This document shows positions 1 to 64,000 of a stretch of DNA of 64,000 nucleotides, one piece after another. Every line of letters starts with the position of its first letter. Within the stretch, counting starts at the first letter, position 1. The notes beneath the pieces are model-generated. The model made no database searches. It was not told where the DNA came from and worked only from the letters and a program-made list of their open reading frames with translations. The DNA comes from an uncultured SAR86 cluster bacterium. GTDB lineage: Bacteria; Pseudomonadota; Gammaproteobacteria; Magnimaribacterales; D2472. Made by a program: the position numbers and the translations under genes. Location of the stretch: positions 72,436 to 136,435 of the forward strand of contig CABXVU010000002.1 in the NCBI GenBank assembly GCA_902515775.1, in the 5' to 3' direction.

Positions 1-723
1 ATCAGGGAGTATCTTCCCGAAAAATTACAATCTAATACAATAATTTTATATTTTCATGGAGGAGGATATGTCGTTTCAAGTGTTAATACTCATGATGCAT
101 GGGTTAAATTGCTTTCATCTCACTTAAAGGCTAGGGTTTTTTCCCTAGAATACAGATTGGCACCGGAAAATAAATTTCCATTAGCCTTAGAAGACGCTAA
201 TTCAGCTATTGAATGGATCTCTAAAGAAAATAACATACCTATTTCTGAAATTAGTTTATGCGGAGACAGCGCTGGAGGCCACTTAGCAGCCTCTTTATCG
301 ACATATAGATCTCTTAATAACTTTGAGCTTCCTCATTCTCAATGTTTAATATATCCAATGACAGATCCCTTGTGTAATTCAAAATCACAAGTCGAATTTA
401 GCAAAGGCTTTTTTTTAGGTCAGAATTTTATGATTTGGTTTTGGAAGCAGCTTATGGCATCAGATAATAATCACGCTGATCCAACTTTTAACTTAACTAT
501 TGATCCAGATGCTGCACTGCCAAAGACATTGATTATAACGGTAGGATTTGATCCACTGTGTGATGAAGGCGAAGCTTATGCAAGGCAGATTAATAACTCA
601 GGAAATTATGTGGAGCAAATTCATTATCCTCATCTTATTCATGGTTTTGTTAATCTAACGGCTTTGAACTCAGCAAAAATTGCTGCGTTAGATATTATAA
701 AATCCTACAAAAATTTTATTTAA
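1..723 (+). CDS. Alpha/beta hydrolase, HSL-family esterase/lipase (5' truncated by window edge)
   Basis: Frame is open from base 1 (IREYLP...YFHGGGYV). HGGG oxyanion motif, GDSAGG nucleophile elbow, FDPLCDEG and HGF motifs. Confidence 0.9.
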   Translation: MREYLPEKLQSNTIILYFHGGGYVVSSVNTHDAWVKLLSSHLKARVFSLEYRLAPENKFPLALEDANSAIEWISKENNIPISEISLCGDSAGGHLAASLSTYRSLNNFELPHSQCLIYPMTDPLCNSKSQVEFSKGFFLGQNFMIWFWKQLMASDNNHADPTFNLTIDPDAALPKTLIITVGFDPLCDEGEAYARQINNSGNYVEQIHYPHLIHGFVNLTALNSAKIAALDIIKSYKNFI

Positions 724-2322
724 ATGATTCCCTTGCTTAAAATTTCAAATTTATACGTAAATTTTCAAGTAAGAAAAAGTAAATTTTCTGCAGTCAAGAA
801 CTTTAATTTGCTGATTGAAAAAAATCAGATTGTGGGTTTAGTTGGAGAATCTGGGTCTGGGAAATCAGTTACAGCAATGTCGATTATGCGCTTGCTTCAA
901 GAGCCTAAGGCATCATATGGAGAGAAATCTTCAATTGAATTTGATGGTGAGGAAATACTAAGCGCTAATAAGAAATCCTTAAGAAAGATCAGAGGGAATA
1001 AGATTTCAATGATTTTTCAAGAACCAATGACTTCACTTAATCCATATCATAAAGTTGGAGATCAAATTGTAGAATCTATTTTATTGCATAAAAAACAACC
1101 CAAGCATGATGCTATTTTAGAGGCAAAAAATTTAATGGGTTTGGTTGAGATCCAAGATGTTGATAGAAGGTTTAACTCATATCCACATGAACTTTCTGGT
1201 GGCCAGCGGCAGAGAATTATGATTGCTATGGCCCTTGCAAATAAACCTAAATTACTAATTGCTGATGAGCCAACAACTGCACTTGATGTAACAATCCAGG
1301 CTCAAATATTAGATTTAATGATCAAGTTAAAAAATGAAATAGGAATGTCAATATTATTCATCACTCATGACTTAGGATTAATTCAAAAATTTTCTGACAC
1401 TATTACAATTATGCAAGATGGAGAGATTGTAGAGCAGGGAGATACAAAGACTGTTTTTTCAAATCCGCAACATGCCTATACAAAAAAACTTATTGATTCA
1501 GAACCGGAGGCAAAAAAAGAGACATTATCTGAAAAAAACTCATTTATTGATGTTAAAGATCTGAATATTTTTTATCCCTTACCAAACAGAAATTTTTTTA
1601 AGAAAGAATTCTTTCATGCTGTTAAAGATGTGAATTTTTCAATACCAAGACAATCAACAATTGGATTAGTTGGTGAGTCTGGATCTGGCAAATCAACTCT
1701 TGGCAAAGCTTTAGCAGGACTGATTGATTTCAAGGGATCAGTTCTTTTTGATAATCGTAATATTGATCAATTAAATTCAAAAGAATCAAAATTAATCAAA
1801 AAAGATATTCAAATTGTATTTCAAGATCCGTATGGATCTCTTTCACCAAGAATGACAATAGGAGAGATAGTTGGCGAGGGCCTTGATGTTCACTTTAATC
1901 TTAAAAAAAATCAAAAAGATGAACGTGTTGCTGAATATTTGAAATCAGTTGAGATTAACCCAGACGATAGATTTAAATATCCTCATGAATTTTCAGGTGG
2001 ACAAAGGCAAAGAATTGCAATTGCGAGATCTTTAATATTGAATCCATTATTTATGATTTTAGATGAGCCTACTTCTGCACTAGATAGATCAATTCAAATA
2101 CAGATAATTGATTTATTAAAGAAAATTCAAACAGAGTTTAAGTTGACTTACTTGTTTATTAGCCATGATTTGAAGGTTGTTCAATCAATGTCTGATTACA
2201 TATTTGTCATGCAAAATGGAAATATTGTTGAGTCTGGACCCGCAAAACAAGTTTTCTCAAACCCAGAAGAAGTCTATACTGATAAACTTCTTAACGCAGC
2301 ATTGCGTTATTCAACAGTTTAA
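724..2322 (+). CDS. Peptide/nickel-type ABC transporter ATP-binding protein with two fused NBDs (YejF/GsiA-like)
   Basis: Two Walker A motifs GESGSGKS, signatures LSGGQRQR and FSGGQRQR, Walker B DEPT. Confidence 0.9.
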
Positions 2323-2324
2323 TT

Positions 2325-3986
2325 ATGTCTAATAGAAAACATTCAAAGAATTTAGTAGACGGTCCCTTTCAGGCTGCATCTCGATCAATGCTTAGAGGTG
2401 TTGGTTTTGAAACAGCTGATTTCTCAAAACCACTAGTTGGCATTGCATCGACTTGGTCAAAAGTAACACCCTGCAATATGCACATCAATGAGTTGGCTGA
2501 TCTCGTTGAGAGCTCAATAGATGCATCTGGATGTAAAGGAGTTCTTTTTAATACTATTACAGTATCTGACGGGATATCTATGGGTACACAAGGTATGAAA
2601 TTTTCATTAGTTTCCAGGGAAGTTATTGCAGATTCAATTGAAACTGTTGTTGGATGCCTTGGTTATGATGGAGTTATTGCAATAGGTGGGTGTGATAAGA
2701 ATATGCCAGGAGCACTTATGGGATTAGCAAGACTGGATAGACCCTCAATTTTCATTTATGGAGGATCCATTCGGCCAAGTTCTATAAATACAGATTATGT
2801 AACAGTTTCTGAAAAAGTAGGCGAATATGCAAAAGGGGATATAACCGAAGATGAGCTCATAGCAATTGAAAAAGTTTCAGTTGTAGGGCCAGGGTCTTGT
2901 GGAGGTATGTATACAGCAAACACCATGGCATCAAGCATTGAAGCATTGGGGATGAGTTTGCCTGGAAGCAGCAGTCAGGATGCAGTGTCTAACGATAAAA
3001 AAGTAGATTGCCAGAATGCTGGGGAGGCAATAAAACATTTACTTGATCTTGACTTAAAACCAAGTGATATCATGACAAAAAAAGCTTTTGAAAATTCTAT
3101 AGCAGTTGTAATTGCGCTTGGAGGATCAACAAATGCTGTTTTGCATCTCATAGCAATTGCTCATTGCATAGGCGTTGACTTAGACCTAGATGATTTTACT
3201 AGGATTGGAAAAGTAACCCCTGTATTAGCAGACATTAAACCTTTTGGTGATCACTTTATGTCTCAATTAAACGAAATAGGTGGAATTACTCCAATGATGA
3301 AAACTATGCTTGATAATAATCTTTTGCATGGAGATTGTATGACCGTAACTGGTAAGACATTAGAAGAAAATCTCACGGATGTAGATCCATATCCTAGCAA
3401 TCAAAAGATTATCATGCCATTGAATAATCCCGTAAAGGATTCAAGTCACTTGAGGGTGCTTTACGGAAATTTAGCTCCAGAAGGAGCTGTAGCAAAAATT
3501 ACTGGCAAAGAAGGGACTGTTTTTACTGGGAATGCCAAAGTCTTTAATTCTGAGGAAGAGGGAATGAAAGCAATTCTTGATAAAAAGATTAAAGATGGAG
3601 ATGTTGTTGTTATAAGGTTTGAGGGTCCCCAAGGTGGTCCAGGCATGAGAGAAATGCTAAAGCCAACATCTGCAATCATGGGACAGGGTTTGGGAGATAG
3701 GGTTGCTTTTATTACTGATGGAAGATTTTCAGGCGGTACACATGGTTTTGTAGTTGGTCATATAAGTCCTGAGGCAGAATTAGGCGGTCCTATTGCTCTA
3801 ATAGAAGACGGAGACGAGATTACCATTGACGCAAATAAGGATATTTTAGAACTCAATATTTCTGATAACGAAATGAAAAAAAGAGTAGATTTATGGAAAA
3901 ATCCTAATTCGTCCCCAAAAAATGGTGTATTAGCAAAATATAAAAAGACTGTTCAATCAGCTTCCAAGGGCGCTATCACCGATTAA
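2325..3986 (+). CDS. ilvD: Dihydroxy-acid dehydratase
   Basis: [40 protein letters not shown] and TDGRFSGG motifs. Confidence 0.95.
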
Positions 3987-3991
3987 CTTAA

Positions 3992-4984
3992 ATGATTAAA
4001 AGAACATATCCTCAAACAAGGTTGCGCAGAACCCGCGCAAAAAGTTTTTTAAGAGACTTAATTGCTGAGAATAATCTAAACACAGACGATCTAATTCAAC
4101 CAATTTTTATAGCCGATCAATCTGAAGATAAAATTGGAATACCATCTATGCCTGGGATACATAGGCATAATTTAGATTCTTTATACTTCGAGGTAGAAGC
4201 ACTAACCCAAGTAGGAATTAAATCAATTGCCATTTTTCCTGCCATTGATGCAGACAAAAAAGATAAAGATGGATCATATGCATTAGATGAAGGCAATATA
4301 GTATGTTTAGCATTAACTGGCTTAGCAGATAGATTTCCAGATATTATTAAAATTGCAGATGTCGCACTTGATCCATATACAGATCATGGGCACGACGGAC
4401 TTTTGATAAATGGAAGGGTCGAGAATGATGAAACTGTTAGATTGCTGCAAGATCAAGCTTTGCTGTTAGCGCAATCTGGTGCTGATATTGTTGCTCCATC
4501 AGATATGATGGATGGAAGAATAAAGGCCATTAGGGATACCTTAGAATCGAATAAATTTTTTGATACGATTATCCTATCTTATGCTGCCAAATATGCTTCT
4601 AGTTTTTATGGTCCTTTCAGAGAGGCCGTTGGGTCAGCTGCAAATCTTGGTAAGGCCTCGAAGAAAACATATCAAATGAATTTTGCAAATCTCGATGAGG
4701 CTCTTCATGAAGTAGGAATGGATATAGAAGAAGGAGCAGATATAGTAATGGTTAAACCTGGAACTGCTTATCTTGATGTTGTGCATGCAATTAAATCCGA
4801 ATTTCAGGTCCCAACCTTTGTTTATCAAGTTAGCGGAGAATATTCAATGCTTCAATTGAGCATTGAGAAGGGGTGGCTTGATAAAGATGTTATGCTAGAA
4901 TCTCTAATGTGTTGTAAAAGAGCTGGTGCAAATGCCATTCTCAGCTATGCAGCAAAACAAATAGCGGTGGAGCTAAATTCATGA
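3992..4984 (+). CDS. hemB: Porphobilinogen synthase (ALAD), Asp-rich Zn-independent type
   Basis: RLRR, DVALDPYTDHGHDG, APSDMMDGR, SYAAKYAS, MVKPG and YQVSGEY. Confidence 0.95.
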   Translation: MIKRTYPQTRLRRTRAKSFLRDLIAENNLNTDDLIQPIFIADQSEDKIGIPSMPGIHRHNLDSLYFEVEALTQVGIKSIAIFPAIDADKKDKDGSYALDEGNIVCLALTGLADRFPDIIKIADVALDPYTDHGHDGLLINGRVENDETVRLLQDQALLLAQSGADIVAPSDMMDGRIKAIRDTLESNKFFDTIILSYAAKYASSFYGPFREAVGSAANLGKASKKTYQMNFANLDEALHEVGMDIEEGADIVMVKPGTAYLDVVHAIKSEFQVPTFVYQVSGEYSMLQLSIEKGWLDKDVMLESLMCCKRAGANAILSYAAKQIAVELNS

Positions 4985-5307
4985 GTGAAAATGTCAAAGA
5001 GCTAACTTCTGAAAATTTTAATCAAGAGGTTATCGACTCTGAGCAACCGGTTTTAGTAGATTTTTGGGCTGAATGGTGTGGACCATGTAAACAATTAGCA
5101 CCAACTGTAGAAGAAGTTGCTAATGCAATGGTTGGCTCAATAAAGGTTTGTAAAATGGATGTTGATTCTAATCAAGAACTAGCTGTTCAATATGGTGTTA
5201 GGTCAATTCCTACGCTAATAATTTTTAAAAATGGTGATGTATCATCTACACAAATAGGGGCGATCAGTAAGCAACAATTGGAGGAATTTATAGCAGCAGA
5301 AATTTAA
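4981..5307 (+). CDS. trxA: Thioredoxin
   Basis: WCGPCK active site; trxA-rho synteny. Confidence 0.95.
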   Translation: MSENVKELTSENFNQEVIDSEQPVLVDFWAEWCGPCKQLAPTVEEVANAMVGSIKVCKMDVDSNQELAVQYGVRSIPTLIIFKNGDVSSTQIGAISKQQLEEFIAAEI

Positions 5308-5311
5308 AACT

Positions 5312-5340
5312 TTGCATCTTGCGGGAAAACGAATTATCAT
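5312..5340 (+). promoter_or_regulatory. Putative sigma70 promoter of rho
   Basis: TTGCAT-17 bp-TATCAT. Confidence 0.55.
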
Positions 5341-5406
5341 TTTCTCTCCTAGCTTAATAGCTACCCATCAAATCAACACTTAATTCCAAAAAAACCAGAG
5401 AAATTT

Positions 5407-6687
5407 ATGAACTTAACTGAAATGAAAGCCAAACCAATCAATGAGTTGGTTGAAATTGCCGAGAATCTTGGCATTGAAGATGTAGGCAGATTAAAAAAAC
5501 AAGAAATTATATTTCGCATTTTCAAAAAACAAGCAAAAGAGGGTGTTGATATTTATGGTGGAGGCGTGCTGGAAATATTAAATGATGGATTTGGATTTTT
5601 AAGATCTCCTGAGGGCTCCTACTGCTCTGGTCCTGATGATATTTACGTATCTCCAAGTCAGGTCAGAAAATTTAGCCTTAGAAAAGGTGATGAAATTCAT
5701 GGAAAAATAAGACCTCCAAAAGATAGTGAGAGATACTTTGCTTTAGTCTATGTCGATACGATTAACAAAGAGGCCCCTGAGAAAACAAAGAAAAAAATTC
5801 TCTTTGAGAATCTTACTCCGCTTTTTCCAACTGCTCGTTTAACGCTTGAGCAAGGCAGTGGTTCAGCTGAAGATCTCTCATCACGAATTATTGATTTAGC
5901 ATCTCCCATCGGTAAAGGCCAGCGCGGATTGATTGTTTCGCCACCAAAGGCAGGTAAAACATTAATGCTTCAGAGTATTGCTCATTCAATCACTAAGAAT
6001 AATCCTGAAGTTGAGTTAATTGTTTTGTTGATTGACGAGCGTCCAGAGGAAGTTACAGATATGTCGAGAACTGTGAGAGGAGAGGTTGTTGCAAGTACAT
6101 TCGACGAACCACCAACTCGACATGTTCAAGTTGCAGATATGGTTATAGAGAAAGCAAAAAGGCTTGTCGAGCATAAAAAAGATGTTGTAATTTTACTAGA
6201 TTCTATTACGAGGTTAGGCAGGGCATACAATTCCGTTCAACCTGCTTCAGGAAAAATTCTCTCAGGAGGAGTTGATTCAAATGCTCTTGAGAGACCAAAA
6301 AGATTTTTCGGTGCAGCAAGAAATCTTGAGGAGGGCGGAAGTCTTACAATTATTGCGACTGCTTTAGTTGAAACTGGTTCAAAAATGGACGAAGTAATTT
6401 ATGAGGAGTTTAAAGGCACTGGAAATATGGAAATTCACCTCGAAAGAAAAATTGCAGAAAAAAGAATTTATCCTGCAATCAACATTAGACGCTCAGGGAC
6501 TAGAAGAGAGGACCTTCTTACAAGTCCAGAAGAATTACAAAGAATGTTTATTTTAAGAAAAATTCTTGATGATATGGAAGATTCTCAAGCAATTGAATTC
6601 TTGATAGAAAGGCTTAAGTCTGCAAAAACAAATGATGAATTCTTTAGTGCCATGAAGAGCGGCAATGGCAATGGTAAGAAGAAATAA
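5407..6687 (+). CDS. rho: Transcription termination factor Rho
   Basis: [55 protein letters not shown]. Confidence 0.98.
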
Positions 6688-6692
6688 TTAAT

Positions 6693-7394
6693 TTAATTAC
6701 TCTTTTTTGTAGCAGCGTTTAAAATATCATTGTCGAGCGGTGACTTTGCTAAGACGCAATCTTTAAAACTATAATTTGATGCTAATTTTCGAATTCTCTC
6801 TGATGCGCAAATTAAAATGATTTTTTCCATTTCATAGGGTTTAAAATTTTTTACTAAAATCTCTAAGCTTTGATGTGTGTAGATTAAAATTATTGATTCA
6901 TCTAATTTTTTAATCTTTGCAAAATCTATATTTTTTTTATCCTGAGATTCGTAACATGGAAATACATCTATATCTGCATTAGTCATTGATAAAAGTTGAG
7001 GAGCTTTATCACCGCAAAAAACTATGCATTTCCTATAATCTTTTTTTGTTATCAACTTTGAAATTCCCTCAGAGTTATAAGTTTTTGGAACAACTGAGGA
7101 GATGCCTAATTCATTCAAGCACCTTTGAGTTGCTATTCCTATGGAGATTATAGGAATGTGATTTACATTCGCACACTTTTCCTGAACAAATTTTATACCA
7201 TATTTTACAGCAGACTGACTGGTGAAAATCACAGCATCATAATCACTTAATTTATCTAACAAGATTTTGGCAGAAGCAGGAGGTTCTAATTCCTCAATCT
7301 TGGTAAAAGGTACATGTATAAAATCACATTTAAGCTCATTGAGTAAATCATTAGTTTTATCAGCAATCTCTGTCGGCCTTGTATTAACAATCAT
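6693..7394 (-). CDS. hemD: Uroporphyrinogen-III synthase
   Basis: N-terminal IVNTRP, IFTSQSAV, IGIATQ; directly downstream of hemC. Confidence 0.85.
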   Translation of the reverse strand: MIVNTRPTEIADKTNDLLNELKCDFIHVPFTKIEELEPPASAKILLDKLSDYDAVIFTSQSAVKYGIKFVQEKCANVNHIPIISIGIATQRCLNELGISSVVPKTYNSEGISKLITKKDYRKCIVFCGDKAPQLLSMTNADIDVFPCYESQDKKNIDFAKIKKLDESIILIYTHQSLEILVKNFKPYEMEKIILICASERIRKLASNYSFKDCVLAKSPLDNDILNAATKKSN

Positions 7395-8306
7395 TTATTT
7401 TTGAATTAGTGTTTTTGCGCCATTGCTTATAAGTTTTTTAATAAAACCCTCCAAAGCTTCAATTTTATTGTCCAATTTAAATATTTCTTTCTGATCATAG
7501 ACTTCAGATCCTTTTTGATTCGACACCCTTACTTTTAGCTCAACATCTTGATCACTAATTTTACAAAGTGCAGAAATTGGTGATAAACAATTACCCTGAA
7601 GAGCTGCAACAACAGTTCTTTCAATTTCTGTGGCTTTAAAAGTTAAATTGTCGTTTATAGATTGAAGTAAATTAATTGTTTCAGCTTCCAGATTTTCTTC
7701 TATAACTTCGATACCAATTGCTCCTTGAGCAGCCGCAGGCAGCATTTCTTCTTGCGAAAATATATAAATATTTGGATGTGAAATTTTTAACCTATTTAGA
7801 GCAGCTTTTGCAACTATCAAACCATCTAAATTTTCTGTAGTCATTTTATCAATTCTTGTTTGAATATTTCCTCTTATGGGCACTATGTTGAAACCAGAGT
7901 TTATTCCAAGTAATTGCGCTTTTCTTCTAGGCCCTGAGGTAGCAATTTTTAGTTTTTTTGATAAATCACTTTTATTTAATTGATCTCTTAATAGCAAAAC
8001 GTCTTCCACTTCTTCTCGTGGAAGTGTTGCTGTAATCGTAAATTTTTTATCAAGGGATGCTGGCACATCTTTTAAACTGTGTATTGCAACATCTGCAATG
8101 CCATTATCTAAAGCTTGCTCAAGCTTAGAAACAAATAATCCCTTGCCTCCAATCATATGCAAAGGTGTATCAGTTAAATCTCCATCAGACTCTACTTTAA
8201 TAACTTCACAAGCACATGTCGGATGATGATGTTGTATTTTTTTAATCACTTCTTTAGTTTGAAGCATTGCGAGGGGAGAGAATCTGGTTGCTATTCTTAT
8301 TTTCAT
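7395..8306 (-). CDS. hemC: Hydroxymethylbilane synthase (porphobilinogen deaminase)
   Basis: IRIATR-SPLA, GGKGLF, HSLKDVP, IRGNIQTR, PAAAQGA and cofactor Cys in GNCLSP. Confidence 0.95.
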   Translation of the reverse strand: MKIRIATRFSPLAMLQTKEVIKKIQHHHPTCACEVIKVESDGDLTDTPLHMIGGKGLFVSKLEQALDNGIADVAIHSLKDVPASLDKKFTITATLPREEVEDVLLLRDQLNKSDLSKKLKIATSGPRRKAQLLGINSGFNIVPIRGNIQTRIDKMTTENLDGLIVAKAALNRLKISHPNIYIFSQEEMLPAAAQGAIGIEVIEENLEAETINLLQSINDNLTFKATEIERTVVAALQGNCLSPISALCKISDQDVELKVRVSNQKGSEVYDQKEIFKLDNKIEALEGFIKKLISNGAKTLIQK

Positions 8307-8851
8307 TGTAAGATCATGAGCCTAACATCCCCAATAATCTTATTCTTAAGGATCTTTCGAGAGTCACTCAATTTAAGCTTAGCGTGTTTATTGGTTTCTA
8401 AAAATACTTTTCCTCCATCATTGATGATTTTACTTTCATAGATTTTGCTTAAAAGATCTGTGTATTTAACTTTATCAAATGGAGGATCAAGAAAAATATA
8501 ATCAAATGCCCTTTTATTTGTTTTTAACCATCTAAAGGCATCATTGTGAATTATTTCAATATTATTTTTATGACCAAGACGATTAATATTTTTCAATATA
8601 TTTAAGTGCAAGACTTTTTCTTTTTCTACAAATGTTACATGTTTAGCACCCCTAGATAGGGCCTCAAGGCCTAGTCCACCGGTACCAGCAAATAAGTCTA
8701 AGCAAGATTTATTTTCTATTTCGAATTGGAGCCAACTAAATAAAGTCTCTTTTGCTCTATCACTGGTTGGTCTTAGATCAGGAGAAGCCCTAAAAACTAT
8801 TCGATAGCTCTTGTTTCTGCCTCCAATTATTCTTATGCTTGACGTGTTCAA
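8303..8851 (-). CDS. rsmD: 16S rRNA m2G966 methyltransferase
   Basis: IRIIGG, LRPTSDR, DLFAGTG, EALSRGA, DPPF; TTG start. Confidence 0.9.
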   Translation of the reverse strand: MNTSSIRIIGGRNKSYRIVFRASPDLRPTSDRAKETLFSWLQFEIENKSCLDLFAGTGGLGLEALSRGAKHVTFVEKEKVLHLNILKNINRLGHKNNIEIIHNDAFRWLKTNKRAFDYIFLDPPFDKVKYTDLLSKIYESKIINDGGKVFLETNKHAKLKLSDSRKILKNKIIGDVRLMILQ

Positions 8852-8887
8852 TTTTTAAATTTTTAAAGATTATAAATTATAACGCTA

Positions 8888-9352
8888 ATGACTAAAGAAC
8901 AATTTTTAATTGCAATGAGATCTTTGGCTGCATCTGTAAGTGTAATTTCTGCAAGAGATGCTTTTGGAGAAACATATGCTATGACGGCATCTTCAGTAAC
9001 TTCTCTATCGATTGATCCACCGGCAATTTTAGTTTGTGTGAATAAAGATGCCAGCATCCACGACACGCTTGTAAAAGATGCATCTCTATGCATCAATATT
9101 TTACAAAAGAATCAGCAAGAAATATCTAATTTATGTAGCTCAAAAGACTCAGAGTCACAAAGGTTTGAAAATGATTTTTGGGATTTAAGCGATACTCCAT
9201 TTTTAAAAGATGCTCAAGCAAATATTTTCTGCAAGATTGATCAGACGCATCCATATCACTCTCATACCATTGTTTTAGCCAAAGCTCTAAAAGCCCAAAG
9301 TTTAGGGGAATTCAACACCTTGATGTATGGTGATGGGAGATATTTAGGTTAA
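8888..9352 (+). CDS. Flavin reductase family protein (HpaC/DIM6-like)
   Basis: MTASSVTSLSIDPP-ILVC, INIL and HSHTIV motifs. Confidence 0.85.
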   Translation: MTKEQFLIAMRSLAASVSVISARDAFGETYAMTASSVTSLSIDPPAILVCVNKDASIHDTLVKDASLCINILQKNQQEISNLCSSKDSESQRFENDFWDLSDTPFLKDAQANIFCKIDQTHPYHSHTIVLAKALKAQSLGEFNTLMYGDGRYLG

Positions 9353-9757
9353 ATGAGATATTTTTTTATATTATTTTTTTCAATTTCATTAAATGCTATT
9401 GAATTAACCCCCAGTCCAATAGATGCTTCAGTCTATTTCATATCTCCTAATAATGAGGAATCAATAAATGGCAAAGTTACAGTTAAGTTTGGCCTTAAAA
9501 ATTTTGGCGTCGCACCAGCCGGAATTCAAATTCAAAATACAGGCCATCATCATTTAATTATAGACGCTGATTTGCCACCTTTTAATATGCCAATTCCTGC
9601 TGATAAAAATCATATACATTTTGGCAAAGGTCAAACAGAGGTTGAGCTGGAACTATCAAAGGGGGAGCACACAATGCAACTTATTTTGGGTGACTTTAGG
9701 CATATACCTCATGATCCTCCAATTTACTCAAAAAGAATTAAAATTTTTATAGATTAA
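9353..9757 (+). CDS. Secreted DUF4399-family protein
   Basis: Signal peptide; VYFISP, GVAPAG, TGHHHLIID, HIHFGKGQTE, LILGD-HIPHDPP. Confidence 0.8.
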   Translation: MRYFFILFFSISLNAIELTPSPIDASVYFISPNNEESINGKVTVKFGLKNFGVAPAGIQIQNTGHHHLIIDADLPPFNMPIPADKNHIHFGKGQTEVELELSKGEHTMQLILGDFRHIPHDPPIYSKRIKIFID

Positions 9758-10353
9758 AAGTCTATTGCCTCTTTTAAGAAGGCTCTAAGGTCATTTCTTG
9801 TATTAATCATTGCTTCTGCAGCATCTGATTCTTTTGCTGAATTTGTTTTAAGGTCTAATATACCTATAAGACCATGCATCATTGCCCAATACTTCATACA
9901 TTTTTGGCTCAGTTGACTTTGATCTATTCCTGGATAAATTTTCATAAGAATTTTTACTAGCACGTCAAATGCTCCGCCAGCAGATTCAAGCAGCTCAGGA
10001 AAATCTGCTTTTTGAATAGAAGGACTATGCATCAGATCATAGATATTTCGTTTTTCAAGACCAAATTCTAGATATGCGAGACCCATTTCTAAGAACTGAT
10101 CCTCTAAAGATAGAGCATTATTTTTTTTCTTTAAAGCCTCGCTCAATCTTTTAGTTAATTCATTGAACCCACGAGTTGAAACTTCTGCCAGAAGACTTTC
10201 TTTGGTTTTAAAGTGTCTATATGGAGCAGTTTGAGAAACATTTGCTTCCTTAGCAATTGATCTGAGGCTCATCTGATCATGACCATCGAGCTCACAAATT
10301 TTGCAAGCGCTTGAAATAAGCTCCTCTTTTAAATTTCCGTGATGATATGTCAT
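9754..10353 (-). CDS. TetR/AcrR family transcriptional regulator
   Basis: MTYHHGNLK start (ATG 10353 preferred over 10383); HTH SLRSIAKEANVSQTAPYRHF. Confidence 0.9.
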   Translation of the reverse strand: MTYHHGNLKEELISSACKICELDGHDQMSLRSIAKEANVSQTAPYRHFKTKESLLAEVSTRGFNELTKRLSEALKKKNNALSLEDQFLEMGLAYLEFGLEKRNIYDLMHSPSIQKADFPELLESAGGAFDVLVKILMKIYPGIDQSQLSQKCMKYWAMMHGLIGILDLKTNSAKESDAAEAMINTRNDLRAFLKEAIDF

Positions 10354-10361
10354 AAGTATAT

Positions 10362-10411
10362 ATGTTGACAGTGAAAACATCATATATATACTATGTTTAC
10401 GCTGTTAACAT
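10362..10411. promoter_or_regulatory. Two 19-bp imperfect palindromes (putative TetR operators) overlapping the efflux promoter
   Basis: ATGTTGACAGTGAAAACAT (10362-10380) and ATGTTTACGCTGTTAACAT (10393-10411). TTGACA at 10365, 16 bp, then TATACT at 10387. Confidence 0.7.
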
Positions 10412-10435
10412 TATTAGCTTATCACAATAATTTTT

Positions 10436-11431
10436 ATGAATAAATTTTTATTAATTTTGGGTCTTTTTCTCATAATGATAAGCCCATTATCTGCCAATGG
10501 CTCATTAGAGATTACAACTCTAGAAATACAAAAAACATATAATATTTCTCAAAGATTTCCAGGCAAGATTCTCCCTCTTAATTATTCCAAATTAGCTTTT
10601 GAAGTTGCTGGAAAAATTGACGAAGTAAAAGTTGACATAGGTGATGCTGTTCAAAAAGGTGATATTTTAGCTTTTTTAGATCCATCTGAAATGCAGGCTA
10701 GCCTTAACCAGGCAGTTGCAAGATATGACTTAGCAGATCAAGCTCTTAAGAGATTTACAGACTTAAAAAAGAAAGGTTTTATTTCGAATCAAGAACTTGA
10801 CCGCGCTAGTTCTGATTTTTTAATTGCAAAGGCTCAAGTTGATTTTTATTCTGTAAAGTTGGAGCAAACCAAAATTCGTGCTCCGTTTAATGGCTTCATT
10901 CAAAATAGATTCTTTGATTCTGGAACAGTTACGAGCCCTGGAATAGCAATTTTAGAAGTAATTGATTCTACGAGTGTTGAAGCACATGTATCTGTACCAA
11001 GTGACGTCATAGATGGCCTTATTATCGGACAGGAATACAATTTTGTTATTAATGACAAAATACACTCTGCTCAATTTAAGAGATTTACTCAAATGAGCAG
11101 TCAAGGAAGTGATAATAGATTGTGTATCTTTGAATTTAGTACCTTTATTAATCCCGGATCCATTTCATTTCTGCAATTGACGCAAACAAAAGAAAAGACA
11201 GGTGCGTGGGTGCCACTTAAATCTCTCTCTCAAGGAACTCAAGGTCTTTGGAATGTTTATACAGTATCTACAGATCAAAAAAATCAATATCAAGTATCCA
11301 AAGAAATTGTTGAATTAATTCATGTTGAAGGAAATAACGCTTATATTTCTGGCACCGTTAACACCGGTGATATGGTTGTTAGCGGAGGAGCAGAACAAGT
11401 CATAGATAGTGAGATTTTAAGAGTAAATTAA
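10436..11431 (+). CDS. RND efflux periplasmic adaptor (MFP)
   Basis: LAFEVAGKI...VDIGD-VQKGD lipoyl motif, coiled hairpin, IRAPFNG. Confidence 0.9.
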   Translation: MNKFLLILGLFLIMISPLSANGSLEITTLEIQKTYNISQRFPGKILPLNYSKLAFEVAGKIDEVKVDIGDAVQKGDILAFLDPSEMQASLNQAVARYDLADQALKRFTDLKKKGFISNQELDRASSDFLIAKAQVDFYSVKLEQTKIRAPFNGFIQNRFFDSGTVTSPGIAILEVIDSTSVEAHVSVPSDVIDGLIIGQEYNFVINDKIHSAQFKRFTQMSSQGSDNRLCIFEFSTFINPGSISFLQLTQTKEKTGAWVPLKSLSQGTQGLWNVYTVSTDQKNQYQVSKEIVELIHVEGNNAYISGTVNTGDMVVSGGAEQVIDSEILRVN

Positions 11432-11434
11432 GCT

Positions 11435-14400
11435 ATGTTTTTTTTAAAGATTTTATTTACACAACCTAGAGTTTTTGCACTCCTACTAATTTTTATATTT
11501 TTATCTGGTGTATTTGCGCTTAACACAGTTCCTCGACAAGAAAATCCTGAGTTAGCTCAGCGCTGGTCAACAGTTCAGACAATTTATCCTGGTGCATCAC
11601 CAACAAGAATTGAAACACAAATTCTTGAGCCAATGGAGGCGAAACTCCGAGAGGTTTATGAGCTTAATGAAATTATTTCATTTGCCTCACAAGGTTTTGG
11701 CACAACTGTTCTGGAAATAAAAGATAATGTTTCTCCAACATTAATTGAGCAAGTGTGGTCTGAAGTTCAAGATAAATTAGATCAATCATTATTTGATTTG
11801 CCTGCTGGACCGAAGCCACAGTTAATTAGAAGTAGCGGACCTCCAACAACATTGTTGTATGCCCTCACATGGAATGGTGATGGCGAACCACCACTTATTC
11901 TTTTATCACGAATAGCTGAGGATCTTCGTCAAAGTATGGCATATATGGCAGGATCAGATAGGAGTTCTGTTTTTGGTTCTGCAGATGAGGAAGTTTTAGT
12001 TGAAGTTGATAATGCAAAGTTATCAGCTCTTGGACTCACCTTTCAAGAAGTAGCAGAGGTTCTCGCCTCACTTGATGCAAAAAAACCTATTGGGCAAATA
12101 TCAAAAAATGGTCAAGAATTTCTTGTAAAGTCGCAAGAAAATCTTACTAACTTATCTGAGGTGTCTAATTTACCAATTAAAGTTTTTAATGAATATGAAA
12201 TTATCCGGCTTGGTGATATAGCAAGCTTATCAAAAAATCCCAGAGATCCACCCGAAGAACTTGTTGTATTTAATGGAGAGAAGGCTGTTTTTGTTGAAAT
12301 AAGGGGTGCATTCTCCTTGAGAGTTGATCTTTATGTGGAAAGCATTGAGTTATTAGTAGAAGATTTTAGAAAGCAACTTCCTCCTGAAATTAAATTAGAA
12401 AAAATCTACGACGAATCATATTATTTTAAACAAAAATTTAATAATTTGTATGGAAGCATAATTTTCGCGACCCTGATTGTTATTGGAATAAGTTATTTTT
12501 TGTTAGGCTTTAAATCAGCTTTGATCGTTGGATCCATCATACCTCTTACAATTTTTTTAGTTTTATTTGGATGTAAATTATTAGGTTTGCCACTGCATCA
12601 AACCTCAATGACAGGAATAATTATTGCTCTGGGATTGTTAATAGATAATGCAATTATTGTAGTTGAAGATTTTAAATACAGACGAAGTTTAGGTCATTCT
12701 CGTGAATTAGCATCATACGAAACATTTAGTCATTTATGGATTCCACTTTCTGCTGCAACCGCAACGACTGCTTTGTCTTTTTTCCCAATTGCAGCAGGCC
12801 AAGGGCCAAGCGCAGAATTTGTTGGCGGCATGGCTAAAACTGTTATTTTATCTGTTACTGCGTCTTTGTTTCTCGCGCTGTATGTTGTTCCACTACTTCT
12901 AAACTACATTAATAAAATAAAGTTCTTTGATCGGGAAATTTTTTCTGGAAGTGGATATTCAAATCAAAAGCTTCTTAAAAGATACAGAGATCTTCTTACA
13001 TGGTCATATGCCGTTCCAAGGAGAGGAATAATGATTGCAATGATTTTGCCCATGATAGGCTTTTTATCATTTCCATTTTTAAAGGCAGATTTTTTTCCCG
13101 CTTTAGACAGGAATATGTTCAAAGTATCAATTGAGTTACCTCAAAACTCTAATGTAGAGAGCACTGAGAAAGAGGTATTAAAAATTAGAGAGTCTATATT
13201 AAAGAGTGGAATCGTTGAAGATGATTTTTGGTTTATAGGCAGAAGATTGCCAAGAATACTTTACAACGTAATAGGCGGAGATTCCGCTCTTGGATCAAAT
13301 AACCTAGGGCAAGGAGTCTACATAGCCTCTTCTTACAGTGAGATGATCAAAAAACTTCCTACGCTTGCAAAAAGACTCACTTCTGAAAATCCAGATTTAA
13401 AAATTATTATCGATAAATTTGATTCAGGTCCTCCAGTAGATGCGGCTGTTGAGTATAGTATTGATGGTCCAGATCTTTCTGTTCTTAGAGCTTTGGGCAA
13501 TAAACTAGAGTTGATAATTAGAGGTGCCCCGGATGTATATTTAACCAACAGTGAACTAAGCGGAGGCGCTGCTAATTTAGAGTTTAAATTTAGTGAATCT
13601 GATTTAGCCATGAATTCAATTTCAGGCGAATTTTTTATTAACGAACTCGCAATTGCAAGTGAAGGTATAGAAGTTGGAACTATGCTTGATGGTAATAAAG
13701 AAATCCCTATTAAATTAAGAGGCTCTTCTGATGATTCAATTAGATCTACACAATATTTATCAGTCCCATCAAATAATGGATTTGATTATTCGTCTAATTA
13801 TGGAGAATTTGCTGTTACCAATCAGGCTAATTTTGTTTCTAGAGATGCTGGCAAAAGACAAAATCAAGTAGCGGCTTGGATTTGGCCAGGATTACTTCCA
13901 TCAGACACAGAAAAATTTTTGAAGGATAAGATACAAAAATTTAGGGCTGAGCTTCCTCCTGGATACATTCTTGAGGTAGGCGGAGAAGCAGATGCAAGAG
14001 GTAAATCTCAAGCAAACATTTTTTCATCGGCGATACTTTTCTTTGTGCTTATTGTTATTGCATTAGTTTCAGCTTTAAACTCATTTAGACAAGCAACTCT
14101 TATATTAAGCGTTGCGGGTTGGTGTACAGGTTTAGCTTTTCTAGGATTAACTCTCGGTCAAGCCAATTTTGGTTTCATGGGTCTCGTTGGAGCAATTGGA
14201 CTTGCTGGACTATCAATCAATGATTCAATAGTTGTTTTGTCTCATATAAAAGAGGCTCATGCTAAATCGCCTATAAATAAAGAGGATTTAGTCGAGGTAA
14301 TCATCAGGTCTACTCGTCATGTAATCACAACCTCAGCAACGACCATTGGAGGATTCATGCCTTTATTAATCACAAGTATTTTCTTTGAACCGCTTGCTTG

Positions 14401-14485
14401 GGCAATGGCAGGTGGTGTTATCGGCTCAACGATTATTGCTGTTTTTTATATTCCAGCCTGCTATGCAATTTCAAATAAGTTGTAA
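11435..14485 (+). CDS. RND efflux inner-membrane permease (AcrB/AcrD/AcrF family)
   Basis: 1016 aa; YPGASP, two large periplasmic domains, GLLIDNAIIVVE. Confidence 0.9.
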   Translation: MFFLKILFTQPRVFALLLIFIFLSGVFALNTVPRQENPELAQRWSTVQTIYPGASPTRIETQILEPMEAKLREVYELNEIISFASQGFGTTVLEIKDNVSPTLIEQVWSEVQDKLDQSLFDLPAGPKPQLIRSSGPPTTLLYALTWNGDGEPPLILLSRIAEDLRQSMAYMAGSDRSSVFGSADEEVLVEVDNAKLSALGLTFQEVAEVLASLDAKKPIGQISKNGQEFLVKSQENLTNLSEVSNLPIKVFNEYEIIRLGDIASLSKNPRDPPEELVVFNGEKAVFVEIRGAFSLRVDLYVESIELLVEDFRKQLPPEIKLEKIYDESYYFKQKFNNLYGSIIFATLIVIGISYFLLGFKSALIVGSIIPLTIFLVLFGCKLLGLPLHQTSMTGIIIALGLLIDNAIIVVEDFKYRRSLGHSRELASYETFSHLWIPLSAATATTALSFFPIAAGQGPSAEFVGGMAKTVILSVTASLFLALYVVPLLLNYINKIKFFDREIFSGSGYSNQKLLKRYRDLLTWSYAVPRRGIMIAMILPMIGFLSFPFLKADFFPALDRNMFKVSIELPQNSNVESTEKEVLKIRESILKSGIVEDDFWFIGRRLPRILYNVIGGDSALGSNNLGQGVYIASSYSEMIKKLPTLAKRLTSENPDLKIIIDKFDSGPPVDAAVEYSIDGPDLSVLRALGNKLELIIRGAPDVYLTNSELSGGAANLEFKFSESDLAMNSISGEFFINELAIASEGIEVGTMLDGNKEIPIKLRGSSDDSIRSTQYLSVPSNNGFDYSSNYGEFAVTNQANFVSRDAGKRQNQVAAWIWPGLLPSDTEKFLKDKIQKFRAELPPGYILEVGGEADARGKSQANIFSSAILFFVLIVIALVSALNSFRQATLILSVAGWCTGLAFLGLTLGQANFGFMGLVGAIGLAGLSINDSIVVLSHIKEAHAKSPINKEDLVEVIIRSTRHVITTSATTIGGFMPLLITSIFFEPLAWAMAGGVIGSTIIAVFYIPACYAISNKL

Positions 14486-14517
14486 AATCATTTATTAAGT
14501 TAATTAAAAGAAAGAAA

Positions 14518-15042
14518 ATGAGAAGAATAATCACTGGACATAATCAAAATGGTAAATCGATCATTACAATTGATGGACCACCTGCATGCTCAATAGGAGA
14601 AGAGGTAGGAGGACTATTTGAAATTTGGAATACAGATGGAGCAGAAATCGATTCAACTGATGAAGTCGATAGGGGTGATTCAGCAATTATCTTGTCACCT
14701 CCTGAAGGTGGAACAAAATTTAGATATTTTCAAATTAATCCTACTCCAGAAGGAGTTCCATGGGATGTTCTTCAAGATTTAGCTGCCGAGGCATTCGATC
14801 GCATTGGAGCAGCTCATCATAGGATAGATACTTCTAAGCATCCTGCAATGCATAAGACAGAGACGATTGACTACATAATTTTATTAAAGGGTGATGTAAC
14901 TCTTTTATTGGATGAAGAAGAAGTAAGACTTGAGCCATTTGATACTGTGGTTCAAAGAGGTACAAATCATGCATGGGTCAATCATGGAGATGAGCCGGCC
15001 TTATTAATTGCAGTCTTGATTGATAGTGAGATTAAAGATTAA
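14518..15042 (+). CDS. Cupin domain protein
   Basis: RRIITGH N-terminus, MHKTETIDY, VVQRGTNHAW. Confidence 0.85.
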   Translation: MRRIITGHNQNGKSIITIDGPPACSIGEEVGGLFEIWNTDGAEIDSTDEVDRGDSAIILSPPEGGTKFRYFQINPTPEGVPWDVLQDLAAEAFDRIGAAHHRIDTSKHPAMHKTETIDYIILLKGDVTLLLDEEEVRLEPFDTVVQRGTNHAWVNHGDEPALLIAVLIDSEIKD

Positions 15043-15071
15043 AATTTCTTTAAAAAAATATCTTTTTAACA

Positions 15072-15896
15072 ATGTTTAAAGTAAAACCAATAGCTGCAGC
15101 TCTAGGAGCAGAATTACATGGAGTGGACCTTTGCAATGACTTGCAACCTGAGGTCTATGCCGAAATCAGAAAACTGCTTATAGAACACAAAGTTATTTTT
15201 TTTCGTGATCAAGATATTTCGCCACAACAACATAAAGCATTAGCAGAATCATTTGGCCCAGTTCAAACACATCCTGCCTATGACACAGTTGCAGGCTTTC
15301 CAGAAATTACAATTCTGGAGAGCACAGCAGAAAAACCAAGTAAAATCGAGATGTGGCATTCGGACATGACATTCCGTCAACATCCACCATTGGGTTCAGT
15401 TTTAAGATCAAAAATTTGCCCTCCAAAGGGAGGGGATACAATGTGGGCTAGCATGTCAGCAGCTTATGATGGTTTATCTAAGGGAATGCAAAAATTTCTT
15501 TCAAATCTTAATGCAGAGCATGATTTTAGTTATGGTTTTAAGGAAAGTTTGGCAGAGCCTGGTGGTAAAGAGCGCTTGGCTGAAGCTGTCAAAGATAATC
15601 CTCCAGTTCAACATCCTGTTATAAGAGTGCACCCCGAAAGCAAACAAAAAGTTATTTTTGTAAATGCTTTATTTACAACAAAAATAATCGGCCTGCCTCC
15701 CAAAGAAAGCTCAGCAATTTTAGATTTTCTATATGATCACTCAATTACTGCCGAATATACCTGTCGTTTCAATTGGGAGCCAAATTCTATTGCTATTTGG
15801 GATAACAGAAGTACTCAACACAAACCCATTAATGATTATTTTCCTGCGCACCGTTTATTAGAGCGAGTGGCAATTGACGGCGATAAACCTTTTTAA
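15072..15896 (+). CDS. TauD/TfdA-family Fe(II)/2-oxoglutarate dioxygenase (taurine/alkylsulfate type)
   Basis: WHSDMTF (HxD), GGDT, HPVIRVHP, WDNRSTQH. Confidence 0.88.
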   Translation: MFKVKPIAAALGAELHGVDLCNDLQPEVYAEIRKLLIEHKVIFFRDQDISPQQHKALAESFGPVQTHPAYDTVAGFPEITILESTAEKPSKIEMWHSDMTFRQHPPLGSVLRSKICPPKGGDTMWASMSAAYDGLSKGMQKFLSNLNAEHDFSYGFKESLAEPGGKERLAEAVKDNPPVQHPVIRVHPESKQKVIFVNALFTTKIIGLPPKESSAILDFLYDHSITAEYTCRFNWEPNSIAIWDNRSTQHKPINDYFPAHRLLERVAIDGDKPF

Positions 15897-15897
15897 A

Positions 15898-16599
15898 TTA
15901 ATTTTTTAAAAATTCTATTAGGACTTTTACAACTGCCAATTCATCTGTTTCATCAATTAATGTTTTACAAGCAGTTAAATATTTCGCATCTCCAATCTGA
16001 TTTTTTCTGAATTCATATATTAATTTTGCAAAGTCTTTTTTTAACTCAATATGTCCTTGCGTGCAAAGAATATGATTATCAATGACAAACATCCCATTTG
16101 GGCACACTGCTGATCCTGCAATTAATTTTGCATTTTCAGGCAATTTTACAACTTCATCTTGATGGCTGAAAACTAGATTAAACTCACCATCTTCAAAATC
16201 AAAATCAAACTCTTGTTTAAATAATGATATTGAATCTACACCAACATGCCAACCCTTTGAGGAATTCTTTACAGAGCCTCCTAAAGCCTCCGCTATTATC
16301 TGATGGCCGAAACAAATACCTATCAACTTTGTTTTATTTTGATGAAGAGTTTGAACGAATTTTTTTAGTTTTTTTATCCAATTTTTCTCTTCGTATGCGC
16401 TAGCTTTACTACCTGTAATTAAGTATGCATCACAATCATTTATTTTTTTTGGATAATGATCAAACTGCACTTCATATGTTTCAAACTGAATGGTTGGATC
16501 TATTGCCCAAAAAATTTTTGAAAACATTTCTGGATACTGACCAAATGCTGATGCACCTGGAAGTTCTACAGTATCAGCATTGAGAATTCCTATTTTCAT
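15898..16599 (-). CDS. Type 1 glutamine amidotransferase-like protein
   Basis: ITGS, GICFGHQ, SHQD and QGHIE catalytic triad. Confidence 0.85.
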   Translation of the reverse strand: MKIGILNADTVELPGASAFGQYPEMFSKIFWAIDPTIQFETYEVQFDHYPKKINDCDAYLITGSKASAYEEKNWIKKLKKFVQTLHQNKTKLIGICFGHQIIAEALGGSVKNSSKGWHVGVDSISLFKQEFDFDFEDGEFNLVFSHQDEVVKLPENAKLIAGSAVCPNGMFVIDNHILCTQGHIELKKDFAKLIYEFRKNQIGDAKYLTACKTLIDETDELAVVKVLIEFLKN

Positions 16600-16634
16600 A
16601 TAATATAAATTTATTAATGTAGTATATTCAATTT

Positions 16635-18158
16635 ATGAAACCTAACAGACTTATTTTTTGTCTCTTCTTTTTAGTTTCAACATCCTTATCAGCAGACGGA
16701 ATTGATGCCTCAATTAATGCCGTCATTCAACCGATAACAAATATTTTATCCAGTTTTATTTTTTACGAATATACGATTTTTAATACTCCTATGCCTTTGA
16801 TAGTTATATGGTTGATTGGAGGAGCAATTTTTTTTACTTTTTACTTTAATTTTTTAAATTTACGGGGATTTAAACATGCATTTCAATTACTAAGAGGAGA
16901 TTACACTAAGCCAGGAAATGAAGGCGAGCTTTCTCATTTTCAAGCATTATCTACTGCTGTATCTGGAACGGTTGGTATAGGAAATATTGCTGGAGTAGCA
17001 ATTGTTATTTCTATAGGAGGTCCTGGAGCTACATTTTGGTTGATTATTGCGGGTCTCTTAGGGATGTCTACAAAATTTGCTGAATGTGTAGCCGGAGTAA
17101 TGTATAGAAAAGTTAATCCAGACGGAAGTATTTCTGGTGGTCCAATGTATTATCTTGAAGCTGGATTGCATCAAAAAAATTTATCTTGGCTTGCAAGGCC
17201 AATGGGATTATTTTATGCACTGGCCATTGTTTTAGGATGTTTGGGTATCGGGAACATGTTTCAATCGAATCAAGCTTTTCAGCAATTTATTTTTATAACA
17301 GGAGGAGATTCTAGCTATTTTGTTGACAAGGGTTGGTTATTTGGTTCAATTCTTGCTGGAATAGTTGGACTGGTAATCATCGGTGGAATAAAAAGCATAG
17401 CCCGGGTTACCTCAAAGTTAGTCCCATTTATGACATTGACATACGTAGTGGGAGCTTTAATTGTAATTTTTATAAACGCAGACAGAGTGCCTTGGGCTTT
17501 GTCAGCCATATTTCACGAAGCATTTGATCCATCAGCCATGAGTGGAGGAATGCTAGGAATTATGATTTTAGGATTTCAAAGAGCAGCATTTTCTAATGAG
17601 GCTGGTATTGGATCAGCGGCAATTGCTCATTCGACTGTTCAAACTCAAGAACCAGTTTCTGAAGGATTTGTAGGATTAATGGAACCTTTTATTGATACCG
17701 TAGTGATTTGCACACTTACAGCTCTAGTAATTTTAACTACAGTCTATGATCCAACAATGGCAAATGAAGGCATTCAAGGAATCGCTTTGACCTCAACTGC
17801 ATTTAGTAGCACTCTATCTTGGTCTGTCATTCCATTATCATTTATTGCTTTATTATTTGCATTTTCAACAATATTGTCTTGGTCATACTATGGCTTAAAA
17901 GGCTGGACTTATATTATTGGAGAATCTTCAATAGCAGAAAATATTTTTAAAGTATTTTTTTGTATTTTTATCGCTATTGGTTGTACTGTAAATTTGAGTG
18001 CAGTATTAGATTTTTCAGACGCACTTATTTTTATTGTAGCTTTGCCAAATATCTTAGGTTTGTATGTCTTGGCTCCTGTAATTAAAAAGGAGTTGTTAAG
18101 TTATCAAAAAAGGTTGCAAAGTGGAGAAATTCAAAATTTTAGAGAATTAAATGATTAA
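16635..18158 (+). CDS. Alanine/glycine:cation symporter (AGCS/AlsT family)
   Basis: GTVGIGNIAGVA, GGPGA, GGPMYY, FSNEAGIGS, EPFIDT. Confidence 0.92.
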   Translation: MKPNRLIFCLFFLVSTSLSADGIDASINAVIQPITNILSSFIFYEYTIFNTPMPLIVIWLIGGAIFFTFYFNFLNLRGFKHAFQLLRGDYTKPGNEGELSHFQALSTAVSGTVGIGNIAGVAIVISIGGPGATFWLIIAGLLGMSTKFAECVAGVMYRKVNPDGSISGGPMYYLEAGLHQKNLSWLARPMGLFYALAIVLGCLGIGNMFQSNQAFQQFIFITGGDSSYFVDKGWLFGSILAGIVGLVIIGGIKSIARVTSKLVPFMTLTYVVGALIVIFINADRVPWALSAIFHEAFDPSAMSGGMLGIMILGFQRAAFSNEAGIGSAAIAHSTVQTQEPVSEGFVGLMEPFIDTVVICTLTALVILTTVYDPTMANEGIQGIALTSTAFSSTLSWSVIPLSFIALLFAFSTILSWSYYGLKGWTYIIGESSIAENIFKVFFCIFIAIGCTVNLSAVLDFSDALIFIVALPNILGLYVLAPVIKKELLSYQKRLQSGEIQNFRELND

Positions 18159-19359
18159 GGGAGATTGCGATTCAAGATTTCTTCCTTTGAAAGAAATTTT
18201 CTCTAACGCGTTTGAAAATGGATTTGAGACAGGCGCTTCTGTAGCTATTGAACACAAGGGAGAACTTGTTGTAAATCTTTGGGGCGGACATCAAGATGCA
18301 GATAGAACAAAGGCATGGAAGGAAGATACTTTAGTCAATGTTTTTTCTGTGACAAAGGGAGTAACAGCAACATGTGCTGCAAGACTAATTGATCAAGGCA
18401 AGCTAAATCCAAATCAATTAGTTAGTTATTATTGGCCGGAATATAGCTGTAACGGGAAAGAGACAACTAAAGTTAGTGATTTTTTATGTCATAGAGCTGG
18501 TATGTTTGGATTTAAAGGCGGGATTCCCTCTGGTTCATTTCAAGATTGGGAGAAGTTTGTCAGCCATCTTGAGTCACAAAGTCCCTACAGAGAACCAGGT
18601 TCGTCGCAAAGCTATCACGCACTTACATATGGTTGGCTGGTTGGAGAAATTATAAAAAGAATCGATGGTCGGAGTGTCGGACAATATTTTCAAGAGGAGA
18701 TAGCTCAACCATTTGATTTAGATTTTTATATTGGACTTCCAAGAGAAAATTTTAGCAGGTGCGCAGATATGATAATGATGCAAAAAGATTTTATTAAACT
18801 GCCAGGAGGATTCTTAAAACATGTTCCTGATTTTCTTGTACCAAAAAGAATCAAAAGCTTTAAGGAGGCCTTGAAAACTGGTGACTTCGAACAGGCATTT
18901 GAATTTAGGGATGAAGATAGTGATAATTTTCAAAATTCTGAAGACTGGCGAATCGCAGAAATCCCCTCAGCAAATGGTCATGGAACAGCCAAAAGTTTAG
19001 CAAAATTATATGGGATTTTAAGTAATGGCTGCAGTAGAAACGGCACTTCAATAATGTCAAAAAATACATTAGAGCTTGCTATTACACCTTATTCCAATGG
19101 TCCTGACTCAGTATTATTTGGTGCGGGTATAAAATTTGGACTTGGGTATGAGCTGTCGCAGGGAATTTCTTTTCTTGGAAATATATCACCTATTTTAAAC
19201 AATAGAATGTTTGGTCATGCTGGGGTTGGAGGCGCTGTTGCATTCGGGGATCCAGATCAAAACTTAGGATACGGATTTATTTGCAATCAACAACATAAAC
19301 CAAGAGAAATGTATAAAACTAACAATCAACTAACTAAAGCCTTATACAAAATAATTTAA
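18151..19359 (+). CDS. Serine hydrolase, beta-lactamase fold (family VIII esterase-like)
   Basis: FSVTKG (SxxK), LCHRAG, YHALTYG, FGHAGVGG. Confidence 0.85.
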   Translation: MIKGDCDSRFLPLKEIFSNAFENGFETGASVAIEHKGELVVNLWGGHQDADRTKAWKEDTLVNVFSVTKGVTATCAARLIDQGKLNPNQLVSYYWPEYSCNGKETTKVSDFLCHRAGMFGFKGGIPSGSFQDWEKFVSHLESQSPYREPGSSQSYHALTYGWLVGEIIKRIDGRSVGQYFQEEIAQPFDLDFYIGLPRENFSRCADMIMMQKDFIKLPGGFLKHVPDFLVPKRIKSFKEALKTGDFEQAFEFRDEDSDNFQNSEDWRIAEIPSANGHGTAKSLAKLYGILSNGCSRNGTSIMSKNTLELAITPYSNGPDSVLFGAGIKFGLGYELSQGISFLGNISPILNNRMFGHAGVGGAVAFGDPDQNLGYGFICNQQHKPREMYKTNNQLTKALYKII

Positions 19360-19364
19360 AATTT

Positions 19365-20177
19365 CTAATTTGGTGCTGGAGCATTTCTGGAAAAGAAATT
19401 CCATGAAGATTTTTTTTGAGGTTCTGAAATAACACCCCCGTTAATCAAAATGACTGAATCAATATCTTCCATTAATTCGAAATAACCCAGTTGCTTATAG
19501 CATTCTCTTGCTATTTTAAGAGCCCTCATTGTCTCTGAGGTATTTGGAATGTTTTCGATAACATACTTGGCTCTCCTAAGAGCTGCTACATATGCTTTTC
19601 TCCTAAGGTAATATTCAGCCACAACTAACTCATTTTTAGCTATCAAAGCCCTTAAGTAAATTAGTCTCTGGGAAGCATAAGGAGCATATTGGCTTTGAGG
19701 AAAACGAGTTAGAAATTCTGATAGTTCACCAAAGGCTTGCTTGGCTCCGGAAATATCTCTATCAGAAAGATCTCTTTTAAAAACCCTCGCAAATATTCCT
19801 TTATCTCTGGTATAGCTAGAAATTCCTCTCATAAAATAAGCATAATCAATATTAGGATGTCTTGGATTTAAGCGGATAAATTTTTCAGCTGCTTCATGAG
19901 ACGCTTCATCTTCACCATTCATATAATATGCATATATCAATTCTGACTGGGCTTGTTCAGCATATCGCCCAAATGGATAATTTGTTTCAATTGCTTGCAG
20001 GGCTTCAATTGCTGAGAAATAGTTATTTGCTTTCATCCTTCTTTGAGCAAGATCGTAATATATCTGCTCCGGTTGCTCCATAACTGGCCCATCAGAGCTG
20101 CAAGATGAAATAAAAATGAACTGAGTTATTAAAGCAAGTAATGTTAATTTACGAAGATTTTTTATTTTATATTTCAC
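19365..20177 (-). CDS. bamD: Outer membrane protein assembly lipoprotein BamD
   Basis: Lipobox ISSC, TPRs, YPFGRYAEQA, HPNIDYAYFMRG; divergent from rluD. Confidence 0.93.
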   Translation of the reverse strand: MKYKIKNLRKLTLLALITQFIFISSCSSDGPVMEQPEQIYYDLAQRRMKANNYFSAIEALQAIETNYPFGRYAEQAQSELIYAYYMNGEDEASHEAAEKFIRLNPRHPNIDYAYFMRGISSYTRDKGIFARVFKRDLSDRDISGAKQAFGELSEFLTRFPQSQYAPYASQRLIYLRALIAKNELVVAEYYLRRKAYVAALRRAKYVIENIPNTSETMRALKIARECYKQLGYFELMEDIDSVILINGGVISEPQKKSSWNFFSRNAPAPN

Positions 20178-20266
20178 TTATAAAGTATTTTACATTTATT
20201 GAAGCGTTTGGGTTAATTCAATTAGATTAGATTGTAAGATAGTAAAAAAGTTTTCAAATTTTTTAA

Positions 20267-21190
20267 ATGATTCATAAAAATATTGACGAAGAGCAGAATA
20301 ACTTGCGTTTAGATCAAGCTGCAACTTTGTTATTTGAGGATTTTTCCCGCAGTCAAATTCAAAAATGGATTTTACAGGGCAATCTTTTGGTAAATGGCGA
20401 ACATCTTAAAGCTAAGGACAAAATTCAAGTTGGTGATGAGCTTACCCTAGATCCAATCTTAAAAAAAAGAGTGTCATGGGAGGGAGAGGACATTCCTTTA
20501 AATATTTTATATGAGGAGGAAGATTTTCTCATTATCAATAAATCGGCTGGGATGATAATGCATCCGGGTGCGGGGTGTAATGATGGGACTTTAGCAAACT
20601 CGCTCGCCTTTCATTTTCCAAACTTAAAAGTTCTTCCTAGATGTGGAATCGTTCATAGATTAGATAAAGATACGTCTGGAGTATTGGTTGTTGCTAAAAA
20701 TGAAAAGTTTAGAAATTTTTTTATTAATAAATTACAAGAAAGAGAGGTATATAAACAATATGAAGCAATAGTGGTAGGGAAAGTAATTGGAAGTTTTTCT
20801 ATAGATCATTCCATTGAAAGAGATCCTAGAAACAGAATACGCATGCGAGTTGGCAAAAATGGAAGAGATGCTTTGTCTTATGTTTCATTAATCAGCTCTT
20901 ATGGCGGCTATTCGCATGTATCCATTGAAATCGAGACTGGGAGAACTCACCAAATTAGAGTGCATCTCAGTCATCAGAAACTTCCTATCATTGGAGATAC
21001 TTTATATAACCCAAGAAATATTATTGCGAAAGGAACTTCAAAAAAATTATTAGATTGCATTCAAAATTTTTCTCGACAAGCCTTGCATGCCTCCATAATT
21101 AGATTTCCATGTATAGACAAAGATGATACTTTTGAATTTAAGGCAGATCTTCCTCAAGATATAAAGTCTTTAATTCAATTAATGAAATAG
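20267..21190 (+). CDS. rluD: 23S rRNA pseudouridine synthase D
   Basis: S4 domain RLDQ...SRS, HRLDKDTSG, TGRTHQIRVH, RQALHA. Confidence 0.92.
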   Translation: MIHKNIDEEQNNLRLDQAATLLFEDFSRSQIQKWILQGNLLVNGEHLKAKDKIQVGDELTLDPILKKRVSWEGEDIPLNILYEEEDFLIINKSAGMIMHPGAGCNDGTLANSLAFHFPNLKVLPRCGIVHRLDKDTSGVLVVAKNEKFRNFFINKLQEREVYKQYEAIVVGKVIGSFSIDHSIERDPRNRIRMRVGKNGRDALSYVSLISSYGGYSHVSIEIETGRTHQIRVHLSHQKLPIIGDTLYNPRNIIAKGTSKKLLDCIQNFSRQALHASIIRFPCIDKDDTFEFKADLPQDIKSLIQLMK

Positions 21191-21280
21191 CCTGAAAGTC
21201 CTTATAAATAGGCAATAAACTTGTTTTTAATCATAATTAATGTATAAAACTATCTACTTTTTTGTAAATAATCTAAATTC

Positions 21281-23013
21281 ATGAAACTTTCAGGCGGCGA
21301 TCTGTTATTACGAGCTCTAAGAGAGGAGGGAGTAAAATTTATATTTGGTTATCCAGGTGGTGCTGCCTTGCACATTTATGATTCTATTTTTAAACAAAAA
21401 GCTTGTGATCATATTTTAGTTCGTCATGAACAGGGAGCTACTCATGCCGCAGATGGTTATTCTCGAGCTACAGGAAAACCGGGAGTTGCTTTAGTAACTT
21501 CTGGGCCAGGTGCAACTAATGCAATTACAGGCTTGGCGACTGCCTATATGGATTCAGTTCCTTTAATTGTAATTTCTGGCCAAGTACAGAGTCATCTAAT
21601 TGGCACCGATTCATTTCAGGAAACGGACATGATAGGTATCTCAAGACCAATAGTTAAACACAGCTTTATAGTTCAAGACACAAAAGATATTCCGAAAATT
21701 ATTCAAGAGGCATTTCATATAGCTACTACAGGCAGGCCCGGTCCAGTTGTTATTGATATTCCCAAAGACAAAACTGATCCAACAAAATTATATGAATACA
21801 AAAAGCCAAAAGAGGTCTCACTTAGGTCATATCAACCAAGAGTTTTACCTCATCCAGGGCAGATTAAAAAAGCATGTAAAAATATTTTATCGGCTGAACG
21901 CCCAGTAATTTATGCAGGCGGTGGTGTAATTCTCGGAAATGCTCATAAGGAGCTAATTGCCTTAAATAAATTATTAAAAGCACCTGTTACTAATACCTTG
22001 ATGGGGCTGGGTGTTTATCCAGCAAAAGATAAGTATTTTATGGGAATGCTAGGTATGCACGGAACATATCAGGCAAATATGGCTATGCATAATGCCGATG
22101 TTATTATTGCAGTTGGCGCAAGATTTGATGATCGTATTACTAATACACCTTCATTGTTTGCTCCAAATGCAAGAATTATCCATATCGATGTTGATCCCGC
22201 TTCAATCTCAAAAATTATTAATGCAGATATACCCATTGTCGGACAAGTAAAAGAGTCCCTAAATGCACTTATAAATGAGATTAAGCGCTCTAAAATTAAA
22301 ATTGATACAGAGGCCCTTGAGTCATGGAATCAACAAGTTGCGCAATGGAGACAAAAACATGGCCTTGATCATGAGTTATATCTTCAAAAGACTAAATCCC
22401 AAATGATTCTTCCACAGGTTGTTGTGCAAGAACTTTATCATGCTACAAATGGTAATGCTTGGGTTACCTCAGACGTTGGCCAGCATCAAATGTTTGTAGC
22501 CCAGTATTATCATTTCAACAAACCCAGACGTTGGGTTAATTCTGGTGGGTTAGGGACCATGGGCTTTGGTTTGCCAGCAGCCATGGGAGTTAAATTAGCA
22601 TTTCCAAAAGACGAGGTTGTATGTGTTACAGGTGAGGGCAGTATTCAAATGTGCATTCAAGAGCTATCTACCTGTCTTCAATATAATCTACCAATAAAAA
22701 TTATAAACATTAATAATGAGGCCCTTGGCATGGTCAGACAATGGCAAGATATGAATTATGGTGGACGGCATTCAGCAAGTACATATTCTGACTCTTTACC
22801 TAATTTTGTAAAACTTGCTGAGTCTTATGGGCATATTGGCATGAAAGTTACTAAAAAAGCAGAACTTAAGAAGACCTTGGAAAAAGCATTCTCTATGAAG
22901 GATAGACTAGTATTTGTTGATGTCTATGTCGATCCAAATGAACATGTCTATCCTATGTTAGTCGCTCCAAATGGAAGCATGAAAGACATGTGGATTAAAA
23001 AGAATGTAAAGGC

Positions 23014-23017
<4 letters not shown>
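21281..23017 (+). CDS. ilvI: Acetolactate synthase large subunit
   Basis: [36 protein letters not shown]. Confidence 0.93.
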
Positions 23018-24548
<1,531 letters not shown>

Positions 24549-24560
24549 TTATAAAACCGG

Positions 24561-24626
24561 TTGATATTTATACCTAAGGGTATACAATTTCACGTTCCGG
24601 CCAAGAGCTGGCATATTCTTTTAACA
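24561..24626 (+). promoter_or_regulatory. rRNA operon promoter and boxA-like antiterminator
   Basis: TTGATA-16 bp-TACAAT (24561-24588), short GCCA/TGGC hairpin, TATTCTTTTAACA boxA-like sequence at 24614-24626. Confidence 0.65.
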
Positions 24627-24713
24627 TATTTGGTTACTCGTGTGGGTGTTCAAAATACGAGATATATATTTTTGTTATTTTTAATATTTTATAAAAGTAA
24701 CACAACATGATTT

Positions 24714-26248
<1,535 letters not shown>

Positions 26249-26506
26249 ACGAAACTTTCGTACTAGAGTGCCCACACGAGTAATCAAATATTTAAGAGAA
26301 GTTATTTATAATTTTTGGTATGTAATTTTCTAGTAAATATTTTTATATTTACAGTGTCATATTTTTATCTGTTATCAAAAATATGGACACATTAGATCAC
26401 TGCATTAATAGAAGAAAATTTTATTAAGTTATTCTCAAATAACAAAAAAACTTAGCTCGCAAATACAAAGGAGAGCTAAGTATGTAGCCCTTTTTTAGGG
26501 TTATAT

Positions 26507-29396
<2,890 letters not shown>

Positions 29397-29466
29397 GTAA
29401 CCTTAAAAAAGGTTCCGTTGTTCAGGAATAACTTATTTGTAGTGATAAAAGAATTACATACCAGTT

Positions 29467-29584
29467 TGCCTGATGATAATAGCAGTTTGGTACCACCTGA
29501 TCCCATCTCGAACTCAGAAGTGAAACGAACTCACGCCAATGGTAGTGCAAGGTCTCCTTGTGTGAGAGTAGGTAATCGTCAGGC
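29467..29584 (+). rRNA. rrf: 5S rRNA
   Basis: GCCTGATGAT...CCCATCTCGAACTCAGAAGTGAAAC...GAGAGTAGG...ATCGTCAGGC. Confidence 0.96.
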
Positions 29585-29595
29585 TTTTTTCTTTG

Positions 29596-29630
29596 AAAGG
29601 CTCTCAGAGTTATCTGAGGGCCTTTTTTTT
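29596..29630 (+). terminator. Intrinsic terminator of the rRNA operon
   Basis: AAAGGCTCTCAGA-GTTA-TCTGAGGGCC followed by T8. Confidence 0.9.
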
Positions 29631-29646
29631 GTATAAAATAATGGGT

Positions 29647-30087
29647 ATGGATATTACCGAAATTTCAGATCGCATGGAACTTGAAAAACTAATCACTGAT
29701 TATGCAACTGCAGTAGATAGTAAAAATTTTCAAGAGTTCAATAACTTGTTCACTAAAGATGCTCATATTGATTACACTGCAGTTGGTGGTAAAGCAGGTA
29801 ACCTTAAAGAAATTATTGAGTACTTAGAAAATGCACTAGATCGGTTTCCAAATTACCAACATCTAATCTCAAATATTTCTCTTAAAATTAATGGAAACTC
29901 TGCCTCTGGAAAAGTAATGTGTTTTAATCCAATGCAAACAGAAAATGATGAAGTATTCTTTTTGGGGATGTGGTATCTGGATACCTATGAAAAAATAAAT
30001 AATAAATGGTTTATATCATCAAGGGTTGAAGAGAGTTCTTGGGAACATAATGTTCCAAAATTTATTAATACCAAAGCTAAAAAATGA
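29647..30087 (+). CDS. SnoaL-like / NTF2-fold protein
   Basis: ISDR-EL...YA-A-D, LFTKDA-IDY, QHLISN, YLDTY...WFISSR. Start moved to ATG 29647 (or 29641) because 29593 lies in the terminator. Confidence 0.8.
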   Translation: MDITEISDRMELEKLITDYATAVDSKNFQEFNNLFTKDAHIDYTAVGGKAGNLKEIIEYLENALDRFPNYQHLISNISLKINGNSASGKVMCFNPMQTENDEVFFLGMWYLDTYEKINNKWFISSRVEESSWEHNVPKFINTKAKK

Positions 30088-30677
30088 TTGTTGGCCTTAC
30101 AGGTGGAATTGGATCTGGCAAATCAGCTGCTGCTAGTTTTTTTAAAAATGAAGGTATTAATGTCATAGATGCAGACCACGTAGCTAAAGAGGTCGTTGAA
30201 AAAGATACCCCTGGCTTTAAAAAAGTCGTCGAATATTTTGGTGCTGAAATAGTCCATGCTGATGGCTCGATAGACAGAACTAAGCTGAGAAAAGAGGTTT
30301 TTGAGAGTGTTGAAAAAAGAGAGGCTCTTGAATCTATTACGCATCCCTTAGTTCGAGAAAAGATGTCAGAAAGAATACTAGCATCTCAATCACCATACTC
30401 AATTATTGAGGTGCCACTTATTTTTGAGACAAAAAGTATGAGCTCATATGACAGAGTTCTCGTTATTGATTGTGAATCAGAACTTCAACTTGAACGAGCA
30501 ACCTTAAGAGATAATAACTCAGGTAATGTCATACAAAATATTATTAACTCTCAATGCTCCAGAGAGGAAAGGCTAAGCATTGCTAATGACGTGATATCTA
30601 ACAATGATTCCCTTAAAAATTTGCAAATAAGATCATTGGCAATGCATCATTTTTATCTAGGGCTGACTAAAAAATGA
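30084..30677 (+). CDS. coaE: Dephospho-CoA kinase
   Basis: GLTGGIGSGKS, IDAD, ITHPLV, EVPLIFE. Confidence 0.95.
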   Translation: MIVGLTGGIGSGKSAAASFFKNEGINVIDADHVAKEVVEKDTPGFKKVVEYFGAEIVHADGSIDRTKLRKEVFESVEKREALESITHPLVREKMSERILASQSPYSIIEVPLIFETKSMSSYDRVLVIDCESELQLERATLRDNNSGNVIQNIINSQCSREERLSIANDVISNNDSLKNLQIRSLAMHHFYLGLTKK

Positions 30678-30841
30678 AAAATGATTGTCCAAGATGTAGT
30701 AATGAAGCTGACTTAAGCGCCACTAATATTTTTCGACCTTTTTGTTCAGAGAAATGTAAATTAATTGATCTTGGTAATTGGGCTAACGAAGAAAAGCTCA
30801 TAAGCAGGCCAATTGAATCAGAAGATTTTTATGAGGATTAA
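30674..30841 (+). CDS. yacG: DNA gyrase inhibitor YacG (55 aa; absent from the ORF track)
   Basis: Manual translation MKNDCPRC...FRPFCSEKCKLIDLGNWANE; ATGA overlap with the coaE stop. Confidence 0.92.
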   Translation: MKNDCPRCSNEADLSATNIFRPFCSEKCKLIDLGNWANEEKLISRPIESEDFYED

Positions 30842-30857
30842 CTTTAAATACTGAGTT

Positions 30858-33575
30858 TTATATTATCTTCCACCCCTCATTTTCAACGAGAGGTTGAGCT
30901 TTTTTATATTTTAATTCTTTGATATTTTGCCCATCGGTAATTTTTACCACTTCATTTCTTCCAAATTTTGGAATATCTTTTTTTACAGTCTCCACAGTTT
31001 GTTGTTTTCTTGAAAGAGAGTTATTGTCATTTCCTATTACTGACTCCAATTTTTCTTGTTGCAACATCATTTCTCTATTTTTCTGAGCTTCACGTGACCT
31101 TTCTTCAAGTTCCTGTATTTCTTCTTCAGTTGCAAGCTCTAATCTAAATAATACCTTTATGGACTCGCTATTAATTGCATTTAACATGACCTCAAACATT
31201 TCAAATGCCTCACGCTTATATTCATTTTTAGGATTTTTTTGAGCATATGCTCTCAGTCCAACACTTTGTCTAAGGTGATCCATCTCAGCTAAATGATCTT
31301 TCCAGTGAACATCTAATATTTGGAGCATGACTTGTTTTTCTAACTGCGCAAGGTTTTCTTTGATGGCTATATATTTTTCTTGATAACGTTTTAAAGCTTT
31401 TTCAGAGACTAGACTTGCAATTGTTTCCGGAGTTAATTTCTTATCATTTTTCACTTTTGCCGCAATACCTTTTTCAAATAAATAGTGATCATTCAGATAT
31501 CCATCTAATTCTTCAAGTCTCCATTGGCTCTCAACTGACTCTAATGGAACAAAATCATTACAAATAGATTGCATCTCTGAAAATATAAGTTCATTTATTG
31601 CTTCTGAAATATTATCTTCATTTAAGAGTTGATTTCTTAAAGAATAGATTGCTTGCCTCTGATCATTTGCAACATCGTCATATTCCAACAAGTTTTTTCG
31701 AATATCAAAATTTCTACTTTCTATTCTTCTTTGTGCATTTTCTATCCCTCTGGATAACATCTTATGCTCAATGTGATCATCGCCCATACCAATTTTTTCA
31801 AACAATCCTCTCCGACTATCAGATATAAAAAGCCTTAATAAATCATCTTCTAACGATAAGAAAAATTTTGAATAACCTGGATCTCCTTGCCGTCCTGATC
31901 GACCCCTAAGCTGATTATCAATTCTGCGAGATTCGTGTCTTTCAGTTCCAAGAATATGAAGACCTCCAGCATCTAATACTAGCTGATGTCTTTTTTCCCA
32001 TTCTCCGTCACCTATATTTTCTTTTCCTCCAAGAACTATGTCTGTTCCCCTTCCAGCCATATTTGTTGCAATTGTTAGTACACCTGGACGCCCAGCATTT
32101 GCAATAACTTCAGCTTCTTTTTCATGCTGTTTAGCATTAAGTACTTGATGAGAAATATTTTTCTTACTCAATAATGCAGATACTATTTCAGAAGACTCGA
32201 CCGAAGCAGTACCAACTAAAATAGGCGCATCTTTTTTTCTTAATAATTCTATCTCATCAATCAAGGCTTTAAATTTTGATTCTTTTGTAAGAAAGACCAA
32301 ATCATCATTGTCATCTCTTGCCATTGGTTTATTTGTTGGAATTATTGATACCTTTAAACCATATATTTCAGCAAATTCAGCAGCTTCGGTATCTGCAGTA
32401 CCTGTCATACCAGAAAGCTTGTTAAAAAGCCTAAAAAAATTCTGATATGTTGTAGAGGCTAGAGTTTGAGATTCTTTTTGAATTGCAACGTTCTCTTTGC
32501 ATTCAAGAGCCTGATGAATCCCTTCGCTCATTCTTCGACCAGGCATTGTTCTGCCAGTATGCTCATCTATCAAGAGCACTTCTTGCCCTCTAACTAGATA
32601 ATGGACATTCTTGTTAAAGAGAAATGCAGCTTTTAAGGTTGCATTCACGTAACGCATAATTTTTAGATTACTTACAGAATAAAGACTATCGTCAGATTGA
32701 AGTAAGCCAAGTTCTTCAAGATGATTTTCTACAACTACATAACCATCATCAGTAAGCTCTATTGACCTATTTTTTTCATCAATAATATAGTGACCCCTTT
32801 CATCAGCTGTAAGTGGCTCATCTTCAGTTCCTTCACGTAATTGTTTTTTTAGACTAGGAATAATTTTTTTTATTTGAACATAATAATCTGCACTTTCGTT
32901 AGAAGGACCAGAAATAATTAGTGGCGTTCGAGCTTCATCAATTAGTATTGAATCTACTTCATCCACAATTGCAAAATCTAGAGAGCATTGGACCTTATCT
33001 TCAGCTCGCAGAGCCATGTTGTCTCTAAGATAATCAAAGCCTAACTCCCCATTAGTGGCATAAATAACATCACATTCATAGGCTGCTTTCTTTTCTTCAA
33101 AAGGCTGGTTTGAATGAATAACTCCAACTTTTAGCCCTAATCCTTCATAGATAGGCTTCATCCAATCAGCATCTCTTTGCGCAAGGTAGTCATTCACAGT
33201 AACCAAGATCACTTTGTTATCTTTAATTGCATTAAAATATGCGGGTAAAGTTGCAACCAAAGTTTTCCCTTCCCCGGTTTTCATTTCAGCTATGTTGCCC
33301 TCAGACAGGGCTATACCTCCGAGCATTTGACAGTCAAAATGCCTAAGTCCTGTTGTTCTAGTACTTACTTCTCGAGTTGCCGCAAAGGTGTGCGCCAATA
33401 AATCAAATCCAGAATCTTTTTTTAATGTTTTAAATTTATCTCTGAGGGAAAATAGCTCTTCATCGCTTAATTGTTGATACTCAGACTCAAGATCATTAAT
33501 TTGATCCACAATGACTTGCATCCGCTTTAAAGAACGTTGATTACTGCTTCCAAATATTTTGGTTAAAAATGACAT
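30858..33575 (-). CDS. secA: Preprotein translocase ATPase SecA
   Basis: EMKTGEGKT, VTVNDYLA, DEVDSILIDEARTPL, NMAGRGTDI, RRIDNQLRGRSGRQGDPG. Confidence 0.98.
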   Translation of the reverse strand: MSFLTKIFGSSNQRSLKRMQVIVDQINDLESEYQQLSDEELFSLRDKFKTLKKDSGFDLLAHTFAATREVSTRTTGLRHFDCQMLGGIALSEGNIAEMKTGEGKTLVATLPAYFNAIKDNKVILVTVNDYLAQRDADWMKPIYEGLGLKVGVIHSNQPFEEKKAAYECDVIYATNGELGFDYLRDNMALRAEDKVQCSLDFAIVDEVDSILIDEARTPLIISGPSNESADYYVQIKKIIPSLKKQLREGTEDEPLTADERGHYIIDEKNRSIELTDDGYVVVENHLEELGLLQSDDSLYSVSNLKIMRYVNATLKAAFLFNKNVHYLVRGQEVLLIDEHTGRTMPGRRMSEGIHQALECKENVAIQKESQTLASTTYQNFFRLFNKLSGMTGTADTEAAEFAEIYGLKVSIIPTNKPMARDDNDDLVFLTKESKFKALIDEIELLRKKDAPILVGTASVESSEIVSALLSKKNISHQVLNAKQHEKEAEVIANAGRPGVLTIATNMAGRGTDIVLGGKENIGDGEWEKRHQLVLDAGGLHILGTERHESRRIDNQLRGRSGRQGDPGYSKFFLSLEDDLLRLFISDSRRGLFEKIGMGDDHIEHKMLSRGIENAQRRIESRNFDIRKNLLEYDDVANDQRQAIYSLRNQLLNEDNISEAINELIFSEMQSICNDFVPLESVESQWRLEELDGYLNDHYLFEKGIAAKVKNDKKLTPETIASLVSEKALKRYQEKYIAIKENLAQLEKQVMLQILDVHWKDHLAEMDHLRQSVGLRAYAQKNPKNEYKREAFEMFEVMLNAINSESIKVLFRLELATEEEIQELEERSREAQKNREMMLQQEKLESVIGNDNNSLSRKQQTVETVKKDIPKFGRNEVVKITDGQNIKELKYKKAQPLVENEGWKII

Positions 33576-33608
33576 TAATTTAATTGTAAATAATTTTGTA
33601 TATTTTAT

Positions 33609-34532
33609 TCAGTGCTCAATATCATCTCCAAATGGAGCTCTGACATATGAAATTGGTGCAGTGGAGGTATCTTCAAAAGTAACAACCTCCCAAGCATCCT
33701 CAGATGAAAGTATTTTTCTCAATAGTTCGTTATTAAGAGAATGGCCAGATTTATATCCAGAAAACTGACCAATGAGGTTATGACCAAGTAAATACAAATC
33801 ACCAATAGCATCGAGCATTTTATGCTTTACAAACTCGTCATCAAATCTTAAGCCGTCTTCATTCAAGATCCCATCCTCTCCAACAGCTATAGCATTTGCG
33901 ACACTAGCTCCCAAAGCCAAGCCTTTGGATTGAAGTAAATCTAAATCTTTAACTGCTCCAAAAGTTCTAGCTCTACAAATTTCTTTTACAAAAGAGGTAG
34001 ATGAAAAGTCGATGGAGGATTTTCGCGAATGCTTATTAATGCTTGGATCTTTGAAATTTATTTCAAAACTAACTTTAAACCCGTCAAATGGCTTGATAGC
34101 AGCGTAGGTATCGTCTCGTTCAACCCGCACCTCCTTTTTTACTTTAATGAATTTTTTTAACTCATCTTGCTCAGCTAATCCAGCAGACTGTATTAGAAAG
34201 ACATACGGACTCGCACTTCCATCCATAATAGGTACTTCTGGGCCATCAACTTTAATAATGCAATTATCTATTCCAAGACCAGCAATAGCCGATAATAGAT
34301 GCTCAATGGTTCCAATTTTATAACCATCCTTAAACAGATTTGTAGATAAAGTGGTATCTCCAACATAGTCATACAAAGCCGGAATTTTTATTTCTGGGTC
34401 AAGGTCATTGCGAATAAATGTTATTCCAGAATTCACAGGAGCAGGTAAAAGCTCCATAGTCATTTTTTTTCCGCTATGGAGTCCTACACCAACAGCTTTT
34501 ATTGAATTATTAATGGTTCTTTGATTAAGCAT
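33609..34532 (-). CDS. lpxC: UDP-3-O-acyl-N-acetylglucosamine deacetylase
   Basis: [38 protein letters not shown]. Confidence 0.97.
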
Positions 34533-34572
34533 ATCTGTTTTTCTTTAAATTCTTAACAATTATAGATTAAAT

Positions 34573-35298
34573 TTAGTTAAATTTTTGCCTTGCAATTTCA
34601 AAAAGCATGACACCTGTCGCAACAGATACATTTAGACTATTAATGTTTTCATTTTTAGATAATGTACACATTTCGGTGCAGATTTCTTGTGTTTTCTTTC
34701 TAATACCATTTTCTTCAGAGCCAACTATTGCAACAATGGGTTTGTTGAGGTCGAATTTTGTGTGCAGAATGTTGGCATGCTCACTTGTACCGAGAATCAT
34801 ATAACCTAATTTCTTAAAGTGTTTTAGAGCATTTACTAAGTTCGTGATGGTGAAAATTTGAACTGCTTCTGTTCCTCCAGCAGAAATTTGTCTGACAACT
34901 GGAGTGATAGGTGAGCAATGATGCTTGTTTATAATAACTCCAGCAATATTACTGGCCGCTGCAGATCTAATGCAGGCACCAAGGTTTCTTGGATCAATAA
35001 TATTATCAATTACTAAGAATGTAGGATTTTTATTTTGAATGCTTTCTTCATATTTTTTTAAGTCACTGAGACCAAGACTTACATCGTTTTTTAAATAAGC
35101 CTCAGGATGTTGGACTAGACTTTTTTTTCTTTCAACTGAAATAGAGAGCTTCTCAGCCATCGAAATTAAGCCAAGAGCTCGTTCATCATTTCTGTTTGCT
35201 GGCATAAATATTTTTTTTATATTTTCAGGTGAAAGCTTTAACAAGATCTCGATGCTGTGAAATCCTACACGAAGATTTGATAAATTTTTATTTTCCAT
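34573..35298 (-). CDS. rlmB: 23S rRNA Gm2251 methyltransferase (SpoU family)
   Basis: DPRNLGACIRSA, GSEENGI, SLNVSVATG; rnr-rlmB synteny. Confidence 0.9.
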   Translation of the reverse strand: MENKNLSNLRVGFHSIEILLKLSPENIKKIFMPANRNDERALGLISMAEKLSISVERKKSLVQHPEAYLKNDVSLGLSDLKKYEESIQNKNPTFLVIDNIIDPRNLGACIRSAAASNIAGVIINKHHCSPITPVVRQISAGGTEAVQIFTITNLVNALKHFKKLGYMILGTSEHANILHTKFDLNKPIVAIVGSEENGIRKKTQEICTEMCTLSKNENINSLNVSVATGVMLFEIARQKFN

Positions 35299-36763
35299 TT
35301 GGAATGACTAAATTGATTTTTCTTTCAAGTGGAAAAATTGCTGCAATTTTAACTTTTATTTTCTGGCCAAGCTTATATACACCACCTCTTTTTCTACCCC
35401 TTAGAACACTTTGATTATTTAATAAATGATAATGATCATCAGGTAAGTCAGATACGTGCAAAAGACCAGATATAAAGTAGGGCTCTAAATTAATAAAAAG
35501 TCCAAAATCTGTCACTCCTGTGACCACTCCGTTCATTGATGAGCCTATTTTTCTTTTAAGATATTCACAGACTAATACTTGTTCTACTTGCCTAGATGCT
35601 TTTTCACCACGTCTTTCAAGCACTGAAGCATTTTCACATTCGTCTTGAAGTTCATTTTCTGTTCTATTTGGTTTCTTATGAGCGAGATAGGAGCTAATTA
35701 ATCTATGAACAAGTAAGTCAGGATACCTTCTAATTGGAGATGTAAAATGAGTATATTTTTGCAGTTGTAATCCAAAATGTCCTAAATTATTGGTTGAATA
35801 TTCTGCCCTAGCTAAAGTTTGAAGAACTAAGATTTTTCCAATATCGTCATTTTTTTTATTAGCTTTTACTAGACATGAGTTGATCACTTCAAGGGGGGAT
35901 AATTTTTTACTTATTTGAGCAGGGATATGGAAATGTTTTTTTAACAACTCGAGTTTACTGGCATCCGGATCCTCATGAACTCTGTAAACTCCAAGATTTA
36001 ATCGGTCCTGCATTAACTCTGCAGCAGATTCGTTAGCTAAGAGCATAGATTCTTCAACAAGCTTGTAGGAAAACAATGACTTTTTCACTAGAATATTTTT
36101 TACTTCTTTATTCTTATTTAATTCTAGGTTGATTTCTTTAGGATTTATTTCTAATGCTTTTCTTTTGTTTCGATGCATTAACCTTAAATTTGTAAGCTCA
36201 TTTAAATCATTGATTGAATCTCGAGCTTGAGGCAACTCTATTTTTGAAGAGCCTTGAAGATGTTTTTCTACCTGATTGTAAGTTAATCGAGCCTTGGATT
36301 TTATCAAACCACTGTAAAACTTATATTTACCCCTTTTGCCATCGCGGCCAAGGGACATTTCGCAAATCATTGCACATCTATCTTCATTGGGCTTTAAAGA
36401 GCAGATACCGTTAGATAAATCCTCTGGCAACATGGGTATAACTTTCGCTGGAAAATATATAGATGTGCCTCTTTTTTGAGCTTCTTTATCTGTTTTGGAT
36501 CCCGTTTTGACGTAAAACGATACATCGGCAATAGCAACAAATAGTTTGAAGCCGTTTCTATTTTGTTTGCAATAAATAGCATCATCAAAATCTTTTGCAT
36601 TCTCACCATCAATAGTTATGAAGGGTAATTTTCTTAAATCTTGCCTGTATTTTGATGCTTTCTTTTTTTTAGTTGCTTTCTTTGCTTCTTCCAAGACGTC
36701 TGAATGCCATTTTGATGGCAGCTCATGCATTGAGACTGCATCCAGGATTGCTTCTTTATACAT
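35288..36763 (-). CDS. rnr: Ribonuclease R family exoribonuclease, N-terminally shortened (RNB + S1 only)
   Basis: TIDGENAKDFDDA, VAIADVS, RGTSIY, YTHFTSPIRRYPDL-VHR, C-terminal S1 domain. Confidence 0.85.
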   Translation of the reverse strand: MYKEAILDAVSMHELPSKWHSDVLEEAKKATKKKKASKYRQDLRKLPFITIDGENAKDFDDAIYCKQNRNGFKLFVAIADVSFYVKTGSKTDKEAQKRGTSIYFPAKVIPMLPEDLSNGICSLKPNEDRCAMICEMSLGRDGKRGKYKFYSGLIKSKARLTYNQVEKHLQGSSKIELPQARDSINDLNELTNLRLMHRNKRKALEINPKEINLELNKNKEVKNILVKKSLFSYKLVEESMLLANESAAELMQDRLNLGVYRVHEDPDASKLELLKKHFHIPAQISKKLSPLEVINSCLVKANKKNDDIGKILVLQTLARAEYSTNNLGHFGLQLQKYTHFTSPIRRYPDLLVHRLISSYLAHKKPNRTENELQDECENASVLERRGEKASRQVEQVLVCEYLKRKIGSSMNGVVTGVTDFGLFINLEPYFISGLLHVSDLPDDHYHLLNNQSVLRGRKRGGVYKLGQKIKVKIAAIFPLERKINLVIPNGK

Positions 36764-36817
36764 TTAAAATATTTATTTCTATTGTAAATTAAATGAGATG
36801 ATATATATTATTGCGCT

Positions 36818-37102
36818 ATGAATCTCGGTCGTAATAGCAAAGTAATCTCATTTATTGGGTTATTTTTTCTAGCAAGTATATCATTGCATTCATTTGCACA
36901 CATTGATGAAAGCCCGATTGAATACCATGCTGAAGCTGAATGCCAAACTTGTCATAATGATATTTCACCTGAGGTAGAATTTTTTGCATTTATTCCAAAA
37001 AAATATTTTAACGAATTTAAGGGCTTTAAGAGTTCTGACAAATTATATCTACAATTAAGCAAACCTTATTTTTCTCAAGCGCCTCCTAAAATTATTATTT
37101 AA
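36818..37102 (+). CDS. Upstream ORF with signal/TM segment, His + CxxCH motif and C-terminal QAPP (DUF2946/CruR-like putative arrest peptide)
   Basis: Hydrophobic N-terminus, H24/H28/H37, CQTCH at residues 42-46, SQAPP at 86-90; 39 bp upstream of a TonB-dependent receptor. Confidence 0.7.
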   Translation: MNLGRNSKVISFIGLFFLASISLHSFAHIDESPIEYHAEAECQTCHNDISPEVEFFAFIPKKYFNEFKGFKSSDKLYLQLSKPYFSQAPPKIII

Positions 37103-37141
37103 TTTTTTTTTAAATTTTAATTTTTTAACATAGGAGGTTTT

Positions 37142-39421
37142 ATGAAAATTAATAAATTAGTATTCTTAGCTCTTGCCATATTCTCTTTCGATTCATTGCA
37201 AGCTAACACCATTGAAGAGGTAGTTGTTACATCCTCAATTATTGATAAGTCTACGAGTGAGATTGCCGACCCAATTCATATTGTTTCTAGCGATGATATT
37301 TCAACCGAAGCTACTCAAAGTTTAGGTGAGACAGTTGATGATCTATTAGGTGTTTCTACTGCTGATTATGGATCAGCTGTTGGACAACCAATTATCAGAG
37401 GTATGTCTGGCTCGAGAGTAAAAATTCTTGATAATGGTATTGTTAATCGAGATGTCTCAGGTCTTGGGGCCGATCATTTTAATGACATAGATCTTGGTAA
37501 TGCACAACAAATAGAGGTCGTTAGAGGACCATCATCTTTGCTTTATACCAATGGAGCAATTGGTGGAATCATCAATGTAGTTGATAACTCTATAGCCATG
37601 GAAGATGTAGAACAACTCGTAAAAGTTGGTGGTGAAACTCAATCGGTTAATGAGGGTAATACCACAACATTTTTCTATCAAGATAATCTAAATAATCTTA
37701 ATGTAAGTTTTGCTTACAAAAATACTGATCTAGAAAACTATGATGTGCCTAATGGTGCAATTATGCATGAAGAGGAAGAGCATCATGATGATGAAGATCA
37801 TGATGAGCATGAAGAAGAGCATGATGAGCATGAAGAAAATCTTGGCTTCTTGGCTAATTCAGATTTTGCATCTGAATCTATGAAATTTGGCGCGTCAGTT
37901 GTAAGTGATAATGGATATCTTGGGTTTTCTATATCAAGTTCTGAAAGTTCTTATGGTATTCCTTTTCATGGAGAAGGACATGAAGAACATGGCGATGAGC
38001 ATGAAGGTGAGGATGAGCATGAAGGTGAAAGAATTTTTACTAATACTGATTCAGATAAATTTGATATCAAAGGTTCATATGATCTAGATGGCTTTAATTT
38101 TGCTAACTCAGTTGATTTCTTTTTTAGAGATTCAGATTATTCTTTTACAGAACAACATGCAGAAGAGGAGCATGAAGAAGAAGAGCATCATGACGAAGAC
38201 GAACATGAGGAAGAGGGCCATGACGAACATGAGGGTCATGCTGAAGAAGGACCAACCACATTTACTAATGATTCTGCTGAAGCAGGATTTATTTTTGATC
38301 TTTCCAATGATCTTTTTTCTCAAAAAATCTCATTCAATCTTGTAAATGAAGATACAGCCATTTTTGGAGCAGAAGCTTTTATGAATTCTGCATCAAGAGA
38401 TGAAGCCACGATTGGATATTACTTAAGTAGAAGTTTTAACGATTTTGAACTAGATTTTGGCGTCAGATTTGACACCATTGATAATAAAGGTTCAGTCTCT
38501 TCAGCGCATGAAGAAGAGCATCATGACGAAGATGAAGAAGAGCATCACGACGAAGATGAAGAAGAGCATCATGATGAGCATGAAGAAATGGAAACTGACT
38601 ATTATGATAAATCCTTTGATAGCTCAAGTATTGCTTTCAATATTGGAAGGCAACTTAATGACTTTATTGATGTAAACCTTGGCTTTGCATCTGTTGAAAG
38701 AGCTCCTTCTTCAATTGAAATGTTCATGAATGGTGCACATTTGGCAACAGGAAGATTTGAGGTTGGTAATGTAAATCTAAATTCTGAGACTTCAAATAAT
38801 ATTGATTTTTCTGTCAATATTAATAATGGAAGTTTCTTCGCTTCAGCTATTGTTTTTGTGAATGATGTAGAAAATTACATTTATCTTCAAGACGAAACTG
38901 AGGAAGAGCATGAAGAGCATGATGAAGAGCATGAGGAGGGCCATGACGATCATGGCGGCTTGATTCTGGCGAATTATTTGCAACAAGATGCTGAACTAGA
39001 TGGATACGAAATTGAATTTGGTAACACTTTTGAGTTAGCTTCTGGCGAACTTTTAATGTCTTATGGCAGAGATGAGATTAATGGAGAATTTTCTAATGGC
39101 GGAAATATTCCAAGATTAAATCCTGCAAGAAACATCTATAAATTAAAATATTCTCAAGACGATATGAGCTTTGGATTAATGTTTAAAGATGTTGAGGAGC
39201 AAAACGATATTGGATTGGGTGAAACTGCAACCGCTGCTTATGATATGTTGAATGCTAAGTTCACTAAGACTTTTGATTTAGATAGTCAAAGTCAATTAAC
39301 TCTCTCAATATTTGGAAATAATTTAACTGATGAAGTTGCAAGAAATCATTCTTCATATGTTAAAAAAGAAGTTCCACTGCCAGGAAGAAATTATGGAGTT
39401 AGATTTAATTTAACTTTCTAA
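37142..39421 (+). CDS. TonB-dependent receptor, ZnuD-like, with five His/Glu-rich loops
   Basis: TonB box IEEVVVTS, GQPIIRGM, IEVVRGP--LLY, GAHLAT-RFE, ARNHSSY-K-...PLPGRN, terminal Phe; SD AGGAGG at 37132. Confidence 0.88.
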   Translation: MKINKLVFLALAIFSFDSLQANTIEEVVVTSSIIDKSTSEIADPIHIVSSDDISTEATQSLGETVDDLLGVSTADYGSAVGQPIIRGMSGSRVKILDNGIVNRDVSGLGADHFNDIDLGNAQQIEVVRGPSSLLYTNGAIGGIINVVDNSIAMEDVEQLVKVGGETQSVNEGNTTTFFYQDNLNNLNVSFAYKNTDLENYDVPNGAIMHEEEEHHDDEDHDEHEEEHDEHEENLGFLANSDFASESMKFGASVVSDNGYLGFSISSSESSYGIPFHGEGHEEHGDEHEGEDEHEGERIFTNTDSDKFDIKGSYDLDGFNFANSVDFFFRDSDYSFTEQHAEEEHEEEEHHDEDEHEEEGHDEHEGHAEEGPTTFTNDSAEAGFIFDLSNDLFSQKISFNLVNEDTAIFGAEAFMNSASRDEATIGYYLSRSFNDFELDFGVRFDTIDNKGSVSSAHEEEHHDEDEEEHHDEDEEEHHDEHEEMETDYYDKSFDSSSIAFNIGRQLNDFIDVNLGFASVERAPSSIEMFMNGAHLATGRFEVGNVNLNSETSNNIDFSVNINNGSFFASAIVFVNDVENYIYLQDETEEEHEEHDEEHEEGHDDHGGLILANYLQQDAELDGYEIEFGNTFELASGELLMSYGRDEINGEFSNGGNIPRLNPARNIYKLKYSQDDMSFGLMFKDVEEQNDIGLGETATAAYDMLNAKFTKTFDLDSQSQLTLSIFGNNLTDEVARNHSSYVKKEVPLPGRNYGVRFNLTF
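38507..38587 (+). repeat. In-frame 24-bp tandem repeat encoding EEEHHDED
   Basis: GAAGAAGAGCATCA(T/C)GACGAAGAT about three times. Related His/Glu blocks at about 37766-37837, 37967-38029, 38156-38248 and 38891-38953. Confidence 0.85.
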
Positions 39422-39442
39422 ATTCTAAGATATAATATATCT

Positions 39443-39484
39443 AAAACCGGGGGCTTGCTTATATTAAGCCCTCGGTTTTTTTTT
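39443..39484 (+). terminator. Intrinsic terminator after the ZnuD-like receptor
   Basis: AAAACCGGGGGCTT-loop-AAGCCCTCGG followed by T9. Confidence 0.85.
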
Positions 39485-39520
39485 ATTTATAATTCACTAA
39501 AAAAATTTATATTTACTAAT

Positions 39521-42100
39521 ATGAAAAAAATTAATTGCATTTACATGGCTATTATTTTTTTTGGAACTATTACTCTTGTTGCAGAAGAAACTGAGGAGGT
39601 TATTGCAGTTGCCTCATACATAGAATCAAGCGAACTGGACGCATCACCTGTGGATATTATTTCTGCTGAGGAATTTAAAAATTTAAGAGTTTCAACCGTA
39701 GCTGAGTTAAGTAAATATCTTAGTATTGCTTCAGGCTCTCATTTTCAAACTAATGCCTTAGATGGAATAGATCAAGGCATGGCCACAATAACTTTAAGGG
39801 GCCTAGGTCATTCATCAACCTTGGTTCTAGTAAATAAAAAAAGACAGACTCATTCAGGAACACCTTCTGATGAAGGAGAAGGATACATTGACATAAATAT
39901 TATTCCTGAAATAGCGCTTGAAAGAATAGAAATTCTTAAAGATGGGGCAACATCATTATATGGATCTGATGCCATTGCAGGAGTAATTAACTTTCAAACA
40001 TATCAACAGTTTGACGGGATGCGTTTTTTATTAGGCTCTCAAAAGACTAGTAATTATGACCAAAGAGATAAAACTATAGGTGTCTTGTTTGGCGGCAAGT
40101 TTTGGGAGGGCAATTATGTATTAGCGCTAAGTTCCTTAAATAAATCACCACTAAATGCGGCAAGCATACCTAAATTCGCAGAACTTGGTCTAAGCGGCTT
40201 GGGCAACAGTTTCAAAATCACACAAGCTGACTCAGTTGCAACAGGAACATACGCAGGAAGTTATAGCAAAAATCAAACAATTCCAGATCCAAATTGCATA
40301 AAAAATGGAGGAGTAATTGCCGGTCCAAGATGCAAGTTCTTGTATGGTGAAAGATTCAACATAGTAAATGATGAAGACCACTTAAAAGGATATTTCCATT
40401 TTGTGAAATCTATTTTTGATATAGATTATTCGATGACTTTGATGACAGCCTCAATTGATGTCAATGATAATCCTCAATCTCCGTCCTATCCAGCTTTGTC
40501 GTATTTATCTAAAGAGATTTTTCCAGGTCAGGGAGGCAGTCCATTTAACGTGCCGGTTATTTGGTATGGCAGACCTTTAGGCTCTGCATTTCCATCACCA
40601 AATTCACCTAAAGCTATCACGCAATATCATTTCAGCAATACTTTAAATTTTAATATGGCCAAAGATTTAAATTTTGAATTATCTTTGACAGCAAGCGAAC
40701 ATGAGAATAAGCATCAGCGTCCAGATACAATAGAGTCAAGATTTGAAGATGCAATTTTAGGAAGAGGCGGTCCTGACGGCAATGAGCAATGGAATATATT
40801 TTTGCCATTAGAAAATTCAGTTACTCTGATAGATTACATCAAAGGTTCAGAGACCTCTCTTAAGATTGGTAGCTTGTTATCTTTGGATGGAATTCTTACT
40901 GGTAACAAAAATGGAATTAACTTTGCTTTTGGTTTTCAATTCAATGCAGAAGATTTAGAAATTAATTATTCTGAGACCAGCAGAGCTGAATTTGATCAAG
41001 ATGGAAAGTTAACCAAAGCTGCCGATTTATTATTCTTGGGCGGCGGTAAAAACGTTGACACTAGTAGAAATAAACAAGCTATTTTTTTTGAAACAAATAA
41101 GAATTTTGAAAATGTTTTAGATTTAATTTTATCTGGTCGCTATGAAAGACTTGATAATAACTCCTCATTCGATCCAAGAATTTCTTTTAAGTATTTAGCT
41201 TCAGAAAATTTCTTTTTACGAGGTTCATTTGGAACTTCTTTTACTGCTCCTTCGATGGCACAGATGTTTTCATCTGAGATTCAGCTTGGTAGCGTTAGAG
41301 ATATTAATGATTCTCCATTCGTACGTTTAGCATTATTAGGGAATCAATACTTAAAGCCTGCAACATCTGAAAATATTAATTTTGGTTTTAAATGGAATGT
41401 TACGAATGAATTAGATTTGATAATAGATTATTGGAAAATTGATTATAAAAATCGAATTGAAGTAGAAAGTCCTCAGGTATTACTAAATACTGATCCTTTT
41501 GCACCAAGTGTTACTAGAAATCAATTTGGAGAGTTAATAGCAGTAAGCACATCATATTTTAATGAAGAAAAAACTGAAGTTAGTGGCATTGATGCTGAAA
41601 TAAACTTTTTAAAAATTGTAGAAATTGGAGAATTCAGCTATTCCATTAAGGCAACACAATTGTCCGAATTCCTGACACCTGAAAATCAAGGTGGAGATAA
41701 TTTTAATATGGTTAACAGGGTTGGAAATTTTAACTTTGATGCTAATACTCATTCCTTGCCTAAATTGAGATTAAATTCATTCTTCAGCTGGACAATTAAT
41801 GATTTAAAGATTGGTATAAATTCAAGGTATGTTGATGGATATTCAAATGACCGTCAGATCCCTGCATCTGCTATAAGTTTAGGTTATACAAATTACGTTA
41901 AATCTTTTTTAGTACACGATTTTTCAATTATTAAGTCGTTTCAGCTTTCTTCTAGCGAAATAAAATTTGGCATGGGAATTATCAATGCTTTTGATAAGCA
42001 GGCACCTCTTTTATATGACGCTCCAGACTTTAGTTTTGATACAAGAGTGCATGATCCAAGAGGTCGATTAATTAATTTAACATTGGAACTTAATTTATAA
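39521..42100 (+). CDS. TonB-dependent receptor, substrate unknown
   Basis: Start moved to ATG 39521 (signal peptide). Plug motifs LRGLG--STLVLVN and ERIEILKDGATSLYGSDAIAGVIN; C-terminal DPRGR. Confidence 0.88.
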   Translation: MKKINCIYMAIIFFGTITLVAEETEEVIAVASYIESSELDASPVDIISAEEFKNLRVSTVAELSKYLSIASGSHFQTNALDGIDQGMATITLRGLGHSSTLVLVNKKRQTHSGTPSDEGEGYIDINIIPEIALERIEILKDGATSLYGSDAIAGVINFQTYQQFDGMRFLLGSQKTSNYDQRDKTIGVLFGGKFWEGNYVLALSSLNKSPLNAASIPKFAELGLSGLGNSFKITQADSVATGTYAGSYSKNQTIPDPNCIKNGGVIAGPRCKFLYGERFNIVNDEDHLKGYFHFVKSIFDIDYSMTLMTASIDVNDNPQSPSYPALSYLSKEIFPGQGGSPFNVPVIWYGRPLGSAFPSPNSPKAITQYHFSNTLNFNMAKDLNFELSLTASEHENKHQRPDTIESRFEDAILGRGGPDGNEQWNIFLPLENSVTLIDYIKGSETSLKIGSLLSLDGILTGNKNGINFAFGFQFNAEDLEINYSETSRAEFDQDGKLTKAADLLFLGGGKNVDTSRNKQAIFFETNKNFENVLDLILSGRYERLDNNSSFDPRISFKYLASENFFLRGSFGTSFTAPSMAQMFSSEIQLGSVRDINDSPFVRLALLGNQYLKPATSENINFGFKWNVTNELDLIIDYWKIDYKNRIEVESPQVLLNTDPFAPSVTRNQFGELIAVSTSYFNEEKTEVSGIDAEINFLKIVEIGEFSYSIKATQLSEFLTPENQGGDNFNMVNRVGNFNFDANTHSLPKLRLNSFFSWTINDLKIGINSRYVDGYSNDRQIPASAISLGYTNYVKSFLVHDFSIIKSFQLSSSEIKFGMGIINAFDKQAPLLYDAPDFSFDTRVHDPRGRLINLTLELNL

Positions 42101-42227
42101 AAAATCATGAAGGACCTAGCTAAAGGCCCTTCATTATTATCTAAGGGGGAAAAATGTACGCTAAGCATTTAATGAATTTGTATTCAACTTCTATATTTGG
42201 GGGAAAGAATGAATACTTAGCGTACAT
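42099..42227 (-). ncRNA. Putative novel sigma54-dependent small RNA (~125 nt)
   Basis: 16-bp 5' stem (42227-42212 with 42169-42154), two UUUCCCCC motifs, 11-bp terminator hairpin (42134-42107) plus U6. G-U wobbles work only on the minus strand. Confidence 0.7.
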
Positions 42228-42236
42228 ATAACTTAA

Positions 42237-42253
42237 TGCAATTTACGTGCCAA
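42237..42253 (-). promoter_or_regulatory. Sigma54 (-24/-12) promoter
   Basis: Minus strand reads TTGGCACGTAAATTGCA, matching the consensus TGGCAC-N5-TTGC. Confidence 0.8.
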
Positions 42254-42316
42254 TGATAAATTTTTTGAATGATATTCTATTTATTGTTATAAATAAAAGA
42301 TCAGAAATGAAGAAAT

Positions 42317-42832
42317 ATGAGAATTAACCTTAACCAAGATAGTGATAGTGTCATGACAGGCCCTGGTGAACACTATGCAAAGGAAATATCTGGAGCTGGG
42401 AATGCATTTGCATTAGCAATATATGAACATAGCAAGCTTCCATTAAGGGTCTTTGAAGCTGCTCGAATTGCAACGGCGATGATTAATGGTTGTATGATTT
42501 GTATGAATTGGCAGTCAAAAAGAGACGTGCATCAAATGGGTATTACTAAGGGCGTTATTGAAAATGGTGAAGCACCTAATAAAGACTTTTACTCTAATTT
42601 ACTCAGTGAGAATTATGTTCATTTATCTAAAAAGGAGTTATTGGCAGTCAAATTTGCTAAAGCTATGGGTGAAGACCCAAAAGGATTATCTAATGATGAA
42701 AAATTTTGGGTTGAGGTAAAGGATGTTTTTTCAGATGCAGAGATTACGGATCTAACCTATTGTATTGCTGGATGGATGGGTATGGGTAGAGTTGCTCATG
42801 TGCTGGGTTTAGATCAGAATTGTGAGATGTAA
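42317..42832 (+). CDS. Carboxymuconolactone decarboxylase / AhpD-like protein
   Basis: EAARIATAMINGCMIC (CxxC) and FSDAEITDLT. Confidence 0.75.
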   Translation: MRINLNQDSDSVMTGPGEHYAKEISGAGNAFALAIYEHSKLPLRVFEAARIATAMINGCMICMNWQSKRDVHQMGITKGVIENGEAPNKDFYSNLLSENYVHLSKKELLAVKFAKAMGEDPKGLSNDEKFWVEVKDVFSDAEITDLTYCIAGWMGMGRVAHVLGLDQNCEM

Positions 42833-42837
42833 AATTT

Positions 42838-42942
42838 ATGAAAAAAGAAAATAAGTTAGAGAAAGAATTCAAGTTTGCAAGATATATGTATGCTTTAATA
42901 TATCTCAGTCTGGTAATCCTTCTATTGATTATTTATTTGTAG
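42838..42942 (+). CDS. Small single-pass membrane protein (34 aa; absent from the ORF track)
   Basis: MKKENKLEKEFKFARYMYALIYLSLVILLLIIYL: charged N-terminus then one TM helix; 5 bp after the upstream stop. Confidence 0.5.
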   Translation: MKKENKLEKEFKFARYMYALIYLSLVILLLIIYL

Positions 42943-42954
42943 TTTTTTAGGAAA

Positions 42955-43030
<76 letters not shown>

Positions 43031-43142
43031 AAAGATCGAAATTTTACAACAATAAATTAATTGAGGGAAGTTCATAAACAGAGCCGCTAAAAATATAAAT
43101 TATGTGTATAATTAAGACATTATTAATTCTCAGAGATAACTT

Positions 43143-43877
43143 ATGAAAAAATTATTTTTACTTTCAACGCTGTTTTTAAGTATTGGAATTTATGCGGATG
43201 ATCATCTGCCAGAAAACTTTTCAATGTACCAAGCAAATTTTTTGTTTAATTGCCCAGAGGCTGAAAAATGCTTTGCTGCTTTTGATAAATATATGAATTC
43301 ACCAATTGTTGCAAAAGAAAAATTCGAAGTTGATTTTCTTGCTCTGCAACAAAATGGTTGGGATGATTCAACTCATGCAGTGGTCTGGTATTACAAAGAC
43401 GCCGATCAATATGCAAAAGCTGGTGAAATTTTTGCAACCTCTCAAGAAGGAAGAGATTTTAGAAAAGCTATGAATGATATTGAGGCTGAAATTATTTCCG
43501 ATACATTAACTGTGCATACAGTGGGCGTAAGTCTTAAAGGAGATACCACATCCAACAGAGTATCGCTTCGATGGAGTCTAGAGGTAACCGATGCAGAAAA
43601 ATTTCTGCCATTGTGGACAAAATTTGCAAAAAGTCTTGAAGGTTACGATTGGGCATACAATGCTTATGGGTTGCAGTCTCATTATTTAGGAAATAATGGA
43701 AATGGAATTTCTCATGAAATTTGGGGCTCATTCAGTTCACCTCAGGACGCTTTAACATTTTTAAGTGAGCTTTATGCTTCTGAGGAATTTGCAGAGTATG
43801 CTCCGGAGGCAGACAAATACAGTATTTTTAAAAGATCATATATGGAAGTAAGCTTAAAGCAGTACAATCCTGACTGA
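43143..43877 (+). CDS. Secreted hypothetical protein, apparently two similar halves
   Basis: Signal peptide ending IYA/DDH; repeated pattern ..AEK(C)F...(F/W)xK.. in both halves. Confidence 0.7.
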   Translation: MKKLFLLSTLFLSIGIYADDHLPENFSMYQANFLFNCPEAEKCFAAFDKYMNSPIVAKEKFEVDFLALQQNGWDDSTHAVVWYYKDADQYAKAGEIFATSQEGRDFRKAMNDIEAEIISDTLTVHTVGVSLKGDTTSNRVSLRWSLEVTDAEKFLPLWTKFAKSLEGYDWAYNAYGLQSHYLGNNGNGISHEIWGSFSSPQDALTFLSELYASEEFAEYAPEADKYSIFKRSYMEVSLKQYNPD

Positions 43878-43893
43878 TTAACACAATTTAAAT

Positions 43894-43920
43894 AAATGGC
43901 CTCAATTTGAGGCCATTTTT
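43894..43920. terminator. Bidirectional intrinsic terminator
   Basis: AAATGGCCTCA-ATT-TGAGGCCATTTTT between convergent genes. Confidence 0.85.
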
Positions 43921-44473
43921 ATATTCTTAACTCACAACCCGTTCCACCAAGACCACAATATCCGTTAGGATTTTTATCAAGATACTGTTGATGATATTCT
44001 TCTGCAAGAAAATACGTATCTTCTTTTTTTACTTCAGTTGTAATCATTCCAAGATTGCGCTCACTCAGACTTTCTTGATATTTGACAAGGCTTTCATTGA
44101 TGGTTATTAAATCTTCATCATTTGAAGAGTAACAGACTGATCGATATTGAGTGCCAACGTCATTGCCTTGCCTCATTCCTTGGGTAGGATCATGACATTC
44201 CCAAAATATTTTTAGTAACTCCATGAGAGAAATAATCGCGGGATCATAATCTACTTTTACAACCTCAGCATGACCTGTTATGCCAGCACAAACCAATTCA
44301 TAGCTTGGTTCGTTATGATCACCACCAGCATAACCAACCGATGTCATAACTACACCAGGCAGAGACCAAAATTTTCTTTCCACTCCCCAAAAACATCCAG
44401 CTCCAAATACTACTGATTGTATTGATGATGATTGATCATGATTAATTTCTTTCTTGAAAACAGTATGGTTCAT
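43919..44473 (-). CDS. msrA: Peptide methionine sulfoxide reductase A
   Basis: GCFWG, GYAGG, TGHAE, QGNDVGTQYRS, AEEYHQQYL. Confidence 0.96.
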   Translation of the reverse strand: MNHTVFKKEINHDQSSSIQSVVFGAGCFWGVERKFWSLPGVVMTSVGYAGGDHNEPSYELVCAGITGHAEVVKVDYDPAIISLMELLKIFWECHDPTQGMRQGNDVGTQYRSVCYSSNDEDLITINESLVKYQESLSERNLGMITTEVKKEDTYFLAEEYHQQYLDKNPNGYCGLGGTGCELRI

Positions 44474-44477
44474 AAAT

Positions 44478-45224
44478 TTAATATATCCCTTTAATTGAAC
44501 ATTCTCCTGAACTAATGGATTTCAACTCATTCGATGTTTTTAAGAGCATGTTACCTTTTTCGTCGACTCCTTGAAAGATACCAACTTCTTCATCTTGTTG
44601 ATTATTAGATATAACTTTTAACTCATCACCAATATGCATGCATCTTTTTTCCCAGGCTGCTAACCAATCTGGGTAGCCGTTTTCTGCATAATAAATAATT
44701 GCATGTAAGATTGAATTTATAAGTTTTTCCCTTGGCATTATTTTAGCAAGCTTGCCAATTTCTCCCCACCAGGACTCTTTTTTAGGCAGAGCATAATTTA
44801 TTCCTATGCCAACTATGAATTCTATTTCACCATTTATAATTTCTGATTCAACTAAAATGCCACATATTTTTTGTTTATTTATTAAAAGATCATTTGGCCA
44901 TTTTAGCCCTGCATTAATTTTTTTACCTGATACAGATTCGATAGACTCAGATATTAGAAGTCCGATAATAAGACTTAATGGGATGTTATTTTTATCCTTG
45001 AATTTGATCGTCATGTAGATATTGCCACTATCTGGGCTGTACCATTGCTTTCCATGCCTGCCTCTCCCGGCGGTTTGTTGTTCAGAAATTACAATTAAGA
45101 AGTTTTTAAGTAATTCTTTGTCTTTAGCAAATGTATTTGTTGAATCTACTGTTTCAAGTAGATAAAAGTCTATATTTTCACGATTTAAGCCTTCCAAAAC
45201 GCCTTTTTGTGTTAATTTGTGCAA
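44478..45224 (-). CDS. birA: Biotin--[acetyl-CoA-carboxylase] ligase without HTH (group I)
   Basis: DSTN, QTAGRGR, KWPND, KICGILVE, GIGIN; TTG start. Confidence 0.92.
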   Translation of the reverse strand: MHKLTQKGVLEGLNRENIDFYLLETVDSTNTFAKDKELLKNFLIVISEQQTAGRGRHGKQWYSPDSGNIYMTIKFKDKNNIPLSLIIGLLISESIESVSGKKINAGLKWPNDLLINKQKICGILVESEIINGEIEFIVGIGINYALPKKESWWGEIGKLAKIMPREKLINSILHAIIYYAENGYPDWLAAWEKRCMHIGDELKVISNNQQDEEVGIFQGVDEKGNMLLKTSNELKSISSGECSIKGIY

Positions 45225-45283
45225 GTTATTATTAATCTAGTTGACTTCACCTCATTCTAGAACAAAAATAGCACCCTTGAAAT

Positions 45284-45368
45284 GGAGGAGTGGCCGAGTG
45301 GTTAAAGGCGGCAGACTGTAAATCTGTTCTCTATGAGTACGTTGGTTCGAATCCAGCCTCCTCCACCA
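45284..45368 (+). tRNA. tRNA-Tyr(GTA)
   Basis: GGAGGAGTGGCCGAGTGG...CTGTAAA...long variable arm...GTTCGAATCC...CCA, 85 nt. Confidence 0.96.
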
Positions 45369-45398
45369 TTTTTAATAGAATATTTACTGTTAAAAAGG

Positions 45399-45435
45399 TT
45401 GAGTTTATCAATTTTTAAGGGGATAATACGCCACC
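45399..45435 (+). promoter_or_regulatory. Putative promoter for tRNA-Thr-tuf
   Basis: TTGAGT-17 bp-GATAAT followed by GC-rich discriminator ACGCCACC. Confidence 0.5.
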
Positions 45436-45458
45436 TTAAATTGGATACTGTAATTCGG

Positions 45459-45533
45459 GCTCATATAGCTCAGCGGTAGAGCACTTGCTTGGTAAGTAAG
45501 AGGTCACCGGTTCAAGTCCGGTTATGAGCTCCA
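45459..45533 (+). tRNA. tRNA-Thr(GGT)
   Basis: GCTCATATAGCTCAGCGGTAGAGC...TTGGTAA...GTTCAAGTCC...GAGCTCCA. Confidence 0.96.
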
Positions 45534-45579
45534 TTTTGTAGGTAACAATAAGAGTTAATTTCAAAAAGAGAGGCAAGAA

Positions 45580-46770
45580 ATGGCTAGAGAAAAATACGAA
45601 AGAACGCTTCCCCACGTAAATGTGGGAACCATTGGTCATGTTGATCACGGAAAAACTACACTTACAGCAGCACTTACAAAAGTATGTGCAGAGGTTTACG
45701 GTGGTGAAGCAGTTGCGTTTGACGGAATTGATAACGCTCCTGAAGAAAGAGAACGTGGAATAACTATTGCAACATCTCATGTTGAGTACGTATCAACTGA
45801 AAGACACTACGCGCATGTTGATTGTCCTGGTCATGCTGATTATGTTAAGAACATGATTACAGGCGCCGCTCAAATGGATGGAGCAATCCTTGTTGTTAGT
45901 GCTGCTGACGGCCCAATGCCTCAAACGAGAGAACACATTTTGTTAGCACGTCAGGTTGGAGTCCCAAAAATTGTAGTTTTCCTAAATAAAGCTGATCAAG
46001 TAGATGATGCTGAATTGCAAGAACTAGTAGAAATGGAAATCAGAGAACTCCTCGACGAGTATGACTTTCCTGGAGATGACACACCAATTATAACAGGTAG
46101 CGCATTGAAAGCTTTAGAGGGCGACACATCCGAAATCGGTGTGGATGCAGTAACTAAACTTGTTGAAGCTCTTGACTCGTTTGTCCCAATCCCTGAAAGG
46201 GATGAGGATAAGCCATTCTTAATGCCAGTTGAAGATGTGTTTACAATCTCTGGAAGAGGAACTGTTGTTACTGGAAGAATTGAAAGTGGAATTGTAAAAA
46301 CCGGTGATCCATTAGAAATTGTTGGTATCTCTGATACTACAACTACGACTTGTACTGGTGTTGAAATGTTCAGAAAATCCCTTGATGAAGGAAGAGCTGG
46401 TGAAAATTGTGGAGTACTTTTAAGAGGTATTGAGAGAGATGCTGTTGAGAGAGGACAAGTATTGAGTGCTCCAGGGTCAATAAATCCCCATACAGAATTT
46501 GAAGCCGAGATATATGTTTTAAGCAAAGAAGAAGGCGGAAGACACACACCTTTTTTTAGTAATTATAGACCACAATTTTATTTTAGAACTACCGATGTAA
46601 CTGGTGCCTGTGTATTACCGGATGGCGTTGAGATGGTTATGCCTGGAGATAACATAAAAATGACAGTTACTCTCATTGCCCCAATCGCTATGGATGAGGG
46701 TTTGAAGTTTGCAATTCGAGAGGGCGGAAGAACCGTTGGAGCTGGCGTAGTCTCAAAGATTATTAAGTAA
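45580..46770 (+). CDS. tuf: Elongation factor Tu
   Basis: [25 protein letters not shown]. Confidence 0.99.
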
Positions 46771-46788
46771 TTTAAAACTTTACAATTT

Positions 46789-46813
46789 TGCCGAGATTAA
46801 CGCTCGGCATTTT
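46789..46813 (+). terminator. Hairpin / possible terminator after tuf
   Basis: TGCCGAG-ATTAACG-CTCGGCA-TTTT. Confidence 0.6.
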
Positions 46814-46835
46814 GTCTTTTAAAAGGAGAAAATTT

Positions 46836-46911
46836 AGGCCAGTAGCTCAACTGGTAGAGCGACGGTCTCCAAAACCGTAGGTTGGGGGTTCAAGTCCCTC
46901 CTGGCCTGCCA
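46836..46911 (+). tRNA. tRNA-Trp(CCA)
   Basis: AGGCCAGTAGCTCAACTGGTAGAGC...CTCCAAA...GTTCAAGTCC...GCCA; usual position before secE. Confidence 0.96.
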
Positions 46912-46934
46912 AGGAGCTGGTTTAAGAAAAGAAT

Positions 46935-47297
46935 ATGACAAAGGGTAAAGCATCAAATATTGGCGATAAGATTAAATGGCTTTTGTCCATTATCATCTTC
47001 TCAGCCGCTATTGTTGGGAATGGTTATTACACAGAAGTTGCTTTTCTCTACAGAGTACTTGCTGTTGTAGCTCTTTTTATTGTTGCAACCATTATTCTTG
47101 CAACTACGGTATTCGGAAAAGGTGCTGTTTCTTTGATGAGAGAGTCAAGAACAGAAATGAGGAGAGTTGTATGGCCTACAAGGATGGAAACAACTCAAAC
47201 TTTTATGGTGGTTTTTGGTTCAATAGTTGTCCTTTGTTTATTTTTCTGGGCGCTAGAATCTCTTTTAAGCTGGCTAACAAAATTAATTTTAGGATAG
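46935..47297 (+). CDS. secE: Preprotein translocase SecE (3-TM type)
   Basis: EMRRVVWPTR; position before nusG. Confidence 0.95.
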   Translation: MTKGKASNIGDKIKWLLSIIIFSAAIVGNGYYTEVAFLYRVLAVVALFIVATIILATTVFGKGAVSLMRESRTEMRRVVWPTRMETTQTFMVVFGSIVVLCLFFWALESLLSWLTKLILG

Positions 47298-47304
47298 TGA
47301 TAAA

Positions 47305-47832
47305 GTGAATTGGTACGTAATAATGGCATATTCTGGATACGAGCTTAAGGTTAAAGCCGCCCTAGAAGAGCGAATTGAGCTAGCAGGTTTAAAAGATCAG
47401 TTCGGTGAAATTTTAGTCCCAACTGAATCAGTTGTAGAGTTAAAAAGTGGTGCTAAGAAAAAAACAGAACGTAAATTTTTCCCAGGGTACATTTTAATTG
47501 AGATGGAAATGAATGACGATACTTGGCAATTAGTAAAGCATACTCCAAGAGTTAGTACTTTTGTTGGTGGTAAAAAAGATAAGCCTTCTCCTATTTCTAA
47601 AGGCGATGTCGATAATATTATTAATAGAATTGAGGTCGGTGAAGAGGCTCCAAGACCTAAAACACTCTTTGAGCCTGGAGAAGTCATTAGAGTCTGTGAT
47701 GGACCATTTAATGATTTTAATGGAATCGTTGAAGAAGTCGACTATGAAAGGAGTAGTGTAAAAGTCTCTGTACAAATTCTTGGAAGATCTACGCCTGTTC
47801 AACTAGATTTCATACAAATAGAGAAAACATAA
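47305..47832 (+). CDS. nusG: Transcription factor NusG
   Basis: WYV...SGYE, FFPGY, KOW motif DGPFNDFNG. Confidence 0.97.
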
Positions 47833-48257
47833 TGGCAAAAAAAGTTGCAACAATTTTAAAACTTCAGATACCTGCAGGTGCGGCAAACCCAAGTCCTCCT
47901 GTCGGGCCAGCTCTTGGTCAAGCAGCAGTAAATATCATGGATTTTTGTAATGCATTTAATGCTGAAACACAAAATATGGAAAAAGGTCTTCCACTTCCAG
48001 TTATTATAACTGTCTATGAGGATAAATCATTTACATTTCAAGTTAAGTCAGCACCAGCGTCAGTGCTTATCAAAAAAGCTGCTGGAATTAATAAAGGAAG
48101 TGGTGAGCCAAATAGAGAAAAAGTTGGTTCTATTACTAGGGCCCAACTGGAAGACATTGTTACTGCAAAACAAAAAGATTTAAATGCAAATGATATGGAC
48201 CAGGCTGTTAAAATTATTGCAGGAACAGCAAGAAGCATGGGGGTAGATGTTAAATAA
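47832..48257 (+). CDS. rplK: 50S ribosomal protein L11
   Basis: [22 protein letters not shown]. Confidence 0.98.
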
Positions 48258-48952
48258 TGTCTAAGCTCACAAAAAAGAAAAAACAATTATTAGAACTTGT
48301 TGATCCTGAAAGTACATATTCTCTAGAGGAGGCAATGAATATATTTCAATCAGTTAAATCCAACAAGTTTGATGAATCCGTAGATATAGCACTTAGATTA
48401 GGTATTGATCCAGGAAAATCTGATCAGAATGTTAGAGGTGCAATCACGCTTCCACATTCTTTGGGTAAAACAGTCACTGTTGCAGTATTTGCTGACGGAG
48501 ATCAAGCAAAGGATGCTAATGACGCAGGCGCAGACTTTGTTGGTATGGAAGATTTAGCAGAGAAATTTAAAAAAGAAGAAATTGATGTCGATGTGGTAAT
48601 TTCCTCACAAGCGGCCATGAAAATAGTTGGTCAATTGGGTCAGGTTCTTGGTCCAAAAGGCCTTATGCCTAATCCAAAAACAGGAACCGTTACTGAAAGA
48701 GTTGGTGAAGCAATTAATAATGCTAAATCAGGTCAAGTACGTTTCAGAACAGATAAAAATGGAATACTACATGGATGTATAGGTAAAGTTTCATTCTCAT
48801 ATACCCAAATCCAAGAAAATGCAGCAGCTATGCTCGAAGAAGTAAAGAAGTTGAAGCCAGCTACTGCTAAAGGTGCATATATACGAAGTGTTGCTTTAAG
48901 TAGTACTATGGGACCAGGAGTAAAAGTTGCTCCTGCATCATTAATTATATAA
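48257..48952 (+). CDS. rplA: 50S ribosomal protein L1
   Basis: [28 protein letters not shown]. Confidence 0.98.
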
Positions 48953-48995
48953 GTTTTAGGGTCTTTTTTGATCCTAGATTGTTGCGTTAAACGCA

Positions 48996-49100
48996 GCCGT
49001 CAAAGACCGTAGGTGCGAAAGCTTAATTTCCTACGTAGGTGGTGTTCAAATTGCGTAGGCGGTTTGTCACCGATTAGCCGAAAGGCATTAATAGGAGAAT
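48996..49100 (+). promoter_or_regulatory. L10 leader (rplJL autoregulatory RNA)
   Basis: CCGTCAAAGACCGTAGG...TTAA...CCTACGTAGGTGG core upstream of rplJ; bounds approximate. Confidence 0.75.
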
Positions 49101-49104
49101 TGCT

Positions 49105-49635
49105 GTGGCGTTAGCTAGAGAAGACAAAGAGAGAATAGTTCAAGAAGTTAAGGAAGTTTCAGCTTCTGCTTCTTCACTTGTGATTTCTGATGCCAGAGGC
49201 CTTAAGGTCTCTGAGTTAACTGAAATCAGAAGACAAGGAACCGAATCTGGAGTTCATATTCAGGTTATAAAAAATTCTCTTGCAAAATTGGCATTTGAAG
49301 GCACTGACTTTGGTTGTACTGATGAAGTGTTAACAGGTCCCTCACTTTTTGCTTTCTCATATGCTGAGCCTGGTGCAGCAGCGAAGATGTTAAAAACTTA
49401 TGCTAAAAACTTTGAAGCACTTGAGATCAAAGCTTTAGTTGTAGAAGGGCAACTTCTTGATGGATCACAAATTGATGTTCTTGCATCTTTACCATCACGA
49501 GAAGAGGCACTAACTTTAATCGCTGCGATACTTCAAGCGCCTATTGGTAAACTTGCAACACTTCTAAATGAGGTGCCAAGCAAGTTAGCTAGGGTTCTTG
49601 CTGCTGTTCGAGACAACAAACAGGCTAACGCCTAA
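49105..49635 (+). CDS. rplJ: 50S ribosomal protein L10
   Basis: RGLKV-ELT--R, IKNSL, LASLPSREE; GTG start with SD AGGAG. Confidence 0.96.
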   Translation: MALAREDKERIVQEVKEVSASASSLVISDARGLKVSELTEIRRQGTESGVHIQVIKNSLAKLAFEGTDFGCTDEVLTGPSLFAFSYAEPGAAAKMLKTYAKNFEALEIKALVVEGQLLDGSQIDVLASLPSREEALTLIAAILQAPIGKLATLLNEVPSKLARVLAAVRDNKQANA

Positions 49636-49650
49636 ATCTAGGAGAAAAAA

Positions 49651-50031
49651 ATGGCAATATCAAAAGATGATATTTTAAGTGCGATAGAAGAAATGTCCGT
49701 TATGGACTTAGTTGAACTAATTTCAGCAATTGAGGATAAATTTGGTGTTACAGCAGCTGCCGCTGTAGCTGCTGCTCCTGCTGCTGCTGCTGGTGATGTT
49801 GGTGAGGCTGCTGAAGAGAAGGATGATTTTGATGTAGTTTTAACTGCAGCAGGCGATCAAAAAGTCCAGGTAATTAAAGCTGTTCGTGCAATTACTGGAC
49901 TAGGATTGAAGGAGGCTAAGGATTTAGTAGATGGAGCTCCTAATACTTTAAAAGAAGCTGTAAAGAAAGCTGATGCTGAAGAAATGCTTAAGCAATTGAC
50001 TGAAGCTGGAGCAACAGCAGAGCTTAAATAA
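49651..50031 (+). CDS. rplL: 50S ribosomal protein L7/L12
   Basis: Ala-rich hinge, [23 protein letters not shown]. Confidence 0.98.
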
Positions 50032-50064
50032 TCTTTCAATATAAACATTTTTAAAGGGCGACAT

Positions 50065-53000
50065 ATGTCATATAGCTATACAGAGAAAAGAAGAATAAGA
50101 AAAAACTTCGGAAGACTTCCAAAAGTCATGGAACTTCCTAAATTAATTGAAACCCAGCTTGAATCTTACTCTCAATTTCTTCAACAACATGTTGAAGCAG
50201 GAGCAAGAGAAAATAAGGGCCTTGAAGAAGTTTTTCGAACTCTTTTTCCTATTACAAGCGTTTCTGGCAATGCCGCCCTTGAATATGTTTCTTATGAATT
50301 AGGAAAACCAGTTTATTCAGTTCAAGAGTGCTTGATCCAAGGATTAAGTTATTCCGCTCCACTTCGTATAGTAGTTAGGTTGGTGATTTATGATCGAGAC
50401 ACGAATTTTCAAGAAGTTAAAGACGTAAAAGAAGGCGAAGTTTTTATGGGTGAGGTCCCATTGATGACAGAAAATGGCTCCTTTGTTATAAATGGTACCG
50501 AAAGAGTTGTAGTCAATCAACTCCACAGATCTCCTGGCGTTTTTTTTGATCATGACAAAGGAAAGACTCATTCATCTGGTAAAGTGCTTTATTCAGCACG
50601 AATAATTCCTTATAGAGGCTCATGGTTAGACTTTGAATTTGATCCAAAAGATAATTTATATTGCCGAATAGATAGAAGAAGAAAGATCCCAGCGACCATT
50701 ATTTTAAAAGCTATGGATATGGGTACGGAAGATATCCTGCAAAATTTTTATGAAGTTGACTCTGTTCAGATTGAAAAAGCTGGAGTCAGCATAGAATTAA
50801 CTCCATCTAGGTTAAGAGGTCAAACCTTACCAGTTGATTTAAAGGTTAAATCAAAAATAGTTGTGGAAGCCAATAAGAGAATTACTGCAAGACATGTGCG
50901 TGAACTTGAGCAAGCTAAAATTACTTTACTCAAAGTTGCAGATGAGATTTTAATCGGCAAAGTTATTGCTAAAGATATATTTAATTCTGAGACAGGAGAA
51001 GTTTTAGTTTCCTCAAATACAGAAATTGATCAAGCAGTTATTGAATCTCTCAGAGAATCAAATATTTCTGAAATTCATACGTTATATATCAATGAGCTTG
51101 ATAAAGGACCATATATATCTACCACTCTCAGAGCTGATCCAACCTCAAATAGATTAGAGGCATTAGTTGAGATATATAGAATGATGAGACCAGGTGAGCC
51201 ACCAACTAAGGATTCAGCAGAGCAGTTATTTCAGAATCTATTCTTTAATAATGAGCGTTATGATCTTTCTGAAGTGGGCAGAATGAAATTTAATCGAAGA
51301 TTAAAAATCGATGACTCAAAAGAATCTCCTGGTATTTTAGACCTCAATGATATCTTAGCTGTCATGAAAGGAATTGTGTCTATAAGAGATGGGCATGATA
51401 CCGTTGATGATATTGATCACTTAGGCAATAGACGGGTTAGATCTGTTGGAGAAATGACTGCTAATCAATTTAGGGTTGGATTAATTAGGGTTGAAAGAGC
51501 TGTAAGAGAAAGACTAAGTATGGCCGAAGCTGATGAGCTTGGCCCTCAGGATCTAATTAACGCAAAACCTGTAACAGCAGCAATTAAAGAATTTTTTGGG
51601 TCTAGTCAGCTATCTCAGTTCATGGATCAAAATAATCCTTTATCTGAAATTACGCATAAGCGAAGAGTTTCAGCGCTTGGACCAGGAGGATTAACAAGGG
51701 AGCGAGCAGGTTTTGAAGTGAGGGACGTTCATCCAACTCATTACGGAAGGTTATGCCCAATTGAGACTCCGGAAGGACCAAATATCGGATTGATCAACTC
51801 GTTTGCGTGCTATTCAAAAACTAATAGTTTTGGGTTTATTGAAAGCCCATATAGAAAAGTAATCAAAGGCAAGGTTACTAACGAAATCATTTTTCTTTCA
51901 GCAATTGATGAGGGAGAGCACATTATTGCTCAGGCAAATGCCGCATTAGATAAATCAGGAAAGTTTGCTGATGATCTTGTTCCAGTTCGACATAATGGAG
52001 ACTCAGCATTGATGAGTCCTGAGAGGATTGATTTAATGGATGTCGCCCCACAGCAAGTTGTTTCTGTTGCTGCGTCTTTGATACCTTTTTTAGAACATGA
52101 TGATGCCAACAGAGCTCTGATGGGCTCAAATATGATGCGTCAAGCTGTTCCAGTCCTAAAACCTGAGAAGCCTCTGGTGGGAACTGGTTTTGAAACTATT
52201 GTTGCTGGCGATTCAGGTGTTTGTGTTGTTGCAAAAAATAACGGCGTTGTTGAGAATGTTGATGCTGCAAGAATAGTTGTACGAGTTACTGATGCAAAAA
52301 ATTCAAACAATGCTGTAGACATTTATAACCTTACAAAATTCACCAGATCTAATCAAAATACCTGTATTAATCAAAGACCTCTTGTATCTGTTGGAGATAA
52401 AGTAAAATTTGGTGACATCCTAGCTGACGGGCCTTCTGTTGATAATGGCGAGTTAGCATTGGGTCAGAATATTCGAATAGCTTTTATGCCATGGAATGGT
52501 TATAACTTCGAAGATTCAATTTTAATGTCTGAAAAAGTCTCTAGAGATGACAGATTCACCTCTATTCATATTCAAGAATTAACATGTATTTCCAGGGATA
52601 CAAAATTAGGTTCAGAGGAAATCACCGCTGATATACCAAATGTAGGTGAGGGATCTCTTGGAAAACTTGATGAATGTGGCATGGTTTATGTCGGTGCAGA
52701 GGTTAAGGCCGGAGATATATTAGTTGGTAAAATTACTCCAAAGGGTGAAACTCAATTATCTCCAGAAGAAAAATTATTACGTGCAATTTTTGGTGAAAAA
52801 GCTTCTGACGTAAAAGATACTTCCTTGAGAGTACCTTCAAGCATCAATGGTACTGTCATAGGTGTTGAAGTGTTTACTCGGGATGGCATGGAGAAAGACG
52901 AGAGAACTTTGTCAATTGAAGCTGATCATTTATCTGTTGCCAAAAAAGATTCTGATGATCAGATTAAAATAATTAATGATGCAACAAGAATCCGCCTTGT

Positions 53001-54135
53001 AGACCTTATAAAAGGCTCAAAGATTTCTAAGGCTACAGGTCTTAAAAGAGGTTCAATTGTTTCAGCTGAAGATTTGTCAGAGTTGAGTCTTGATGATCTT
53101 TTATCATTAAGAACTTCTGACGATCTCACAAACAACAAAATTGAAGGCGCCGAAAATTCTTTAAAACAATATTTAAAAGATATTCAAGAAAGCTTTGATG
53201 AGAAAAAACAAAAGATCACCAGAGGCCACGACTTAGCCCCAGGAGTTATAAAAATTGTTAAAGTTTACTTAGCTGTTAAAAGGAGGATCCAACCAGGAGA
53301 CAAAATGGCTGGAAGACACGGTAATAAAGGAGTTATATCCGAGATTATGCCAATTGAAGATATGCCGTACGATGTTGATGGCAATTCGGTCGATATAGTT
53401 TTGAACCCTTTAGGAGTTCCTTCACGAATGAATGTTGGCCAAATACTTGAGACTCATATGGGCTCAGCTGCAAAAGGCATAGGTGAAAAAATTAATAAAA
53501 TGCTCAAAGAAAAAGCCAAGTCTGATGAGCTTAAAAAATATCTAGATGTTTTGTATAACAAAAACGCAACAATTAAAGAAGACCTCAATTCATTGAATAA
53601 TTCTGAAATACAAACTTTAGCAAATAATCTGACCGACGGCTTACCAATTGCAACTCCTGTATTTGATGGGGCTAAAGAATTTGAGATTAAAGATTTGCTA
53701 AAACTAGCTGGTCTTCCAGAGTCTGGTCAATTAACTCTTTTTGATGGAAGAACTGGTAGACAGTTTGAGCGACCTGTAACAGTTGGATATATGTATATGA
53801 TCAAATTAAATCACTTAGTAGATGATAAAATGCATGCTCGTTCAACAGGCTCGTATAGTCTTGTCACTCAGCAGCCTCTTGGTGGAAAAGCTCAATTTGG
53901 TGGTCAAAGATTTGGAGAGATGGAAGTATGGGCATTGGAAGCTTATGGTGCCTCCTATACCCTTCAAGAGATGCTAACGGTTAAATCAGATGATGTACCA
54001 GGGAGAACCAAAATGTATAAAAACATTGTTGATGGAAACTATGAAATGGATGCGAACATACCCGAGTCATTTAATGTTCTTACAAAAGAAATTCGGTCAC
54101 TTGGAATAAACTTAGAACTTGATTCTGAAAACTAG
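50065..54135 (+). CDS. rpoB: RNA polymerase beta subunit
   Basis: [41 protein letters not shown]. Confidence 0.99.
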
Positions 54136-54144
54136 GAGAAATAA

Positions 54145-57100
54145 TTGAAAGATTTACTAAACTCGTTAAAGACTAAGCAAGAAGACTTTTCCTCAATTAC
54201 TGCAGGGTTAGCTTCACCTCAGATGGTAAGATCATGGTCATTTGGTGAAGTTAAGAAGCCAGAAACTATTAACTACCGAACTTTTAAACCAGAAAGAGAT
54301 GGACTTTTTTGCGCTAAAATTTTTGGCCCTGTTAAAGATTATGAATGTATTTGTGGTAAATACAAGCGTATGAAGCATCGTGGCGTTGTCTGTGAGAAGT
54401 GTGGAGTTGAAGTTACTTTGGCTAAAGTAAGAAGAGAAAGAATGGGGCACATAGAGCTTGCAGCTCCTGTTGCCCACATATGGTTTTTAAAATCATTGCC
54501 TTCAAGAATTGGACTATTGCTTGATATTACACTCAGAGAGATTGAAAGAGTTTTATATTTTGAAAGTTACATTGTAACCGATCCAGGTTTAACCGACCTA
54601 GAAAAATGTCAAATTTTAACCGAAGAAGAATTTATTGAAGCATTTGATGAATATGGTGATGAATTTACAGCCTCTATGGGTGCAGAAGCAGTGCAAATGT
54701 TATTGCAGGAACTTGATCTAGAGGAAGAGATTAGGATCATACGAGAGGAAGTTCCGCAAACTAATTCAGAAACTAAGCTTAAAAAATTATCAAAAAGGTT
54801 AAAACTTCTCGAAGCATTTAACGAGTCTGGAAATAAGCCAGAATGGATGATCATGAATGTGCTACCAGTATTACCTCCTGATCTGAGGCCTTTAGTTCCT
54901 TTGGAAGGAGGCAGATTTGCTACTTCAGATCTTAATGATCTTTATAGAAGGGTTATCAATAGAAATAATAGATTAAAGCGACTACTAGAGTTAAGCGCGC
55001 CAGATATTATCGTCAGAAACGAAAAGAGAATGCTTCAAGAAAGCGTTGATGCTCTTCTCGATAATGGAAGGAGAGGAAGAGTAATTACCGGAACTAATAA
55101 ACGACCACTCAAATCGCTAGCAGATATGATTAAAGGCAAGGGGGGAAGATTTAGGCAAAATTTGTTAGGAAAGCGAGTTGATTATTCTGGTAGGTCTGTA
55201 ATTGTCGCGGGTCCTAATTTGAAATTACATCAATGTGGCCTCCCTAAAAAAATGGCTCTTGAGTTATTTAAACCATACGTATATGGGAAACTTGAACAAA
55301 ATGAACATGCAACAACTATCAAAGCTGCTAAAAAGCTCGTAGAAAGAGAGACTCCCGAGGTTTGGGAGATTTTAGAAGATGTAATCAGAGAGCACCCAAT
55401 TTTATTAAATAGAGCTCCTACATTGCATAGACTTGGTATCCAGGCATTTGAACCTCTACTTGTTGAAGGAAAAGCAATACAATTACATCCTCTAGTTTGT
55501 GTTGCATTTAATGCAGACTTTGATGGGGATCAAATGGCCGTTCACGTTCCCCTATCCATTGAGGCTCAACTTGAAGCTCGGGCTCTTATGATGTCAACAA
55601 ACAATATTTTATCTCCAGCTAATGGAGAACCGATTATCAATCCTACGCAGGATATAGTTCTGGGGCTTTACTATATGACAAGGGATAAAGTAAATGTTGA
55701 GGGTGACGGAAGAGTCTTTAGTAATCCTGATGAGGTTTTAAGAGCATATGAATCTGAAACTATAGATATACATGCAAACATTAAAGTTAGGATTACAAAT
55801 GCCGATAAAGGCACCTTCTTAGAAGATACAACTGTCGGAAGAGTATTGGTTTGGAGAATTACGCCTATTGAAGTTGGTTTTGATAATGTAAATAAAACAT
55901 TAGATAAGAAATCTGTTTCTAATTTAATTGATATTTCCTATAGAAAAGCCGGTCTAAAAGATACTGTAATCTTTGCTGATCAATTAATGTATCTTGGATT
56001 TGAGCATTCAACTCGATCTGGATCCTCAATCGGTGTGGATGATTTTGTAATTCCTGAGGAAAAACCTTCTATTATCGATGCAGCTGAGAAAGAAGTTAAA
56101 TCTATTGAATCTCAATACGAATCTGGTCTTGTAACTCAAGGTGAGCGATATAACAAAGTAATCGATATCTGGTCTCGTGCTAATGAGAAAGTTGCAAAGG
56201 CTATGATGGCAAAAATTAGCACTGATCAAGTCTCAGACACTGAGGGTAAAGAGGTAGATCAGGCATCATTCAACTCTGTGTATATATATGCTGACTCTGG
56301 TGCTAGGGGCTCTCCAGCACAGATTAGGCAGCTTTCTGGGATGAGAGGTCTGATGTCTAAGCCTGATGGATCAATTATTGAAACTCCTATCACTGCAAAC
56401 TTTAGAGAAGGATTATCTGTTCTTCAGTACTTCATTTCCACTCATGGTGCACGTAAGGGACTTGCCGATACGGCTCTTAAAACTGCTAATTCAGGATATT
56501 TAACTCGAAGACTTTGCGATGTTGCTATGGATTCAGTTGTTGTTATGGACGATTGTGGTACTGATCAATCAATAGTGGTTTCATCGATTGTTGAGGGAGG
56601 AGACATTATTCAACCTCTTACTGAAAGAATACTGGGTAGGGTCATTGCCGAACCAATTTTTAATTCAGATGGAGAAGAAGTTTATCCAGTTGGTCATCTT
56701 ATTGATGAGGATTCAGTCAAAAAAATTGATGAGCTTAACATATCATCTTTAAAGGTTAGATCACCAATGACATGTGAGGCAAGTTATGGTGTTTGTTCTA
56801 AATGTTACGGTAGAGATCTAGCCAGAGGTCATTTAGTTCACAGAGGAGAGGCAGTTGGAGTTGTAGCGGCGCAATCAATTGGTGAACCAGGAACTCAATT
56901 AACTATGCGTACCTTCCATATTGGTGGAGCTGCATCTAGTTCATCTGAGGATAATGCGATTGTTGTTAACAACTCTGGAATGATTAATTTTTCTTCAGAT
57001 ATTAAAACAGTTACCAATAAAGATAAGCAAGAAGTTGTTGTCTCTAGAAATAGTCAAGTTACCTTGATTGATGAAAAAGGAAAATTAATAGAACAACATA

Positions 57101-58326
57101 AATTAATTTATGGAGCTACATTATTTGTTAAAAATCAAACTAATGTTGAGCCAGGTCTTAAAATTGCTGGCTGGGATCCATATACTCGTCCAATTATTAG
57201 TGAGGTAGAAGGAATAGTCCAATTTACTGACATTGAGGATGGTGTAACAGTTCGCTCAAAAACAGATGAGCTGACCGGGCTTAGCAGTATTGAAGTTATT
57301 GATGTTGCTGAAAGACCTTCCGCAGGCAAAGATAAGGTTCCATCTATCGCATTAGTTAATTCAAAAGGAAAACCAGTTCCATTAGGTGAGCACAAAACAC
57401 CTGCAAACTATACTCTGCCCGCAAAGGCATTAGTTAATTTAAAAGATGGTAAAAAGCTACATGCTGGGGAAGTTTTAGCAAGAATACCATTAGAAGGTTC
57501 AAAGACTAAAGATATTACCGGCGGTCTTCCAAGGGTTGCAGACCTTTTTGAGGCCAGGAAGCCAAAAGATGCAGCTGTACTTGCTGAGGAAAGTGGAATA
57601 ATAGCATTCGGTAAAGAAACTAAAGGAAAGGTAAGACTTGTGATAACGCCTGATGGTGCTACCAAAAAAACTCAAAATGTAGAGATGCTTATTCCTAAAC
57701 ACAGAATTCTCACAGTGTTTGAGGGTGAGAGAATTGAAAAAGGTGACATTATTTCTGATGGCCCATTGAGTCCTCACGATATATTGCGCTTAAGAGGTAT
57801 ACCCCAGTTAACTAACTTTATAGTTAATGAGATTCAAGATGTTTACAGGCTTCAAGGTGTTCTTATCAATGACAAGCATATTGAAACCATTTTGCGTCAA
57901 ATGCTTAGAAAAGCATTAATTATTGACGGTGAAGACACTAAGTTCATTCAAGGCGATCAAGTGGAATATGCTGAGCTAGTTGAAGAAAATGCCAAAGCCG
58001 TTGCTGCAAATAAACTGCCTGCGCTTTTTGAGAGAGTTCTTCTTGGTATTACAAAAGCTTCACTCACAACCAATTCATTTATTTCGGCTGCTTCTTTTCA
58101 GGAAACCACACGTGTTCTTACTGAAGCTTCTGTCACAGGCAAGGTAGATTTTCTGAGAGGCTTGAAAGAGAATGTTGTTGTCGGAAGATTGATTCCTGCA
58201 GGAACTGGAATGGAGTTCCATGATCAAATGGCTGCTAAAAAAGCAAGTGATTCAACTGAATCAATGCTTTCTGAGGATGACATAGAAGCAGCATTACGAC
58301 AAGAATTGCAAGAAACTGAGGAATAA
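54145..58326 (+). CDS. rpoC: RNA polymerase beta' subunit
   Basis: NADFDGDQM and Zn-finger cysteines; TTG start after AGGAG. Confidence 0.99.
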
Positions 58327-58328
58327 TG

Positions 58329-58357
58329 TTGACCGTAGTGAATCATGTCTATAAAAT
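58329..58357 (+). promoter_or_regulatory. str operon sigma70 promoter
   Basis: TTGACC-17 bp-TAAAAT followed by CGCG discriminator. Confidence 0.7.
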
Positions 58358-58376
58358 CGCGACCAAATAATAAATT

Positions 58377-59221
<845 letters not shown>

Positions 59222-59246
59222 TTTATAACATTTCATAGGTTTTAAT

Positions 59247-61340
59247 ATGGCAAGACAGACTGAACTTAGTAAGTACAGAAACATCGGTATTTGCGCTCAT
59301 GTTGATGCAGGCAAAACCACAACTACAGAGAGAGTCCTTTTTTATACTGGATTGTCACATAAAATTGGTGAAGTTCATGATGGAGCTGCAACCATGGATT
59401 GGATGGAGCAGGAGCAAGAAAGAGGTATTACGATTACCTCTGCTGCTACTACCTGCTTTTGGTCTGGAATGGAGCAACAATTCCCGCAACATAGAATTAA
59501 TATTATCGATACCCCCGGTCACGTAGATTTTACTATTGAAGTTGAAAGATCTTTAAGAGTTTTAGATGGGGCTGTAGTTGTATTTTGTGGCACTTCTGGT
59601 GTTGAGCCGCAATCAGAAACAGTTTGGCGTCAAGCAGATAGATATGAGGTTCCGAGAATCGTTTTTGTCAATAAAATGGATAGAGCTGGAGCAGATTTTT
59701 CCAGAGTAACTGGTCAAATTAGAGATAGATTAAAAGCAAATGTTGTTCCTATGCAATATAACATTGGTGCTGAGGATGATTTTAAGGGAGTGGTTGATTT
59801 AGTTAAAATGAAAGCAATTTTTTGGAATGAAGATGATCAGGGACTCACTTTTGAAGAGCAAGATATTCCAACAAATATTTTAAGTACATGTGAATCATTA
59901 AGAGAGTCTATGGTTGAAAGTGCAGCCGAAGCAAATGAAGAATTAATGAATGCATACATAGAAAAGGGTGAGTTAACAGTTGAGCAAATAAAAGAAGGTA
60001 TTAGAATCAGGGCCCTTGCCAATGAAATAGTACCTGCCTTTTGCGGATCAGCTTTTAAAAACAAAGGAGTTCAAGCAGTTTTAGATGCGGCAATTGAATA
60101 TTTACCTGCTCCAAATGAGGTAAAAGCCATCAAAGGATCATTGCCAGAAGATGAAGAGGTTGAAATAAGCAGATCATCATCCGATGAGGAGCCTTTTTCC
60201 GCATTGGCTTTCAAAATTGCTACCGATCCATTTGTTGGAACTTTAACATTTATAAGAGTTTACTCTGGCGTACTTTCTGTCGGTGACGGAGTTATGAATT
60301 CTACTAAGACAAAGAAAGAAAGGGTCGGACGAATGGTTCAAATGCATTCAAATGATCGCAATGAAATTAAAGAGATACGTGCTGGTGATATTGCTGCATG
60401 CATTGGGCTTAAAGACGTAACTACTGGGGATACATTGTGTGATTTGGGCGATCAGGTTGTTCTAGAGAGAATGGATTTTCCCGAACCTGTAATCTCAGTA
60501 GCTGTTGAGCCTAAAACAAAATCAGATCAAGAAAAGATGGGTGTTGCTCTCGGTAAACTTGCTCAAGAAGATCCATCATTTAGAGTTCATACAGATGAAG
60601 AGTCTGCCCAAACAATTATTTCTGGTATGGGTGAGCTTCATTTGGATGTTTTAGTTGACAGAATGAGAAGAGAGTTTGATGTGGAAGCAAATATTGGTAA
60701 GCCTCAGGTTTCCTATCGAGAAACTATAAGGGAATCAGTCGATATAGAGGGAAAATTCGTCAGGCAAAGTGGAGGTAAGGGTCAATATGGCCATGTATGG
60801 TTAAAATTAGAGCCACTAGGATTAGATGATGAATACGAATTTGTAGATAAGATTGTCGGAGGTGTTGTACCTAAAGAATACATTCCTGCTGTTGATAAGG
60901 GTATTCAAGAGCAGATGAAAAATGGAGTCATAGCTGGTTACCCTCTTCTTGCACTCAGAGCAACTTTATACGATGGATCATTTCACGATGTCGATTCAAG
61001 CGAGATGGCATTTAAAATTGCAGGATCTATGGCTTTAAAAGAAGGTTGCTTAAAAGCAAATCCTGTTCTATTAGAGCCGATGATGGCTGTTGAAGTTGTT
61101 ACTCCAGAAGAGCATATGGGTGATGTGGTAGGCGATTTAAACAGAAGAAGAGGTATTATTTTAGGAATGGATGAAATACCTACAGGTAAAACCGTTAGGT
61201 CCGAGGTACCTTTATCTGAGATGTTTGGTTATGCAACCGATTTGAGGTCTGCAACCCAAGGTAGAGCGAGTTTTTCTATGGAATTCCTAAAATATGCAGA
61301 AGTTCCAAACAACATAGCTGAACAGTTAAAAACTTCTTAA
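59247..61340 (+). CDS. fusA: Elongation factor G
   Basis: [34 protein letters not shown]. Confidence 0.99.
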
Positions 61341-61370
61341 AACAATAAACTTATAAATCCCCTAAATATG

Positions 61371-61400
61371 TTGACATTAGGGGCTTTAGAGACATAGAAT
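61371..61400 (+). promoter_or_regulatory. S10 operon sigma70 promoter
   Basis: TTGACA-18 bp-TAGAAT; the -35 sits inside a CCCCTAA/TTAGGGG hairpin. Confidence 0.6.
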
Positions 61401-61446
61401 ACGCAACATTTTGTATAAAGCTTAATATTAAAGGGGTAATCAAAAG

Positions 61447-61758
61447 GTGGAAAATCAAGCGATAAGAATTCGATTAAAAGCTTTTGATTATCGTTTAATT
61501 GATTCTTCAACAAAGCTAATTGTTGAGACTGCAAAAAAGACTGGTGCGATTGTGAAAGGACCAATTCCTTTACCAGTTAAGAAAGAAAGAACAACAATCT
61601 TAACGTCTCCGCATAAAGATAAAGATGCAAGAGACCAGTATGAAATTAGAACATATAAGAGACTTATGGATATAGTAGAACCTACAGATAAAACTGTTGA
61701 TGCTTTGATGAAGCTTGACCTTTCATCTGGGGTTGATGTGCAAATTAGCTTAGGCTGA
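61447..61758 (+). CDS. rpsJ: 30S ribosomal protein S10
   Basis: [28 protein letters not shown]; GTG start. Confidence 0.98.
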
Positions 61759-61770
61759 TTTGTTGCTTTT

Positions 61771-61810
61771 GTAACGCTTAGCGGCCATAGAGGGTTATAA
61801 GCCCCGTATA
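61771..61810 (+). promoter_or_regulatory. Putative L4-binding 23S rRNA mimic upstream of rplC
   Basis: AACGCTTAGCGGCCATAGAGGGTTATAAGCCCCGTAT resembles 23S positions 26799-26841 of this window. Confidence 0.6.
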
Positions 61811-61823
61811 AAAGGAGATTAAA

Positions 61824-62450
61824 TTGAGCATTGGCTTAGTTGGAAAAAAATCAGGCATGTCGAGACTTTTTCAGGAAGACGGCACCTCAGTTCCAGTAAC
61901 AATCATTTCAGTTGCAGCTAACTTTGTTGCTGATATAAAAACCCATGAAAAACACGGATACAGTGCTGTTGTTGTTTCAAAAAACTCATCCAAAAATTTT
62001 CCTAAATCTTCTACAGAATTTTTCAAGAAACAAAATCTTTCTAATGGAGAATTATTTGAATTTAGAACTGATGAAACTAATGAATTTGCAATCGGTCATC
62101 ACCTTACTGCAGATATATTTGAAGTGGGAAGAATGGTTGATGTAACCGGGACTTCTAAAGGAAAGGGATATGCCGGTGTTATCAAAAGACATAATTTTGC
62201 TATGCAAGATGCAACACACGGTAACTCATTAGCTCATAGAGCCCATGGCTCAATTGGACAATGTCAAACTCCTGGTAGAGTTTGGAAAGGAAAAAAAATG
62301 TCAGGTCACATGGGGCATGAAAGAAAGACGATACAAAGCTTAGAATTAATGGAAGCAGATGTTCAAAACAATTTACTGTATGTTAAAGGAGCAGTACCTG
62401 GATTCAATGGCTCAATACTGAAAATTACTCCTGCGGTAAAGCAAAGATGA
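61824..62450 (+). CDS. rplC: 50S ribosomal protein L3
   Basis: [27 protein letters not shown]; TTG start. Confidence 0.98.
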
Positions 62451-63058
62451 AATTAGATTTACTAAATGCCGAAAATAAAAAGTCCGATCTTCAAATTTCG
62501 GAAACAACTTTTGGTAAAGATTTTAATGAAACACTTGTTCATCAAGCAGTAGTAACTTTTTTAGCAGGTTCTAGACAGGGTTCACATAAGCAAAAGACTA
62601 GATCAGAAGTAAGAGGCGGCGGTAAAAAACCATATCGTCAAAAAGGCACCGGTCGAGCAAGAGCTGGAACAATTCGAAGCCCAATATGGAGGGGAGGTGG
62701 AGTTGCCTTTGCTGCAACATCCAAAGACTATAGTAAAAAAATTAATAAGAAGATGTATAGAGCCGCAATAAGCTCTATATTTTCTGAGCTGCATAGACAA
62801 GACCGCTTGGTAGCTATTGAGCAGCCTAGATTTGAAGAACCTAAAACTAAAGAAATGAGTAGCTTTCTTGAGCAGCTAAGCCTAAAAAATGTTCTCATTA
62901 TTTTAGATGAAATGGATACTAATTTGTATTTATCAGCTCGAAATATTCCCCACGTAGATGTCGTAACTGTCAAAGAAATCAATCCTGTGATTTTGTTAAG
63001 GTCTGAAAAAGTAGCAGTTACTCCAGCTGCATTTAAATTAATTGAGGCTTGGGTCTAA
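62447..63058 (+). CDS. rplD: 50S ribosomal protein L4
   Basis: [23 protein letters not shown]. Confidence 0.98.
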
Positions 63059-63351
63059 TGAATAAAGAAAAATTACTTACATTAATTCATTCCCCATATA
63101 TCACCGAAAAGGCTACATCTTTAGGAGGCTTGAATCAGGTAGTATTTAAAGTTGATTTATCTGCAACAAAATTAGAAATAAAAAAAGCTGTTGAGGATTT
63201 ATTTGATGTAAAGGTAGATAACATAACAACTGCAATCCAAAAAGGAAAAACAAAAAGAAATAGATTTGGGATATATAAAAAATCGGATTACAAAAAAGCC
63301 TATGTTGCTCTGAGAGAAGGTTCTGAAATCCAATTTGAGGGGCTTAGTTAA
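63058..63351 (+). CDS. rplW: 50S ribosomal protein L23
   Basis: [23 protein letters not shown]; ATG overlaps the rplD stop. Confidence 0.96.
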
Positions 63352-63353
63352 TC

Positions 63354-64000
63354 ATGGCAGTTATTAAAGCAAAACCAACTAGTCCTGGAAGAAGAGGCGT
63401 TATTTCTATTAAATCTGATTTATACAAAGGTCGACCATATAAGGCTTTGCTTGAGAAAAAATCAAAAAATGGTGGCAGAAATAATAACGGTAGAATAACT
63501 GTTAGACACCAAGGTGGTGGCCATAAGCAGCACTACAGAGTTATAGATTTCAAACGAGATAAGATAGATGTCCCTGCAGTTGTAGAGAGAATTGAGTATG
63601 ATCCCAATAGATCTGCTCATTTAGCTTTACTTAAGTATGCTGATGGCGAAAGAAGTTACATTATTGCACCCAACAAAATTCAAATTGGAGATCCTGTGAT
63701 TTCAGCAGAGCAAACAGAAATGAAACCAGGTAACTGTATGAAATTAATTAATGTTCCTCTTGGAACAACAATTCATTGCATTGAAATGAAGCCAGGAAAG
63801 GGAGCTCAAATTGCCAGAAGTGCTGGTACATCCGCAAGACTAGTTGCAAAAGAAGGAATCTATGCAACCTTAAGATTGCAATCCGGTGAAATGAGGAAGA
63901 TTCTTTCAGCTTGTAAGGCAACCTTAGGAACTGTTTCCAATCAAGAAAATAATTTACGTTCATTAGGCAAGGCTGGAGCTAAAAGATGGAGAGGTGTTCG
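63354..64000 (+). CDS. rplB: 50S ribosomal protein L2 (3' truncated by window edge; absent from the ORF track)
   Basis: [42 protein letters not shown]. Confidence 0.97.

What the first reader, a model, noticed from the sequence alone, without database searches (positions are those of the whole stretch)
36782..37144. Candidate metal-sensing ribosome-arrest switch: QAPP uORF whose Pro-Pro codons pair with the SD of a ZnuD-like receptor
Seen in sequence: the 94-aa ORF has a signal/TM segment, His residues plus CQTCH (42-46), and ends SQAPPKIII. The nucleotides at Ala-Pro-Pro, GCCUCCUA (37081-37088), are complementary to UAGGAGGU (37131-37138), the receptor's SD. Only A/U-rich sequence separates them, so it offers little competing structure. 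The CxxC lies about 41 residues before QAPP, roughly one exit-tunnel length. Known: RAPP-type motifs stall ribosomes (ApdA/ApdP), and CruR/CutF-like DUF2946 uORFs with CxxC plus RAPP regulate downstream copper genes, including a TonB-dependent transporter. Inference: a ribosome stalled on QAPP opens the anti-SD helix and permits receptor translation, while metal binding or export pulling relieves the stall and shuts it off. With a His-rich receptor and no obvious Zur box, this may be a repressor-free Zn (or Ni/Co) sensing system in a streamlined marine bacterium.
Basis: partly seen in the sequence, partly recalled or inferred. Interest (0 to 1): 0.88.

Follow-up and report, generated by a model that had tools for sequence, protein, structure and literature searches.

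The report
Ribosome-arrest leader gating a metal receptor
A tiny exported leader peptide that ends in a ribosome-stalling motif sits in front of a zinc-receptor-like outer-membrane transporter, and its stalling codons fold back onto the transporter's ribosome-binding site: a compact marine variant of the recently described copper-sensing CruR/CutF switches.

Summary
ORF 36818-37102 encodes a 94-aa peptide with a TM or signal segment, His residues, CQTC, a 41-residue spacer and QAPPKIII. Its Ala-Pro-Pro nucleotides pair with the AGGAGG of the receptor gene that starts at 37142 (fold z -4.19).

Comparative data make it a conserved module. The receptor ortholog occurs in 47 of 61 related genomes, and each copy has such a leader directly upstream. 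Outside the window's genus the motif is canonical RAPP: 81 of 89 motif-bearing cluster representatives, with CxxC-to-motif spacing of 40-41 in 75 of 89. In 47 of 55 loci the minimum-energy fold pairs the SD core with the Ala-Pro-Pro codons.

The class is already published: CruR/DUF2946 (RAPP leader before a TonB transporter), CutF (a stall melts an SD-shielding stem-loop), and QAPP as a proven arrest variant. The new points are:
- the family is missed by the Pfam DUF2946 and DUF2607 models;
- the spacing is shorter and the intergenic region is only 33-57 nt;
- the arrest codons themselves act as the anti-SD;
- the leader looks leaderless;
- the partner receptor is ZnuD-like and His-rich, in a lineage with one Fur-family gene.

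The CCU-CCU codon claim is only partly upheld. Metal identity and polarity remain inference.

The parts
36782..36809 (+). Promoter-like element: TTGTAA, 16 nt, TATATT. The -10 hexamer ends 8 nt before the leader's ATG, which implies a leaderless or nearly leaderless transcript.
   Evidence: consensus scan; 5 sites found against 3.5 +/- 1.5 expected, so weak on its own; a TANNNT starting at -16 to -11 is present in 22 of 22 loci of the genus and 28 of 39 overall. No SD-like sequence precedes the leader start in 38 of 39 loci.
36818..37102 (+). Leader ORF (uORF) of 94 aa: N-terminal TM/signal segment, His residues, CxxC, a 41-residue variable spacer, and the arrest-type C-terminus KPYFSQAPPKIII.
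   Evidence: 180 homologues at E<=0.01. 128 cluster representatives at 50% identity. Mean column identity in 92 homologues of 94 aa: TM+HIDE 0.95, linker 0.64, C-terminus 0.89.
36842..36898 (+). Codons 9-27, the hydrophobic export or membrane segment. It is preceded by Arg5 and Lys8 and followed by an acidic, His-rich stretch.
   Evidence: Kyte-Doolittle maximum 1.95. The sequence is nearly invariant in the genus. No signal-peptide predictor was available.
36887..36952 (+). Putative metal-binding stretch from His24 to Cys45 (H24, H28, acidic residues, E41-C42-x-x-C45).
   Evidence: H28, C42 and C45 are invariant in the 19-sequence alignment that spans several genera. His/Asp/Glu-rich in distant members. 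The His after CxxC is not conserved, so this is not a haem CxxCH site.
37061..37087 (+). Arrest-type motif KPYFSQAPP (residues 82-90). The predicted stall has Pro89 (37082-37084) in the P site and Pro90 (37085-37087) in the A site.
   Evidence: Conservation. The P-site/A-site assignment is by analogy with the CruR toeprint (PMC12992588, passages seen). It was not tested here.
37081..37138 (+). SD-sequestering hairpin. The 5' arm is 37081-37102 (last base of the Ala codon, Pro-Pro-Lys-Ile-Ile-Ile codons and the stop). The 3' arm is 37110-37138 (AU-rich intergenic sequence plus UAGGAGGU).
   Evidence: z -4.19. 37 of 40 loci have z < -2. Within the genus 90.5% of cells are paired, against 35-60% when the register is slid. 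The SD core pairs with the Ala-Pro-Pro codons in 47 of 55 loci.
37133..37144 (+). Shine-Dalgarno GGAGG (37133-37137) and start codon ATG (37142-37144) of the receptor.
   Evidence: An AGGAGG-type SD is conserved in the loci.
37142..39421 (+). TonB-dependent receptor of 759 aa (Plug plus beta-barrel) with several acidic His-rich inserts; ZnuD-like.
   Evidence: Pfam Plug and barrel. The best NCBIfam hit is ZnuD at 167.9 bits, far below its 950-bit cut-off. The best solved structure is ZnuD 4rdr at E 5e-31; the next best is 4e-10 and OprC is 7e-4. Orthologues follow the leader in 29 of 30 loci.
39443..39489 (+). Intrinsic terminator-like hairpin with a T-run. It closes a two-gene unit (leader plus receptor).
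   Evidence: (15-pair stem, 7 GC pairs; 1 site found against 0.1 expected) and the sequence.

Best explanation
The 94-aa ORF is a regulatory leader peptide of the RAPP class of ribosome arrest peptides. It is a compact, divergent relative or analogue of CruR/CutF (DUF2946-type).

Proposed sequence of events:
- It is transcribed from its own promoter, probably as a leaderless mRNA, together with one gene, a ZnuD-like His-rich TonB-dependent receptor.
- While the leader is translated, its N-terminal hydrophobic segment directs the nascent chain to the membrane.
- The ribosome stalls with Pro89 in the P site and Pro90 in the A site (QAPP here, RAPP in other genera).
- The stalled ribosome sits on the 5' arm of a hairpin made of the Ala-Pro-Pro-Lys-Ile codons and the stop codon. 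The 3' arm, which holds the receptor's AGGAGG, is therefore free, and a second ribosome can start on the receptor: ON.
- When the stall is released, translation ends 4 codons later, the ribosome leaves and the hairpin re-forms. The CCUCC of the Pro codons copies the 16S rRNA anti-SD and masks the SD: OFF.
- Release is proposed to be triggered when the His/CxxC site, held a fixed 40-41 residues from the arrest motif, binds its metal. This would shut off an uptake receptor when metal is sufficient, which is the CruR polarity.

The metal is most likely Zn(II) or a similar divalent ion, because the partner is ZnuD-like. Cu is the main alternative.

Shown here: the anatomy, its conservation, the hairpin and the linkage to the receptor. 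Inferred: the stall itself, metal binding, the polarity and the identity of the metal.
For: (a) Family-wide conservation is limited to the TM segment, one His, CxxC and the C-terminal [NSD][FY]xS[RQ]APPK motif, with a variable linker of fixed length. Invariant residues are F17, H28, C42, C45, A88, P89 and P90. Spacing is 40-41 in 75 of 89 representatives, and the tail is 2 residues in 62 of 89.

(b) The motif is RAPP in 81 of 89 representatives, QAPP in 4, RGPP in 2. QAPP is a published arrest variant whose Gln is needed for arrest (PMC10987492, passages). RAPP/RGPP small secretory ORFs are enriched upstream of TonB receptors, and CruR arrest has been shown in vitro (PMC12992588, section 13 and passages).

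(c) The leader lies directly upstream of the receptor ortholog in all 47 of 61 related genomes that hold the receptor. In the 15 genomes where the single-sequence search missed it, inspection found it in 15 of 15.

(d) Hairpin. The window's z is -4.19. 37 of 40 loci have z < -2. The SD core pairs with the Ala-Pro-Pro codons in 47 of 55 loci, and with the stall-to-stop segment in 49 of 55. Within the genus 90.5% of cells are paired, against 35-60% in slid registers, and 2 pairs change on both sides.

(e) Alternative registers keep the SD masked where Pro1 is not CCU:
- GCU-CC pairs with GGAG-U (L028, L041, L047, L082, L095).
- In L044, the CCG Pro codons and the following AA (CCGAA) pair with UUCGG, and the ACC just upstream pairs with GGU.
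- CUCU of the Asn-Ser-stop codons serves in L030 and L096.
- A UAG stop is matched by CUA in the spacer in L040 and L042, and AUA by UAU in L020.

(f) The intergenic region is always short (33-57 nt) and AU-rich.

(g) CutF gives a published precedent for a stall that melts an SD-shielding stem-loop (bioRxiv 10.1101/2025.02.05.636593, abstract and discussion).

(h) Receptor. ZnuD is the closest solved structure by 20 orders of magnitude in E-value. A terminator lies right after the receptor.
Against: No experiment of any kind supports this. Stalling at this QAPP, metal binding and regulation are all untested.

- The Pfam DUF2946 and DUF2607 models do not recognise any of 19 members. Direct profile-profile comparison with 29 bona fide DUF2946 proteins gives only 38% probability.
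- Covariation in the SD/anti-SD helix is essentially absent. The core pairs never vary, and 36 of 500 shuffles reach the observed number of pairs with changes on both sides. RNAalifold finds no consensus on the 40-sequence MAFFT alignment.
- Synonymous recoding leaves the SD mostly paired, so the codon choice adds little.
- The first Pro codon is CCU in only 16 of 33 loci outside the genus (p = 0.14).
- 6 of 55 loci do not pair the SD with the stall-to-stop segment in the MFE.
- Some family members lack the second Cys (e.g. P0144, P0151, P0178), which weakens a strict CxxC metal site.
- The ZnuD assignment is by best hit only, 168 bits against a cut-off of 950. No ZnuA was found in the 78%-complete genome.
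- For CutF, metal induces stalling rather than relieving it, so the polarity could be the reverse.
Confidence: 0.65

Rival explanations
1. The arrest leader is the same, but the output is CruR-like. The stalled ribosome blocks Rho, and release allows Rho-dependent termination before the receptor. The hairpin would then be incidental or a pause element.
For: This is the demonstrated mechanism for the closest characterised leader-plus-TonB-transporter pair, CruR-BfrG/CrtA (PMC9426467, abstract and sections 9-11).
Against: The intergenic region is 39 nt (33-57 across 55 loci), against 162 nt for cruR-bfrG. It is almost free of C, whereas rut sites are C-rich (PMC9426467 discussion). The hairpin that includes the SD is conserved and unusually stable. 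No terminator-like site lies between the genes.
Confidence: 0.08
2. The ORF encodes a stable small exported or membrane-anchored metal-binding protein, such as a metallochaperone or receptor partner. The C-terminal motif and the hairpin would only tune the translational ratio of the two genes, without ligand-controlled arrest.
For: The TM segment and the His/Cys residues are the best conserved parts (0.95 identity). The module is co-inherited with the receptor, as partner proteins are.
Against: The roughly 33-residue body between CxxC and the C-terminus is poorly conserved in sequence but fixed in length, which is typical of a tether and not of a fold. RAPP-like motifs are strongly avoided in ordinary proteins and are concentrated at the C-termini of small secretory leaders (PMC12992588, abstract and section 13). 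The genome census found only 4 [RQ][AG]PP motifs in 1757 ORFs of 60 aa or more, and 2 of them are C-terminal in roughly 100-aa TM peptides upstream of TonB receptors.
Confidence: 0.12
3. The leader monitors secretion or membrane insertion capacity (a pulling force from Sec/YidC), like SecM, ApdA or ApdP, and not a metal. The His and Cys residues would be irrelevant to release.
For: Most characterised RAPP-class peptides are secretion monitors (PMC7897499 and PMC10987492, search listing and passages). The leader has an export segment.
Against: The downstream gene is a metal-type receptor and not a Sec or YidC component. One His and CxxC at a fixed distance from the arrest site are the family's invariant features, as in CruR, where CxxC is required for copper control (PMC9426467, section 9).
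Confidence: 0.08
4. The switch is as in the best explanation but senses copper, as CruR and CutF do, with the receptor importing Cu or a Cu chelate.
For: CxxC is a classical Cu(I) motif. Every characterised member of the class responds to Cu. His-rich acidic loops also bind Cu(II).
Against: The receptor scores 111 bits against ZnuD but only 21 bits against OprC, and 168 against 42 bits for the NCBIfam ZnuD and TonB-copper models. There is no PepSY_TM, PCuAC, Sco or YcnI gene in the unit, which ends at a terminator. CrtA-type operons carry PepSY_TM in more than 75% of loci (PMC12914433, section 4).
Confidence: 0.25

Closest known systems
CruR (Bordetella pertussis Bp2923; Pfam DUF2946) upstream of the TonB transporter CrtA/BfrG
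   Same: Small first gene of the operon with an export signal, an invariant CxxC, a fixed spacer and a C-terminal RAPP-type motif a few residues before the stop, directly upstream of a TonB-dependent transporter. The proposed logic is also shared: a stall gives ON, and metal relieves the stall to give OFF for an uptake gene.
   Different: This leader is 94 aa, against 125-172 aa (29 of the 30 sampled DUF2946 proteins; L060 left out). Spacing is 40-41 residues, against 44-47. The tail is 2-4 residues, against mostly 3. The motif is QAPP in this genus. The Pfam model does not detect it. The intergenic region is 39 nt and AU-rich, against 162 nt and GC-rich. The likely output is SD unmasking and not Rho. 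The receptor is ZnuD-like and not CrtA-type, and no PepSY_TM gene follows.
CutF-CutO of Rhodobacter capsulatus (DUF2946 family)
   Same: [quoted passage not shown] A periplasm-facing Cys motif acts as the sensor.
   Different: CutF uses CxxxC and a PPP motif that depends on EF-P. There, Cu induces the stall and turns on a detoxifying oxidase, which is the opposite polarity and a different kind of target. Here the arrest codons themselves form the anti-SD strand.
RAPP-like arrest peptides (ApdA, ApdP, the 'RQH family' including QAPP; Sakiyama 2021, Fujiwara 2024/2025, Morici 2024)
   Same: A C-terminal [RQH][AG]PP motif with a conserved adjacent N-terminal stretch and an N-terminal localisation signal, in a small ORF upstream of the regulated gene. 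QAPP was shown to arrest in a Myxococcales leader.
   Different: Those peptides are mostly encoded upstream of secA, secDF or yidC and sense translocation. This one carries a His/CxxC site and precedes a metal receptor. The 2025 census counted RAPP and RGPP only, so the QAPP genus would not have been captured (my reading of section 13; the supplements were closed).
Pfam DUF2607 (PF10795)
   Same: The one member over the cut-off that was retrieved (L080, 92 aa) has the same plan and similar local motifs: a TM segment, 'LLHAYDLEEHDEH', CQIC, a spacer and TRAPP plus 3 residues. It is the nearest named cluster by language-model features (rank 17, score 0.93).
   Different: No member of the window's family reaches the model at E<=1. 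The spacer in L080 is 45 residues by my count. Only 2 of 301 sampled genomes of the class hold the family, so the comparison rests on one sequence plus five short DUF2946-like proteins.
ZnuD (Neisseria meningitidis zinc-piracy TonB receptor; PDB 4rdr)
   Same: It is the best sequence match of the downstream receptor, in the plug and the C-terminal barrel. Both have acidic His-rich extracellular inserts.
   Different: The score is only 168 bits against the NCBIfam cut-off of 950. This receptor has about five long His/Asp/Glu inserts. No Zur box and no Zur gene are evident. Regulation would be by a leader peptide instead of Zur.

Membership tests
DUF2946 / CruR family | Match to Pfam PF11162 above the gathering score | tested here: not met
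   0 of 19 members from several genera hit PF11162 at E<=1. The genome-wide search of G000 found no match. Of 10 borderline representatives, one (P0244) reaches E 0.02 and 16 bits, against a cut-off of 23.7.
DUF2946 / CruR family | Invariant CXXC motif | tested here: met
   C42 and C45 are invariant in alignment A1. A minority of representatives lack the second Cys.
DUF2946 / CruR family | C-terminal RAPP about 3 residues before the end | tested here: inconclusive
   The window has QAPP plus 4 residues. Relatives have RAPP (81 of 89) plus mostly 2 residues. QAPP is a known arrest variant, but it is not the family's motif.
DUF2946 / CruR family | CXXC-to-RAPP spacing of 45 residues, conserved to within 1-2 | tested here: not met
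   The spacing here is 41. In the family it is 40 (19 representatives), 41 (56) and 42-46 (14) of 89. Bona fide DUF2946 sampled here has 44-47 in 29 of 30. It is equally tight, but 4-5 residues shorter.
DUF2946 / CruR family | N-terminal export signal, and first gene of an operon that contains a TonB transporter | tested here: met
   Hydrophobic residues 9-27 follow Arg5 and Lys8. A receptor lies downstream in 55 of 55 loci examined, 54 of them the ZnuD-like ortholog and one (L019) a different TonB receptor. No dedicated signal-peptide predictor was available.
DUF2946 / CruR family | Detectable homology by profile-profile comparison | tested here: inconclusive
   Family (96 sequences) against 29 DUF2946 proteins: probability 38%, E 3.4e-4, collinear over TM, CxxC and RAPP. 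Core family (68 sequences) against a 6-sequence bridging group that I assembled: 85%, E 6e-6, 90 columns. Bridging group against DUF2946: 60%.
DUF2607 (PF10795) | Match to the Pfam model above the gathering score | tested here: not met
   No hit at E<=1 for 19 members. The only link is the feature-based Atlas hit and the hhalign result through the bridging group.
RAPP-like (RQH) ribosome arrest peptides | Conserved C-terminal [RQH][AG]PP with a conserved adjacent upstream stretch, in a small ORF with a localisation signal, upstream of the regulated gene | tested here: met
   (the conserved pattern [NSD][FY]xSRAPPKI).
RAPP-like (RQH) ribosome arrest peptides | Actual elongation arrest with Pro in the P site and Pro-tRNA in the A site | not testable with these tools
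   This needs in vitro translation and toeprinting. The only basis is analogy with CruR, ApdA and ApdP.
CutF/SecM/erm-type SD-shielding leader switches | A stem-loop containing the downstream SD, with its other strand under the stalled ribosome | tested here: met
   The 5' arm at 37081-37102 lies at -1 to +20 relative to the P-site codon (my geometry, inferred).
ZnuD-type zinc receptors (downstream gene) | NCBIfam ZnuD model above its cut-off; Zur control | tested here: not met
   167.9 bits against a cut-off of 950. The best Zur-box-like match is 14 of 23, using consensus motifs recalled from memory (for the lack of a second Fur-family gene, for the boxes). ZnuD is nevertheless the closest solved structure.

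The most novel reading that the evidence does not exclude
This is a zinc-responsive (or Zn/Co/Cd-type) nascent-peptide switch. The His/Cys2 site of the exported leader would read periplasmic metal while the chain is still tethered to a stalled ribosome, and would directly gate translation of a ZnuD-like scavenging receptor. It would replace the Zur repressor in a whole order of streamlined marine Gammaproteobacteria that keep only Fur. That would be the first arrest peptide sensing a metal other than copper. A second, different RAPP leader before another TonB receptor in the same 1.3-Mb genome hints that leader-peptide arrest is a general way in which these genome-reduced cells control their many TonB receptors without transcription factors.
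Probability: 0.3. Interest if true: 0.8.

Novelty: new variant of a known kind. Interest (0 to 1): 0.55.

Why it matters
If it works as proposed, it extends the CruR/CutF principle: a nascent exported peptide senses a metal and controls the next gene through ribosome arrest. The extension covers a family that current domain models do not detect, a different receptor type (ZnuD-like) and abundant genome-streamlined marine bacteria that appear to lack Zur.

The locus is also an unusually clean minimal design. It has a leaderless leader, a 39-nt spacer, and arrest codons that double as the anti-SD strand. That makes it a convenient model for testing how spacer length, pulling force and metal binding release a RAPP-class stall.

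For ocean biogeochemistry it would give a sequence marker for post-transcriptional trace-metal control that metatranscriptomes alone would miss.

Tried and rejected
- **Haem-binding CxxCH (small cytochrome c).** This was suggested by CQTCH and a sub-threshold PccH hit (E 0.02). I rejected it because the His after CxxC is replaced by Q, L or N in many close homologues.
- **Pfam and NCBIfam scans of the leader and 18 relatives.** No family was found. Rfam found nothing in 36600-37300 at E<=1.
- **RNAalifold on the 40-locus MAFFT alignment.** It gave no consensus structure, because the inner AU helix sits in different registers in different subgroups. I therefore counted pairs on hand-written structures and folded each locus on its own.
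- **Synonymous-recoding test of SD pairing.** The measure saturates: native 0.75-1.00, recoded means 0.70-1.00. It cannot show selection on codons.
- **Enrichment of CCU at the first Pro codon.** It looked significant in the first 18 non-genus loci (12 of 18, p = 0.012) but faded with 15 more loci (16 of 33, p = 0.14). I keep only the association between Ala = GCU and Pro1 not being CCU (8 of 17 against 1 of 16, Fisher 0.011). I regard even that as suggestive, because the loci are kin.
- **Fur and Zur boxes.** The best matches are 11 of 19 and 14 of 23, no better than about 1% and 0.2% of window positions.
- **Expression.** Contigs from four metatranscriptome runs cover parts of the leader (for example 36672-37065) and of the receptor. 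They break at the AU-rich hairpin, cannot show starts or strand, and may include DNA. I draw no conclusion about transcription, habitat or a transcription start from them.
- **The search for homologous proteins with the two bridging proteins.** These gave 4 hits and 0 hits, so no proper DUF2607 alignment could be built.
- **Neighbouring ORFs.** The ORFs at 42317 and 43143 have no Pfam family, and there is no metal-related context in the window.
- **Literature searches.** Searches for a printed link between arrest peptides and zinc or ZnuD gave the following. 'ZnuD'+'RAPP' returned 30 papers; the 10 listed are vaccine and infection-biology titles with no arrest-peptide topic, and the other 20 were not seen. 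'CruR'+'zinc'+'TonB-dependent' returned 2 copper papers. 'QAPP'+'TonB' returned 2 papers, of which only Fujiwara 2024 was listed. 'arrest peptide'+'zinc uptake'+'TonB-dependent' returned 0.
- **Closed supplements.** Supplementary tables of the CruR, CrtA and EMBO J papers were closed. They may already list RAPP-bearing members of this family.

Full report
**What is there.** The window is low-GC DNA (36.7%; the whole 1.26-Mb, 78%-complete assembly is 34.8%). Between a divergently transcribed RNase R-type gene (RNB+S1) and a TonB-dependent receptor lies ORF 36818-37102, 94 aa.
- a hydrophobic segment at residues 9-27;
- His24, His28, His37 and His46;
- CQTCH at 42-46;
- QAPP at 87-90, followed by KIII and a stop;
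- 41 residues between Cys45 and Gln87;
- GCCUCCUA (37081-37088) facing UAGGAGGU (37131-37138), with seven Watson-Crick pairs and one G-U;
- the receptor ATG at 37142;
- only A/U and one C between the two arms.

RNAfold predicts exactly this helix, extended by an AU helix between the Lys-Ile-Ile-Ile-stop codons and the spacer. The MFE is -19.4 kcal/mol, z -4.19, and none of 200 shuffles is as stable.

**It is a real, conserved gene.** A word-indexed search found 180 homologues, mostly of 94 aa and none with a Pfam domain. A profile search of 1.84 billion cluster representatives found 128 clusters at E<=1e-3.

Conservation is confined to four parts:
- the TM segment plus 'HIDE' (0.95 mean column identity in 92 homologues of 94 aa);
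- ECxxC (0.82);
- the C-terminus KPFxSQAPPK (0.89);
- the length, but not the sequence, of the linker (0.64).

Across genera the invariant residues are F17, H28, C42, C45, A88, P89 and P90.

The key result is that QAPP is a local variant. All 22 loci of the window's genus have QAPP. Other genera and families of the same order have S/T-RAPP. Among the 127 representatives printed, 89 carry CxxC plus an x[AG]PP motif near the end: RAPP 81, QAPP 4, RGPP 2, TAPP 1, NAPP 1. The CxxC-to-motif spacing is 40 in 19, 41 in 56 and 42-46 in 14. The tail after Pro-Pro is 2 residues in 62. The other 38 are truncated, lack the second Cys or are unrelated (one multihaem protein).

The His of 'CQTCH' is not conserved, so a haem site is excluded.

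**Linkage to the receptor.** The downstream gene (37142-39421) has Plug and barrel domains. It scores best with the NCBIfam ZnuD model, at 167.9 bits, far below the 950-bit cut-off; TonB-copper scores 42 bits. Its closest solved structure is ZnuD 4rdr (E 5e-31), against 4e-10 for the next hit and 7e-4 for OprC. It carries several long His/Asp/Glu inserts.

Its ortholog was found in 47 of 61 related genomes, and a leader lies directly upstream in all 47:
- 21 in the genus, including the window;
- 11 found by the leader query;
- 15 that the single-sequence query had missed but inspection found (15 of 15).

In the genus, no genome has the receptor without the leader. One genome (L019) has the leader in front of the ortholog of the window's second TonB receptor. 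A terminator-like hairpin with a T-run follows the receptor at 39443-39489, so the unit is leader plus receptor.

**Start of the unit.** A TTGTAA-16-TATATT promoter-like element ends 8 nt before the leader ATG. The same -35 and -10 arrangement is present in 22 of 22 loci of the genus. An SD-like sequence precedes the leader start in only 1 of 39 loci. I infer a leaderless or nearly leaderless transcript. This is an inference from consensus matches only.

**The RNA.** Folding each of 40 loci from the Ala codon to the receptor start gives z < -2 in 37 of 40 (median -4.5). In 55 loci the MFE pairs at least 3 of the 4 SD-core bases with the Ala-Pro-Pro codons in 47, and with the stretch from the R/Q codon to the stop in 49. 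The intergenic distance is 33-57 nt. In two of the six exceptions (L023, L087) the SD pairs with UUCCU just 5' of the motif.

Within the genus, 90.5% of the cells of a 21-pair structure are standard pairs, against 35-60% when the partner is slid by 1-3 columns. Two pairs change on both sides, and 16 of 500 shuffles reach that.

The SD/anti-SD core itself never varies, so it gives no covariation signal. RNAalifold finds no consensus on the mixed alignment.

Individual compensations are visible in the sequences:
- The stop codon UAG, instead of UAA, is matched by CUA instead of UUA in the spacer (L040, L042).
- AUA-AAA, instead of AUU-AAU, is matched by UUUUUAU in L020.
- An entirely different tail (Ile-Ser-stop) is matched by its exact complement in L082.

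**The codon claim.** Genome codon usage for Pro is CCA 46% and CCU 38%.
- The second Pro codon is CCU in only 4 of 22 genus loci and 13 of 33 other loci.
- The first is CCU in 20 of 22 genus loci but 16 of 33 other loci (p = 0.14).

Where the first is not CCU, the Ala codon is GCU in 8 of 17 loci, against 1 of 16 where it is CCU (Fisher 0.011; the loci are kin, so this is only suggestive). That recreates CUCC one codon upstream, opposite a GGAG-U type SD.

Random synonymous recoding leaves the SD mostly paired. The pairing is thus largely built into 'Pro-Pro plus a strong SD plus an AU-only spacer'. The conserved thing is the architecture and not CCU-CCU.

**How it most likely works.** By analogy with the CruR toeprint (P site = third residue of the motif, A site = fourth; PMC12992588, passages), the ribosome would stall with 37082-37084 in the P site. 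The 5' arm of the hairpin (37081-37102) then lies at -1 to +20, mostly inside the ribosome. The remaining 6-bp AU stem cannot hold, and the SD, 51 nt downstream, is free: receptor ON.

After release, four more codons are read, the ribosome leaves and the hairpin closes: OFF.

The fixed 40-41-residue tether puts the CxxC just outside the exit tunnel, at the translocon, when the stall occurs. Metal binding or folding there is the proposed release trigger. For an uptake receptor the CruR polarity (metal gives release gives OFF) makes sense. CutF shows that the opposite polarity is possible. All of this paragraph is inference.

**Which metal.** ZnuD-likeness, the lack of Cu-linked partner genes and a His/Cys2-type site favour Zn or a similar divalent ion. 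The class precedent favours Cu.

On Zur: 55 of 61 related genomes have a Fur-family gene over the cut-off, and only 3 have a second one. The one tested is the Fur equivalog (197 bits against a cut-off of 146). G000's lack of Fur reflects its 78% completeness. No Fur- or Zur-box-like site stands out, using consensus motifs recalled from memory. ZnuA was not found in G000.

This is consistent with, but does not prove, Zur-free control.

**Comparison with what is known.**
- CruR: a DUF2946 leader with CxxC, 45 residues and RAPP, before a TonB transporter. Copper relieves the arrest and Rho terminates (PMC9426467; abstract and sections 9-11 read).
- QAPP is a validated arrest variant (PMC10987492, passages).
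- RAPP/RGPP small secretory ORFs are enriched upstream of TonB receptors (PMC12992588; section 13 read).

The kind is therefore known.

Membership in DUF2946 or DUF2607 is not met by the Pfam models. The spacing differs: 41 here against 44-47 in 29 of 30 sampled DUF2946 proteins. Profile-profile comparison gives:
- 38% directly;
- 85% to a 6-sequence bridging group that I assembled from one DUF2607 member and five short DUF2946-like proteins;
- 60% from that group to DUF2946.

A language-model search puts a DUF2607 cluster at rank 17 (score 0.93). I read this as a probable, very divergent, compact branch of the same superfamily. Convergence is not excluded.

Noticed in passing
G000 contig C11:17697-17999 (locus L079:298-600), outside the window: The same genome holds a second, different RAPP-type leader of 100 aa: a TM segment, His, CxxxxCxxC, and RAPP 9 residues before the stop. 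Its last codons overlap the ATG of another 651-aa TonB-dependent receptor (L079:593-2548). It has no Pfam hit at E<=1. A census of [RQ][AG]PP motifs found 4 in 1757 ORFs of 60 aa or more, and 2 of them are these leaders.
   Followed up: partly
window 36782-36820: The leader appears to be leaderless. The -10 hexamer ends 8 nt before the ATG and there is no SD. The -35/-10 arrangement is conserved in 22 of 22 loci of the genus. In some relatives gene callers chose an ATG 6 codons upstream that lies inside the -10 element (the 100-aa forms).
   Followed up: partly
L019 (G023:C55), locus coordinates 1492-2152: In one genome of the genus the QAPP leader and its hairpin sit directly in front of the ortholog of the window's second TonB receptor (window 39522-42100) instead of the ZnuD-like one. 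That genome gave no match for the ZnuD-like receptor.
   Followed up: no
window 37730-38960 (receptor residues about 199-222, 267-292, 340-367, 455-487, 576-598): The receptor carries five long inserts made almost only of His, Glu and Asp. Their length varies between orthologues. Metatranscriptome contigs join them in different ways, as expected for repetitive coding sequence.
   Followed up: no
relatives G001-G060; L036:1474-1881: The order has, as a rule, a single Fur-family gene, which is the Fur equivalog. A second, weaker Fur-family gene (49-59 bits) occurs in only 3 of 61 genomes (G008, G023, G029).
   Followed up: partly
representatives P0144, P0151, P0167, P0178, P0194, P0197, P0205, P0217, P0219, P0235: A minority of family members have lost the second Cys of CxxC (for example C-x-Y-N or C-x-F-S) but keep the His-rich stretch, the spacing and RAPP. 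This is unexplained if CxxC is the sensor.
   Followed up: no
window 39443-39522: A strong intrinsic terminator-like hairpin follows the ZnuD-like receptor. A separate promoter-like site precedes the second TonB receptor, whose likely start is the ATG at 39522 and not the TTG at 39455 listed by the ORF tool.
   Followed up: partly

Follow-up and report, generated by a model that had tools for sequence, protein, structure and literature searches.

A small RNA gene lies between a TonB-dependent receptor gene and a tRNA-Thr(UGU) gene in a 64-kb stretch of an uncultured SAR86 genome, hereafter called the window. On the minus strand, positions 42098–42253 hold an exact sigma54 promoter, a structured RNA of ~130 nt and an intrinsic terminator. 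We are highly confident that this is a real, stand-alone and so far unannotated sigma54-associated small RNA (sRNA) gene. The receptor gene converges on it from the plus strand. An open reading frame list starts the receptor at TTG 39455; ATG 39521 is the likelier start, because a terminator-like hairpin lies between the two codons. The features of the locus are as follows.

39521–42100, plus strand: TonB-dependent receptor gene (Pfam Plug and TonB barrel), the convergent neighbour; context, not a predicted target
42098–42227, minus strand: the whole small RNA, ~125–130 nt (fold z = -7.2; covariance model R1)
42099–42134, minus strand: intrinsic terminator, an 11-bp hairpin at 42107–42134 plus a U-tract at 42099–42104 (terminator scan)
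42141–42154, minus strand: single-stranded linker with C-rich motif 2, UUUUUCCCCCUUAG; C-run at 42145–42149
42154–42169, minus strand: 3' arm of stem P1, AAUGCUUAGCGUACAU (same basis as the 5' arm)
42173–42186, minus strand: inner hairpin P3, UGAAU-ACAA-AUUCA (5 pairs, 96.8% paired)
42193–42211, minus strand: C-rich motif 1, CAUUCUUUCCCCCAAAUAU, in the apical loop of short hairpin P2; C-run at 42199–42203
42212–42227, minus strand: 5' arm of stem P1, AUGUACGCUAAGUAUU (14 modelled pairs, 98.9% paired in 19 sequences)
42226–42227, minus strand: predicted transcription start, placed by conservation; a purine in every homolog (11 A, 8 G)
42237–42253, minus strand: sigma54 promoter, T-TGGCAC(-24)-GTAAA-TTGCA(-12), an exact consensus match
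42955–43030, minus strand: tRNA-Thr(UGU), upstream of the RNA gene on the same strand (ARAGORN); context

The promoter is rare in its surroundings and strictly conserved among relatives. The sequence TGGCACGTAAATTGCA at 42237–42252 (minus strand) is the sole exact TGGCAC-N5-TTGCW in the window, where 0.10 matches are expected and 9 of 100 shuffles hold at least one; with one mismatch allowed the motif is unremarkable (1 found versus 1.73 expected). Both the -24 and -12 boxes are invariant in all 19 homologs, TTGGCA being 100% and ATTGCAT 99% identical, while identity is 57% in the 24 nt upstream, 68% in the spacer and 65% from -10 to -1. The 9–10 nt 3' of the -12 box vary, and conservation restarts exactly at the predicted +1, which follows the -12 GCA at a distance of 9 nt in 17 homologs and of 10 nt in the other two. 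Across five related genomes the sigma54 motif occurs 32 times versus once for its reversed control. A terminator and promoter scan around the RNA gene found no sigma70-like promoter on the minus strand.

In the predicted fold of the transcript a 16-bp stem (P1) encloses two small hairpins, and a linker leads from it to a terminator hairpin of 11 bp. Folding of the minus-strand RNA at 42098–42227 gives -39.6 kcal/mol (z = -7.2), a value equalled by none of 200 shuffles; the plus strand of the same element folds more poorly (-36.2, z = -4.5). Scanning 41800–42500 returned one terminator, on the minus strand at 42134–42107 and followed by GATTTTTTAT. Its hairpin has 5 GC among 11 pairs, the tail supplies U6 after a 2-nt spacer, and the U-tract abuts the stop codon of the receptor gene.

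Comparison of the 19 homologs supports both the structure and the strand. Overall, 96.2% of 608 pair cells are paired, as against 45.8% or less in slid controls. Compensatory changes occur in 9 of 32 pairs versus 2.3 ± 1.2 in shuffles, none of 500 reaching 9. Such changes affect four pairs of P1, where five more vary on one side only (G-U), and 4 of 10 modelled pairs of the terminator. Hairpin P3 is nearly invariant in sequence, with G-U variants in two homologs, and the inner domain as a whole is 88–89% identical across species, including P3 and junctions with no obvious pairing role. G-U cells number 42 and A-C cells 4 across the alignment (counted from the pair table), which identifies the minus strand as the RNA strand. 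An earlier reading made from the letters alone (hereafter the sequence-only reading) had proposed an unannotated stand-alone sRNA here, with a consensus -24/-12 promoter, a 16-bp stem, an 11-bp terminator hairpin plus U6 and C-rich motifs, and had taken the strand from G-U wobbles. Every element is found where that reading placed it: the promoter match is exact, the fold and the terminator scan reproduce the two helices, the wobble argument holds across the alignment, and the covariation it named as a check is present.

The gene is confined to one genus in the genomes we searched. Eighteen of the genus's 31 other genomes carry a homolog, against none of 107 (family) or 142 (order) genomes of other genera. 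Each carrier has one copy, and covariance model R1 scores 126–150 bits in 17 genomes and 71–75 bits in two divergent ones. At the syntenic site two members of the genus (G008 and G017) have no RNA gene, which is therefore dispensable. A scan of genome contigs with a 20-nt core pattern gave five matches, all in unrelated phyla, and did not return the gene's own genus; we read the five as chance and the scan as uninformative on distribution. The same TonB-receptor 3' flank adjoins 17 of 19 homologs. The tRNA-Thr(UGU) lies upstream in 16 of 19 loci, ~50 nt to ~1 kb away, and the 171-aa gene that lies downstream of the element as read on the plus strand gives way to other genes or a tRNA in about half of the homologs. 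Behind twenty sigma54 promoters in three genomes of other genera we found no analogous C-rich sRNA; those promoters precede glnA, a Gcw_chp porin, a microprotein and other ORFs. This analysis establishes the existence of the gene along with its promoter motif, structure, strand and distribution.

RNA libraries carry parts of this sequence. Fourteen RNA runs from eight studies hold some of the window's sequence words, the best share being 0.28. We examined four runs, as low-depth assembled contigs that carry neither strand nor end information, and these yielded no discrete sRNA-sized piece. One 151-nt contig spans 42098–42249. Three contigs, from two studies, cross the predicted +1 (42155–42414, 42193–42343 and 42146–42411) and fit other transcripts or DNA carry-over as well as they fit the sRNA.

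What could drive such a promoter? The genome encodes RpoN (Sigma54_DBD, 150 bits) and a single true activator, a REC, AAA+ and HTH_8 protein (Sigma54_activat, 244 bits) beside an NtrB-like kinase; the sequence-only reading had named rpoN and an enhancer-binding protein as points to confirm, and both are present. This lone activator is NtrC, and the same lone activator occurs in five of five more complete relatives. Two other exact sigma54 promoters of the genome lie between genes, one in front of a GSII-type glnA with ntrBC behind it and one in front of a Gcw_chp-PII-AmtB-PII operon. Two further exact promoters precede an unannotated 89-aa protein and a 38-aa microprotein.

The enhancer is less straightforward. 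We searched for TGCAC-N7-GTGCA, which we take to be the NtrC box, with up to two mismatches; an unusual site would escape such a search. The assumed consensus is backed by the glnA promoter of this genome, which has two perfect boxes. At the RNA gene, none was found within 700 nt in its own genome, nor within 1.5 kb in 19 loci of ~3 kb. Upstream of the promoter the alignment holds no conserved block and different genomes have different genes, so no enhancer was identified. Since NtrC is the only enhancer-binding activator in the genus, transcription is most likely on under nitrogen limitation. The possible nitrogen control that the sequence-only reading raised is therefore partly borne out: the sole activator and the other sigma54 promoters at glnA and amtB/glnK make it the most likely regime on genomic grounds, but no NtrC-type enhancer lies near the gene. 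The promoter may be a natural example of sigma54 activation with no recognisable enhancer.

The two C-rich motifs suggest how the RNA could act. In C-run 1, CCCC is invariant and sits in the apical loop in 19 of 19 homologs, with an unpaired probability of 0.93–1.00 in all of them. C-run 2 has five C in 14 homologs, three in 3 and is absent in 2, and where present (17 of 19) it is unpaired with a probability of 0.84–1.00. The sequence-only reading had treated the motifs as two units complementary to GGGGG-spacer-AUG. Both C-rich motifs are indeed there, but they are not equivalent: the "anti-AUG" CAU is kept in 14 of 19 homologs beside motif 1 and in only 4 beside motif 2, which is itself degraded or lost in 5 of 19. 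That reading had also asked for hfq to be confirmed. We found no Hfq gene in any of 32 genus genomes (completeness 55–92%), so any action of the RNA would be Hfq-independent, and neither ProQ nor CsrA was found in its own genome.

G-rich start regions in this genome are concentrated on TonB-dependent receptors. GGGG occurs at -18 to -1 in 11 of 17 receptor genes versus 65 of 1159 other genes (odds ratio 31, p = 3.6e-10). With seed 1, the first C-rich motif, receptors reach a median duplex energy of -14.5 against -7.3 in the remaining genes (p = 1.8e-7), and 7 of 17 receptors rank among the top 25 of 1176 genes, in a ranking that uses crude ORF calls (some top matches are internal ATGs) and duplex energies without accessibility. 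On receptor starts of its own genome, the real seed-1 flanks beat 150 of 150 flank-shuffled seeds (-17.8 vs -13.6 ± 1.3). A second species (G010) gave -18.5 vs -15.1 ± 1.3, with 0 of 150 shuffles as good, and on receptors of a genus that lacks the RNA (G032) there was no advantage, 38% of shuffles being as good. Seed-2 flanks did no better than shuffles on own-genome receptor starts (8% as good).

A further predicted target is a PII gene. This gene, glnK2, ranks 6th of 1176 in seed-1 duplex energy, and 13 bp of complementarity that include its AUG are kept in G001, G009 and G010 (-23 to -25 kcal/mol). Among other sRNA-positive genomes, G007 and G006 have no detected glnK2-type PII, and G024 has one with a canonical AGGAGG site. 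G-run ribosome-binding sites are as frequent on the TonB receptors of genera without the RNA (9 of 18 and 9 of 17) as in G010 (8 of 17), so these sites did not arise together with the RNA. Judged from complementarity, the C-rich stretches most likely block G-rich ribosome-binding sites of nutrient-receptor mRNAs. Translational repression through such sites, as the sequence-only reading suggested, would fit the exposed C-runs and the predicted targets.

Several other readings of the locus deserve weighing, and three of them deny that a minus-strand noncoding RNA is the functional product. One is a leaderless mRNA for a tiny peptide (MYAKYSFF...): an AUG or GUG falls exactly at the predicted +1 in 19 of 19 homologs, and the first 8–10 codons are similar in most. 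The frame, however, runs for anything from 11 to 28 or more codons, 1-nt indels putting its stop at unrelated positions, and sequence past the early stops is conserved equally; the start codon is buried in a stem of 14–16 bp whose compensatory changes alter the peptide (MCAGC, VCVKN), and we consider this reading very unlikely. Function might instead reside on the plus strand, as a receptor 3' UTR or terminator, a leader of the 171-aa gene that contains small ORFs (GGGGG-N-ATG), or a partner in cis-antisense. Both motifs do read as RBS plus ATG on that strand, RNA-library contigs extend from the element into the 171-aa ORF, and a weak sigma70-like site lies at 42077–42105 (plus strand), where 4.2 such sites are expected by chance. 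Read this way, though, the 42 G-U cells become C-A mismatches, the ATG of a 25-codon ORF is lost in 15 of 19 homologs, the other ORF has three codons, the 171-aa gene itself is replaced in about half of the homologs, and the conserved sigma54 boxes point along the minus strand; the plus-strand account is extremely improbable. Small ORFs on either strand were rejected, since neither frame nor ATG is conserved. Equally hard to credit is a DNA-level recombination or attachment site, the conserved end of integrase-less cassettes behind tRNA-Thr(UGU). A variable segment of 0 to ~1 kb with differing genes does separate tRNA and element in 16 of 19 loci, and G031 has a partial copy of the tRNA 3' half close to the element. 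Yet the element is single-copy, keeps to the hot spot's fixed side, where it adjoins the same receptor gene in 17 of 19 loci, has no tRNA-end repeat beside it in the window, and conserves promoter boxes, loops and a terminator that a recombination site would not need. Its G-U pattern is that of an RNA, and we rejected this reading.

The remaining two accept the sRNA and differ on its transcription or its action. It is unlikely that the RNA is real while the sigma54 motif is no working promoter or is not NtrC-dependent, the RNA arising by tRNA read-through and processing, or NtrC acting from solution only. The missing enhancer speaks for this, as do the RNA-library contigs that bridge the predicted +1 and the tRNA of G030, on the same strand only ~50 nt upstream. 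It must be set against boxes that are invariant in 19 of 19 homologs and keep a constant distance from the first conserved base, while the tRNA lies anywhere from ~50 nt to ~1 kb away, against the lack of a minus-strand sigma70-like promoter in the scan, and against the over-representation of the sigma54 motif in the five related genomes. A little less likely still is that the same sigma54-dependent sRNA mainly binds or titrates a protein, or uses its inner domain otherwise than for pairing with ribosome-binding sites. The 88–89% identity of that domain, P3 and junctions included, exceeds what two short seeds need, and G-run sites are present in genera without the RNA too. Hfq, ProQ and CsrA genes were not found, however, we know of no C-run-binding regulator in Gammaproteobacteria, and on start regions of the own genus the seed flanks outperform shuffles.

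Our preferred reading remains a base-pairing sRNA. It would be a stand-alone, trans-acting RNA of ~125–130 nt, transcribed from the sigma54 promoter when NtrC switches it on under nitrogen limitation. The long closing stem would display one CCCCC run in the loop at the tip of a short hairpin, another run would lie single-stranded in the linker ahead of the terminator, and the RNA would act without Hfq. The C-runs, with their U-rich 5' and A-rich 3' flanks, may pair with initiation regions of the form (U-rich)-GGGG(G)-(A-rich) and so block ribosome binding. These G-run sites are rare in the genome but found on more than half of the TonB-dependent receptor genes plus a few others, including glnK2. 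The predicted outcome is reduced synthesis of large, abundant outer-membrane receptors when nitrogen is scarce. We infer the activator, the condition, the base-pairing mode, the sign of regulation and the targets; the whole chain, from NtrC-driven transcription to Hfq-free blocking of receptor G-run sites, is in our judgement about evenly poised between right and wrong. A more ambitious version seems doubtful: an NtrC-driven riboregulator that uses the G-run site as a shared address label, tunes the whole TonB-receptor pool and GlnK2 to nitrogen status, and so couples organic-carbon uptake to the nitrogen supply post-transcriptionally, from a promoter that fires without a classical enhancer.

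Streamlined marine bacteria have few regulators, so each counts. For a genus with a single sigma54 activator and no Hfq found, a conserved sigma54-driven sRNA is a sizeable regulatory addition. TonB-dependent receptors are the main route by which this genus takes up dissolved organic matter. If the predicted receptor link is true, carbon uptake in an abundant, uncultured ocean lineage would be tied to nitrogen status in a concrete way that is open to test.

How does the RNA relate to known ones? Rfam 15 gave no match at gathering thresholds, and at permissive thresholds the best sub-threshold match was a snoRNA model (E = 0.76); the sequence-only reading had likewise not recognised the RNA as Qrr, GlmY/Z, CrcZ or NrsZ. 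Qrr, GlmY/GlmZ and CrcZ are also stand-alone sRNA genes behind -24/-12 promoters, each with one dedicated activator; Qrr RNAs are Hfq-dependent base-pairers, GlmY is a decoy and CrcZ an Hfq sponge. The RNA described here shares that gene layout, but has no covariance-model match to them; they have identifiable activator sites, and none was found here. OmrA and OmrB of enterobacteria repress several TonB-dependent receptor mRNAs at the start region, depend on EnvZ/OmpR and Hfq, and pair through a 5' seed not rich in C; for the present RNA, action on TonB receptors is a prediction. NrsZ of Pseudomonas aeruginosa is sigma54-dependent and processed from repeated units, in a host that has Hfq. It is described in PMC4253122 as a stand-alone sRNA induced under nitrogen limitation via NtrB/C. 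Unlike NrsZ, our RNA has no Rfam match and no NtrC site was found at its gene.

An abundant SAR86 noncoding RNA was described by Dupont et al. in 2012, who place it in a glycolysis/pentose-phosphate region and report it from two distant SAR86 lineages (PMC3358033). The RNA reported here lies between a TonB-receptor gene and tRNA-Thr and was found in one genus only; the two are probably distinct.

The closest parallels are functional. In the account given in PMC3771888, the sRNA sX13 of Xanthomonas, also a gammaproteobacterium, needs no Hfq and uses CCCC/CCCCC loops to repress mRNAs that have G-rich motifs near the start codon. At ~115 nt, it too is strongly structured with exposed C-motif loops. 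We found no sequence or Rfam-level relation between the two. That account gives sX13 three C-loops and, where it describes the gene, does not present it as sigma54-driven (PMC3771888), whereas our RNA carries one motif in a loop and another in the linker, is closed by a long stem and has a sigma54 promoter, and its action is predicted. RsaE/RoxS, other Firmicutes Rsa sRNAs and Mycobacterium 6C are described as needing no chaperone to pair their C-rich loops or single-stranded stretches with G-rich ribosome-binding sites (PMC2790875, PMC5419742, PMC6486639). They come from other phyla, have different promoters and share no homology with our RNA. The C-rich-seed, chaperone-independent sRNAs (sX13/RoxS/6C) are a functional class, not a homology family, and the at least two exposed C-runs that mark the class are found here (run 1 in 19 of 19 homologs, run 2 in 17 of 19). 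The RNA is a new, previously undescribed sRNA family of a known kind, sigma54-driven with sX13/RoxS-like C-rich seeds, and would add a gammaproteobacterial case of Hfq-independent regulation by C-rich seeds.

The candidate sRNA shares an intergenic region with an exact sigma54 promoter match, laid out as follows:

42101-42316, intergenic region between two plus-strand ORFs
ending at 42100, plus strand, TonB-dependent receptor gene (Pfam Plug and barrel)
starting at 42317, plus strand, 171-aa ORF without a Pfam match
42252-42237, minus strand, sigma54 promoter TGGCACGTAAATTGCA, an exact match to TGGCAC-N5-TTGCW

The exact motif occurs once in the 64-kb window against 0.10 expected, and the frequency of its one-mismatch version there is not unusual. 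The 130-nt minus-strand RNA (42227 to 42098) folds into a 16-bp stem around two small hairpins; beyond the stem come a linker, then an 11-bp terminator hairpin and its U-tract. The energy of this fold is -39.6 kcal/mol (z = -7.2), whereas the plus-strand fold of the region is poorer (z = -4.5). A terminator scan placed the terminator hairpin on the minus strand alone; it showed no sigma70-like promoter on that strand at the locus. The promoter, stem, hairpins and terminator described in the sequence-only reading are all present. The receptor ORF (881 aa) is listed with the start TTG 39455; a terminator-like hairpin of the upstream receptor gene (CCGGGGGC...GCCCTCGG with a T-run) falls within 39455-39520. 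Translation of the 881-aa receptor probably begins at ATG 39521, in front of which no ribosome-binding site can be recognised.

Among 60 relatives searched at the DNA level, 18 genomes, all of the window's own genus, gave full-length sRNA homologs (73-92% identity). Across these and the window's own sequence (19 in all), the promoter boxes TTGGCA and ATTGCAT are 100% and 99% identical, while identity is 57% in the 24 nt upstream, 68% in the spacer and 65% in the 8 nt past the -12 box, climbing to 88-89% from the first stem base onward. This first conserved base, a purine in 19/19, lies 9 nt (17/19) or 10 nt (2/19) from the GCA of the -12 box and sits at the expected sigma54 start position. Conserved boxes, drifting flanks and a restart of conservation form the pattern usually seen where a promoter serves its own transcript, rather than that of a chance sigma54 motif.

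Covariation supports both the structure and its strand. RNAalifold on the 19-sequence alignment gave the same structure as the single-sequence fold, with compensatory changes in 9 of 32 pairs. The named structure is paired in 96.2% of 608 cells, falling to 20-46% in a slid-partner control, and none of 500 column shuffles (shuffle mean 2.3) reaches its nine doubly changed pairs. A hand count from the pairing tables yielded 42 G-U against 4 A-C cells; at pair 13/64, 15 sequences have U-G and 3 have C-G. Because the 42 G-U cells would be mismatches if read on the plus strand, the functional molecule is the minus-strand RNA, which bears out the earlier claim that the G-U pairs indicate this strand. 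We consider it very probable that this is a real sRNA gene.

In the genomes searched, the sRNA is confined to one genus. A covariance model detected it in 18 of the 31 further genomes of this genus. It gave no hit in 107 genomes representing nine other genera of the family, nor in 142 representing 20 other genera of the order. The gene is single-copy, and 7 of the 8 most complete genomes sampled from the genus carry it. The locus was looked at further in five genus members that gave no match. Three of them also lack the neighbouring tRNA-Thr, so the locus is simply unassembled; in the remaining two the locus is there but the sRNA gene is not, with only 38 nt between the receptor gene and the 171-aa ORF in one (G008) and the terminator hairpin as sole remnant in the other (G017). 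Given its restriction to one genus and its absence at these two loci, the sRNA is a lineage-specific, dispensable feature. No Rfam family matched it, whether at gathering score or with E values allowed up to 10, just as the sequence-only reading had not recognised it as Qrr, GlmY/Z, CrcZ or NrsZ.

Fourteen RNA-library runs from eight studies share part of the stretch's words. The four compared are assembled contigs of low depth, a form of data that gives no strand, ends or level. Three contigs (two studies) cross the predicted sRNA start and reach into the 171-aa ORF, so those libraries contain molecules that run unbroken across the sRNA promoter. A contig of 151 nt covers 42098-42249.

The window's own genome, 78% complete, has a gene for sigma54 and a single true enhancer-binding protein (REC-AAA+-HTH_8, its gene following that of an NtrB-like kinase), so the rpoN and activator that the sequence-only reading had in view are both there. 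Five more complete relatives have the same single activator, their remaining matches being weak and in a ~755-aa AAA+ protein. The own genome holds seven exact sigma54 promoter matches, five of them outside long ORFs:

GSII-type glnA, then ntrBC
operon at contig 3, 86352-89164 (G000:C3:86352-89164; loci L054, L067, L068), Gcw_chp porin-like gene, PII, AmtB, second PII
89-aa secreted protein
G000:C8:32532-32517, 38-aa hydrophobic microprotein
42252-42237 of the window, minus strand, sRNA gene

The microprotein is MESKMFEYVNNLVKFCNNYPLWSAAFFICGFLIGEVYF (L070 585-701, minus strand, G000:C8:32384-32500; see also L160, L167 and L176). Two other genera (G035, G032) have comparable sigma54-driven microproteins that share the core W-x-x-A/C-F-F-I-C/S-G-F/Y; in G090 another small ORF follows a sigma54 promoter but lacks this core. 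In five genomes of other genera the sigma54 motif occurs 32 times against once for a reversed control, and it precedes the same kinds of genes. In three other genera (L102, L120, G090:C1:1007541-1007556) it immediately precedes a TonB-dependent receptor gene, and sigma54 may control some of the receptors there directly. At L171 (G032:C1:455258-455573), a ~110-nt leader with long inverted repeats, which could be structured, separates a sigma54 promoter from a signal-peptide ORF.

Sigma54 dependence of the sRNA is likely. Since NtrC is the sole activator found, the sRNA should by elimination depend on NtrC and nitrogen limitation, a reading towards which we lean slightly. The only perfect NtrC boxes in the own genome are two TGCAC-N7-GTGCA sites at the glnA promoter (G000:C1:103227-103318), 8 and 60 nt upstream; the gene encodes a 326-aa GSII-type glutamine synthetase, with ntrB-ntrC downstream. 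At up to two mismatches, no box lies within 700 nt of the sRNA promoter or anywhere in the 19 sRNA loci of ~3 kb, and boxes are likewise absent at the genome's other non-glnA sigma54 promoters. Given that autoregulation of glnA-ntrBC works through strong sites, the box-less promoters might be activated by NtrC only when it is abundant, or through weak, unrecognisable sites; this is conjecture.

The DNA upstream of the sRNA promoter is not homologous among genomes. A tRNA-Thr(UGU) lies on the same strand ~50 nt to ~1 kb upstream in 16/19 loci, with differing genes between. This segment (window 42254-43030; L004-L021) measures ~50 nt in G030; it contains the 171-aa ORF in nine genomes and different genes elsewhere. 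G031 carries part of the tRNA 3' half a second time, close to the sRNA, with the full tRNA ~1 kb off. The segment resembles an integrase-less hot spot for insertions behind a tRNA.

How might the sRNA act? Its first C-run (42199-42203) lies in the apical loop of a short hairpin, with unpaired probability 0.93-1.0 in 19/19; the second (42145-42149), in the linker, has five C in 14 homologs and three in 3, and is missing in 2. The 16S rRNA 3' end is the canonical CCUCC, so a GGGGG ribosome-binding site should meet the ribosome only via a G-U pair yet pair perfectly with CCCCC, and a canonical GGAGG site would mismatch the sRNA. The C-runs would pair with ribosome-binding sites, G-run sites being favoured over canonical ones. 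We give such anti-RBS pairing a narrow preference. The Hfq gene, which the sequence-only reading had also had in view, was found in none of the 32 genus genomes, and neither ProQ nor CsrA was found in the own genome.

Among 1176 ORFs from crude gene calls, GGGG lies within 18 nt of the start in 11/17 TonB-dependent receptor genes versus 65/1159 other genes (odds ratio 31); the 18th receptor, the sRNA's neighbour, is outside this set and has no G-run. By energies that ignore accessibility, the loop seed forms stronger duplexes with receptor start regions than with the rest (median -14.5 versus -7.3 kcal/mol, p = 1.8e-7), and seven receptors are among the top 25. With flanks shuffled and the C-run kept, the loop seed reached -13.6 +/- 1.3 against -17.8 observed on G-run receptor sites (0/150 as good), and the sRNA of a second species, G010, behaved alike with its own receptors (0/150). 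The test was marginal in genus g5, where 4-5% of shuffles did as well, and showed no effect in genus g2 (38-50%); the linker seed was no better than its own shuffles (8% as good). Two genera without the sRNA have G-run receptor sites at a similar rate (9/18 and 9/17, versus 8/17 in G010), so the sRNA at most exploits an older feature. Receptors as the main regulon remain a tentative prediction, possible rather than probable.

Some other top-ranked matches, at sites internal to miaA and a hydrolase gene, are start-call artefacts. The most suggestive remaining non-receptor match is predicted at glnK2, the PII gene ending the sigma54-driven amtB operon (rank 6, -20.9 kcal/mol); the PII genes flanking amtB differ in ribosome-binding site, the second having the G-run. 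In G001, G009 and G010, GGGGUAAAAGAAUG of glnK2 pairs with CAUUCUUU..CCCC of the local sRNA at -23 to -25 kcal/mol. The site is canonical in sRNA-positive G024, and glnK2 was not detected in G007 and G006. The G-run is kept in G015, G002 and G003, where the sRNA was not found (the one locus examined of these three, that of G003, is unassembled). The choice of glnK2 is post hoc, with a roughly estimated 5% chance of one among ~10 nitrogen genes in the top six.

We found no description of this sRNA in the papers retrieved on SAR86 small RNA or marine metatranscriptomic psRNA. An abundant non-coding RNA of SAR86 genomes, located in a sugar-metabolism region and common to two distant lineages, is reported by Dupont et al. 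(PMC3358033); by that description, rather than by alignment, its context and distribution differ from those of the present sRNA. The sRNA is a new RNA family of a functional kind already known. On the regulatory side, sigma54-dependent sRNAs are closest, with NrsZ the NtrC-dependent example. In mechanism, sX13 of Xanthomonas is the closest described case: it has C-rich loops, is Hfq-independent and targets mRNAs with G-rich motifs near the start codon (PMC3771888). Additional parallels are Firmicute Rsa/RoxS and mycobacterial 6C. None of these RNAs is homologous to the present one.

Follow-up and report, generated by a model that had tools for sequence, protein, structure and literature searches.

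A conserved mimic of the 23S rRNA L4/L24 junction between rpsJ and rplC in SAR86 bacteria, a candidate internal operator of the S10 operon

Gene layout around the rpsJ-rplC spacer

The window analysed here, a stretch of 64,000 nucleotides from an uncultured bacterium of the SAR86 cluster, contains part of the S10 operon, including genes encoding the ribosomal proteins S10, L3 and L4. The spacer between rpsJ and rplC is the subject of this analysis, and the genes around it are listed below.

59247-61340, fusA, an open reading frame in which Pfam finds EF-G
61447-61758, + strand, rpsJ (S10), the upstream cistron, with a GTG start and a TGA stop (61756-61758); Pfam Ribosomal_S10, E 5e-33
61759-61823, + strand, the 65-nt rpsJ-rplC spacer, between the rpsJ stop and the rplC start
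61813-61817, + strand, AGGAG, the Shine-Dalgarno (SD) sequence of rplC
61824-62450, + strand, rplC (L3), with a TTG start; Pfam Ribosomal_L3
62447-63058, + strand, rplD (L4), encoding the proposed repressor; Pfam Ribosomal_L4, E 1e-68

The ATG of rplD overlaps the stop codon of rplC (ATGA), and translation of rplD is therefore probably coupled to that of rplC. Downstream of rplD, the window holds rplW, with Pfam finding L23, and then the 5' part of rplB. The same gene cluster also includes rplX, which encodes uL24 and is found on the same strand some 5 kb further downstream. A promoter-like site, TTGACA-18-TAGAAT (61371-61400), predicts an rpsJ leader of about 40 nt, which matches the short leader proposed in an earlier, sequence-only reading of this DNA. 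The gap between fusA and rpsJ (61341-61446) has no tuf gene. An inverted repeat in this gap, CCCCTAA...TTAGGGG, seen by eye at about 61360-61383, holds in its loop the -35 hexamer of the sole promoter-like site. In the rest of the window, an Rfam scan places the rRNA operon at 24714-29584 and all four tRNAs at 42958-46908; it finds no tRNA gene in the 16S-23S spacer (26249-26506, about 258 nt).

At the 3' end of rpsJ, a terminator-like 10-bp hairpin (61740-61763, + strand) covers the last codons and the stop, and is followed by a U-rich tract. This hairpin is kept in the genus of the window's own organism and in one other (loci L064, L065 and L081), with changes that preserve pairing. One such change falls in the stop codon itself, which is TAA opposite ..T.. 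and, in L081, TGA opposite ..C... The hairpin is missing from the remaining eight genera, and it might act on an S10-only transcript, either as a partial terminator or by stabilising the 3' end.

Metatranscriptome contigs from four runs, belonging to four studies, span rpsJ, the spacer and rplC. Among the differences listed, those inside the spacer fall on loop positions 61797/61798 only. These contigs, which come from RNA libraries, give no ends, strand or level and may include DNA, are a weak hint that rpsJ, the spacer and rplC are co-transcribed.

Mimicry of the 23S rRNA H18/H19/H20 junction

The core of the spacer is 36 nt long (61773-61808) and reads AA-[CGC loop GCG]-GC-C(AUA)G-A-[GGG U..AG C CCC]-GUA, in which the second hairpin is GGG-UUAUAAGC-CCC. 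The parts of this core, the flank preceding it and the site in the 23S rRNA gene of the same window that it resembles are as follows.

61766-61772, + strand, U-rich 5' flank CUUUUGU
61773-61774, + strand, AA of unpaired type, equal to the AA between H18 and H19 of 23S rRNA (Rfam LSU consensus 'gAA' before H19)
61775-61783, + strand, H19-like hairpin CGC-UUA-GCG with a 3-bp stem predicted by RNAalifold
61784-61791, + strand, junction strand GC-C(AUA)G-A, equal to the 23S strand linking H19 and H20 except for its last base
61792-61805, + strand, H20-like hairpin GGG-U[UAUA]AGC-CCC (23S consensus gGG-UGAuAGu-CCc)
61806-61808, + strand, GUA, equal to the unpaired GUA between H20 and H18 of 23S rRNA
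26799-26840, + strand, the mimicked 23S site, located by the Rfam LSU alignment and matched by the covariance model R1 described below

The resident 23S site consists of AA, H19 (26801-26816), GC-C(AUA)G-U, H20 (AGG-UGAUAGC-CCU, 26825-26837) and GUA. Its H19, CAUAU-UGGAAA-GUAUG, is the counterpart of CGC-UUA-GCG in the spacer. According to the Rfam LSU structure, every unpaired nucleotide of the H18/H19/H20 junction is retained in the spacer, and H19 and H20 are cut to 3-bp hairpins. In the spacer, the unpaired nucleotides of the 23S junction (nt 281-359 in E. coli) and the stem-proximal H20 letters recur with their order and spacing unchanged. The two differ in that H19, with 5 bp and a 6-nt loop in rRNA, has 3 bp and a loop of 3-6 nt in the mimic, the middle of the H20 loop is free, and H18 is replaced by non-conserved A/U-rich flanks. 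The mimic also differs in being part of an mRNA.

A local alignment of 61783-61809 with 23S positions 26816-26841 gave 22 identities in 27 columns with one gap, reproducing the count made by hand in the sequence-only reading. This alignment was the best match of the spacer in the whole window on both strands, and a score as good against 23S was reached by 8 of 1000 dinucleotide-preserving shuffles of the spacer. Further, 33 unique spacer cores from the family, and no rRNA, served to build a covariance model (R1). When R1 was run over the window with filters off, the spacer scored 60.4 bits and the 23S site at 26799-26840 scored 22.5 bits (E 5e-5) over the full length of the model, followed by a third-best match of 7.4 bits (E 1.5). 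Over the 1.26-Mb genome, the spacer and the 23S junction were the sole matches at E values of 1 or below. The likeness found by R1 is strand-specific, to the sense strand of the rRNA. The claim that the spacer mimics the 23S junction is thus borne out both by the Rfam LSU structure and by a model made only of spacers that finds the 23S site; the resemblance is real and non-random. Similarly, the assignment of this junction to L4 and L24 agrees with its published description as the primary site of uL24 and uL4 and of no other ribosomal protein (PMC6426284).

The mimic and the 23S rRNA of its own family differ in three stem or junction letters (A-GGG/CCC versus U-AGG/CCU). The last base of the junction strand is A in the spacer and U in the lineage's own rRNA, and the outermost pair of H20 is A-U in rRNA and G-C in the spacer (AGG..CCU to GGG..CCC). 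The own-lineage 23S reads GGCC(A/G)TAGTAGGTGATAGCCCTGTA in 42 of 139 family genomes, from five genera, and the 23S of one sister family has the same U-AGG/CCU letters as that of the family from GCC onward. At the base of H20, the mRNA mimic has A-GGG...CCC, as do many other bacteria and the Rfam consensus. Most of the ten 23S genes listed in the wide scan described below, including those of other phyla, read GGCCATAGAGGGTGA.AGCCCCGTA, which are exactly the fixed letters of the spacer. By these letters the mimic is closer to the canonical bacterial junction than to the resident rRNA. The element is thus no recent duplicate of that rRNA gene, and it and the resident 23S junction are conserved separately.

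Conservation, distribution and predicted fold of the element

The genomes of the family were scanned with the pattern GGCCATAGAGGG-N4-10-CCCCGTA. The motif occurs exactly once per genome in 113 of 139 family genomes, covering 10 of 10 genera, and is present in 24 of the 26 family genomes that are at least 90% complete; a reversed control pattern had no match in the 139 genomes. Five motif-negative genomes were inspected, of which one differs by a lone A to G substitution in the AUA triplet, one has a contig ending inside rpsJ and three are without an S10 match. No member of the family was found to have the rpsJ-rplC junction without the element. In an S10 search of 41 related genomes, all 19 other genomes of the same genus with S10 carry the same spacer of 63-65 nt.

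Across 72 unique loci from ten genera, 27 of the 28 positions that make up the blocks AACGC, GCGGCC(A/G)TAGAGGG and AGCCCCGTA never vary. The sole varying position of the fixed core is an A to G change in the AUA triplet (loci L081 and L096), and both the AA (61773-61774) and the GUA (61806-61808) are invariant in 72 of 72 loci. In the coding sequences on either side, invariant third codon positions number only 2 of 98 in rpsJ (ungapped codons) and 2 of 63 in rplC. The second codon positions of S10 are invariant at just 84 of 98, and the identity of L3 to the protein of the window goes down to about 62-68%. Within the element, only the two hairpin loops and the flanks vary. The loop of the first hairpin occurs in 20 versions of 3-6 nt on an invariant stem; that of the second occurs in 21 versions, in which the middle varies while the stem, the first U of the loop and the closing AGC do not. 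This is the pattern that would be expected of hairpins presenting fixed unpaired and stem-proximal nucleotides, and it points to strong selection on RNA sequence, far beyond neutral expectation.

Outside the family the spacer is different. In three sister families of the order, represented by ten genomes, the rpsJ-rplC gap is -1 to 15 nt and the element is absent. In 16 genomes of three sister families, R1 found only 23S sites and one weak match in the rplB/rpsS region (14.8 bits), which was judged to be a chance match. A relaxed pattern of junction plus SD matched two of 401 class-level genomes, both of which are members of the same family as the window. A scan with the relaxed pattern over 185,579 species, each represented by one genome, gave at least 40 matches. 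Among the 40 matches listed, 24 are rpsJ-rplC spacers of marine gammaproteobacterial MAGs and SAGs, 10 are 23S genes identified by Rfam LSU (from Bacteroidota, a Lachnospiraceae MAG and a gammaproteobacterium) and 6 are unrelated. The listed 23S matches arise as H18 in these genes happens to hold AGGAG. For one of the unrelated chance matches (L112, 710-833), a tmRNA gene (Rfam RF00023, 60.7 bits) is found some 280 nt downstream, with no evident connection. Among the matches listed, the element is carried by the single-cell genomes SCGC AAA168-P09 and AAA076-P13; the former stands as an unclassified gammaproteobacterium in the NCBI taxonomy and is tabulated as SAR86 in PMC4611503.

Among the genomes sampled, the element is restricted to one family. 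The sequence-only reading had envisaged a covariance model of rpsJ-rplC spacers across Gammaproteobacteria; such a model cannot be built, because the element was found in one family only. The similar spacer that it proposed for Pseudomonas found no support in these genomes, a sample with no named Pseudomonas.

In these loci the element always lies just before the SD of rplC. In the window, the element ends at 61808 and the SD follows after 4 nt; across the 72 unique loci, this gap is 3 nt in 32, 4 nt in 23, 2 nt in 15 and 0 nt in 2. The distance from SD to start is 6 nt in 69 of 72 loci and 7 nt in the other 3 (AGGAG-N6/7-TTG). The rplC start is TTG in all 72 loci, so that the adjacency to the SD and a weak TTG start, noted earlier for this one genome, is seen in every unique locus of the family. 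In the sister families, the homologous codon is ATG in 8 of 10 genomes and GTG in 2 of 10. The weak TTG start appears to have arisen together with the operator, and the comparison suggests that the family has swapped tight rpsJ-rplC coupling for an independent, weak initiation site abutting an rRNA mimic. No intrinsic terminator is predicted after the element, the sole one on the + strand (61740-61763) being upstream of it. Intrinsic termination or attenuation by the element was rejected for this lack of a downstream terminator.

The predicted fold of the spacer is not unusually stable. The whole spacer has a minimum free energy (MFE) of -16.5 kcal/mol (z -0.75), and 45 of 200 shuffles fold as well. 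For the core of the window itself, an alternative fold reaches -8.5 kcal/mol versus -5.5 kcal/mol for the two-hairpin fold. Both hairpins are present in the MFE structure of 28 of 33 unique cores folded alone. RNAalifold also predicts the two hairpins from the 33 unique cores, with a covariation term of 0 and variation in none of the 7 predicted pairs (0/7). The register of the H20-like hairpin is ambiguous, RNAalifold preferring GGGU/GCCC. No pair covaries because the two 3-bp stems never vary, and the structure therefore rests on the analogy with 23S and on the variation in loop length between fixed complementary arms. Of the conservation and covariation expected in relatives, the former is seen, with 27 of 28 positions fixed; as to the latter, pairs that never vary speak neither for nor against the stems.

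A third helix was also considered. In the window, CUUUUGU (61766-61772) can pair with AUAAAAG (61808-61814) to form an H18-like closing helix that takes in the first G of the SD. This helix is present in the MFE structure of the window's spacer, with a duplex energy of -8.4 kcal/mol (z -1.8). When flank duplexes of the 72 loci were compared with shuffled flanks, the mean z was -0.41 and 24% of loci fell below -1, which is no better than shuffled; in two genera the flanks are missing or non-complementary. The H18-like helix was hence rejected as a family-wide feature, and it is plausible only in the window's own genus. Since flank pairing is unsupported across the family, the element is described here as a junction core with two arms and not as a complete three-way junction. 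An anti-SD 'UCC' noticed by eye at the 5' end of the spacer in some genera was likewise set aside, being inconsistent across genera.

These properties bear on whether the element needs a protein at all. A purely structural module, its likeness to rRNA being incidental, might insulate rplC from ribosomes terminating on rpsJ, keep the SD open to ribosomes or shield the mRNA. The replacement of the sister families' tight coupling by an independent SD and TTG site would suit such a role, and Y-shaped junctions of this kind are said to self-fold (PMC6426284). However, a module of this type would be expected to accumulate compensatory changes, yet invariance extends to the stems and, most of all, to the unpaired nucleotides, and the element is fixed while adjacent third codon positions are saturated. 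The invariant unpaired letters are, moreover, those conserved in 23S, and the fold is thermodynamically unremarkable. We regard a protein-independent role as quite improbable.

A candidate operator, its ligand and its relation to known systems

We consider it rather probable, with some reserve, that the core (61773-61808) is an autogenous translational operator in the S10-operon mRNA, bound by uL4, perhaps jointly with uL24, and repressing rplC onward. According to this proposal, uL4 in excess of nascent 23S rRNA would bind the mRNA mimic. The bound protein would then block or trap the 30S subunit at rplC, because the SD begins 0-4 nt past the element and the TTG start is weak. Translational coupling would then carry the repression on to rplD and the genes behind it, since the starts of rplD, rplW and rplB overlap the preceding stop codons or lie right next to them. 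The rpsJ gene would be exempt, as it lies upstream of the element, behind a predicted promoter of its own that would give it a short leader. In functional terms, the element would be of the kind that may be called an rRNA-mimic autogenous operator: it resembles the rRNA site of a ribosomal protein from the same operon (rplD being the second gene downstream), it abuts the ribosome-binding site and it is conserved beyond neutral expectation.

The junction that is mimicked has two protein partners, and sequence cannot separate them. Both uL4 and uL24 clamp the isolated junction fragment, and do so cooperatively (PMC6426284; PMC2770661). In addition, uL24 contacts both strands of H18, of which uL4 contacts one, and uL24 makes more contacts with the H18-20 fragment and stabilizes it more strongly (PMC6426284). 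In E. coli, L4 is the feedback regulator of the S10 operon, and its binding to the leader is competed by the 23S site (PMC3616713, PMC10931766). We favour uL4 over uL24 as the probable ligand, because rplD lies two genes downstream and overlaps the stop of rplC, because L4 has a precedent as a regulator and because the helix gripped by uL24 has no conserved counterpart in the mRNA.

A role of uL24 as the sole or dominant ligand, through which the element would couple the synthesis of L3 and L4 to the protein that starts 50S assembly, seems unlikely to us. Its larger share of contacts and its stronger effect on the H18-20 fragment (PMC6426284) would fit such a role, as would the retention of all three junction strands in the mimic and the location of rplX downstream in the same cluster. 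Against this, uL24 holds both strands of H18 (PMC6426284), and H18 is the very helix that the mRNA lacks in conserved form; the operator stands directly before the L3-L4 pair and not before rplX. Further, no autoregulation by L24 was found in the accessible part of the literature on r-protein operon control, in which L4 is the known regulator of the S10 operon. Binding of uL4 and uL24 together is an equally doubtful extension of the uL4 proposal, in which the element would sense the opening step of 50S assembly through two proteins at once. If it were true, L3, L4 and the later genes would be switched off only if neither of the two primary binders finds a nascent 23S 5' end, and the 28 letters of the invariant blocks would be a naturally minimised definition of rRNA recognition by uL4 and uL24.

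Other factors could in principle read the same site, for instance an assembly helicase or a nuclease, or the conserved letters could act in DNA as a promoter or operator; both ideas appear very improbable. The E. coli helicase SrmB assembles on L4, L24 and the same rRNA region, yet its targeting needs L4 and L24 (PMC2770661), which leads back to an operator read by these proteins. At the DNA level, GTATAAAAG resembles a -10 box in the window's own genus, but other genera do not share the -10-like letters (GTAAAAGGAG, GTAAGGAG), a promoter scan found no site in the spacer and the likeness is specific to the sense strand of the rRNA.

Autoregulation of r-protein operons by mimicry of rRNA is textbook knowledge. 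To our knowledge, the long rpsJ leader of certain Gammaproteobacteria is the sole described case of control by L4, and its likeness to rRNA needed footprinting to be seen. The E. coli leader is reportedly without obvious secondary-structure likeness to the rRNA site, a finding ascribed to Stelzl (2003). The SAR86 element and the E. coli leader are alike in belonging to the same operon and in having the same presumed ligand, surplus L4 binding its own mRNA in competition with domain I of 23S rRNA (PMC3616713, PMC10931766). As the sequence-only reading had stated, the E. coli regulator is a long 5' UTR upstream of rpsJ, with five hairpins and an intrinsic terminator, that combines attenuation with translational control and includes S10 in the regulation (PMC3616713, PMC10931766). 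In contrast, the SAR86 element measures 36 nt and is placed downstream of rpsJ and ahead of rplC, so that rpsJ stays outside; it is followed by no terminator, and its likeness to the rRNA site extends to the primary sequence. Membership in the E. coli-type L4 leader class was thus ruled out, the element being located after the rpsJ stop, far smaller and without a downstream attenuator.

Internal operators are known for other ribosomal proteins. The operators of uS8 (at rplE in the spc operon) and uS7 (between rpsL and rpsG in the str operon) resemble the SAR86 element in that the repressor acts at an internal initiation region and the downstream genes are coupled (PMC10931766, PMC2704228); they differ from it in protein, rRNA site and operon. 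An earlier report of an internal operator site in the S10 operon was not found in the accessible part of the literature on r-protein operators. An L4 leader candidate from Archaeoglobi (Eckert and Weinberg, 2020; PMC7247131) lies directly upstream of rplC-rplD-rplW-rplB, as the element does here. It differs in being archaeal, in being rated uncertain by its authors and in not standing among their rRNA-mimic cases, as described in the available text of PMC7247131. The Archaeoglobi motif is the sole L4 entry among the 20 candidates in Table 1 of PMC7247131, and the SAR86 element is not among them.

In Rfam 15, no family has a match in the spacer at gathering scores in a search of the whole window. 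Searching the locus at E values up to 10 gave only noise, the best overlapping match being twister-P1 with 16.4 bits versus the 67.2 required. This answers the question, raised in the sequence-only reading, of whether a known ribosomal leader family covers the spacer: none does in Rfam 15. Similarly, no description of an rRNA-mimic element between rpsJ and rplC was found in the accessible part of the literature on the S10 operon, on L4 or on ribosomal-leader autoregulation. Thus, the kind of system is known, and its architecture, its location and the degree to which it mimics the L4/L24 site in primary sequence appear to be undescribed.

An abundant and uncultured marine lineage appears to solve the control of L4 in a different way, by means of an internal 36-nt operator that copies the L4/L24 junction. 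If confirmed, the element would be a new class of ribosomal leader for Rfam and would give an example of an S10 operon having S10 (NusE) outside the control of L4. It would also offer a minimal RNA for structural and biophysical study of how uL4 and uL24 recognize the first assembly site of the large subunit, as well as a one-copy sequence marker that is confined to this family among the genomes sampled.
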